The position numbers and the translations under genes were made by a program. The notes below the pieces were generated by a model. It saw nothing but the letters and a program-made list of their open reading frames with translations. It ran no database searches and was not told the origin of the DNA. A stretch of 62,289 bases of DNA, the filler included, from Sluysia triapertura (lineage: Eukaryota), in assembly GCA_046118255.1 (NCBI GenBank). It is 5 parts of 5 records of this genome, joined end to end, with 100 filler letters (N's around TTAATTAATTAA, not from the genome) between each part and the next. Parts side by side here need not be neighbours in the genome. Positions count along the whole stretch, not along the records: positions 1 to 11,391 come from JBJNIA010185191.1; 4 more parts are not named here. One strand, written 5' to 3'. Below, in pieces: positions 1 to 62,289 of the stretch; positions within the stretch are counted from its first letter, which is position 1, and each line of letters opens with the position of its first letter.

Positions 1-64
1 TTAATAATTTGAGTGTATTTTAAGACCTCTATTATTAGGGTCGGAACTTACAGGAAATAAGCTT

Positions 65-189
65 ACGTAATTATCTATCTCCGTAAATCAAATTAGTTTC
101 CAATGACGAGCGGTACTGGTGAACGTAATTATCTATCTCCTCGCAGATGAAATCAAATTAATTTCCAATGACGAGCGGTACTTGTAAAC
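65..189. repeat. Two imperfect tandem copies of a ~60-67 bp unit
   Basis: ACGTAATTATCTATCTCC...AAATCAAATTA-TTTCCAATGACGAGCGGTACT occurs at 65-122 and 123-189. Confidence 0.85.
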
Positions 190-319
190 TGCCAAATTGA
201 GTGTCGACCAAATTATTTGACGATAATTTTTCTCAACCTTTCAACTAAAACTTTTTCATTAATTCTGAATTCATTAATTATACCTTTTTATACGAGCTTA
301 TTTCCTTCCAAAACTTTAT

Positions 320-510
320 TAAACTTCCTTTATTTAAATATTTGTAAATTGAATAATTGAATGATTTTTCAAATTATGAATAAACTTCCTTTAAATAATT
401 TTCAAATATTTATGATTAATGAATAATTATAATTTTCAATTATTTATGATTAATGAATAATTTTCAAATTGTAAACTTCCTTTGAATAATTTTCAAATAT
501 TTATGATTAA
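320..510. repeat. Degenerate AT-rich tandem repeat
   Basis: AAACTTCCTTT and TTTTCAAATATTTATGATTAA recur about three times. Confidence 0.6.
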
Positions 511-3500
511 AATTAGTCGTTAATAAGTAAACATCCTTTAAATATTCAATTTGTTTTAAAAATAACTAAATCATAAATATTCTTTAAAGTTAAATAATTT
601 ACATTTTTTAATATTATTTTACTCTTTAATATTATTTTCTACAATTTAAACTAAATATTCTAAATATTATAAAATTCTTCTAAAACTACAATAATTCTTA
701 CAATGATCATATTTACAATTTAATATTTACACTTTATTTACAGTACCGACCCCGAAGGGAGTTTTACATTGAGATTTACAATTCAAAAAATGAAAATGAT
801 GTTTTCTAAACATCGTGTCACTTTCATATGCACAACAATCTATTGTATAGTCTGATGATAAAACCAAGGATAATAAATCATAGTTTAACTCATCGAATAA
901 TAAAAAACTATTAATAATTCTTAACACATTAAAAATCTTTTAAATAAAAAAACTAATATACATTAGAAATATTAAAAGAATAATCAGTAACTTTAAAATA
1001 AACTTTTACAAGTTCTGAGATCAAGAAATAAACAACTCAAAATGTTCTTAAATCAAAACAGAATGTAAAGAGCATGAAACTTACCACACATTTATTCCGT
1101 CAATTAAATTAGTTTATAATTAGAGGTTCTGAAGTATTTTCTGAAGGTAGAGATGGAAATGTAGATTTTCAGTAATTTATACAAAAATAAACTAGACATT
1201 AAAATATTAAGTTTAATATTTAATAGTAAAAATATAAATATGTATGATGTATAATGATAGGGTCTACACGTAGTCGAATATGTTTTAATGGATATATTTT
1301 TATTTGCAACTTACTCCACTAGAATTTTAAAGTGTCATTTAAAGTAGATATTACTATATTTGAAACCACATATTCTAAGTATACCTATGTTTAAAATCAA
1401 TTTCAAGAAGTAAAAAATCTCGTTTTATACAATATTTTCCACTGGTATTATATAATGGGCCAATAATTTTTTTTGAATTAATTTCTATTTTATGGCCAAT
1501 TTCTTTCGACAGTTAAAATCATATAAATGATTTTAATATACGTATTTTCATAATAATATTGCCGACTTCTTTTATATATTAGTTAATTTTTTGCCGTAAT
1601 AGTGATTTTGTCAATTTATTCATTTAATGCTTATATGTTGGTTTGTAATAGTTTTATTTTCATTTTTATTTTAATAAAATTGTATGGTACTTTCGTTTAA
1701 TTTATAGCCTCTTCTACTTGCTAATTAAGCATGATGAATACTATCCATTTTATCTTCCTTTTTTTAATTTCTTTCAAGTTTAATGCATTTTTGATTTCAT
1801 ACATCTAAGCTGTCTCTCTGAAGCTATCGAGAATATTAAGATTCTTTAAGTTTCTTTAATCATTTACATATTTTAAATTATAAAAATTTAATTTTTCTTT
1901 AAATTATAAATTATTTTAAGATAAATTATTTTATTTTAAAATTTATTTATCACATGTATTGATCATAGATATTAATAATTTTATTACGCATTATCTTTCA
2001 ATATTTCAGATATCCTACGCAAATGTTAGTTTTTTAAAAATTATATGTAACATTTCCTTGTTGAAAATTTCTGATAAAATCAGGATGAGCATTTTATACT
2101 ATTATATTATACTATTATATACTATTATGAGTTCGTTTGAAAAGTTCATGTGTTCCAAATACATAATTTTATGTTTATGACATAAATGAATTATTAAAGT
2201 CAAATTAGAATTGGAAATCAATGAATATAAAGTATTTACGATTATAATACATTTACAAGAATACAAAAATCAATTTTTTACAATTCTTTATCTCTTTTCA
2301 TTTCATTTCTAGTTGATTTCTTTGGATTCAATTCAATTTATACGTTGCATTTCAACTCAATTTATCTCATTCACGATTTTCATAATAAATCTTAGTACAA
2401 AATAATATACAGTACCCTAATAACCTTGCAGTTTATAGTTATTATTAAAGTGCTGGTAGCCATGTTCAAATTAGTTTTTAGAACGAAATAAATCAATTTG
2501 AATAAATGTAAAATAGACACTAAGGTAATGAATGCATTTCAATGAAATACGTCCAGTGGTAGCCCAAACCATTACCAATAATTTTATTGTATCTGAAACA
2601 TCAAATAACATTCAATATTCATTATTACATAATACATATTTCGCCATCCCAAATCTTTCACTCACCTGCAAAACATTAATACGTTTTATTTTACAAGTAA
2701 AATAATTTGTAAAACATTGTTTAACTTACTTTATTTAAATTACATTTCCTATATTCGGTAATACAAATGTAGCCAATAGTATATCATTTGTTAATATAAT
2801 AATAGCGAAAGAAACTATTCTTGGATATTTTTACATGTCTGTTATAATATGTACTGATGTTAGATTATTCATGTCAATTATTTTTATTAATGCTTTACAA
2901 CAATTATTATCAAACGAATCCCGATATAAATTGGTAGTATTAAGCTTTCTAAATCATACATGATGAACAATGAATTAAAAGACATTATTGCAAGGCAAAC
3001 AATATATTACAAGAAAACAATTACAAAAAATATTCCAAGTTATTTTTTAGATTTAGCGTTCTCTGTGTTATACCATTCATGCTTACGTTGTTTTTTATTA
3101 ATTTTTTCGGTTCAATTATCCCAATAAATTGCAATTCATTGGTTTCGCTAGGTTTAAACCGGCATTAAATTTAATTCAAAATTTTAAATGAGGAAAAATT
3201 AAACAAAATTATGTAAATATTAAAAAATTATGAAAATTTGTATATTGATGTTAGTAAAAATCTATAAAATTGCATTAAATTAGTAAATATTAAAATTATA
3301 AAATTGTATATATTAGTATTATTTTAATTTGTAGATATCTCAAAAAACTATAAATCATTATCATTAAATACAACAATTATTTAGTTTTAATAACTTAGAA
3401 AAATAATAAAAAAATAAAGATTTTGGAATGCAATTTATTAGAACTGATTTGGAGAACCAAATTATATTAATTGGATCGACTGTCAAATTTGGAAAACAAT

Positions 3501-4135
3501 ATTTCATCGAATTATTTATCGTCAGAATTTAGTAAAATAATAATTATTAAGTTAAGCTTTAATAAATTTAGCTTCAAAGTCAGACTTAAATTCATTTAAC
3601 CTTTGCAACCCAAGTATTAAGCCTGGGTTAAAATCTGAACTAAATTTCATATTTAACAAACAGAAATCATTTCTCTTGTTTCATTTGTTATTATTATTAT
3701 TATTATTATTATATTTGTTTATTGTCTTTATTGTTAGTTCGTTAATTGTTATAATAGAAAAATATAAAATAAAGTAAAAAATTTTTTTGTTGTTAATTGA
3801 ATTATACGATTTTAATAAAGAAATATTTAGAATTAAATTGTTGTTAATTAGAATTACGATAGAATTACACGATTTTCGACATATTTAGAAGTACATATAA
3901 TTTAATAAATTATTGACTGATTATTTAATCAAGACGAAGAATTAAATAAATTTAATTTAATATCAAAAGACCCTGTTATTAAATAATTTCATTTGCAAGA
4001 GTAAGCCAACTTTTTTCGTAGTTATTTTCTGTGGATACGTCTACTTTATGTTATAAACCGTATACCGCAGACGAACCCGAATTAAAAAAAATTAAATTGT
4101 TAGGTTAAAAAAACAAGAAAAAATCTAGCAATTTT

Positions 4136-4153
4136 TGGCACCCGAATTGAGAC
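4136..4153 (+). promoter_or_regulatory. Primer-binding site, tRNA-Lys(UUU)-like
   Basis: TGGCACCCGAATTGAGAC matches 14/18 to the canonical Lys3 PBS TGGCGCCCGAACAGGGAC. It lies 5 nt after a CA (4129-4130, putative LTR end) and about 300 nt before gag. Confidence 0.7.
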
Positions 4154-4430
4154 GATTTGACATTAAAAGATTAAGGTAAGTTTTAAAGCATTTAAGTAGT
4201 TGAACTATTTTTATTGTTGGATTTTTGTAAATTTAACTACACTTCGTTGTAAGGATTGATATAATTGATAAAGAAAATAGGAGTGGACTACGTAGGGTTA
4301 ATTCATTAGAAAATATTAAAAGTAAAACTAGGAAAACTAAGCCAAATAAGAAAAATATGAAGAAACTTTATGAGATTTAAGAAAATGTATACAAAATATT
4401 TCAGTAAACATTACACACGCAGCTATTTTC

Positions 4431-4860
4431 CAGGATATGCGTAAGTTTAATGGAAATGAAGAAGAATTATGCGATTTTCTTTTCGAATATGACAGTGTTG
4501 CAGAAGCCAACGGTTGGTCAGAAATAGATAAGATTAAGAGGTTTCAGAATTACTTAACTGGAGTCGAAATTCAGACACATAAAGAGATTGAATAAGAGAA
4601 AAAACAAGAAATTGCTTGGATGATATAGGTAAATATTAAGAAACAAAAAGATGACGGGACAGTTTATGAATTCGCTTGCGCGTTAAAATGTTTAGTAGTT
4701 AGAGCTAAGATATCTCATGTTAAGAAAGAGCCAATATTAATAGACAAATTTAAAAATGGTTTAAGACCTGAATTACAAGTATTTGTAAGTTTGATAGATA
4801 ATCAGCCGTTCAAAGAAGTAGTAAAGAAATTAAGGGATATTGAAAGATCTCAGAAAGAAA
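4431..4860 (+). pseudogene. gag: gag capsid domain (retrotransposon gag), disrupted
   Basis: Manual translation: MRKFNGNEEELCDFLFEYDSVAEANGWSEIDKIKRFQNYLTG...KQKDDGTVYEFACALKCLVVRA...LIDKFKNGLRPELQ, with two in-frame stops and no zinc knuckle seen. Confidence 0.85.
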
Positions 4861-5650
4861 CTAAAGTCACAAAAAGGAAAAGGCAACATAAATTATATAG
4901 ATAACAAGGTTTGGTTGCTCCATTACTTCCACTAGAGGAAGGTGTATTTGGCAGATTAATGGGAGAAGTATTATACACTTATAAGTCTAAGAAAGTGGAA
5001 GCCCAAATGAGACCGGCAACCGAATGTACAAATGACTACCAATAATGTACGAAAAAATAGAAACTTATTTAGAACCTGTAACAAGGGTTATATTTCCTAC
5101 TGATAAAATTAAACTGAAAATAATGCACTGTTCAAATGTGATGGCTCGGAATCTAGGATAGATGAAAATTTATGGATTTCACTACCACAAAGAACTCAAG
5201 TTAAAGTACCGAAATTATTGGATTAACGGAACTAAAAGGAAAATTAAAATTCTTGGGTATTAAAACATAAGTATTCAGACATCTATACAAATGAAGATAT
5301 ACAAGCGGCATGGCAAGAGATACTGTTCCCTATAAAAGGATCAAAGGTATTAACGGATATAGTAGATAAGGCAACAGTAGAAAAAGACGGAAGGATAAAT
5401 TTTGAATTATTATTAGGCCCGGATCATTTTAAGAAATCCGCGCAAAATACACTAAAACAAATTTGGGGTAGTTTTCTGATTTTGAGTCAAGCCTCTTCAG
5501 GATTAATTGGTATCTACATTATAATTAAGGTGATAGCATTAATAATATCTCAAGTTTTCTCTGTAGTAGGAATTTATGAGATTTCAGGTTTTGCAGGAAA
5601 ATTAATAATAGGTTGTTTTCCATTTTTGGCAAAATATCTTCTACGTCATC
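4861..5650 (+). pseudogene. C-terminal half of a chuvirus-like/class III (gB-type) envelope glycoprotein, frameshifted
   Basis: Reconstructed peptide GVFGRLMGEVLYTYKSKKVEAQMRPATECTNxLPIMYEKIETYLEPVTRVI...CSNVM...WISLP...DIYTNEDIQAAWQEILFP...KQIWGSFLILSQASSGLIGIYIIIKVIALIISQVFSVVGIYEISGF. It parallels the chuvirus-type G pattern as I remember it (AGEVIHIIKC..ECY.ELPV..FL.P.T.IL; GIYT.EDL....IMFP; WGKFL.FG.ASAG.IGI..II). Confidence 0.72.
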
Positions 5651-5850
5651 ACGAAAATTCACAAATAAACGCATTAAGAAAAGAAATAACACGAACCGAA
5701 AATGAAAATGTGGTATTACAAACAATTCAAAATGATGAAAATGAAGACATTAAAGAATTAAAGGAAAATCTTAAAAGATCCCCAGCAGCACCAATACCAA
5801 ATGTAGTATATATGATAATATGTGCAATTAATAACTATAATAATTCTAAA

Positions 5851-6160
5851 AGGCCAATAACCAATGCCAAAATCAATGGAAGAACAATTTCGGCATTAAT
5901 AGATACAGGAGCAGTGGCATCCTTAATTAATGAAAATCAATTAACAAAAGAAGAACAAAGAAATCTTGGAAATCATTTTTCTCATTTATCAGGAGTTACT
6001 GGAGACGCTATTCACATCGTAGGAGTAATGAAAGCTTTATGCGAGATAGGGCTGAATAATGTTGAAGTAAAATTAAGAGTAAAATTAAAATTGGGAATGG
6101 ATATATTATCACAACTAAAAGGAGTAATACTGGATTTTGACAGTGTCAAACTAATGGATA
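5851..6160 (+). pseudogene. Retroviral-type aspartic protease (PR1), in frame with the glycoprotein TM region
   Basis: INGRTISALIDTGA (DTG at 5902-5910) and LGMDIL; the frame is open from 5248 to 6312. Confidence 0.9.
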
Positions 6161-6599
6161 TTTATTCAAAAAGAACTATTGACGACGACGACGTTTATGC
6201 CGATGAACCATTATGGTTGTTGAGTAGGACAGAGTATATAATGCTAGCAAAGACAAATAGCTCACTAACCGGTCGAATCATGTTCATAGCTTCAGAAATT
6301 AATCAAGAATAATTGGATTAGGTATCGCGGACCCAATCTGTAACAATTGCGAAGGAAAGATACCCGTTCGAATTATAAACGATACAGGAACCAAATTAGG
6401 AAGAATTGTTAATTATAAAATAAAGACACATATTAACACAATAAAATTACAACGCGATATACTAGAGGAGGATTACGGAGAAATTCAAATTAACAATAAA
6501 AATTTAACTAAGAGACAAGAGGAACAACTATACGAAATTATATATCGCTATCCAAGAGCAATTTCAAAGAACAAATATGATATCGGGGACTCCATAATC

Positions 6600-7270
6600 A
6601 TTAAACATGAAATACCATTAACAGAAGATAAGGTAATTCGGAGAAAACCTTATAGAATTCTTGTTTGCAATCAAAAGGAAATGCAAGATCAGATCGATAC
6701 TATGAAAAAGGCTGGAGTAATAATACCAAGCTTTTCTCCATTTTCATTACCGGCATTTCTAGTTAAAAAGAAGGACGGAACGATGCGATTTCAGAAACGA
6801 AATGTTGGACAAACTAGGAAATGCTACTTACTTTACAACTTCAGACTTACAAAGCGGATATTGGCAAATTGAGACAGCAGAGAAATATAAACACAAAACG
6901 GCATTTACATGTGGGAATGAGTTATATGAATGTGAAAAAATGCCATTTGGCTTAACTGGCGCACCATCAACTTTCCAACGTTGTATGAATTTTGTACTAT
7001 CAGGAATAAGAATGTCATGGTCTACATAGATGATATAATATTTTCAAAGGATTTTAAAACTCATTTAGATGATATGGATAATATCTTAAACAGGTTAGAA
7101 GTCACCAGACTCAAAATAAAGCCTACAAAATGTGTATGGGCAAAAGGAAAAGTCGAATTCTTGGGATACATAGTATCTAAGGATGGTATTAAACCTAATC
7201 CAAGAAACGTTGAGAAAGTAGTTAAATTCTTACAACCAGATAGCGTTAAAAAATTCAAAGTTTCTTAGGT
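6600..7270 (+). pseudogene. pol: Reverse transcriptase, frameshifted and internally deleted
   Basis: VKKKDGTMRF, DLQSGYWQI, KTAF, MPFGLTGAPSTFQRCM, YIDD (7023-7034), KC..VEFLGY; the CVDYR segment is missing. Confidence 0.95.
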
Positions 7271-7804
7271 TTAGCCAACTACTACAGAAGATTTGTCAAG
7301 AATTTTGCCAAAATTGCACAACCTCTTAGGAAATTAACAAAGAAAAATGTAGAATTTAAATGGACAGACGAACAGACCAAAGCGTTTAAGGAATTGAAAG
7401 AGCATCTCACTTCAGCACCAATACTAATCTTTCCTGATGTTAGTAAACCGTTTATACTAACTACAGACGCTAGCAATTATGCCATAGGCGCAATTCTAGG
7501 TCAAAAAGATAAAAATAATCGCGAAGCATATGCCAGTCGAAGACTTAATAAAGCAGAAATGAATTACTCAACTGTGGAAAGAGAATGTCTAGCGATTGTA
7601 TATGCATGCAAGTTGTTCAGACACTATTTGCTAGGACAGAAAGTTTACTTATATACTGATCACAAACCTTTAACGTATTTGTACAATCACCGAGACGAAG
7701 TTAGTAGACTTAACAGATGGTTTAATAAATTATCAGAATTTAATCTAGAAATTGTTTATAAACCTGGTAGTTTAAATATGGGACTGACTGTATGTCTAGA
7801 CTAA
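7271..7804 (+). pseudogene. pol: RT connection and RNase H domain
   Basis: PFILTTDASNYAIGAILGQ, YASRRL, NYSTVERECLAIV, YTDHKPL. Confidence 0.93.
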
Positions 7805-7844
7805 TAATGCGGACGATAAATGAAATATCAATTTAATACAGATC

Positions 7845-9060
7845 ATGTCAGTATCGGGAAAATTGCAGAATTCTGAAGAGATTATTAAACATCAGAGAGA
7901 AGATAAAGAAATTTCAACTATTTTAGAAGCATTACAAGCAAGTAGATTAGCCATTATGGATGGGATATTAAAATTTAAAAATAATAAAGATGAGTGGAAA
8001 ACTATCACTCCAGAATCATTAATTATACCAATATTGATACAATTCCATGATGGTCAACTGGGAGGCCATCTTTCAACAAGAAAGACTTTATCAAGAATTG
8101 GAAAACATGGAATTAGATATTAGAAAATGGTACAAGGATTGTTCAATATGCTATCGAAGAAAAAAATACCGGACAAAGGACAAAGGTACCGATGAAACCT
8201 ATGCCAGTACCATTGTCACTAATGGAATTTATGGCTATGGACATAATGGGTCCCCTTCCAGAGACTATTAGTGGAAACAAATATATAATTGTATTTGACG
8301 ACTATTTAACAAAATGGCCCGAAGCTTATCCAATGTCCAATCAAAAGGCTGAAACAGTAGCACAAATACTAGTGGAAAAGATAATATATAGATATGGAAC
8401 TCCTAGAAATTTGCTAACAGATCAAGGAACAAACTTTACTAGCTATGTAATCAAGTCAGTAGGTAAAATCTTTAATATTCTTAAAATTTATACACCTTAT
8501 CACCCGTAAACTGATAGCCGAGTGGAACTTTTTAACAAAACTCTTATCAGTATGATTAAGTCATACGTAAACGACAGACAAACTGATTGGGATTTGTACA
8601 TCGCACCATGTCTTTTTGCATATAGAAGTTCAGTACATCCGTCAACTAACTTTACCCCCTTTTATTTAATGTATGGAAGGCATTCTAATATGCCAGTGGA
8701 TTTGGAATGGGTTCCACCCATTTCACAGTATTTGGAAATTCCGGAATATGTAACTATAATGAGAGAACAATTGCAAGACGCTTGGAAACGAGCAGGTCTA
8801 CAAATTAAATATTCTCAAGAAATATATAAGGACACATACGACAAACAGCAAAAGAACATACATTTAAAATAGGAGACGAGGTATTAATAGACTATCCAGT
8901 AACTAAACCTGGTCAATCACCTAAGTTACATAGACCTTTTAAAGGACCTTATCTTATAACAAAAGTCACTGATACAAACGTGTTTGTTAAAGATCCTAAT
9001 AAAGTTAATTCGGAAACATTTGTAGTACACGTTAATAGATGTAAAATGGCACCAAAAGAG
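7845..9060 (+). pseudogene. pol: Integrase (HHCC, DDE core, GPY/F), frameshifted
   Basis: HDGQLGGHLS..CSIC; MDIMGPLP; DYLTKWPEAYP; TDQGTNFTS; TPYHP; FKIGDEVL...FKGPYLITKV (about 8863-8970). Confidence 0.93.
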
Positions 9061-9189
9061 GAATATAATTTAAGAAATAGAAAAGTACAAAAATCTAAAT
9101 TGAAAGTTCAACCAAGAAACAAAGATCAAGATAAACCGCCTTCAGTTCAATCATTGCGAAATAAACAAGTGGTATTTATGATGCGTTCC

Positions 9190-9540
9190 CATGGAAATGA
9201 CCTGGCCCGTATAATGCAAAACTTGCGGTTTAACGGGCGATGGGTTAGAGCAATTGTAGATACCGGTGCTACTATTACAGTGGTTCATAAAAATTTCTTA
9301 ACTACTTGGGAATCAGTATTCTTAAATAGACCAAGTTCAATAACATATAATGTTAATCAAACACCTATAAATATCAATGGAACGCTATTATGCTACATAG
9401 AAGTATTAGGACAGTATGTACAAACTCTAGTAAATGTTTGGGATAATAGCCCATACGAATTAATATTAGGTATGGATGTTATTAATAAATTAGAAGATAT
9501 GGTCATTCACAGCAAATACGGATTTATAAAAATACCACCA
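9190..9540 (+). CDS. Second retropepsin-like aspartic protease (PR2) downstream of integrase
   Basis: FNGRWVRAIVDTGATITVV (DTG at 9259-9267) and ELILGMDVI, in the same open frame as the integrase GPY/F tail (ORF 8980-9630). Confidence 0.85.
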
Positions 9541-9687
9541 GGATCAAATATGATCATTCCCCAACTAATAGTTCCACAAGTTGGTGATGAATTAACCTTA
9601 TATCGAATGCCTATGTCAAATCCACCATAACAAGTTCCAGACTTACCTTTATCTGATATTGTCGAATCTACACTTCATTTATCAGAT

Positions 9688-10446
9688 GTGTCTTGGGCAT
9701 CACCATCGACAATTACATCAGAGGAGAATTCGGATTCAGGAATCAGTTCAGATGTTCAGGATACCGTAATGATAATGGCCAATATAAGAAAAAGAAATTG
9801 TTCTGAGAAAATAATTTGTTGGATTTCTATTTTAATTATGATTTTTCTGTCACTTATGACTAATGTTATGGCAACAGAAACAGACGAGGAATACAAGAAT
9901 ATGAATATTGCTACAAATCATGGCAGGGAACAGAAAATAATTATCACCGATATATATAACCAATATTGGAAATTTGAGTTTATTTCCAAGAAAATGATTC
10001 TGCGACATAAATTTGAAATTTATTGTATCTATTTAAAGCCATTACTAGTGGGGACACCACATCATTTAAACGGTATCCCACATTGTCTGCATTATGCATA
10101 TAGACATATGCTAATAACTTTTTCTATAGACACTCCAAGAAATACACGAGATATTCGGAAATTTATCAAACAAATAGATCATTTGAAAAATGAGGAAACA
10201 ACGAAAATACAAACAATCTTCTCCAATTATGGTACAACTACTAAACAGATACGTAATTTAACTAAGTCAACTATAGGAGTTACCACGACACACTCTTATA
10301 ATCTTTTTATAATGTTACTAATTTTTACGTTACTATACATATTTTGGACTATATTCTATGTGTACCAAATAGGTAAGAAGATACGAGTTCCAGTAAATAA
10401 TAAAAATCTTATACCTTTTAAAGTGTGGAGGGCAATATATTTTTAA
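9688..10446 (+). CDS. Membrane protein ORF of unknown family at the env position
   Basis: Signal-like segment ICWISILIMIFLSLMTNVMA-TE, about 140-aa putative ectodomain, TM LFIMLLIFTLLYIFWTIFYVY. Same frame as PR2, separated only by one TAA (9628-9630). Confidence 0.6.
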   Translation: MSWASPSTITSEENSDSGISSDVQDTVMIMANIRKRNCSEKIICWISILIMIFLSLMTNVMATETDEEYKNMNIATNHGREQKIIITDIYNQYWKFEFISKKMILRHKFEIYCIYLKPLLVGTPHHLNGIPHCLHYAYRHMLITFSIDTPRNTRDIRKFIKQIDHLKNEETTKIQTIFSNYGTTTKQIRNLTKSTIGVTTTHSYNLFIMLLIFTLLYIFWTIFYVYQIGKKIRVPVNNKNLIPFKVWRAIYF

Positions 10447-11316
10447 TTTTATTTTTTATGTTATAATTTATGTTATAATTTTTTATTAATTTGACTTTAT
10501 TCCTTATTTCATAAATGTTTAACTTTAAAAAAACAATTTTAACTTTAAAAAAACAATTAAACAACTTTAATTTAAATTTTAACAATAAGGGCTTAAGGCC
10601 CGAAATGATTAAGAATGAACAAGTAATTAAAACATTAAAATAAACTGCAAGGTTTATTAACAATAAATTCAAATAAAAATATAATAGATATAAGGTTTCA
10701 AATAAGAACGAAATAAACAATAAACATTGAACAAATAATGATGGAATACCAACTACTTTGTTTTCTTCAGAAGTCTTTTTGAAATAATCTGCATTTGTCT
10801 TTTGTTGCCATTCTTTTTTGACCTTCCAATTAGAAGTATCGGTATTCTTTTCTACCACCCAAACGATATCTCCTTCTTTAAATTCTGTTTCTTCTATAGA
10901 ACAATCCACTAGAATATATCTTAGAATTGATTATTTGGCTTCAATTATTTCACTAAGATTAACCGTCAGCAAAAGTGATTCTTGATATTTGTTTATAATT
11001 CGTTCAAAACTATTAGTTTCGTGTTCTGTACTTTCCGATGAATCCGATTGATTGCATAAAAAATATTTATTTAAAAATTCAATAGTTAAATCACAAAATT
11101 CCATTTTACAAACGAATTGATGATAATCACAAGCTGTTTTTGAATGAACTTGCAAACATGTATCTCCAATACATACTTCAGTTACATCATGAGAACAAGG
11201 ATCATCCATAATCGCGTCACATGGATCTAGAAATACACCATTTGACCAAATGTAGACATCATCACAGTCACATTTAAATTTAGTCAAATCAATATATCCA
11301 GAATTTGAAAAATTAC
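10418..11316 (-). pseudogene. Antisense Cys-rich ORF of unknown family, one internal stop, 5' end cut by an insertion
   Basis: ORFs 10931-11287 and 10418-10909 share a frame and are separated by a single TAA; CDCDD..DPCD..DPCS..VCIGDTC..ACDY..VCKMEFC. The part below about 10700 is likely AT-rich run-through. Confidence 0.4.
10420..10435 (+). promoter_or_regulatory. Degenerate polypurine tract candidate
   Basis: AAAGTGTGGAGGGCAA follows a T-run at the end of the last ORF, the usual PPT position; it is not purely purine. Confidence 0.4.
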
Positions 11317-11391
11317 TTAACCTTTGTCAGTCAACCTGGGGGGTAATTTTACCCCCCATGGGAAGAAAAATGTGAATAACTTTAAAACTTT
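11317..11391 (+). mobile_element. piggyBac-like transposon terminus inserted at TTAA
   Basis: TTAA|CCTTTGTCAGTC followed by palindrome GGGGGGTAATTTTACCCCCC; interrupts the antisense ORF and is truncated by the gap. Confidence 0.4.
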
Positions 11392-11491
11392 NNNNNNNNN
11401 NNNNNNNNNNNNNNNNNNNNNNNNNNNNNNNNNNNTTAATTAATTAANNNNNNNNNNNNNNNNNNNNNNNNNNNNNNNNNNNNNNNNNNNN
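11392..11491. other. Artificial assembly linker
   Basis: Exactly 100 bp of N with central TTAATTAATTAA (stops in all six frames). Confidence 0.97.
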
Positions 11492-11586
11492 ATCGGTTAT
11501 AGAGAAATATCGGTTATAGAGAAATATCGGTTATAGAGAACATTTTTTCAAGTCCCAAACATATTCTCTTTAAGCGGTATCTACTG
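11492..11586. mobile_element. Terminus of a pogo/Tc1-mariner-type DNA transposon
   Basis: Three ATCGGTTATAGAGAA subterminal repeats, ending ...TTAAGCGGTATCTACTG|TA. Confidence 0.65.
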
Positions 11587-11654
11587 TATATGTTAGTTAC
11601 ATAATAAACAGCCACACTAATCTTAACAAATGTTTTCACATTAAATATATATAT

Positions 11655-12027
11655 AAAAATATTGCGTAAAAGCAAGAATAGAATTCAAAATCATGACAAT
11701 AATTTACAAATGTTTACAAATGTCCTCAATATCTTTTAGAAATACAACAAAAATTGGAAAGCAAGATGAATATTTCATTGAGGTATGATAATCTATACAG
11801 AATCCGCAGTGATAGCAAGCTAGGTGATAGGTAGTATACTGTTTATGTTTCAAAAATATACAACCAGTTACCAGAGTATGTCAAAGTACTGGAAGATTAT
11901 GAAATATTTAAGAAAAAGGCAAAGTTGTTTCTGTTTCAGGAATATTATAGTGAATCATTTAATTTAAGCGCTTTTGAGTACTTACTTTGTAGTAGATATG
12001 AGTGTAATAAAGATTAATATATTATTA
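11655..12027 (+). mobile_element. 5'-truncated LINE 3' end (CR1/L2-like), copy 1
   Basis: Encodes KIYNQLPEYVKVLEDYEIFKKKAKLFL, typical of a LINE ORF2 C-terminus; homologous to copies at about 19.0 kb and 46.1 kb. Confidence 0.65.
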
Positions 12028-13519
12028 AATTGTCATTTTAAATAATTAAAATTGTATTAATAATTAATAATAAATAAATTAGATAATTATCTTCAATTTT
12101 CACAAAAGAAAAATATTAAAATCTGTCTGAATGAAATTGTAATTTAACCTTTTATCTACTCCTCTTATATTTGCCAATGTTTGAAAATGTTTTAAAATTT
12201 AATATTTATGATAGTAAATTAGAAATGATTATATTATTTGTGTAATCATAAGAAATCTAATTGTATAAGTGAAACCTGATTCAATATCTCATTTAGTTCA
12301 GTTTTAACAATGGTAAGTTGTATTTTATTAGTTTACCTGATTTTCTATTGGATCTGTGCTAACATTAGAGGAACATGTTAGTTTGTTTTATTACTACAAA
12401 ATTTTAAGTTAACTTTATAAGATAAGCATCATTTTTAAATTATAAATAATATTTTATGATTGATTTTACTGAAAATTAAACGCTTTTTTCCAAATTTTAA
12501 TATTTTGCACTTTTATAAGTATTAAAGTACAATTTATTTCTTATAATATTCATAGTTTCACTTTTTTAATGTTAACTTTAAATTCGTAGTCATAAAAAAT
12601 TAAAATTTTGGATTTTTTAATTATTCATTGTTACAAAAGTTTAATAATTTTACGTTTTTTTATACTAACTTAACTCCTTTTTTGGAAAAAATCAATGTTT
12701 ATATAAGAAAACGCATTTTAGAACCTAGTTTTGACAAAAAATAGAAAAACAATAACAATTTTAATTATAATTTTGGATTTTGATCCATTTTGCAGATAAG
12801 TACTGAATATTGCAATCTTGCACGTACATCGACTTTTATTATCTTTCTTTTCGAATTGCTGTTTCGAATAAAACATTTTTATTAGTATAACAAGAATTAA
12901 TTCATATTTTTCCAACAGAAATTATAATTATAATATTAATAGTAATAGTAATAGTACTTATCTTTAAAAAAGTTATTCAAAATTTGTAACAGCTTACTTT
13001 GATAAAATGTTTTGGAAATAAATACTTGAAAATCAGTGAAGAAATAATAATAATTATTTTTATTATTATTTCCATCATCATCGTCGTAGTTCTCTTCATC
13101 ATCTTCCTTATTATTCTTGTTGATATTTTTATCATCAACATCAATTGTGAAATAACTTTTCGATCGTTTAGTTACGTCATTATCATGATTAAGAGTAAAC
13201 TTTCTAATTGCAGTTAATTTTAATAAATCTAAAGGTCTACTGTAATCAATTGAATAACTAATGTTAACGATTTCTTCGTTTTCCTTTAATTTTATAATCA
13301 GAATCCTTTTTTGTTTCGTTTCTTTTATTATTATAATTATTAATTTTTATCGTGCAAGAAAAATTATTTTCTATTTTTAAACATCTTCATATCATGACCA
13401 TTGATTGATCATCCAACCAGAGGCATTGAGATGAAAGCTACAGTTATTATTGCTCTGGAAGGATGACCAGTAAAAATAGAGAGTTTAATTAAAAATGAGT
13501 AGATTGGTTTAGAGATGAG

Positions 13520-13580
13520 CCATCATCAATGTTGACCTAAATATGTATATAATGACAAGCGATGTCAACATTGATGGTGG
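13520..13580. other. 17-bp inverted repeat (hairpin) with 27-nt loop
   Basis: CCATCATCAATGTTGAC (13520-13536) pairs with GTCAACATTGATGGTGG (13564-13580), with one G-U pair. Confidence 0.8.
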
Positions 13581-15140
13581 TAATTGATGATTGTATAAAA
13601 TTATTAGTTTTAAAATTTGGAATAATAATAATAATAACATTAATGATAATACACAATGTTATTATTATTATTATTATAAAATTTACAGAAATTCTTATAA
13701 TAAACTGTACACGATCTTTCCTTTACGTCTTAAACTTTCTAACTTATTAAAAGTTAGAGGTAAAGAAGAAACATGATCTTTTCTTGCATCTTTGGTTTTT
13801 CTGATTAACTTATGAGTTTCTAGCTGAAATGTTATTAAAATGTAAGTAATTATGGCCTAAATACTTTGGAATATGATTATGCTTGAGTTGTTTTGAGATG
13901 AGAGGTACAATACTTTAGATAAATTTTTAATGTAATTTAATGATATAGAAAGTTATTGTGGTTTATATGTTATGAGACTGTGGATATAAATTGACTTTAG
14001 CAGATGAATTGTTTTGGTGAATGTAGAGGAGATAAATGTGAGAATGTTAAAATGTTACAGGGTGTAGTTTCATTTACAATGTTTTGGTTAAGTTTGATAT
14101 TGTTTTATATTGATTTTGAATATAAATTGTAGATTTTGAGGGTATATATGATTTTGTAATATTGTGAAAAGGTTGATCACCGCACTTTGCAATAGATATA
14201 AGCGCAATATTAATTAACATATTATTATTATGTATATTTTATTAAAATATAATAGTAATAATATTGATTTGAAAAAGAGAAAACATACCAAATGTATAAA
14301 TATTTTATTTTCTATCTATAAAGATACACAAGTTTACAATATTGACTAAACTATTGCATAAAACAATATAAGCAAGCATTTGATGACATTTCATGAATAA
14401 TCGTAAAATATAAATTATCTCGAGCATGTACATTAAGAGTTTAAATAATTAAATTAATTTAAAATTATGTAAAATAGTTATATATGTATTGTAATTGTTT
14501 GAATAAGTGTAAATTTTAAACAACTGAATGAAAAATTATTTAAGTTTTAAAGTATCTCACATATCTTGTAAAAAATATTATAAATGTAGCTTTAAAAAAT
14601 CGATGTATTAATTAAACAGTCTCAAATTATCAAAACAAAATGTTACTAAGGTAATCAACTATTAAATATTAATTAAACGTTCATTTTAATTCGAAAATAG
14701 AGCTTTATTTATTCCGTATAATATAGATTTTTATATAATAGAAATAACATCAATGTATTATCAATACAACTATAAATAGCCGAATTAGAAAATATTTGAT
14801 TTATTTAATACAATTATAATATAATTACATAAAAGAATTTTCAAAATAATAAACAAAATTTACATTTTTGAACTATCTTTATTCGGGTTTAATAATGAAA
14901 TTTATTAAATTAATTCAATTTAATATTTTTAATTTAAGTAATTAATTGAGTGAAAAATAACCAAATAAAATAAATAAAACAAACTTAATAATTGATTCAT
15001 TAATTGTGTAATTTAATTATCTTTTGTTAAGGTTGGATTTGGTAGTTATTAAAACATTTTTATTGCAAAAATTATATTTTAATTATAATTGGTTGAATTA
15101 TTTGCTTAGTCGATTAACTTTTTAAAGCATATTAATTTAG

Positions 15141-15326
15141 ATGGAGAAAATATTTTACTTGGTAAAAAGATTGTCCTTAGAACACCATCAGCTCTTTGGA
15201 TAGATAAATTAAATGACGGTAATCCTGATACCTGTAGTTGGTTGTATCATGAAAAAATGCATTACGTAGTTTATGATTTAAAGGCTATTTATAGTATCAC
15301 TGGTGTACGCATTACAATTGGATGGT
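15141..15326 (+). pseudogene. Fucolectin/F5-8-type (FTP) domain gene, exon
   Basis: AG acceptor at 15139-15140, GT at 15327; NILLGK..KLNDGNPDTCS..YVVYDLKAIYSITGVRIT. Confidence 0.7.
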
Positions 15327-15400
15327 GTACGTAATTTTGTTTTATTATAATCATTATTGATTATTAATCATTAATATTATGAATTTTATCTTTCATATAG

Positions 15401-15725
15401 ATGTAGCATCTCCAAGTACTCCATATAAGGTATACATAAGTGAAACTTTAGAACCCTGCAAAACAGAAGATCCATTCGAAAAATTTCAATTATGTACTGA
15501 CGTATCAAAAGAGTCTTCGAAACGGATGCTATCTTGTTTTCTTAAAGGAAGATACGTTTTGATACGTAAGGGAAATGAAAGTAATACAGACAGAGATAAA
15601 GAAGACTTCAATCTTTGTGAAATAGAAATTGTTGGTGTTAAATTGGCTGTTAGTTACTTTATTTAATATAGGTCTATTTGTATGGAATGGTGTAAAATTT
15701 GCCAGAACGAATATACTCGTGGTTT
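15401..15725 (+). pseudogene. FTP domain second exon followed by a disrupted EGF-like Cys repeat
   Basis: A 74-bp intron keeps frame; YKVYIS..C..C..KGRYVLIRK..FNLCEIEIVG, then after a stop/frameshift SICMEWCKICQNEYT. Confidence 0.6.
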
Positions 15726-16497
15726 AACGCATAATTTGGGGAACTTGCAAACCTTTTATGGCCACAAACATAAATATACAAGTGTAAAAACTTGAAAAAA
15801 ATGCTACTACAAATAAATTGTTTTTTTTACAAAAATTCTACTTTATTAATTAATTTGCTATGTTTATTTCCCGAAACTACACTCCTTACTGATGAGAGAT
15901 GTTACAGCTAAACTCAGTAAGAGTCAAACTGTTCAATACTACATGATCCCGTTACTTCCGACACGAAATAGAATCTAAGTGCTCGTCAGTAGTGAATAAT
16001 CCCAGCCTTTGCAAATTTACAGAAAATTGTGTTTGTTTTTTTGCTTAAACGTGTGCTCAACCACAAGTATAGTCGTTTTTGATTTTTATACATGTAAATG
16101 ATTATGACAAAATATGTGTGTGTGTATTTATCTTGTAATAATAAAACGTAGATAAACTCAAAACAAAAATGGCAAAGCGAATAACTTCGTACAGTGAATG
16201 GGTTAATATATAAAAATGTTAATTTCGAAATAATGAAAAGAATAATTTATTTAATTTATTAATAATGATACAAATTTTACAAATTTGAGTAAGAATTGTT
16301 GGATTAATTTTTTATAGTTTACGGGTATAAAATAATTTGGCCGATTGGTATTTAACGTATTGTTATGAACTATAAGGATGTTCAAGCAAGGTTGCCAAGT
16401 GTTTGTAAAGGTATTTTACTTTTAATGTGTTGTCATCAGGATGTATTGTGTTATGAAAAATGATAACATATTTTAAAAGATAAAGAACAATACAGTA

Positions 16498-17003
16498 CAG
16501 TGGTGGCCAAATTATTAGACTAAAGACTGACCAGACCATTACTGATGTTTGATGTTTCACAGTTTCTATGATACAGTCAGGATGAAACTCCTCATTAGGT
16601 CTCCTTCTTACAAAGGTGGTCTTGTCATCCAATCTTGAAGGACGACTCGTCTCTAAAACACACTTGTCTTCATTCATCTTCAGTTAAATGTGATGTTGCT
16701 TAATCCATACCAACCTTTTATTGATCATCTCTGGGTCGTCTTGCTCGCAAACCATTGTCTACAAGTCTCCTTCTGACTGTCCTGGCACTAACGTGAATTC
16801 CGCAAGTCTCTAATTGCTTCTACAAAGCCGTACTGGTAGCTTTACGATTCATCGTAGAAAGTTTCGCCAGATATCTATCATTTCTCGCGATTTAGAACAT
16901 AGCATATTATATATCTCATTTTGTGTCTTACACATTCAATAATGAGCAAAACCAAAGAAAAACATATTTTTCCTGTTTTAGTCTAATAATTTGGCCACCA
17001 CTG
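16498..17003 (-). mobile_element. Internally deleted Tc1 element
   Basis: Perfect ~27-bp TIRs CAGTGGTGGCCAAATTATTAGACTAAA, TA at both flanks, transposase remnant VRRRPNEEFHPDCIIETVKHQTSVMVW. Confidence 0.92.
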
Positions 17004-17577
17004 TAATTAAATTTATCTATTAGAGTTATACGATAGAAAACCTTACGAACCTTATGTAAACTTCCCAGTTGAGTTTTACCGAAATGATTAATGTATTTAA
17101 AAATATTTAATCCATTTGTGATATCTTGTATTATATAAATTAACTTTTATGGTCAATCGACTATTAATTTATTTTTGTTGATATTCGTACTCGGCTCAGT
17201 TTTATTTCAACCTGAATATCGTTACATGAATAGGCATTAAATGTGTCGTCTTTTTTTAAATTTTAGATGCAATGATTGGCCGACTTTTCCTCAAAATAAC
17301 ATAAACAAAGCTGACATTTAATAAAAATAACACCCAAATGATAAATTGAAATGAAGAAGAAGATACTAACAAATAATTTTAACATAGATGAATGAAAGAA
17401 TAAATGTATATGTGAATTATAATATGGCCAAAAAATACTAAGGAAAATTAAATAATATAAAGATAATACGCAAAATGAAGTTAATAATTAATAATAAAAT
17501 AGAAATAATTATAGTGAGAAATTAATTCTAATTGGTCAGTTAAAGATAAATAAAAAACAATTGCATTATAACTGTTG

Positions 17578-17815
17578 GGGTGCAGGCCTAAAGTGCTATA
17601 GAATAATAATAGTATAATTGACTATGATAATCTAAAATTGTTAAACGGAATTGATAGCTCAGTGGTCAGAACATCGAACTGCGAGAATGTCTTGGGTTTG
17701 ATTACCTTTATGATGACAAATTAAATGATTTATATGGTGTTTGAAGTCAAACATAATTAAATTGGATGAGATATATTAGGGTACAGGCCTAAAGTGCCAT
17801 AGAATAATGATAGTA
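17578..17815 (+). mobile_element. tRNA-derived repeat (SINE-like) flanked by ~37-bp direct repeats, copy 1
   Basis: A-box TAGCTCAGTGG and degenerate B-box GGTTTGATTACC; GGGTRCAGGCCTAAAGTGCYATAGAATAAT at 17578 and 17779. Confidence 0.65.
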
Positions 17816-18386
17816 AAACTAACAAAAACAAATAAAAACTAATAAAAACAAAATTATTTATTTTTTATCCTAAAAAATTATTAAAAAATATAAAATTTTA
17901 ATAGATGTACCTAAACTATAAAAATAAGCAATAAAAATTGCATTAAAACTAATAGTTTAAGAAGTGTTGTCACTTTGGAAAATCAATAAGAGTAAAAAGT
18001 GATTTATGATTGATTTTGAATCCTTTATTAAAACAGGATTAAGAAAGAAGTGATGTTATAAACATTTTTAAATCGGTTTTACAAAATAAAAAAACGATAA
18101 ATTTTAATTAATTTACAACTATATAAGTTAAACAACCAAAGATTTTATATCCTTAATTAAAAGATTACAAATGAGCGCCGATATATTTTTACAAATGGAT
18201 TATACATAGAAACATATTAACACAAAATTCAATAGTATAAATTAAATAGCTAAATTAAAGTAGCTCATAATTTTATGTTTATTTTTATATTTATTTTTAT
18301 TTTATGTTTAAATTATGCCGAAACTTACATAAAATAAACTAACTTAATTTAAAATATAATTTTTTGATATTATCCAGAATTTTCTC

Positions 18387-18440
<54 letters not shown>
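18387..18440. repeat. (AAT)n microsatellite
   Basis: Direct reading. Confidence 0.95.
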
Positions 18441-18999
18441 TTTACTTTTTCGATTGCAAACAATATTTTCCAGTTAATATTTTATTATTATTGTTCATTT
18501 AATATAAATAAATTAAAATAATACATTGTTTTAAAAACATGTTTCTATTTTTAGTAATTTAATTTTTAAAACTTAATATGGAAATTGTAAAAATATAATT
18601 GTAAATTTTCTACAAAATATACAAATTAAAAAAACTTGATGAATTCGTAATTTAAATGCAAGTTTATATTAATTAAATAAACAATGAATAAAACGTAGAA
18701 TAAAATAATGTCAATAAAAAAAACGTTTAGAATATTTCAAAAAAGTAATGAGGTTATTAAACTATTTCGATTTAATTAACCAATCAATTTAATTCAGTAC
18801 TTAATAAAATGTAGCAATAAAAACAATTAGAAAATTAATTATTAAATATTTAAATTAAATAAGTAATATACGACATAAGGTTTTATACGAAACATTTGTT
18901 TATTATGAGCTCTTGTAAATTTTATTAAAATATCTAAATTAATTCAATATTAAACAATATTAAATAAATAATTAAATAAATTCAATTGTGAACACAAGA

Positions 19000-19335
19000 T
19001 AATAATAATAATATATTAATTTATATTGCCCTTACAGCTACTGCGTAAGTACTCAAAAGCGCTTAAGGTAAATCATTCACTATAATATTTCTGAAACAGA
19101 AAGAACTTTGCTCTTTCTTAAATATTTCATAATCTTTCAGTAATTTGACATTCTCTGGTAACTGGTTGTATATTTTTGAAACATAAACCATATATAACTT
19201 ATCACTGTGGATTCTTGTATAGATTATCTTCTTCAATGAAATATTCATCTTGGTTTCCAATTTTCGTATTATTTCTAAAACATATTATTTTAAATTATAT
19301 TCTGGCTTTTATTGGCAACCAATGTAATTCTTTAA
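19000..19335 (-). mobile_element. LINE 3' end, copy 2, with (ATT)n tail
   Basis: Reverse-complement match to 11655-12027; ORF 19063-19260 KIYNQLPENVKLLKDYEIFKK. Confidence 0.65.
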
Positions 19336-21115
19336 TTAATTTTTAAATAGATAATATGAAACGATTCATGGATAAAATACATATTTTATAAATAAAACAC
19401 TTTAAGGCATATTATTTTTTAAATTTTGATTACAAATTTTTCTTCGTATTAAATCGTGGTGAGAAAATAAACTAAATAAAATATTTTAAGTGTATTTTAA
19501 TATTCCGATTCTTAGAATCCAAACACATGGATTTTCTAAAGGATATTGTCCAAGACCACTTGATTGGAGTAAAAGAAATTGTATGGTTAAAAAAATTATC
19601 AACAATTTGTATTATTAACTTTTTTCCATACTATCCATCAGCCAATGAACATTGATGTAATTTTCTATTTCTTTTTTAGAAAGTAGTATTTTCTTTTAAG
19701 GAATTTAATGATTTTAATTGCTTTTTTGTAATTAATTTTCTATAATGTAAAGTTAACATTGTATAAATTATAAATTATAAATTATAAATTATAAATTATA
19801 AATTATATATTAAGATATCACTTCAGACAGGTTATTAAAATCAAGGTGTGATATACGGTTAACATTAAAAATTAATGTATTAAGAATTTATATGGAAAAG
19901 AAATTTGGCATTTAATTAATATTATGCTTACTTTAAGTTGACGCATTATTTGAGTAGTGAAAAATTTTTGTGTCAATAATAATGTCAAATTTTGATCTTG
20001 TTGTGTTAATAAGATAAGGGGATTTCTTGTCATAAATACAATTATCTTTGAGTAATTGTAATTTGGAAGTCGATGATAGAAATTTAATTATTAAAATTGG
20101 TCAGAAGAATTAGTAATTACTTCTACACTTCCAATTGTTTCATTTTCTCAGCAGTTATCCAACTACTGCACAAGCGATCGAAATAATTAACACAATTATG
20201 GTAAAGATTGTGATTGAAGTTTCATTTTAGTAACTTGATTAAGCATTAAAGTGATATTCTTTAGTATTAATAGCGTGGTTAGTTGGTCCACGTTTTTTAT
20301 ATATATTTATTTTGTTTAAATACGTGCGTTGTATCAGCCCTGGATTTTGATAATTTTATTCATTAACTAACTACATATGAAGACAATTGTTTTATAATTG
20401 AGAATATTTATTATTTCTCTAATTAAAGAGTGATTATTAATTGTTATTGAAAATATATCGACATTTAAGACTAATTTAATTATTGACAATTTCAAATAGA
20501 AACATAGCAAATTTCTTTACATTAGTTACATTATGGCCATAATATTAGCTTGACTAAATCATAATTTTTTAATTAAATTACTTATTATTACTTAATTGGT
20601 GTGCTTGTTTGTATTTGTTTGTGTCTGCTAGTATTAAAATCATGTTTTGTTTTTCCATTTCACATTCTTTTCGTTCTACTTTTGTTTGCTTTTATTTTTT
20701 TAATCTAATACATTTTCCGATATTTCTTTCTTATTTTTAAACAATTTTAAGTGTTTTCTTTTTATTTATTTTCTTTATTTTAAGTAATTAAATTATTATT
20801 ATCATTATTATTATTGTAGTTATAACAATTGTTTACTAATAACATTACAATCTAACTAAATTTTATATTTTTTTGTTTTAATTTTAATATTAATGTTGAA
20901 TTAGGATAGTCCACGAGTACAAGTTTATGATATATCGAAAATCAATCGCGAAGAACCTATAACTTTTTCGACCACGTCTTTCATTCCAAAAGAATTTCAT
21001 TATGTAAGTTATTATATATTTTAATTTTATATTTCTATATATTAAATCTTGCACAATTTTACAAACTGCATACATTTTAAATGGAGTTTGAAATATTATG
21101 TTAAACATTAAGTAA

Positions 21116-21170
<55 letters not shown>
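21116..21170. repeat. (ATT)n microsatellite
   Basis: Direct reading. Confidence 0.95.
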
Positions 21171-21171
<1 letters not shown>

Positions 21172-21682
21172 ATTTAATATTATTATTTATAATTTATTAT
21201 TTAGAACCTGAGTAGTTTAATGGGTGTATATAGTTTAAAGCACAAACTGCTTTGATCAATTTTGAAAAATTTAATAAAGTTTGCGTAAATAATGTAAAAA
21301 AAGACGATTTTATAAACTTTTATACAATTACATCAATAAAATCAGAATTATACTGATACATCTGAAAGGCAGTGAGATAATGTTGCACTATTGTTGAGCA
21401 ATCTATTTTGAGAGATCAAGATCTTGTGATTTTTAGATCGATGATCTTTTTTATTTATTAACTAATTGTCTGCATAACATCTGAATTGATTTTTTAGTCG
21501 AAGATCACAATACTGGCCTTTTGATGGATGACCATATCATTTTTCCTTTCTTAAATTAAGTCAATAATTTAAATAACTATTTGATCCATCTAAATCAATT
21601 TTCCCACATGATATTTCACCATTTATCAGCTTATAATTCGTTAACAAACTTATTAAAATTATAATAATTATTAAATTTCCAG

Positions 21683-22724
21683 GATTCTCCTCCATCAATA
21701 ACAATACCTCAGTACTCTGCAGCTGTTTCGAATATAGATACTAATTGTTTCCCAGTCATTTGGAATATCAAAACTCATCTTACATTCATGATGGCATGTC
21801 AATCTTGGAACAATAAAGGTCGAATAGTATTGGCTGGTAAAGAACTTTTTTTTCAAGAATTAGTGACAGACAGTACAAATTCAAAGATAAAAAACAGTGT
21901 ATTAAAATGGTTATCACCTAAAAATCCGAATCCAAATATTCATGATAGTTTATCGTTTAGATCACTAATGGATATGAAGTCGAAATTAAAACTCGGTGAT
22001 ATCGTTATTTACGATTCATACCAAGACCATGATACGGAAATACATAATACATTAAAACAAATGCTTTTGTCAGGACAATTATCAATGGTATTTAATAAAA
22101 ATATTTGGTTTTCATCGACACAAAAAAGTATTGAAAATGTTCGAGATTTATTATCCGAATTTGGTGTTGCTATTATTTATAAATTTATCAATTGGTCTAG
22201 TAGTACTACCTTGACTTTGGATTTAAAAACATTAGATGACAACTATATAGGTTGTCAAGGTTGTCTTCGTAAAGCACTAAAAAGTCATACTTATTTAATG
22301 GACAAAGGTATGGCAATAATTGAATCCTCACAGCAAATACCGATACATTTGATTATGAAAAGTAGTATTAAAAATGCTTTAATTTCAACATTAAAATTTT
22401 ATATTCCATACATTAAATATAATTGTCCTTGTAAAATAATTTCAATCGATGATATAAATGTCAGAAAATTTCTTTTTATTGTTGGAGAATTATTCAAATT
22501 GCCATTTTTAAGTGATTATGGATTAACATCGCCATATATTGAATCATTCCCGGGCAATCTTAAAAAGCTACTTTAGAAATCAAAGGTATTACAGATGATA
22601 CATTAAATTCAATTGGTTATTATTTAAAAAGCAGGTGATACTTTGAAATATCGTATTATTAAATCTAGTGGTACTTGGAAAATTAGTATCGGTTGTCATA
22701 CTGATGTTATACCATTGAACAGAG
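21683..22724 (+). pseudogene. TCAF/FAM115-like (M60-like peptidase family) gene exon with two compensating frameshifts
   Basis: AG|GAT acceptor and GT donor at 22725; CFPVIWN..KGRIVLAGKE..SVLKWL, YIESFPG, SIGYYLKAGD, WKISIGCHTD (compare TCAF VQIGCHTD). Frameshifts lie in A-runs at about 22562 and 22626. Confidence 0.7.
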
Positions 22725-22807
22725 GTAACCTATTAATAACAATATAATATAATAATTAATGTTTAGCAATATAAAAATTTATCAATAATTGCTTTTAAAA
22801 AATCATC

Positions 22808-23224
22808 ATGGAAATTATTAAATTTTCCAAACTAGATTTTTGTTATTCTGTCACATATGTCGTGGTGTTTCAAATCGATGCTGTATCAAAAAAAACTGGA
22901 TTTTTGTTATCCTGTCATGTATGTCGTGGTGGTCTTATAAATTTTGTTTCAAATCGATGCTGTATCATGTTCTGGATTGAAAGTAGAAAATATATTATTG
23001 TTTTTGCTTGGGAATGAAAGTGATAATTTTGTATTATATCATTTGAAGCGGACAACATTAATACTAGTAATACATGCATTTATTCTTCCAAGTTATTATA
23101 TAATGCCTCTATGTATGTCTGAAAAGTTAAAACCATTTCAGCTTGAATATGTCGGTTTAAAAATGTTTGTGCAGTTAAGTATTTTATTTCCATTATTTAT
23201 AATTGGAGTTGCTGCTTTTTGGTA
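22808..23224 (+). pseudogene. TMEM129: TMEM129 (ERAD E3 ligase) N-terminal fragment with tandem duplication and premature stop
   Basis: SGLKVENILLFLLGNESDNFVLYHLKRTTLILVIHAFILPSYY resembles TMEM129 AGLTVQNLLSGWLGSEDAAFVPFHLRRTAATLLCHSLLPLGYY; in-frame TAA at 22938; truncated by the gap. Confidence 0.75.
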
Positions 23225-23324
23225 NNNNNNNNNNNNNNNNNNNNNNNNNNNNNNNNNNNNNNNNNNNNTTAATTAATTAANNNNNNNNNNNNNNNNNNNN
23301 NNNNNNNNNNNNNNNNNNNNNNNN
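23225..23324. other. Artificial assembly linker
   Basis: 100 bp N/TTAATTAATTAA/N. Confidence 0.97.
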
Positions 23325-26300
23325 TCCAGTTTGGAGGAAAATATTGCGTTTACCACTCTCAATATTGATGAGTTGCTGAACTTTTTTTGTCAATCTGACC
23401 TATAATCCAATATTTATCTAATTTCTTATACTAAATAGTATTGCAATGTTATGTATATAAGCAACAATTAACATCAGAAGGATAGTTGATTGGAAATTAA
23501 TCTCAATGTAGGAGTCGAAAAATTAGACGGATGTATTACGGTCAATATAAATAATAAAAGTGATGAGTCTGTAACTACTATTGATGATGTTGTTGTTGTT
23601 GTGGATGATGATGATAACAGTTACAAAATAAAATGTTAAAAAAATCTCAAGAGAAATAAATGGATTTTAGTGATTTCTGTATCGATTATATGTCGAATTT
23701 TGTTACTGTTCTTGTTTGTAAATTATATTTAGTTGTTTAGATTCACATTTATTTGCTAAAATTGGCAGTAAAGGATTTGTTTCTAGTTTTGAAATCGTTT
23801 TAAAAATATACACAATTAAATGATTAATAATAGTAAGCTGATTTATTTATTATGGCAAATTTATTTTAATATTTTATTAATAAGTTTAATAAATTCAAAA
23901 GCTAACAAAAATTCAAAAGATAAAATAGCCAAATTTAACTTTTAGTGTATGAATCTTAGATGTATCTAACATTTATAAATTTTTATAAAAAGTTATAACA
24001 ATTATGAATCACTAAGTCATATTTCTTATAAAACAAACGTCCCACAGACAATAGGATTGTTCATAAAAATGGTTTAGCGTTGAATTTAAAAAATTGGTTT
24101 CCGGTACACTGCAGTTTTTTTATTAATTTGTACACTAAAGGTTAATCCAATTATCTGTGTGTGAACAGATATAATTAAAAACAAAACCTTTAAACATAAC
24201 TGGTAATTATCTTAATTTATTATAATTATTTTTTGTCAAGTTAATATATAATTATATATATTCAAACTTAACTTAAAATGTGTTTTACTCACATCAATGA
24301 ATTAAAATTTAATTTGGATAGTATTTAACGTTATTAATTATAATACTGAAAATTTATCATTTATAATTATACCATAAGAGATTACTTAAAATTTACATAA
24401 TTATACCTTACTAGATTCAGTTATGTCTGATACGGTTTCATGAATTAAGTAATCATAATAATGAAATCCGTCAATATTTATAATTTGAGAAATTCTAAGA
24501 AAATCCATTTGGTAGACGACAGTCTATAAATAAATTATAGCACCGCTTAAATTTTCAACTTAACAATAAATAAAGAAATGCAAATCAATACATATAGTTT
24601 TATTAAATATGCATACAAATATATTGATCAAATTTTGATATCATTTGGTTACATAATTTTAAATATATGTTTTATTTATTATAGAACTTTTAGTAATGAA
24701 CAAATAATGTTAAAAGAAAAATTGCAACAAAAAAGACGTATTCATTGTTTTATGATAAGAATAAGTTTTCAAAAAAATGAATTATAAATTTTGAATTACT
24801 GAAGCTATTGTATTTTCAAATATATTCTAGGTTCATAATGGTTTTCTTGATATTCACCAATATTCCTACAGTGTTTTAAGACAGACCTATATTGAATGTG
24901 ATATTTTTAATAGTTGATTTTGAAGTATAGATGGGAACATTATCTTATTGAAAATGGCATGAGAGTAGTAATAGAATAATATCAATAAATTTATACTCAC
25001 TTTGATAAAATTATTTAATAATTATTTAATTATTTAGTCTTACTATGTAGCTTTTTTCAAACTAACATCTTTATAAAAATTGTTATCAGAAATGCTAAAA
25101 AGCCAATAAACTGCTTTTATAATTTTTTAACATATAAAATTTATCTATTTTTAAATGCTAAAAATGGCCATTTATTTGGATATATTAAATTATATTTTAG
25201 TAAGATTCATAATATAATAATTATTCTTAAATTTTGTAAGATTATCTTACGTATTTATAAAAGTTAAGTTAGATTATAATTTTAAATTCAATCTTATTCT
25301 AAATTTAATTTTATATTGTACAACTAAATAATAATAATAATAATTATAATAACAAAATTGTACAACCAAATAATACTTGTTTTATTAAATATTCCATTTT
25401 TATTTGATATAAATATAACTTGTGTTGTACTTAAATTATAATTTAATTACCCCACAGCTAATACGGTTAATTTTTTATGTGTAAAGTTAATTTCATTATA
25501 TGTATTATAATTTTAGTCGTGTCACCTATTTATTTGTTTTAATTTATGTATGTTTGCATTCATTTTTCAAGTTTATTTTATTAGAAGTAAATATTTTTTA
25601 TGTTCCTGTGAAGTTTATACGTTCCCTTCGGAGCCTTTTCTATTCCATAATTTTATCATTCTATTTCCGTTTTCTTTAGTTATTTCTAAAATTAAATGCT
25701 TCTATGGCATTATCTTTTTATTTTAATTATTCAATAAAATTATTTTATAATTTTTTAAAATTTTAAATTTCATATAATGAAAATTATATTATTGAATATT
25801 ACCACTGATTATACAACCTACTCTAATCTGTTAAACTAAGTTTTCAACAATTGTTTTACATGTTTCTTGTGAAATTTTTGATGCTGCCATTTGAATGAGA
25901 TTTATCAACTCTTGTTGAAAATCGTAAGGTTTCAATTATTGAAATTTTCATTTTTATAATATATAGTTCTAAGATAAGAATTTTACTTTAACGATATTTC
26001 AAAAGAAAATATTAAGAGTAAATCTAAAATAAATTTCATACTAAAAATATGTCGAAATAATATGATATTCTAGAATATTTTCTACTGACTCAAAAACAAA
26101 AAGTAAACCAAAAGACAACGTACTTTTCTGGGCATTTTTATTTCATACAATTAATTTGTTGATTGATGATGTCTGCATATTAAATTAAAGTGTTTAGATT
26201 TGATTTTAAAAGAAATTTAAATTTATATCTATTAATTTTTTAATAAAGTTTTTATCTGTCTTTTGATTTGAACCAATTAGAATTTTTAACCAAAAAATAA

Positions 26301-26474
26301 TTTGATAATTACTTATTATTATCTTCATAGTCAAAATAAATTTATCGCATATTAAATAAGAAAATTTAACATAAACTTATAATAATAAACTTATACTTAT
26401 AATAACATTAAAAACTTATGTTTCCTAAAATTTTCATATAAATCGAGGTATTTTAGTGATATAAAGATATAAAA

Positions 26475-26590
26475 CGGGATTCGAACCCGGGCCTTCTTAC
26501 ATCACAGATGTTCAGTTCGATGCTCTGACCTATGCAATATTTTATGTTATTATAGTCAATTATACTATTATTCTAAATGGCATTTTAGAA
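26475..26590 (-). mobile_element. tRNA-derived repeat, copy 2
   Basis: Minus strand carries a perfect B-box GGTTCGAATCCC and the same upstream AGTATAATTGACTAT leader as copy 1. Confidence 0.6.
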
Positions 26591-27714
26591 TAATAATTAA
26601 AACTTCCAAATTAAACTTACATACTAACTAATACTATGTAACCAAGCACGTTTATAACCTACCAGTGTAAATATACAATTTAAGAATTATACAATCTAAG
26701 AACTTATTTTGAAAGCACGCACTTCTTGCAAATCGATAATTACCGTTTCCCGAAGAGTTAATTAAAACATTTCAAGATACATTCTAAAATAAAACATTCC
26801 GTATAAAAAAATCGGAAAAATAACACACGATAGAAACAAAACTAACTTAAGATTAAGTTATTCTTAATATTAAATGAAATAATTTTTAGTAATTAATTTA
26901 TAGAGAAATCATAATTTTCTACTTTCTAGAAATAATTACTTAATTAGGCAAGCAAAAGAAAAACATTAAAATATACTTAAAGAAATTTTATTATTCTATT
27001 CATTGTCATATTGGTCTAATGTTCATTTTATTGTTGTCACTTACATTTTATAAATATAAACTTTATGAATATAATTTTTGTCGATATATTATTTTATTAT
27101 AAAAGTTTGAATTATACGAATGATGTTTAAACATTTAGAACAATGAAAAAACATTGCAATTTAAGTTGAAACTTAAACTGTAAACAATTATTTTTTATTA
27201 AATTTAACATGGCTCGATTAAAAACAATTAACAGAAAATTCTTGTGTACATTTAATATGCAAAATAAGATCTAGCGTAATGTTTTAGTATGATTTAATTT
27301 AAGCCCTGGTTGATTGCTGATTAGGATACCTAATAAAAGTCAATGAATGGTTTGAGACGGAGTTCATTGCATTCTTAGCATAATTAGCTTTAAATTACAA
27401 TACATTCTGAAATACTTTCATTGTCAAAGCATTCTGGTTGTGACTGTGACAGACTGTAACAAGATTCTGATTGTTGCGTAAGATTTTATTAGCATTTATC
27501 AAAGCATTTTTCCTTTGCCACACAATATCCACGAGGATGATTTAAAATAATGAAAATCAATTAAATTAAGAATGTTCATTGTAAAATAAATACGTTTGAA
27601 TGATTTATAGTTAGTGGTTTTTAAACATAAAACGTGTTATTTATTAGTAAATGTTTTATATGGTTAGAAATTTCATAATTCTCTAATTTGTAACTTTGTT
27701 TTTATCGTTAGATG

Positions 27715-27790
27715 AAAAATAAGACAACCCCCAAAAATAAACCCTAGTAAAAATTAATATAAGCCCTGTCTAATTTTGGGGAAAACATGG
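27715..27790. mobile_element. Degenerate pogo/Tc2-like transposon terminus
   Basis: AAAATAAGAC..AAAATAAACCCTAG..ATAAGCCCTGTCTAATTTTGGGGAAAACATGG; a possible partner end TA|CCGTTTCCCGAA lies at 26743. Confidence 0.45.
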
Positions 27791-28202
27791 AACATTTGGA
27801 ATAGTGAAACTCGAACAATTTTCAAAATATTGTAGCTTTTTTTGAAGTCATTATTAGATAGATTTGAGAGGACATATCTTCTTTTGAGAAAGTGTATTTT
27901 TTATCATGAGACTTTCTTCCAGCAATAGAAGAAAATATTTTTAAAGATTTATTAATGTATCGAAATAAAATTCGTAATGCGAATGAAGTGAGAAACAATG
28001 AATTAGAAAGTTTAGGTAGAAATATGCAACTTGTAAACTATTATTTATTAAAACCTTTAAAAATTTTAGTGTTTTGCTATTGGTAAAATGCTTTAGTAAT
28101 TCTAAGAATGTGTCGTGATTCAAAATCGTTTCAAAAACAATAATACACTTTTGAACATATACATAAAAATAATAATTCATATTCAATCACATTATCGTGC
28201 AC

Positions 28203-28203
<1 letters not shown>

Positions 28204-28263
<60 letters not shown>
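28204..28263. repeat. (ATT)n microsatellite
   Basis: Direct reading. Confidence 0.95.
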
Positions 28264-29083
28264 TTATTAATTTTTATTAAAGTTTTTTTTAGTTTTAATA
28301 TAACTTAATGTTCAAAATTATAATTTTTTGTAATGAATATTAAAACTGAACCTTTCAAATCATTGATAAAATTTTGGAAATTGAGTCTGAATCTAGTAAT
28401 ATTGTACTGAATTTAAAAAATCCAGATTTACAACTGAGTTTGATTTTAAATTATAATTTTAAATTTCACATAAGAATGACTGGTTTGGTAAATCTAGTGT
28501 TAATAGTGGTTTTAATACATTTTGTGTCACAAAATCAATTAATTCATACCATTATTATTCATTAAATCATTTCAACTCTAACAATATCGCCATTAAACAA
28601 TTTCATTGTATGGATCATCTACAAACTCAAAGATTTTATTTTTTTTATACAATATTAAAGTTATGTTAGCATAATTCATTAAATTCATTAAATACACATT
28701 CTCCACTCGCCACATAATACCGCTTCACAACAGAAAATCCACATGTTACACTATATCAAGAATTCACACCAAGTTCGTCAACAGATAAAATATGATAGCT
28801 AAAAGCCAAACACTAAGTACTAAATATAGAATAAACCATGCTACAACTTAATAACCTGTTAAAAAACCTTTAACTAAAGTGAAATTCAGAAATCATCTAA
28901 TAATAACATTTAATTAACTCAATATGTTATTTAATTTAGCAAACTATTCTACTTCAAACCATTTAAAATTAACGTGTATTAAACAATGATATTCTTATCT
29001 TTTAATATTCTACATTTTTGAAAAGTCATTCATATGGTTATAATTTTTAATGTCATATGAAACTGATTTTGTGTTACGTTATA

Positions 29084-29523
29084 CACCAATACCTCGCTTT
29101 GCGTCGTTTCATTTTGCATTTTTTCGAAGTTGCTTAATTAGTACTAATTTTCACTGTGCGTCGTCAGATTTTCGAGGTTACGTTGTTTTTGGTTCGAGTC
29201 TTTAATTTTTTTCTGAAAGATGGCACCACTTTTGTTTCTAATTGTGTCATGCCATCAAAACTCGAGGATTCCCTTTCTAACTGACAATCAATGCCATTTT
29301 AATACAGTTTTATTTTCACGTTGTTTTGCTAATTTTAGAGTTCAGTTTCAATTATGTAGTGTGTTGTGCTTTTTTAAAAGAGAATAATAAATTTTTATAA
29401 ATTTTTACGGGTTGTTTCTGGAACCTATCTTCGATCTTTACACGGTTTGCTATAGAAATTCTTAATTCACTTTGAGTCCTGTTTTTTTGGAACGTAACCA
29501 CGACACAAAGTGAGGTATTGGTG
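29084..29523. mobile_element. pogo/Tigger-like MITE
   Basis: TIRs CACCAATACCTCGCTTTGCGTCG and (reverse complement) CACCAATACCTCACTTTGTGTCG, with TA at both flanks. Confidence 0.85.
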
Positions 29524-31474
29524 TATATTGAATCATTTGTTAATGCTAGAGTACACTAAGTGTAGGTTGTTTGTGAAATCTCATAAAAAATATAAAATAA
29601 TACCGCCAAACATATACGAGATACAAAAAATTTACCTACAATATTTTTCTTACATCTTCACATCTTTATGTGCACTTACAGTTCTCCACATTTCCGATTA
29701 TCTTAAATTATAAATAGAATCAAATCGTTTTACTTTGCTTCATTACTATTCTGTCATCATGCTGCTATTGTTTTATTATTATTATTATTTTATGCATTTG
29801 TTATCCGGTATTTTATCATTATTCCGCATTGTTGTGTTATTATCCAGAAAGTCATTATAATGATGGTAAACTTCGTGTAGAGACAGAATTTTACTGATAC
29901 GTTACTAATGAACAAACTAAAGACATTTTAATGATGGAATACACATCAATTTCAATAACGTGTACAAAATAATTTCTTGAACATTAATTTGATGTAGAAA
30001 TTCAACTTTATAAATAAAAAAATTAATTAAAACTAATGATTGTACGTTATCTACGCCGACATATTTCGTATTTTCTGGTCATTCATAAAACTAACAAATT
30101 TCTTCATATATGCTGCTTTCTCATATGCAGCATACACAAAGTTATTGATTTAATACTATCTTCAAATAATTTTAATTAAATCAATTAATTAATGTAATTA
30201 TATTTGAAAACAGATAAAACTTTGGTTCCTTCTCTTTTCAAACTTCGATACCCTTACATATATTTCATACTTTAACAATCTTTATGTTTTATAACTTTTT
30301 TTCCTACCATACAGTCTTTACACGTTTCAGCATTAAGAATATTTCCCTTTTAAGCTTGTATAAAATGAGGAAGTTGAAAGTTTAATTTGGAATTCCAATT
30401 AATTGATTTTATAAAAAGTTTACATGTTTTTGATATAGTTTTATCCGAAAAATAGGTATTATTAGCACCATTTTCGATGGTAGTGGTATTAATTAACAAT
30501 ATGTTATTATAAAAGTTTATTAAATATTATAATTATAAAATATTATGAAAATTATTTTAGTCATTATTGAATTAATTTATTTTAATATATAAATTTTTAA
30601 TATGTAATTTTATAGATATATAAATATATAAAATATATAAAATATATAAAATATAAATATATAAATATATAAAATATTCAAAAATAGTGTTTTTTTTGTT
30701 ATCGAATTTTGAATACAACTGAAATTTAAAAAATGTATTTCAATTTAAGAATTTTTTCACTTTTTATTTCTTTTATTTCTGATTCATTAATAAAATTTGA
30801 AATGTGAATGATTTAAAATGATTCATTATGATAATGATCAATTGAGAAAATTTATTTTGCAGAAATAATATCATCATTTTATTTAGTTGCAATAAAGAAT
30901 GTTAAGAATTATATGTTAAGCTTATTAAATAATTTTCTGAGTCAACAAATTTAAAATTAAATACTTATATATTTAATACATTTTTATTGTGCATATAATG
31001 TGATGTTTGTATTTATATATTTATATCAAACATATTACATTGTGTTTATGTATTTTGATGATAAAAAATATTTACAAAATAGAGAAATGATGAAAAATTT
31101 ATATGCAAATTTAATTAAACTTAGTATTGGTTCTTAAGTATGTCAATAACTTTAAATTGTGATCTCTAGGGTTTTTCGATAACACAAGATGGCTTAGAAA
31201 TTAAAGAAAAACGACAATTTTTAATGTAAGAAGTGTATATTTGTTATACTAAGATAGAATAAAAAATATAATGAATATTGAAAATATACAACATCTATTA
31301 ATTAAATATGCAACTTTATTAGTTAACCTTTAGTATACCAATTCATAAAACTACAAAGTGTGATGGAAACCAATTTTTTAAACATTAACCATTTTTTAAA
31401 TTTTATAAATGTGCTAAATTGTCAACACAACCTTCTAAAAAAAGGAAAATAAAATTTCGAAAAAAGAAAATTCG

Positions 31475-31533
31475 CTTCTAGAATGTTCTAGAACGTTTCA
31501 TCGATTTCCATCGGCTAATGACTAGTATATAAA
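31475..31533 (+). promoter_or_regulatory. Heat-shock element array plus TATA box within a dispersed repeat (copy 1; homology extends to about 31910)
   Basis: cTTCt-aGAAt-gTTCt-aGAAc at 31475-31494 and TATATAAA at 31526-31533. Confidence 0.6.
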
Positions 31534-33654
31534 TTAGCATCAGTTTAATGATAATTGCCATTTTGAAAATTCACATTTGTCATTTTAAAATATTTAGTTT
31601 TTATTTTATTATTAATTTTTGAAAAATTTCAAAATGTTGCCATTTTTTTTGATTTTAAGTTTTTCTTTGACAGTCAATTTGGAAAAACAACAATTTTAAA
31701 TACAGGATAATTTATTGGCATGAGAACCATCTTTCTATTGATAATTTTATGATTTTTTAGAGGTTAAGAATTAAGTATTCGTTGGTAATTATTAAATTAT
31801 CATGTTACAGGAATGCCAATTATAAGTCTTAAGTCGTTTGATGTAACGGAACCCTGCTCAAAAAAGTTTTGCTGTAGGTTAGTTGTTAGAAGTATCACAG
31901 CAAATGTTAGATATAAATATAGTATTCGTCTATTTAGACAATTAATTTAAATGTTAGATATATCTAACATTCGTACACTAAATGTTAATGAAAATTTTTA
32001 GATAGATTTGTATTTTTAAAATTTGTTATTGATCTGTTTTCTGTCGAATCCAAAACGATGCTGATAATTTATTATAAGAACCTTGTAAAATATAAATTTC
32101 TGGATTAATAAATTATTATCATGATTGTTATCGTAAATATAATTAATTGTAAGAGTGATATTATTATAAATGTTGGATAGTTTGATATTTATTTTCATTT
32201 TTAGTTTGCTTTCACCAGAAAAGTGCAGTTTGTATAATTTTTGCAATATAATGTAATAATTTTTTCAAACATTAATTGTTCGTTTTAAATTTCATAAAAG
32301 ATTCAATTTTGTTTAAACATGTCTTGTCTTGATTTGTAAGCATTACTGATGAATGTTCATCTTTAGTTTGTAATATAGAAAAATGTGATGATAAAATAGA
32401 TAATAATTAAGGGTAAAATAAATTATTGATTATTGGCACTGATGTGTGATATGTTTATTTAAATAAATAGAGGGAACGAGAAAAAGTACATTTGTTAATT
32501 AATTTATAAAAACATTTCCATATGAGACAATTACATAAATAATGAAAAATAATGAGCAACATCGAAATTATACGAAACATGTTGATAGCGTAAAGCAGTT
32601 AATTTTAATTAATTTTCTTATTGATAAATGCTAAATTTTGTGATACAGTGATCATACACGTAGTAAAAGTGCATATCGAATTAACTTTCACTAAGAGATC
32701 ATTTTTCCCTATGATAACCTTATTAATTAAGACAAATTCTTGTACAATCTCATTTTTGTTATGAAATTACACAATTAATATTGCTATAAGATGATTGGAA
32801 TCTTTTTGATTAATTTCCTTATTGTGATTAGATGATGAACCTTAACCGAATACTGAATTTATTTAATTTATTTGTAATTTTTGTACTAACATTTAAACAT
32901 GCCTAAACATCATATATTTGCTAATTTATATTGATTTATTAAGTTATTATTGATTTTTTTGGTGTGCTGAAGTTAAATTCGAATTTGTTTAATTTTGCTA
33001 TAGAATTGTTTTTATTAAGGTGTAAATTTATGCTTTTCAAAAGACTGAAGAATAATAACAATAACAATAATAATGTCATTATATTATTGTTATAAGAATA
33101 CAATGTCATTTTAGGCAAATAAAATTTTTTTAGTTTTATATTATGTACATATTTTTTTAATTGATTGCAACAATTATCTGAATGTTTATATTAGTTATTA
33201 AATAGATCGAAAACTTAATATATAAATTTTTATTATATTGGTCCCTATGGAAACAGTCTAAATCATACAATTTAAATCATTCTTATTCTTTCAACTTTCA
33301 TTTTACACCTTCTATGCATTTAAACACATTTAATAACAGTTTTATCCTTATAATAATTATAATAATAATAATTATTATTATAATTATAATTATTATTATC
33401 ATTATTGCAAAATAAGACTAATACTTACACCAAAATTATTCTATCAGAGTAATTTATGATAAAGGTTCATTTTCTGGTCTAATTAAATTGATTAAAACGG
33501 TACATAGTTCACGGGAAAGAGAACTTATAAAAAGAAGTTAAATGTTCAAGAAGTATAAAATTTTGAACGAATTTAAGTTAAAAATAAGTCGAATGTAATT
33601 TGAATGTAATTTGGAAAACTAATAAGTAGAAAATGATTACTCTAAATCCTAAAG

Positions 33655-33747
33655 CCCGGGACCACTTGCTGCGCAATTCGATGCTCTACCACCTGAGCTA
33701 TCAGCCTCGTCTAACAATTTTAGATTATTATATTCAATTATACTAAA
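33655..33747 (-). mobile_element. tRNA-derived repeat, copy 3
   Basis: Minus strand: AGTATAATTGAATATAATAATCTAAAATTGTTAGACGAGGCTGATAGCTCAGGTGGTAGAGCATCGAATTGCG. Confidence 0.6.
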
Positions 33748-34522
33748 TCCAAACACTGATTTGAACTTGTACTTATCGTTGTGCCTTTGGATTAAATTAT
33801 AAAAATCCATTAGTAGCATTTTAATGAAAAGATTTAGTTATCTATCTTTCACAGAAAATGGGTAAGGTCTATTTCTTTTGGGATTACTCCGTTAGTGTAT
33901 AGAAAATAGGTTAAAAGGATAGAGAATTTAAAATATATGAAAAGTGATATAAATATCGGAAATATGATAATGCAAACATAATTAAATATGAATAATGAAC
34001 AATAAAATGTTTATAATCATTTTGAAACCAAAGAATACCTTGGAGTTCGAAAGACCTTTGTAAGGTATTGAGATCCTTATGAGGACTTAGGCAAGGTTTG
34101 GAAAGAGGTCTTAAAATATGAAGATACCCTTGAACGTCTGAACCTTGGGATCATTTTAGACCTTGTTGACCTTTTGTAACATTTGAAACCTTAACAAACT
34201 TTTAAGATATTCGAATAACCTTTAAATTGTTTGGAACCTTTAAATGTTTCAAAGATTAAAATCATGGTTAATAATATTAAAGATAAATTTGATACATTAA
34301 TATTTAAAATGAAAAAGTAGAAAAGTGAAGGTGAAAACATCTAGAGCCTTCTGAGTACCTTACAAAGTATTTAACAACTTTATAACCATGAAAAAACCCT
34401 TAAACTTAAAATAAAATAAGTAAAAATAAATAAATAATTAAATAATTGTTAATTTCAAAAGGACCAATCTATTAAAAAAGGAAAAAATCACGTTAGATAA
34501 TTATTATTAAGACAAGATATTA

Positions 34523-34622
34523 NNNNNNNNNNNNNNNNNNNNNNNNNNNNNNNNNNNNNNNNNNNNTTAATTAATTAANNNNNNNNNNNNNNNNNNNNNN
34601 NNNNNNNNNNNNNNNNNNNNNN
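34523..34622. other. Artificial assembly linker
   Basis: 100 bp N/TTAATTAATTAA/N. Confidence 0.97.
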
Positions 34623-37600
34623 CTTGGAAAGAAGATTTTATTAGATGATCTAAATTCGAATGGAAACCAAATTATTAGACCTCTTTTAAAATTTACCAAA
34701 TACAAAATATACCAAATACGAAGCTGATTCACACCTCGTACTTTTACTAGTCAAATATATGAACTATTTCATCAACCAATTAATGAAATTTGATATGTAG
34801 ATATTACAGTAACAATGAATCGCGCCAATTTATTGGATTCATCTAGAATGCGCTCATACGTGAAGCATTGAGAATAAAATGTGTAATTACTATAAATATT
34901 GAAAGGGAAGTTAAAATAGATGAGATGAAGAAGACGAAATAAAATTATTATTTGAGTTGCATAATCATTAATTATTTATATGTTTTATCATGAATTTTTA
35001 GTTTTGATTATAATAAAGTTTTATATGAATACCATTCCATGACCATTGATTTCCAATTTTATGCAATTTTTAATGTCAAATTTAAAAGCTATTTTTGATG
35101 ATTGTATAATTTTGTTAACTACAGACCTTAAGTCTGTTCATAAAGTTTTCAATCTTAGATTTTAGACTTTAATTTTATCAAGTCTAAAGTAAATATAATT
35201 TTCAAATGCATAGTAAGGTCGAACAAAGTCCTAAAATTACTTTATATGAAACGTGATAGTAAAGTTAGAGTTTATATTATTTATTTAATACAGTTTAAAG
35301 ATTACAAAAACAACCTTAGGAAGTCACCTTGCGAAAGATCAATATGTCATGAGCATGTTACGTCAAATACTTGCCAGTCTTTCGTCCACAACCAGTAATA
35401 ACTATGACTCCAAGTCTGTTCACATCATTTGAATTAAAATTCTGCCTTTTCAAATCAGTTAACATAGTCTTTAGTAATCTATTTTTCAACAACTCTTTGA
35501 CATCAATTAATCGAAGTTCGTATAGGATATTCTAAATAACCTTTTCAGTTAACATTTTTTCAATATTACCTTTATAATACTATAGAAACAACACAACGCA
35601 TAAATCTTTTCAAACGACATTATACAAGAATCCAGTGATTTTTACCAATCCAACTCTTACAGTTTCAACTTAACAGGTTTCGACCACTCTGCATCACAAG
35701 ATCCAAAGGCACGTAAACCGTACGCTTCGAAAACCTCAACTTTACAAAAAATTTATCATGATGGTTAAAAAATTATTTGATAATAGTTAAAGTATTGTAA
35801 CAATTTAAATAATTAACAGCCACCGATTATCAAACTAAATCAGAATAATTTTAGAGAATTAAAAGAAAAAGTTGTATAAAGTTTACGAATGAGTCATTAA
35901 TTATTAGAAATCCTAGACTAAGTTTAAAGTTTGTAAGTCTAAGTTTAATTTAAAGTAATGACATAAATTTGTGATATAATGAATAAAGTAATTTTAATTT
36001 TAAATAATTTGTTGAATTTTTTATGCCAAAGTTGTCCTAACGGCGGCCTGTGGAATTAAGTTCTGCAGAAATAAATTATTCTGGCCTGTGAAAAAGTATG
36101 CAAAAGTATCTCGAAGATTGTACGGAAAAAGTATAATTTTTTTAAAATAAACTCGAAATATACGCAATTTGTAAAATTATATTAAAATATTTTGAGTTTG
36201 TTCAAATATTTCGTTTAATGAAATTAAATTTTTAATTCAATCTACAATATACAGATTCATCAGATCAGTTACTTTTTTTCTTGAAGGAGATAGACATTAA
36301 CAATACAAAGTACGAAATGTTAATGGAAATAAGATTTATTTGTATACTTTTGTAATACTATTGAAAACTTTGATTTTCTTGTGGGGTAAAATAACTTCAA
36401 TTATAAGGATGACAGAAACTACATAACCTACGAAAACTCCAAAATTTCTTTATTAGCTTTAATTTTAGCCGTACAATTTGAAATCTATCTATAAATAAAT
36501 TATTATACTTTATGGTTACAGATTTTCGGTACAATTTTCCGAAAGTCACATTTAACATTAAAACTTTAACATTCAATTGCGGTATTGTGTGAAATCTTAA
36601 TTCAAATTTATATTTATTTCTAAACTTGAATATGATAGTAGTCAGTTTTACGCGTTCCTGTAATTAAAAATGTCGGTCTTTAATGAAATAATTTTTGCTA
36701 ATTTTAATTGCACATTTTCTGGTTATGATATATTTTGATGTATTCGCTAGAATGAATGCGGTTATTCATAATTAATAGATCAAATGTTTCAACAAGTTAG
36801 ATAATGTTGTTTAATTTAATTAAATAATTACGCGGTATTGTAATTATGTTAGTTCACAGCGCAAAACATAATTTCAAATGGTTAAGTTATCTTTTGGCAT
36901 AATTTTTTGAAGTATTGATTATACATTTAAATTAAATCTTAAATATTGAAATAATTCAATTAATTTAGTTATATTTAAACTGTTAGTAGATCATCAATTT
37001 GTATCTCTCACATTGCTTAACTTTCTCATTTTATAAATATTCATGTTTACCGATTGCTTCTAATTGAATATTTGTTAATTTTAGTACATGTACGTATTTA
37101 ATAAATATTTTGTCAATTTAAAATGTGTATATTATTATTATTATTATTATTACTAATATAGTGCTTTATGAATTCGGTATTACAATGTCTCAGTAATTCC
37201 AAACCTCTTCAGGATTATTGCTTGAGTGGTAGATATGATAATGATATTAATATAAATGCTAAATCTCATGGTGCTCTCATGAAGTGTTAGTGATATAATT
37301 TTAAAAGTTATTTAAATAACTGAGTGTTTAAAATATGCTAATTTATTTTTAAGACTGAATCTTAAAATTACATTAACCTTTTAAGGTATAGACAAAGATA
37401 AGGGTTAAAAAAGAGCGCACCAGAGTCAACTTGGTCAATCGTGAAATTTTTGTTACCATTGTGTATTTGCCCGAAAAAACTCGGAAGAAAATATACAAAA
37501 ATATATGATATTGTAAATATTGTAGAAAACAATTTGGAAATAAAAACATAAATAAATTTTGAGTACCACAAATATTGTTAAAAGAATAAAAATATATTAA

Positions 37601-39650
37601 ACTAACTTTACACCATCTAGAAATATCCAAATATCCACAAATATTTACTTTAAACTTAAAAAACTGAAAAAGTATATTTACAGACAACTCCAATAAACAG
37701 AGCAGAAACCAGAAACTAATAGATAAATGTGAAGGAATCCATCATACTTAATTACGGATCAAACGTAAACAAAAACTAATTAACTATATAAATAAGTACA
37801 TTGTTTCTAATTCAAAATATTTTAAAACATGAATTATAACAATAAGTTATTTAAGTATTTTAAAGTATTAGTATTCTCTAATTAAAAATATTATCAGTAT
37901 GAAACTTAATTATTGAAATAATTAATAATTTTATGATAATTTTAAGAAATATCTCTTATAGTTTTGAAATCTATAATTGAAAAGAAATATGACTTGCAAG
38001 ATAATTTGCGATTAAAGTCTTTAATCAAGGCATTTTAGAATAAATACAAAGAATGTAGTATCATATTGAAATGTATGGAAAAGTATAGAAGGTGCATAAT
38101 AAAAGAAAAAAATAACATATGTAATTTTGAGAATGACTTAAATTGAATAATTTTACATGTTTTTATGTCAGTTATTGTAATAAAATTGTAATTTGAGTTT
38201 TGAGCCACCTTATAATTTTTGATGATTATTTTAGTTTTTGGGCTTTCCAATTATTGAATGATAATATATTTCTTAAGGAATTATATAAGGAATTATATAA
38301 TTATAAGGAATTATAATTTTAATTTAAAATATTTATCCTCCCTTGAAGTATTAATCTATTAACTTGCGCAATGCACAATATAAACCCGATAGTATATTTA
38401 AAGCCAAACAATATAAAACCAAATAATATAATACAATCTCGTAATAAAGTAAACGTAAATAATATAATGAACCAAAACTACGTAAGATACTATAGTAATA
38501 AAATATAAACCCAAACCATAACAAACCATTATAAAATAAACTCCATCATTATAATAAAGGTAAATAATTCCCCATTTAATAACATTCACTAACCATTTCC
38601 AATTTACTAACATTTAATCGAAAATTAAAAACACTGCACAAAAAACATACGAGCACTTAAGACCGCTTGATATAGTGCGGATGTATAGCTAATGTTCTAA
38701 AAAATTCCGCTGCGACCTATAATTTAAGAATAATCTGTCTACTTACACGTGCTGCATTTCTGCACAAATTTTCAGTTTGTTCATTATGGCCACTTTTGAA
38801 TATATTATATGGTTTCGGAATACTAATATGATTTAGATATTTATTTAGAGTTAAAATATACTTTGATGTTTTAAATATACTTAAAATTATCGTTATCATA
38901 TTAGAGTTAAATGTCATCTTCTCCAAAAATTCTTTATTATGATAAAAAAATTGAAATAAATTAAATTTAAAATAAATATATTTATTTAATCTATTTAACA
39001 ACAAAATTAATACACAGGGCATAAATTTATTGAATATTTTAAAATGGCATATAACATGAAAACTAAAAGCTGTAAAGTTATTTAGAACATTGAACAAGTT
39101 GTTTGCATTTAAGGATATGTACGCCTTCATCTGCTGTGAATTATTTTATTTCCAAAACGTTCATAAGATTACTGTATTCAATATTATTTCTATGTTCAAT
39201 CAGATTTTCATTAACTAATAGATTATTGTTATGTAACATTTCTATTCATTTCTATTTATGATATTTATTATATTATCATAAATATTTATTATAACTCTAA
39301 TATTTAATGATGATTTTTATTAAAATTATATATTTATCTACTATTTGAATTATTATTAAATCAATTGTTAAATTAGTGTATTTTTAAATAATAATTTTGG
39401 AGTTGTTTGGTTATTTGATATTAAATTCAATGTTACTTCTGGTACTTTAAAACTAATGATTAAATCTTGGGTCATTTTTATTCGAAAATACATTATGTGA
39501 TAGTTAAAAATTTGATTAAAATTTAATTTGTGTTTTAATATGACTATGAAAATTATAGATACTTTTGTATTAGAATTTTCAATTAAATGAATAAAGACAT
39601 CAAAGGTTTTATTTAAAATTTTGAAACATAAATAATTTAAACTTAATTTT

Positions 39651-40490
39651 TTATTCTCTCTGCGGCATGAGACAGTATCCATATTCTGTCACCTGAAAAC
39701 AAAATATGGTTATAGTTATTATTAATTAAATAAAATAAAGTTATTACTTTAATATCTTTAATTTCATCACCCTTAGGATTATTAACGTTGTTACAACAAA
39801 ATTTAACATAAAGAGTATTACTTCCAGTTTTATGATCATAGACATTATCAGACTCAATTTCGTAAATACAGTTTTTATCATCATTTATATTATTACAAGA
39901 ATATTTGATAGTGAATTTACGTCTGAAGTTGCAACTTCTACATTTCTTGGCGATATGATAATCAAATTTAATACTTAAATTATAACATTGATGATGTATG
40001 ACAAATTTTGTATCCAGAACATGGTACTTGTGAGCATTGATAAAGTGATTATTGTTTTTCTGTTTGCGATCATCGGGCGTTACTTTTTTTATTCGAAGGT
40101 TGTCCGATTCTTGGTTTATTCTTATTATTTCTTCACCGGTTTGAGTTGGTTCTTCATCTAATTTCAAGGCATGATTTTTATAAAGCTGAAAAATATCATT
40201 TGAAGCTTCTATATGCCGAGGTTTGAAATTATCAAAAGAACGATCATTTGTCGTCAGTGTATTTTGGTTATAACTATCTCCAAAATTTTTGATTAAACTT
40301 TCACTAAAAACATGAATGTCGGAGAAATATTCCGTAACTTTACGCTGCTTCAAGAATCTGTTTTGTATCGTCTGTAATATTTCTTTGTCACTTCTTAAAT
40401 CTCTCGCCTTTACTTGCGACTTCAATAGTCGAACTTCAATTTGAGCAGTGTGTTTCTGTAAAGATAGTGGTGGACGAGTAACATCTTGGA
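39651..40490 (-). CDS. Unidentified spliced gene, last two exons (long exon ending at 39748; exon 39692-39651)
   Basis: A 260-aa ORF is unusual at this AT content. A phase-0 55-bp GT-AG intron (39747-39693) gives ...DIK|VTEYGYCLMPQRE-stop. Cys-rich C-terminal half; 5' end uncertain. Confidence 0.55.
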
Positions 40491-43400
40491 TTATGGCAAG
40501 GAGCCATTTTCAATTTCGACTCCTTGATTTAGTACAAGTTGGGACAAAAATGATATATGACTAACTCCAGATTTGTTTGAATACTCTATAACAGAATCGA
40601 CGTCAAAATCGAAGCCAAAGAATTCAATATTTGGCTAATTATTATTGGAGATAGAATTTAATTAAGTTTAGAATTCAATTTGAAAAAGAAAAGTTTTCGA
40701 ATTTTTTGGAAAGATACACTCATATGATTTTTATTTGAAGAGAATTAATAATCGTTAATTTGTTATTTTTAAGGACAACTTTAATCACTTTATAAATTCA
40801 ACTTTAATTAAATAAAAGATTTCGTATCATATGATTTTTATACTACACAAATTCAATTTTTAAAATTATATAATAAATATTAATTGAAATTACAATTAAT
40901 ATCACAAATCTTGATAATTGATTATTTAAAAATACAAATTTCATAACGGAATAATCGAATTATAAATTTATATTAAAAATCTATAACATTTAAATTCATT
41001 ATCTTAAATCTTTTCAAAAATTTTGTTGGATACAACATATTCAACGTCTTGATATTATTGACGTCCCTTCAATATTATTTTGTTGTATGTTAATCAACGA
41101 CATTATTAAATATCTCTTGAATTTTATTATAATCAACTACACTTTCAATTTATTGTCATAGATCCTTTAATATCTTTTGATTTTATTGTGGGCAATTATA
41201 CTATCAATAATTAACTGTGTAATATTGTTTGATTAAGTGTTTAATTTGTGATTAATAAAGTTACTTAAGAAGTTATTTGTTATAAAATTAATCGTTGTAA
41301 GAAGTTATACAAAATTAATTGTATAAATTACCTCTAGCATTAATATCTTTTCTTAACGCTGAAAATCTATGAACTGGCCTTTTAGTGAATAAGTCAAGTA
41401 TCATAGAGAACTCACTTTAAAATATACAAAAAGATCAACAATAAAATAACAAATAAAAGAAAATAACATAATATAGTTGGCAAAAAAGTCTTCAAGTATA
41501 CTAACTAGTAGATAATCATTAACCTATTATAACTATAGAGAAAAATTGTCCCATACATTTTAACCTTAACCTCTATATAACTATTGCAAATTATCACACT
41601 ACACTATCTTTATAGAATCTCATTTTAAAACGACAATTCGTTTGATTTCGATTTTAACTGATTACTATTCCTTATTAAATTTTGAATTTATACTAACTCT
41701 ATTAAAGCTTACTTTAAATTGATAATCTTAATGATAATGATTTTAATTTTACTCTGAAATGATGTTAGAATTAATTTGAAAATTTGAAAACTAAAATAAT
41801 TTGAAAAATATAATAATAATTTGAACATATAATCGGTTCATAAACATAAAGTTTAAGTTTCGAATATCCCAGCTTTGTAAATTATAATAAAATGAGTAAA
41901 GATAGTTAAGCATAAAGCTTATATAAATTTTTAAATAAAGCTACAATTAGTATTACATTTCGATCATTAGCTTCAAATTTATTGCAGTATATATTGAAGC
42001 GTTATAATGAAGATTAAAATGTGGAATATTTTACTTTTATTTTTTACAATATTGTCGATAAACAGTTTATTGGCATTCGGCGATTCTCTACGATACTTAA
42101 TGATAATTCTTCCATTCTTAAATTCCTTAGACCATAGCTTAATAATTACAGGGAGACATTCATATTATTATTTTGAATATTTCTTTTTTTCCTGCATCAT
42201 TGATACATGTAAATTATAATATTAACATGAAATATATTACTAATATGTAATTTTCCACAAAAAAGCAACACTTCCAGTAGTAATTTTTTATCAAGATTAT
42301 TGTAAATACAAAAGTGCCTAGCTTAAAAAATCAAGCATAAACCACATCCTACATATTATATACAGAAATCAGTAACTGTATCGAAATGTCAATTTCATGT
42401 TAATATTAATCACATCTATAAAATAACGTTAGAACAATTGGCATAAAATAATGATTGACATTGACATGAAATATTTAAAATAAATATTACGTTTATTATT
42501 TTTAATAATAAGAATTATTATTATTATTATAATGATTTATCATTATTAACTAATTATCATCTTATTCAATCTTTATTAAATGATGGGTTTGCTGTTTGCT
42601 TGTTTGTCTGTAGAATATGATAGAAAATTTACATATTTCTAAATATATTTATCTAACCATTTTATCAGTCGTAAATAATATATCATAAATATTAAGTATA
42701 TAGTAGTTAAAATTTGTGAAATTATGAAATTAAATTCTTTTTGTTAATTTTAGATTTATTTAACTTTTTGTTTATAATTACATATTATTCTGATGCAAAT
42801 GTGTTTGTGAAAATTTTGCTTTAAATTACTATTAAATTAATGGCGACTTACGTTGATATAAATAATCAGAAAAGAAAATATTTGTTTGTATACATAAAAA
42901 TACATCTAAATCAAATTACATATATAATTTATTTTTAATTTTTATAATTTAAAAAATTAATGAAATAATACAGAATACACGAAACGAAGAATATAACTTA
43001 TCACATTGAATTAGCAAGTAAAGAAATGAAAAACCTATAATTGGTTTAAAATAAAAATGAATAACGAATTTAACAAACACAACTACTAAATATGGTACTT
43101 CATTATAATATTAATTTATTAATATATTGTTGGGATTGGCTATATTATCATTTGTAGAACTTTAACTATAAGTAACATAATAGAATTTAACTAAAGTGAA
43201 CTATTATTACTGAATGAAATTGAAGAATATATTGGCCATAGTGTTATATTATCGGAAAATATTATATAAAAAAATAACTTATTCAAACTGAATTAAGAAT
43301 TTTGGGAGTAAAATATCACAATAGAATAATAATTCCGATTGAAATATTTTGATTAATAATCTTAGTTAATAATATTACTTTTATTGACAGTTTCTAAAAG

Positions 43401-46087
43401 ATGATTTTGTTGCAAGAATTAATAATTAATAAAAACTAATACAAAATATAAATCAATCTAAAATATGAACTTATACTTTCACTCAATAAGCTTTAAAAAT
43501 ATTCTAATACGTTTAGAAAATAAACTAGAAAAGGCATCTTAAAAATACTTCAAATTATTCCAAATTATTTGTTAGTTCAAATGGCCGTACAGCAAAAAAA
43601 AGCAAAAAATTCATTTTAATATTTAAAGGGTTACATTTCAATAATTAAATTGAAATACTATGTTTAAAATAATGAAAATGAAAAATATGTATTTGACTTG
43701 TCTCGATTTTCCATATAATAATAATAATTATTATTATTATTGTTATAATTACATTGGGAAATTGAATGAATTTAATAAGTTTGTAGTTATTTTGATTCGG
43801 CTTAAAGCTATAGTTATAATGATAATTATAAGTATGTAGCGATGATGGCCAAATGAAGTGCATCCAATAAACATTTAGCATAATGCAGTTATTAATTCAC
43901 TTATTACATAACTAATTCGTTTTATGCAGATTAATAAAGTTATTCAAATTCTTAACTTTTTTTAATATTTAGCAGCACACTTTCAAGCCTCTACCGCGTA
44001 TTCAATTTTTTAATACCGTAGTTATAAAATTTATGCATTAAATTATTCATCCCTAATTAAACTTATCTCATTCAATGAAGTATTGTTATCATAAATATTC
44101 TTCACAGTAAATTAAAATCTTTTAGCAACACATGCTTTTTCGGAATATACTTTGATACTTTAATTTAACAGTAGATATATGTGCAATAGATCAACTTTAC
44201 AACAGATGATCATTGTGAAGCTGTAATTTTGAGTTTTCTAGTGTGAATACATGTTTTTGAGATTGACCTTAAGTTAGGATTTTGATTGGCTGAAATGAAT
44301 GTATGAATTTTAGGATTTAAATTGTTATGTATATTATAACTTAGAATATCATTTTCGCATCGTTTTCCGTGATCATGTTGTAGGTTATTTCGCATTAAAA
44401 TTAGTGGTAAATAATAATAACTTATTTGGCGACAAACGAAATATTTCGTACTAAGAAATTGGACGAAGTATAGTTAGAATTCATTGTGAATCAAAATTAA
44501 AATATAAATACAAAAGTGCATCTGATTAAAATGAATCACTAAGTCACTTTTTGTTATAAATAAATGAAAATGAAACACAAATAAGTTACTAAAACAATAA
44601 CAGTTTTTATTTTTTTTAAATTATTGCAAGTAATACATAGTTGTTTGTACATTGAAGAATGTTTAATTTTATTAATAAAGTTAAATTATAATATACTACT
44701 TACAAATTTTAGTAGAATATATTTTGATAAAAATTATAACTTATAGGAATAATAAATGAAACAAATTTTATTAATGCAAGACTTATAAAAATTAGATAAA
44801 CTATGTTTAAAAAATAATGTAAGCATAATTTCAAGCATTATAGATACACAACTATTACTATAATTGGCAACCCTCGAATGCGCTTACAGTTTAAGTAAAC
44901 ATGCATATTTCAAGAAATAATGAGAAGTTGTTTTCTAAGAATAGGAATAACATGTGCTCTTCGAAAGAGCAAGAAAGTATTATATTGCCGATAATGTCTC
45001 ACCTTCCTGTGCAATGGAGTGACACTTAAGATAAGGTTTGGTATAATTGCAATGAAATATTGAATTTATCTTGAGTTTAAAATCCCACATAAAGAAGCGA
45101 TATATTTCAACTCAAGTACGTAAAAGTTGCAGAAAACTTTTATGACTACGTATGATTACATAACTACGTATATTGACATTCTATTTTTTTAAACAGTACG
45201 GTGTACGATGTTTATTCTTAAAGTTTTAGTTTCATAAACTTCACTTCTGCTCTAATCAACATTTAGATTACTTTTTAGTGTCAAAATTAACACGAACGCT
45301 AGGCTAACAAAACAAATCACAAATTAAAAATGTTTTGAAAAATCAAACGTTTTAAAAAAGAAAGCTATAACATTCAGAAAAAGTTATAATTTCTTTTTTT
45401 AAAATTGAAAATACTGGAGCATTTTTCTGTACGATAGTTAAAGATATGATTAGATGGATAAAGCCGATCTTTAGATAACTAATACAATTTGTCTAATACA
45501 ATTTTACATATTTTAATGTTTAAATTAATTTTTAAGACATCAACAGCATACTTAAACATTAATAAAAATGAGTTTACTTCAAATTCGTATAAATTCAAAT
45601 TTTCGAATCTCTTATATTTTTCTTTTTTCGAAAATTTATTTTCAAGAGTTGATTTTGTGCCCATTTTAAATTTGTTACTAATTATGGAATATTCGAACTG
45701 AATTCTCACATGACAGTTTTAATTATATTATATTTATGTCATAGTAATTGTAGAGAAAATAACTGAAAACATTAAGATCAATTATAACCACCCTCACCAA
45801 AAAATTATTTCGTTACAATTGTTATTTTAATCATTGTTAAGAAAATTATAAATTGGTAAAGTTATAAATCAAAAACAAACATTTTAATTAGCCAAAAATA
45901 AAATAAAAATACCTCGGTAATTTTAAAAGAACATTTTTACAATGTTCTAAAATTAAAAGTAAACAAAGGAAAATAAAAATGAACGCAACGTATACAGTTT
46001 TGAATTCGCCAATGTAAACTAATATGAATGTACAGGTAAGCTATATTAAGGTCAAACAATTATTGTAGAATAGAAATAAATGTTTTA

Positions 46088-46412
46088 ATAATAATAATAA
46101 TAGCGCTCAAATCTACTGCAAAATAAGTACTCAAAAGCGATTAAAATAAATCATTCACGATAATATTTATGAAACAAATAAATTTGCCTTTTTCTTAAAT
46201 ATTTCATAATCTTCCAGTAATTTGACATTCCCTGGTAGCTGGTTGTACATTTTTGAAACATAAACGTATTATCACTTATTATCACTGTGGATTTCCAAAT
46301 TTTTTATTATTACTAAGAGATTTTCAGAACTTCCGTAATGTAAGCATTTGTAAATTATTGTCCTGATTTTTAATTATATTCTTGTTTTTATTGGCAATCA
46401 ATGTAATTCCTT
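46088..46412 (-). mobile_element. LINE 3' end, copy 3, with (ATT)n tail
   Basis: Homologous to the 11.7 kb and 19.0 kb copies. Confidence 0.65.
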
Positions 46413-48139
46413 AATATAAGATGTTAATGAGAAAATTAATCTTGCTGCATGATTAATTATTGTAATTTTTTCACTTATCTATATGAAATTGAGTATAATA
46501 TACAATTGTAGAGGCATTATTTTAATCATTATCTTAAAGTAAAAATTATTATTTTTTAATCATTATGTATTTATGTATAAATTAATTAGTACTAAATTTT
46601 TATTATTGTATTTCATTAATTTTGAAAAATAATCTTAGATTAAAATTGAGAATTATGTTACAGTTTAAACAAACATTAGTATTATTATTATCATTTTTAT
46701 TATTATTATTATCATTATTATTATTAAAATTTAATTACATCAAACCATATTTATAATATATACAATCTCTTTTTAGATTAAATCAATTCATGCAACAAAA
46801 TGTATTTAATTATTATGCATAACTATTGAATTGTTTAAACAAAAATAAAGACATGATTAATGCATTATTAAGATAACTACAAAGTGTAAATATTATGCAG
46901 GCATTATCAAGTATAAAATATTTTTTATGGTTTTATTAAGAATTGTGATTTTTCTTTATTCTGTAATTCTGTTTTCAAAGTTTAACTATGTAAGATTTAT
47001 CATCATTTATGTCTAAATTAGGACATTTTCATTTTCTAATTTTTCATGAACCTGTACTTTGTTCTTTATCAAAAGGTATTTAATGTTGAAATTTTGAATA
47101 ATATTTTACAAGTATATTAAAAATTTTAGTTTATATCTGAAAGAAAATTATATTTCATACTTTAAGAAGATATAATTTACAATTGGAGAAAACTACTTTT
47201 TATTCAGAACAAAAAACTAAATTTTTTGGAAGAAAGTTAAATTGTTTCACACTTTAAGATACATATTTTATATTGGAAAAATCAATTTGATATTTTTTCA
47301 GATGATCGTTAGTTTTTTGACTATTTTAAGTTGATTTTTAATTGTTTGCATAAAATGCACTTAATTTTTTAAATTATAATTTAGTAACGTTTACGTACAA
47401 TAAAAACTTTGTCTGATAAATTAAGATAATTAAATATTAATTATAAAATTAATATTATCAAATATTATTGTATTATTTTATCGAACCTTTAATATTTTTG
47501 TGACACTTAATTACCAAATTTAATTCCGTGTATAGGTACATTTGATTATTAAAGTTTTCTTAATCGAGTGCTGAATTTATCGTCGAATTTATTGGATGAA
47601 ATTAAATATTACATGAAGTATATGGATACCTGATATTTCTTAAACGAAATATTTTCCTCTTTTATAACATGAACTATTTAAATATTAATTTTAATGAAGG
47701 TCTACACGTTATAACGATTTATAAAACTAATGAATTGAAAACGTCTATTGAACAAATTATTAATTATTCCTTTAACTATAAATTTAAATATAACTTTGGC
47801 AAATAATAAACAAACGAATTTCTTTTTTCTCTTTTATCTTCAACTATTCACAAATGCATTGATATTTTTCGATAATATACAAAAATGAATTTAATTTTTA
47901 CCTTCAAACGACAACAAATATATACACAAAAATAAACATATTAAGTAACAAAAAAAACGATGACATTTATTTTATAAAATTCGTTTTTCTTTTTAATATT
48001 GATATAAAACTTTATGGATCATTAAATTGACATTGAAATATTAGTAAAATTTTGGTCTCTTTTAAACTCATACAATGAGTTACTTATGAAATTTAAACTA
48101 ACGATGTAGGTGTAACTTGGAATAGTTAGTAAATGATTA

Positions 48140-48818
48140 TTGCTGTGGTTTTCTTAATGCTAAACCTACGGCAAAAGTAAAACGAATTGATCAAGGTCCG
48201 GTTACAGTAAACGTCTTACGAACTAAGAGTTTTTATTATAATGTGTCAAATATGTTTGGAGGGTCCTAAACTTAAATAAATCATCAAAACTTACGTTATA
48301 CATACAAAACAACAGAGAGTAAAAGAGAACAAAAATATTTAGATTTTAAAATCAAAATCCTTTTTGGGATCTTTGATTTGTTTTCTAATTTAATTTGGCT
48401 AGAAAATTTTCCCTCAACATATCGGCGATCCTTACAATAATGATATTTAAATTTTATTTTAAGTGTATTTTAGGGTCTTGGTTTATAAAAAGTCAAAATC
48501 TCTTTAAAATAAAATAATTTACTCTTTCATGGAAATTTGATCAAAAGCTCCCGATACGAGTTGTAACTGGATTTTTAATGCACTGATTTCTAATACTCTG
48601 GTGCTGATTTATTATAAAAGGGTAATTGACTATTTAAAATAACTGAACACTTCAGAACTGCTGAGAATTGAAAATTAACAAAGATTTCAAGATGGCGGTA
48701 AATTGTAAGATGGCTGAAAATTTTAATATGACGATTTTCATTAAACTGATGCTAGTTTATATATTAGTGATCAGCCAATAAAATCGATGGAATGTTCTAG
48801 ATCATTCTAGAAGCTTCT
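48140..48818 (-). mobile_element. Dispersed repeat with HSE array and TATA box (copy 2)
   Basis: Reverse complement GCTTCTAGAATGATCTAGAACATTCCATCG...TATATAAACTAGCATCAGTTTAATG matches 31474-31552. A second homologous block is 48140-48220 versus 31828-31905. Confidence 0.65.
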
Positions 48819-48831
48819 ATTCTATTTAAAG

Positions 48832-48931
48832 NNNNNNNNNNNNNNNNNNNNNNNNNNNNNNNNNNNNNNNNNNNNTTAATTAATTAANNNNNNNNNNNNN
48901 NNNNNNNNNNNNNNNNNNNNNNNNNNNNNNN
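48832..48931. other. Artificial assembly linker
   Basis: 100 bp N/TTAATTAATTAA/N. Confidence 0.97.
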
Positions 48932-48994
48932 TAAAATAAATTTTATAAATTTAATAATATATTATAATTTCAACATAATAAGTGAAAATAACGA

Positions 48995-49031
48995 ACAAGC
49001 GCGATCGCACTCCTGGCACTCAAAGGGTTAA
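48995..49031. mobile_element. piggyBac-like terminus
   Basis: ...GGCACTCAAAGGG|TTAA. Confidence 0.55.
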
Positions 49032-49099
49032 AAGGTAAAGAGCGCATAAATTTTAAAGATTTAGCAGAAGTATTTTATTTGCGGCAAAAAATTTTTACA

Positions 49100-49101
<2 letters not shown>

Positions 49102-49147
<46 letters not shown>
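49102..49147. repeat. (AAT)n microsatellite
   Basis: Direct reading. Confidence 0.95.
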
Positions 49148-51356
49148 GTAGTAGTAACAATGAATCACTGTATAAGGAGACGTTTTTCATTGTAAAATAT
49201 GTATTCTAAAATTTTGGAGACTACGAAAAGTTTTCTCAGTTTACTGTTTGATGCACATAATATAATTCGAAGTTTATGTGGCATTTGTGAAGTAGTTAGT
49301 AATAGACATTTTATTTCTAATATTCAAGTTCGTCTGATATTCGTAAAAGATTGGTTAGAAACATTGAATTTCAAGTTATTTGGTATCTGTAAAGAATTAT
49401 TCATTAAACGTGAAACATTAAACTCGAATTAGCGTTATTAAAGTAACTTGACATTATTAAGTTTGGTTCTTTTTCAATTTATAAAACAGTATTATTTATC
49501 TCCATCTATACGCTGTAAAATTATTTGTTGTAATATTGCATTAATAAATAATTAGAGACTATTTTATTGGGAGATTAAGAAAGAAAATTCATATCCAGAT
49601 TTTAAATTTCATTTAGCACTTCTATCTGTTATATCAGAGACAAGTATAACTCTGAATTTCAAATAAAGGTGATTTTTAAATAAATTGAAACAGTATTAGG
49701 ACAGTTAAAAGTTAACGAATATTATCGAAGTTTTGAATAATTACAAAGCTAATAATTGCGAAATTTACCAAATAATAGTTCTATTTATAAATAAGTTGAC
49801 ATTGTGAGATTAAACTAAAATAATTACAAATAAAGTTTTACTATGAGTAAGGGTTATCATAAATTTGATAAACAGTTTTGCCATTTACCAATTATGACAC
49901 GTAAGATAGTTTTATCACATTATATTATAAATTTACTTTAGAATATAAAAAAATTAATTCCTTGTAATTTCATGCACTATTTTATGCACCAATCTGTAGT
50001 AAAATAAAATTCAACATAGAATATAAATTTAATTATAATTATAAAATCTAATTCAAGTCATTGACAATATAATTCTGGTTTTTGTGGTGTCTGGTTTATT
50101 ATGAAATTGTTTGTAATTTGATGATGATTAATTTGATACAGTGACGCTAAAATAAATTTAAATTGGTAAGTTTTTGAAATAAACAAAGCATTACGCTGGA
50201 TGCTTATAAAGTAACTAGAGTTTTATATTAGCTCTATAATATTACGGATTTATGACCATTGTTAAAGAGTTTTACAAACTATTATTATAATAAATGACAG
50301 AGTCACAAATTCAATCACAACGTTTACGAATATTTCAGATATATTCTTTTTTTTGATTTCATCGCCATTTTAATACATCTTCAGAGTCAGCAAGTTTTCC
50401 ATTAAAAGTCAAAATATGTATTAAAGTGATGATACATAATTTCAGTAGCTTTTGCAGTTGAAAATAGAAAGAACACGAAGTTGAGATCGTAATATCGTAT
50501 TTCAATAACAGTTTGTATTTCACAATCTGAATTGGTAAAAAGTGGACTCTGAAAACGACAATAATTTAATATTAAACTACGTTCTATTCGATTTCGTAAC
50601 ATAATTGTTAATTAATACAAAATCCTAAATGAAGTGTTGAATCAAAAGAAGTATCTAAAATTAAATGTGTCCCAAACAAATATAAATAACAGTGAATCAT
50701 TAATTTATTAGTTAAAAACATTTTAAAATTAAATTTTATTTGCAATAAAATTATATATACCATATATTAATCAAAAGTATTTTTTTCTGAATGTATATTT
50801 AAAATGAGTTTTTGGTAAGTAAACAGAACTTTTATTTATTTAATTTAGAATATATGTTTTGTTTACGTTGACAATGAAAAAAGAAGAGAAGTAATTCTTG
50901 ATTGTTATTCGGTTGTAGAAGTACATTTTTAGCCTGTATAAATATTGGCCTAGTTTATGATTCACGAAGTAATATGGAAGAAGCTTTTCAACTTTTTAGT
51001 CTAGCATGGATAAGTCTGATAATAATAATAATGTTTTTTTGATAAATGTCAGCCTAATTTCGTAAAAATTTCGTAAGAAAATCTGCTCCGTGAAATACAT
51101 CTTATGTGAAAATTAAAACGACACACTTATACATGTTAATATACATATTAATTCTTTTTGTTATGTTAATCTAGATATCTAGTGAACGCCTACAAACTAT
51201 TTAGATAAAGTACGGATTTCTCCATTGTAAAAAGTGACAATTTTAGGAACATTTTTAACAAAATAAAAAAATATTCTTGATTAATGTATTATTTATTTAT
51301 TTATTAATTTTAAAACGAATTGCATTTATAAATTATTGATTTGTCATTTTGTTTAG

Positions 51357-51836
51357 GTTAAAAAGAAGATTTCCAAAGTACCACACGGAAACGGTGTACT
51401 TGATGATGTGGAAGATATAGTAGATCAAGAAACTAGTGAAAGTATCAATGCAGATGAAGAAGAAATAGAAGTTGATGACTGTGAAATGGACAAAGAACAT
51501 GTTCATGAGAATAAAAATAATGTTATTATTTCTAATGTACCTTCAGTAACAACTGTACCACCACAACCACCACCGCAGCAACAAGCTCCTTCTCGTAGCT
51601 TCTTGTCTAAAATATTTCCATTTCGATCTTCATCATCATCTACTAATACCACCAATACAACCATAACCGTTAATAATACTGTTACAAGTGCCCAACCGTC
51701 AACCAGTATCCCTGACGATGCTACACCTTTACCAGATCAATATGAACCATCGCTACGATTTGAGGACCTCAAGAAAATTATCAAGCAGCATGGTGGACAT
51801 GCACTGGATTTTAAAGGAGAATCATACACATTCAAG
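51357..51836 (+). CDS. CERT1: Ceramide transfer protein, internal exon (middle region)
   Basis: AG/GT bounded, phase 0; ends HGGHALDFKGESYTFK (CERT DFKGEAITFK). Confidence 0.88.

Positions 51837-62289: not shown

Follow-up and report, generated by a model that had tools for sequence, protein, structure and literature searches.

Organization of the element

The window, i.e., the whole stretch of 62,289 nucleotides analyzed here, is animal DNA with a G+C content of about 19-33%, and contains a retroelement on the plus strand from about 4130 to 10440. In this element we detected, in order, remnants of a Gag capsid and of a glycoprotein (G), a protease, a reverse transcriptase (RT), RNase H, an integrase, a second protease and a second membrane protein. 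Sequence inspection revealed a primer-binding-site-like stretch at 4136..4153 (+), which begins with TGG and which we take to resemble a tRNA-Lys site, and a purine-rich stretch at 10420..10435 (+), a possible polypurine tract; no tRNA genes were found within the window. The element spans about 6.3 kb between its primer site and purine tract, or about 8.4 kb when its deleted part is counted. No LTR pair was found, with no repeat shared between 2501-4300 and 10301-11390, and the region 3' of the element (10450-11490) consists of other sequence and a gap.

Two minus-strand frames of 170 and 131 aa adjoin the end of the element (10418-11326), one of them cysteine-rich and one with a weak SH3-like match (E 0.12). 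Contigs of one public sequencing run that holds 44% of the sampled words (hereafter X1; it may be the window's own source and is thus not independent) cover 11070-11380 deeply, so that these frames probably belong to another repeat that displaced the 3' LTR.

The pol domains include RT and RNase H at 6630..7780 (+; PF17917/PF17919, E 1e-37), which group in a tree with the G-fused polyproteins described below, followed by the integrase at 7870..9080 (+; PF00665, E 1.7e-9, and tblastn), both regions being frameshifted. The order protease-RT-RNase H-integrase in the window is that of Ty3/gypsy (Metaviridae), and we assign the element to this group on the pol order and the likeness of its RT/RNase H. 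A BEL/Pao origin was rejected, as the pol of the relatives best matches Ty3 among solved structures (relative P0012 to Ty3 Gag-Pol, E 5e-119). The stretch between protease and RT (6180-6420) is alignable to relatives and by its position may be a dUTPase-like remnant as in the planarian element Burro.

The Gag capsid at 4434..4904 (+) is shortened and broken by stops, with 28% identity to residues 35-208 of relative P0010 (E 2.5e-16) and no Pfam match of its own. The alignment to P0010 then jumps from residue 208/209 to 921/922 at a deletion junction at 4902..4910 (+). About 710 codons are missing relative to P0010, comprising the zinc knuckle, a spacer, the internal signal and the N-terminal 58% of G, and none of the six frames of the window contains positions 1-351 of the 608 in the G profile of the relatives. 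An earlier note on this DNA had read the gag/G junction as a deletion of the nucleocapsid and the N-terminal half of G; the deletion (P0010 208 to 922) and its content (zinc knuckle, profile 1-351) hold, but its position moves from about 4860 to about 4904-4910, with a stop codon at 4902-4904.

Among X1 contigs over 1500-11380, 15,935 lie on the element, of which 12,858 fall below 95% likeness, a sign of a large family (depth gives no copy number). The junction region is covered by 818 X1 contigs; among the 8 matches listed, none spans the junction and two depart from the window into other sequence, at 4862 and at 4904. Entry at 4910, preceded by other sequence, is seen in 8 contigs. The breaks near 5035 and 5146 and the stop at 9628-9630 are missing from several X1 contigs. 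Since other contigs differ at the junction and several lack these three breaks, the breaks look like decay of the copy in the window. This copy carries stops, frameshifts and one deletion, and frames that are intact under the inclusion rule in the accessible text of PMC13524379 occur in relatives only. We conclude that it is a decayed, internally deleted member of a multi-copy Ty3/gypsy family, and that it is dead: the nucleocapsid, the internal signal and the fusion-loop half of G are gone, and pol is frameshifted.

Glycoprotein remnant and its fusion to the protease

Positions 5248-6312 form one open frame of 354 aa, in which Pfam recognizes the Monjiviricetes fusion glycoprotein PF24664 at residues 10-165 (profile 476-631 of 653; E 1.2e-19, 70 bits, cut-off 27) and the retroviral protease PF00077 at residues 201-253 (E 6e-7). 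These two matches confirm the earlier reading of a single frame that runs from ectodomain through membrane anchor and linker into the protease. Overall, a chuvirus/herpes-gB-type (class III) glycoprotein is represented at 4905-5643 by its C-terminal 40%, from which the frame stays open into a Ty3/gypsy protease.

The remaining part of the ectodomain occupies 4905..5490 (+). Its first segment, 4905-5039, on its own matches PF24664 weakly (profile 366-398, E 0.017) and scores 34 bits with a profile built from ten close relatives, which tracks G across frames 3 (4905-5039), 2 (5033-5146) and 1 (from 5155). Of the four frameshifts proposed earlier, those near 5035 and 5150 (5146-5155) are firm on this alignment. 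Those near 5220 and 5265 are plausible, because frame 1 holds three stops at 5224-5247 and a frame-3 match reaches profile position 482; around 5220-5265, no 30-aa stretch scored above 4 bits against the ten-relative profile. The open frame starts about eight codons (5248-5271) ahead of the aligned part.

The transmembrane anchor of G is predicted at 5491..5547 (+) by hydropathy, with an insertion score of 0.6 on a crude membrane-insertion scale. A weaker, cysteine-containing hydrophobic helix at 5587..5643 (+) scores 6.3 and is predicted not to cross, as are its counterparts in 11 correctly anchored polyprotein relatives (5.2-8.1). Thus, of the long hydrophobic anchor noted before, the first helix scores as membrane-spanning and the second does not. 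In three stand-alone G proteins the second helix scores 2.7-4.6; given these values and the crude scale, the C-terminal helix of G may make a second crossing. A charged linker of varying length among relatives follows at 5644..5850 (+), and the distance from the anchor tryptophan to the first catalytic aspartate is 146 aa in the window and 131-391 in the relatives. Aspartic protease 1 lies at 5851..6120 (+), with its DTG at 5902-5910, identified by PF00077 (E 6e-7) and by alignment; it has six residues fewer than the relatives ahead of the second motif.

The fold class was assessed on a model of relative P0014, built with 40 relatives (mean pLDDT 80.5, pTM 0.54). All PDB matches listed for this model are herpesvirus glycoprotein B (best E 3.3e-13), with low TM-scores to post-fusion gB entries (0.28-0.35), and its best matches among viral models are chuvirus-type glycoproteins (E 9.6e-43). 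The G sequence profile matched gB weakly among solved structures (E 0.11-0.15), and the G remnant in the window aligns to the P0014 family at 99.6% probability. In the relatives the class III ectodomain is complete and its cysteines are invariant. Based on the modeled fold, we assign the G of this family to the class III, gB/chuvirus-type fusogens. The homology to viral glycoproteins that the earlier note wished to see checked is therefore present, both as PF24664 in the window and in the matches of the P0014 fold, and its view of a gypsy element with a chuvirus-like class III glycoprotein in gag-env-pol order is supported by Pfam, the P0014 fold and the P0010 alignment.

In-frame fusion in the relatives

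A full HMMER search with 5248-5790 as query yielded 136 related proteins, available as protein sequences alone, i.e., free of DNA context. Among the best 18 of the 136, the tail beyond the anchor measures 90 residues or more in 12, each of which has a protease there in frame; the other six end too early. Two or more proteases occur in six of these 12 long-tailed close relatives, and the number of protease domains per relative ranges from 1 to 5. In the other 118 proteins, 16 extend at least 90 residues past the anchor and only 3 of these 16 have a protease; judged by these proteins, the majority of distant G homologues are not fused to a protease. G, protease, RT and RNase H share one frame in six proteins (P0003, P0012, P0013, P0093, P0138 and P0140), five of which reach the integrase. 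In 4 of the 12 close relatives the frame of G also includes an upstream Gag zinc knuckle, P0012 being one frame from zinc knuckle to integrase, and P0018 has a Retrotrans_gag match below the cut-off. In each of the 12 G N-termini examined, a hydrophobic helix directly precedes an [A/G]-[Y/F]-D-C start.

Because all 12 close relatives have the in-frame protease and six proteins reach RT in frame, we regard the G-protease fusion as a family trait and not as chance, which counters an earlier reservation that the in-frame state of the window copy might be fortuitous. The expectation that gag, G, protease and RT form one frame in relatives is likewise borne out by P0012 and by the six proteins open from G to RNase H. 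The presence of Gag in this frame had been overlooked, as had the protease and membrane protein after the integrase.

The RT-RNase H tree, computed with a fast method, comprises 111 rows (the window and the 110 of 262 proteins that passed a length filter), with no named Burro or errantivirus rows and no BEL or copia rows. As to the placement of the RT that had been called for, the window falls within a 10-row group that holds all six G-polyproteins (SH-like 95), the six having been found via G; its branch is long (0.63). A word-index search of the G-protease region against longer proteins returned 0 of 2,713 candidates, and no related loci were confirmed among 133 and 182 pattern matches in metagenome contigs or among 4 matches in viral contigs.

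Some relatives contain extra domains. P0003, P0005, P0140 and P0014 show C2H2 zinc-finger-like motifs between proteases, ankyrin repeats or, in P0014, a BCL-2-like domain before G, and P0140 has a third signal-like helix before RT (residue 2088). NCBI lists P0012 (HBK71150.1) with a metagenome-assembled genome of Flavobacteriaceae; since the protein is a complete retroelement polyprotein of animal type, its placement there suggests that the assembly is contaminated.

Protease and membrane protein encoded beyond the integrase

Aspartic protease 2, with both motifs present, lies after the integrase at 9220..9500 (+; PF13975, E 2.2e-8), and a protease in this place also occurs in P0003 and P0140, two of the five full-length relatives. 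The tree of protease domains is poorly resolved (6 of 26 branches starred), and an origin of protease 2 within the element is not shown by it. In the frame of protease 2, behind one stop (9628-9630), a second membrane protein occupies 9631..10446 (+), with a signal-like helix at about 9811-9867, an ectodomain and an anchor at about 10291-10362. Four of the five full-length relatives (P0003, P0012, P0138 and P0140) end in the same layout of signal-like helix, ectodomain and anchor, and a C-x-x-L-x-P-x-T motif is found in the ectodomain of the terminal proteins of four of the five; P0093 ends in a signal-like helix with a different ectodomain. The motif is absent from the second membrane protein of the window, which has no significant sequence match to the terminal proteins of the relatives (best E 0.15), no Pfam match above cut-off and no usable Atlas match.

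Other features of the window

Inverted repeat arms at 11728-11992 and 19038-19286 (about 260 bp, 87-91% alike, about 7 kb apart) are possibly a DNA transposon remnant. Exon-like stretches of one putative gene at 53480-54022 and 56429-56785 read, as we take it, like a ceramide-transfer (START-domain) gene, an identity for which Pfam and a homologue search gave no confirmation. Open frames of about 300 codons each at 21668-22576 (+) and 39643-40509 (-) had no Pfam match.

Relation to known elements

The in-frame gag-env-pol layout, which the earlier note had taken to be undescribed, is already in print, and the window adds one decayed copy to a published group. According to the accessible part of PMC6431247, Burro/GYPSM1 of planarians has an env in frame between gag and pol that matches mononegavirus fusion glycoproteins, and is termed the first such case. 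The accessible part of PMC13524379 (Chary and Hayashi) describes GAG-ENV-POL elements with an HSV/gB-type ENV from Platyhelminthes (nine entries), Nematoda and Bryozoa; for nematode elements in which ENV lies ahead of POL it refers to Sacco et al. 2022. In arthropods, no clear gypsy capture was found, as far as the accessible text of PMC10084718 goes.

Likeness to the gB-type errantiviruses, as given in the accessible part of PMC13524379, lies in the Ty3/gypsy pol, the gB-type ENV and the gag-env-pol order of the window element, and in an ectodomain set between a signal/TM helix and an anchor; the helix is seen in all 12 N-termini of relatives, the anchor in the window, where the signal is deleted. 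Four short motifs taken from the six Smed_errantivirus_1-6 ENV rows available from that paper occur in 8, 9, 11 and 7 of 14 polyprotein-type relatives versus 0, 2, 0 and 1 of 28 stand-alone G proteins, which supports kinship to the Platyhelminthes gB-type errantiviruses. From this ENV kinship, the source animal is likely a flatworm; a search of host genes aimed at the organism returned nothing. In contrast to the Smed errantiviruses, the window copy is broken and lacks the ENV part given in the supplement (PMC13524379, as accessible), so the link runs via the relatives. The accessible text of that paper does not state that gag, env and pol form one frame, and it names the protease once.

With Burro/GYPSM1 as given in the accessible part of PMC6431247, the family shares an env in frame between gag and pol (G-protease in the window, Gag-G in relatives), and some relatives have comparable cargo, i.e., the BCL-2-like domain before G in P0014 and ankyrin in P0140 (4,844 aa). 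However, Burro is described there as a giant with a frame of about 4,900 aa and BCL-2, BIR, MATH and ankyrin cargo, whereas the window element is compact, and none of these four domains has a Pfam match in the remaining part of the element. Membership of Burro proper was rejected on the compact size and this lack of cargo in the remaining part. Extra proteases or a second membrane protein are not mentioned for Burro in the accessible text of PMC6431247. In the literature searched, we found no description of either feature of our family (extra protease domains, including one after the integrase, and a second signal-anchor protein ending the polyprotein); subscription papers, figures and authors' online sequence files may cover the extra proteases. 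We consider these two features the modestly novel part of the present findings. Literature searches on signal peptidase with a gypsy env polyprotein and on gag-env-pro-pol found no paper.

Anakin elements of mosquitoes (Dezordi et al. 2020) are said to be BEL/Pao elements with a glycoprotein of the PF24664 family. They would thus share the glycoprotein family with the window element and differ in pol, which is BEL/Pao in Anakin and Ty3 in our family. Nematode endogenous retroviruses (NERV; Sacco et al. 2022) reportedly have a continuous gag-env-pro-pol frame. These elements of nematode hosts have ENV before POL as in the window family, per the accessible part of PMC13524379.

Proposed polyprotein pathway and alternatives

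We propose, as the likely reading, that intact members of the family encode Gag, gB-type fusogen, protease, RT, RNase H and integrase as a one-frame polyprotein predicted to thread the membrane, with Gag and Pol tethered on the cytosolic side until the proteases likely release them. Gag would be synthesized first, in the cytosol. The internal signal-like helix would then start translocation, with signal peptidase likely freeing the N-terminus of G, and the single G anchor would halt transfer, leaving G in the lumen and the protease and Pol on the cytosolic face. This topology is predicted from the N-terminal hydrophobic helix (12/12) together with the single scoring C-terminal anchor, and the mechanism suggested in the earlier note, in which Pol would be synthesized on the tail of the fusogen and set free by its protease, agrees with it. 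Trimers of G would crowd the tethered proteases, allowing them to dimerize at the budding membrane and to release Gag, RT and integrase, and a second signal after the integrase would export the second surface protein. The chain would be cut by signal peptidase and the element's own proteases, and enveloped particles would carry the element between host cells. The copy in the window is incapable of this cycle because the signal and the fusion-loop half are absent and pol is frameshifted.

The same polyprotein might instead use G within one cell or between touching cells, as an assembly anchor or for cell-cell fusion, with no free enveloped particle. Transmission and entry of gB-type elements are given as unknown in the accessible part of PMC13524379, which leaves room for such a role, but the complete class III ectodomain with invariant cysteines kept in the relatives, and the infection of the germline by env-bearing Drosophila elements as particles (PMC13524379, same part), argue against it, and we judge it unlikely. 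A further alternative keeps the single DNA frame and has the products made apart, with splicing or internal starts giving separate Gag, Env and Pol, and Pol untethered. Gag, Env and Pol in equal amounts would be unusual for LTR elements, a point in its favor; yet separate expression would not call for the frame of 2,600-4,800 codons across G that divergent relatives retain, which makes this reading quite improbable.

That the window shows a one-off rearrangement, in which an ordinary gypsy copy took up a chuvirus-derived fragment or foreign env that happened to be in frame, is hardly credible. The copy is rearranged at the gag/G junction, and arthropod chuvirus glycoprotein fossils often adjoin gypsy fragments (PMC10084718, accessible part), but the same fusion recurs in all 12 close relatives, G and RT lead to the same relatives, and X1 coverage is deep over both the G and pol regions. 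Chance nesting of G in a gypsy copy is refuted by the 12 in-frame fusions and the RT tree grouping. A stand-alone chuvirus glycoprotein fossil (a non-retroviral EVE) was also rejected, G being in frame with the protease in the window and in all 12 close relatives.

The membrane-threaded polyprotein that we favor could be taken further. It is possible, and in our view doubtful, that the retroelements of this family are built in flavivirus style and bear a pair of surface proteins, namely a gB-type fusogen and, after the integrase, a separate attachment protein. Duplicated proteases, one of them behind the integrase, would then each be tethered at a membrane-bound junction that they cut, their number growing with the length of the polyprotein.

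Implications

In Burro, transcripts rise upon piwi loss (accessible part of PMC8532177). How gB-type envelopes mediate entry is unexplained according to the accessible part of PMC13524379, and the extra proteases and the second surface protein provide concrete handles on this question, for which the intact relatives are the material, not the copy in the window. If capsid, fusogen and enzymes come from one membrane-spanning protein, Pol packaging and protein ratios in these elements must differ from those of retroviruses.

Follow-up and report, generated by a model that had tools for sequence, protein, structure and literature searches.

A Ty3/gypsy-type retroelement from Sluysia triapertura encodes a complete retropepsin domain, hereafter PR2, downstream of its integrase and in frame with the GPY/F module, in addition to another retropepsin (PR1) adjacent to reverse transcriptase (RT). 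In the textbook arrangement, Ty3/gypsy elements and retroviruses have one protease, located before RT. The element described here is a dead, two-protease member of a real and apparently undescribed variant, a clade of Ty3/gypsy elements with gag-env-pol polyproteins and multiplied, mobile protease domains. We are highly confident that PR2 is a true feature of this family.

A second protease in a decayed element

The window, by which we mean the whole 62,289-nt stretch of DNA analysed (GCA_046118255.1), is AT-rich (19–33% GC) and contains microsatellites and N gaps. Its exon-like frames and the type of element suggest an animal host. Approximately 4.1–11.4 kb of it is occupied by a retroelement with many stop codons and frameshifts, and this copy is dead. 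The features of the element lie on the plus strand unless stated otherwise. Upstream of gag, we noticed by eye a primer-binding-site-like stretch beginning with TGG (4136–4153), which may be akin to a tRNA-Lys primer site. No LTR pair was found within the window, and the 3' end of the element meets an N gap at 11392. A gag remnant broken by stop codons (4374–4901) was recognised by tblastn with an intact relative, P0161, of which residues 35–187 (the Retrotrans_gag region) matched 4446–4844 (E = 3.5e-8). Next comes env, also broken (4905–5742), the C-terminal portion of a fusion glycoprotein of gB-like, chuvirus type, which was assigned based on PF24664 (E = 1.2e-19 in the frame of PR1, on residues 10–165 of P0003, and E = 0.017 on 4905–5042), hydropathy, with a membrane segment at ~5491–5589, and collinearity with the relatives. 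At 4844–4911, gag meets the middle of env almost directly; gag's C-terminal portion and approximately the first half of the glycoprotein are missing compared with the relatives. The last piece of env shares its reading frame with PR1 (5848–6132), which was detected by RVP above the cutoff (E = 6.1e-7) and has a short in-frame deletion, leaving ~6–10 residues fewer than in the relatives. Further downstream are a spacer, RT and RNase H (RH) distributed over several frames (6303–7801; RVT_1, E = 1.3e-14 and 2.3e-8; RT_RNaseH, E = 6.7e-37 in Pfam searches), followed by the zinc finger and core of integrase (IN), broken by frameshifts and a stop codon (7824–8872; Integrase_H2C2, E = 4.9e-5; rve, E = 1.7e-9). 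The GPY/F module (8851–9057) was found by phmmer with that of P0005 (59 bits), and is 48–55% identical to those of the relatives.

The PR-RT-RH-IN order with a GPY/F module is that of Ty3/gypsy elements (Metaviridae), and a gB/Monjiviricetes-type glycoprotein between gag and pol, of which the window copy retains the C-terminal part only, is the arrangement of GAG-ENV-POL errantiviruses with gB-type env. The element departs from the canonical single protease before RT, as two protease domains are present in the window. Nevertheless, protease number is a variant feature, and gives no reason to remove the element from the Ty3/gypsy superfamily. An antisense pair of frames split by one stop codon (10418–11326, minus strand) had no Pfam match and only Atlas matches below 0.8, and it is uncertain whether these frames are part of the element. 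They encode, in order, a Cys-rich stretch, a stretch that is SH3-like by eye and a hydrophobic stretch; positions 11166–11400 are deeply covered by contigs of the public run X1 (see below). Elsewhere in the window, exon-like frames with no matching Pfam profile (51357–56785) presumably resemble a ceramide-transfer (CERT/COL4A3BP-type) gene. A dispersed repeat occurs in three copies in both orientations (11824–12020, 19038–19205 and 46088–46279; 82–92% alike), and two open frames had no Pfam match (21668–22576, plus strand, 302 codons; 39643–40509, minus strand, 288 codons).

As the first-pass annotation had claimed, the GPY/F module runs through a basic linker into a retropepsin without any stop codon, as frame 1 is open from 8830 to 9627 (266 codons). 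The linker (9058–9207) was delimited by alignment and bears a Y-x-L-R motif common to the relatives. By eye in the alignment, it ends in a hydrophobic strand (VVFMM), the counterpart of which before PR1 is VVYMI. PR2 (9208–9507) is a complete retropepsin domain, recognised by Pfam, a PR profile, a fold model and Foldseek. It possesses both the D[TS]G motif and the downstream hydrophobic-G-x-D motif of retropepsins, namely IVDTGA, with DTG at 9259–9267, and ILGMD at 9463–9477. Both gag-asp_proteas (PF13975; E = 2.2e-8, 35 bits, cutoff 28.2) and RVP (PF00077; 22.6 bits, cutoff 20.7) scored above their Pfam cutoffs, in agreement with the family assignment of the first-pass annotation. The single-lobe AlphaFold model, which was built on a six-row alignment, reached a pLDDT of 80.6 and had 222 PDB matches at E ≤ 0.001 in Foldseek, the best of which were Ddi1 and retroviral proteases (E = 3e-7, TM 0.62); the sequence itself also matched Ddi1 in the PDB (E = 3.2e-4). 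Ddi1 and retroviral retropepsins constitute MEROPS A2/A28. PR2 shares with them the fold and the D[TS]G half-site but merely 17–22% identity, and is closer to the proteases of its own clade (30–33%). A six-frame scan of the window with the PR profile detected PR1 and PR2 and no further domain. The two are identical at 31 of 104 positions (30%), so that the description of PR2 as clearly diverged from PR1 stands.

In the window copy, the frame of the GPY/F module and PR2 is offset from that of the integrase core, which stops in frame 2 at 8870–8872; the frame break lies near 8840–8870. Thus, the fusion of PR2 with a whole integrase is seen in the relatives and not in this copy. Evidence on other copies came from one public run (X1), which may be the source of the window itself and in which depth does not represent copy number. 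On 3800–11400, 14,696 X1 contigs were placed, with coarse summed depths of 29,876 and 58,467 in the bins of PR2, of the same order as 41,514 in the bin of PR1 and 70,288–116,564 over integrase, against ~2,000 in the upstream flank. Contigs of other copies cover PR2, one of them being ~84% identical over 9161–9491, and none of the best 15 of 256 joints, all at depth ≤56, was a clean removal of PR2. Near the break between integrase and GPY/F, there is a length difference between the window and nine contigs. At the stop codon after PR2 (9628–9630), all 34 contigs listed differ from the window and none carries a stop. By tblastn, P0157 also aligns across this codon in a single segment (8851–9885), from GPY/F through PR2 into the tail. 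The contigs differ at both breaks, and thus both look private to the window copy, so the family likely had one frame running from integrase through PR2 into the tail.

The tail (9631–10446) comprises 271 codons in the frame of PR2. Hydropathy suggests a Ser-rich linker, a membrane segment (~9799–9879), a domain predicted to be outside and another membrane segment (~10297–10374). The tail domain had no Pfam or Atlas match, its fold model reached a pLDDT of 38.5, and the window tail matched none of the tails of the relatives. The X1 depth is thin over parts of it (6,018 at 9642–9895 and 1,200 at 10150–10403), and the tail may accordingly differ among copies. In the relatives, the tails of P0004, P0005, P0008, P0010, P0012, P0154, P0155 and P0157–P0159 contain a Cys-containing repeat, present once to three times, which had no Pfam match and looks fibronectin-III-like by eye. 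Another tail type, Cys-rich and helical, is common to P0016, P0161 and P0162, and is unlike that of the window.

Intact relatives and the history of the proteases

A phmmer search with the GPY/F-PR2 frame against 1.84 billion representatives yielded 195 matches. Among the best 150, which we examined, P0005–P0008 have a protease behind GPY/F in one frame. A second search of this type, with the same region of P0008 as the query, returned 80 proteins including 74 new ones, of which five (P0154–P0157 and P0161) have a post-integrase protease and the other 69 do not. At least nine intact relatives therefore possess integrase, GPY/F and protease in a single frame. The spacing from GPY to DxG is 81–108 residues, and the linker motif Y.[LI]R is present, in all ten elements with a post-integrase protease, the window included. 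Three of the nine (2,855–3,108 aa) combine env and Pol with the extra protease and a tail anchored in the membrane, all in one protein. P0161 (2,871 aa) has exactly the order of the window (gag, env, one protease, RT, RH, IN, protease and two membrane segments), and is collinear with it from gag to PR2. A membrane segment follows the last protease in six of the nine; P0006 and P0007 end early, and P0156 has none. Word-based homologue searches with PR2 or P0001 as the query gave no match, and no relatives were found in viral contigs. The integrase piece matched six distant metagenomic loci (40–48%), five of which have one protease, located upstream of the integrase match, and a second protease was absent from all six.

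Nearly all members of the clade are unnamed proteins of public assemblies. The longest relatives are single frames of 2,627–3,181 aa. They consist of gag, a signal-like segment, a gB-like env (matching PF24664 over its full length, E down to 2e-97), a membrane segment and one or two proteases, then RT, RH, IN and an optional protease, followed in most cases by a membrane segment, an outside domain and an anchor. Single gag-env-pol frames were found in P0012, P0156, P0157, P0160, P0161 and P0162. The database entry of the 2,627-aa polyprotein P0012 (HBK71150.1) assigns it to a Flavobacteriaceae MAG as a hypothetical protein, likely because a contig of eukaryotic origin was placed in a bacterial bin. 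In P0154, three protease-like domains lie behind integrase, arranged around ankyrin repeats, which also occur in P0008, and pre-RT extra proteases flank C2H2 fingers in P0156 and P0157. Four proteases follow env in one frame of P0018, and two precede RT in P0004; as both come from a single 21,743-base contig, they likely represent one element with six proteases. P0039 also has a protease after integrase, but was dropped, as it shows two gag matches, lies outside the clade and is likely a tandem of two elements. The first-pass annotation had allowed at most a chromodomain in the post-integrase slot and had envisaged a two-protease polyprotein. Two domains are indeed what the window holds; nevertheless, both statements fell short for the clade, in which the slot is occupied by proteases, by zinc-finger-like or ankyrin cargo and by a membrane protein, and up to four protease domains share one frame.

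A careful integrase tree of 27 rows, which replaced a quick tree of 49 rows, placed the window inside a clade of 21 rows (support 98/94). A post-integrase protease is present in 10 and absent in 10 of the 20 rows that could be scored, the remaining row, P0017, being too short after GPY/F. This share is an overestimate, as both searches for relatives used queries with a post-integrase protease; P0009 and P0138, scored as lacking it, end within 145 residues and are possibly cut short. At least five gains or losses are needed on the tree, and P0161 has the domain while its sister P0162 does not. Eight of the 10 members lacking it have a membrane segment after integrase, and other members of the clade carry two to four extra proteases before RT.

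The protease tree comprised 44 domains and 104 columns and has long branches. One split (97/93) has 13 of 15 RT-adjacent proteases on one side and, on the other, all 13 pre-RT extras together with 11 of the 12 post-integrase domains. A single clade of the 12 post-integrase domains was rejected (AU test, p = 0.001; the groups for the AU tests were chosen after viewing the protease trees), and these proteases have thus been repeatedly duplicated or moved. One paralogue is pre-RT in P0005 and P0157 and post-integrase in P0007 (97/89), so that the position of a protease seems exchangeable. The free tree groups PR2 with the RT-adjacent proteases (97/93), but a position among the accessory proteases is no less likely (AU p = 0.52). 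PR2 may either be an independent old duplicate of the lineage of PR1 or have branched early from the accessory lineage.

The D[TS]G motif is retained by 12 of 14 post-integrase domains, the two losers being second copies in tandem, and the second motif, G-x-D/N, by nearly all, although identity to the nearest paralogues is only 21–35%. The profile also finds domains without the motif, and the retention of D[TS]G is thus not purely a detection bias. The core and post-integrase proteases of one element are 21–31% identical. Between elements, the post-integrase proteases diverge faster than integrase: they are 35% (P0008 and P0154) and 32% (P0006 and P0155) identical where the integrase cores are 89% identical, and in the closest pair, P0005 and P0157, the post-integrase protease is 74% identical against 95% for the core protease. 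The core proteases of P0161 and P0162 are themselves 46% identical at 90% RT identity, and one pair of pre-RT extra proteases is well conserved (92%). Judged by these identities, fast divergence is not peculiar to the post-integrase proteases.

Possible roles of the second protease

Our preferred explanation, to which we give about even chances of being right as a whole, is that PR2 likely arose by duplication of a protease of the element and likely serves as an accessory cutter at the C-terminus of a membrane-tethered polyprotein. In particular, PR2 likely functions in freeing integrase from a membrane-anchored tail; processing of the downstream membrane protein, as proposed in the first-pass annotation, would fit the anatomy. 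Class III fusogens have a single-anchor topology. Based on this topology and on hydropathy, the polyprotein would cross the membrane such that gag is cytosolic, env is luminal, PR-RT-RH-IN-PR2 is cytosolic, and the tail domain is luminal and followed by the final anchor. Pol would then form a loop in the cytosol, held at one end by the anchor of env and at the other by the first membrane segment of the tail. Integrase would need to be cut from the tail in order to act, and PR2 is located at that junction. A PR2 half-enzyme would pair with its counterpart in an adjacent chain of that membrane, and the dimer would cut its own flanks, freeing integrase of the tail and releasing PR2. The hydrophobic strand before both proteases of the window is a possible cut site; two unsupervised Gibbs searches for a processing-site motif locked on other motifs. 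Half of the scorable clade members have no post-integrase protease, and most of these possess a membrane tail of this type; PR2 is thus not required for the tail cut and is at most accessory. In the members without PR2, PR1 alone would release the tail, and PR2 would contribute extra capacity on the spot or another site preference and no essential step. The pre-RT extras, up to four in one frame (P0018), are not explained by a role in tail release.

A broader reading, which we regard as possible though somewhat improbable, treats the proteases of these enveloped retroelements as a mobile and multiplying module. Up to approximately six distinct active proteases per element would each have their own junction or host target, and some would be activated by pairing within the chain and not by capsid assembly. 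Such a set of proteases would have evolved because of the position of env between gag and pol and the tethering of Pol to the membrane at both ends. If true, this would be a new processing route for a retroviral-type polyprotein.

It is rather unlikely, in our judgement, that the extra proteases are host-directed cargo acting on defence, cell death or ubiquitin pathways and freed from the polyprotein like the cargo of Burro elements, in which case repeated duplication and fast change would mirror a host conflict. The low identities of the post-integrase proteases relative to integrase cores and core proteases are in line with such a role, as are the neighbouring ankyrin repeats and C2H2 fingers, the seemingly exchangeable position of one paralogue, and the ankyrin, BIR and BCL2-like cargo described in the accessible text on Burro (PMC6431247). 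Nevertheless, the core proteases of P0161 and P0162 have diverged fast too, and one pre-RT extra is well conserved.

The repeated gains or losses, the difference between P0161 and its sister, the catalytic motif lost in two of 14 domains and the lack of a single post-integrase clade could also be explained by near-neutral passengers. If template switching copies a domain together with its flanking cut site, the duplicate would excise itself, be cheap and be lost later. We consider this unlikely, as the first motif in 12 of 14 domains and the second in nearly all have been kept at 21–35% identity between paralogues.

Retropepsins need two halves, and it is conceivable, as the first-pass annotation suggested, that PR1 and PR2 of one chain pair into an active dimer. 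Processing would then not depend on crowding driven by Gag, which may be lacking in a gag-env-pol layout. DTG is retained in both domains, which are predicted on the same side of the membrane, and, to judge by PDB titles, tethered dimers of HIV-1 protease have been solved as constructs. This pairing is nonetheless quite unlikely: ~1,070–1,080 residues (RT, RH and IN) lie between the two in intact relatives, core and post-integrase proteases share just 21–31% identity, and frames carry one to four proteases, odd numbers included, with half of the clade lacking the post-integrase copy.

It is extremely improbable that PR2 belongs to an unrelated nested element, which the first-pass annotation had named as a refutation, that it was captured from a DDI1-type gene of the host or that it results from misassembly, despite the decayed copy, the gapped assembly and the Ddi1 domains being the top PDB matches by both sequence and fold. 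PR2 is a real and old second protease of the polyprotein of the element itself, and these alternatives are largely refuted by the in-frame layout and spacing shared with nine relatives, together with the higher identity to clade proteases (30–33%) than to Ddi1 (17–21%), the lack of any gag, RT or repeat accompanying PR2 in Pfam and repeat searches of the window, and the coverage of PR2 by contigs of other copies.

Relation to described elements and implications

The design of a single gag-env-pol polyprotein is itself already known, according to the accessible accounts of Burro and of gB-type errantiviruses. In the accessible text on Burro (GYPSM1), a giant planarian gypsy element of >30 kb, one polyprotein of 4,873–5,140 aa has env in frame between gag and PR-RT-RH-IN; the env is related to mononegavirus fusion glycoproteins, and accessory cargo includes MATH, SUMO-like, BCL2, BIR and ankyrin domains (PMC6431247). 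The elements studied here are alike in the single polyprotein of the relatives, in env and PR1 sharing one frame in the window, and in the ankyrin repeats of P0008 and P0154. On the other hand, that text names one protease and mentions neither a post-integrase or multiplied protease nor a C-terminal tail with two membrane segments (PMC6431247). The relatives are also smaller, 2,600–3,200 aa against 4,873–5,140 aa as compared by description only, and in the ~7-kb element of the window Pfam detected no MATH, SUMO-like, BCL2, BIR or ankyrin cargo. Another article has one mention of Burro without domain detail in its accessible part (PMC11410931).

GAG-ENV-POL errantiviruses with an HSV/gB-type env are reported from Nematoda, Bryozoa and Platyhelminthes, and are not monophyletic according to the accessible text (PMC13524379). 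They resemble the present elements in the PR-RT-RH-IN order of pol and the gB-type env ahead of it, but the same text shows a single PRO in one figure legend and describes no extra protease or post-integrase tail (PMC13524379). In LTR elements of rotifers, the accessible text describes a varied cargo in the post-pol slot, gained and lost repeatedly: env, GDSL esterase, DEDDy exonuclease or a transmembrane protein, including proteins of 210–230 aa with two membrane segments (PMC5408684). Their cargo differs in being a separate ORF3, with no protease or in-frame fusion to integrase described there (PMC5408684). One candidate report of extra proteases (PMC11836539) proved unrelated, as far as its accessible part goes. 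Searches of full-text literature found no extra or post-integrase proteases, while figures, supplements and Repbase entries may show such domains.

A clade with multiplied, motif-keeping proteases behind integrase means that the one-protease rule is not fixed, and this exception is tied to an unusual gag-env-pol polyprotein, which, by its inferred topology, would span the membrane. P0161 and P0162 offer a natural pair with and without the extra protease, in which the cutting of the polyprotein and new retropepsin specificities can be addressed. Annotation tools that assume one protease would misread such elements as nested insertions.
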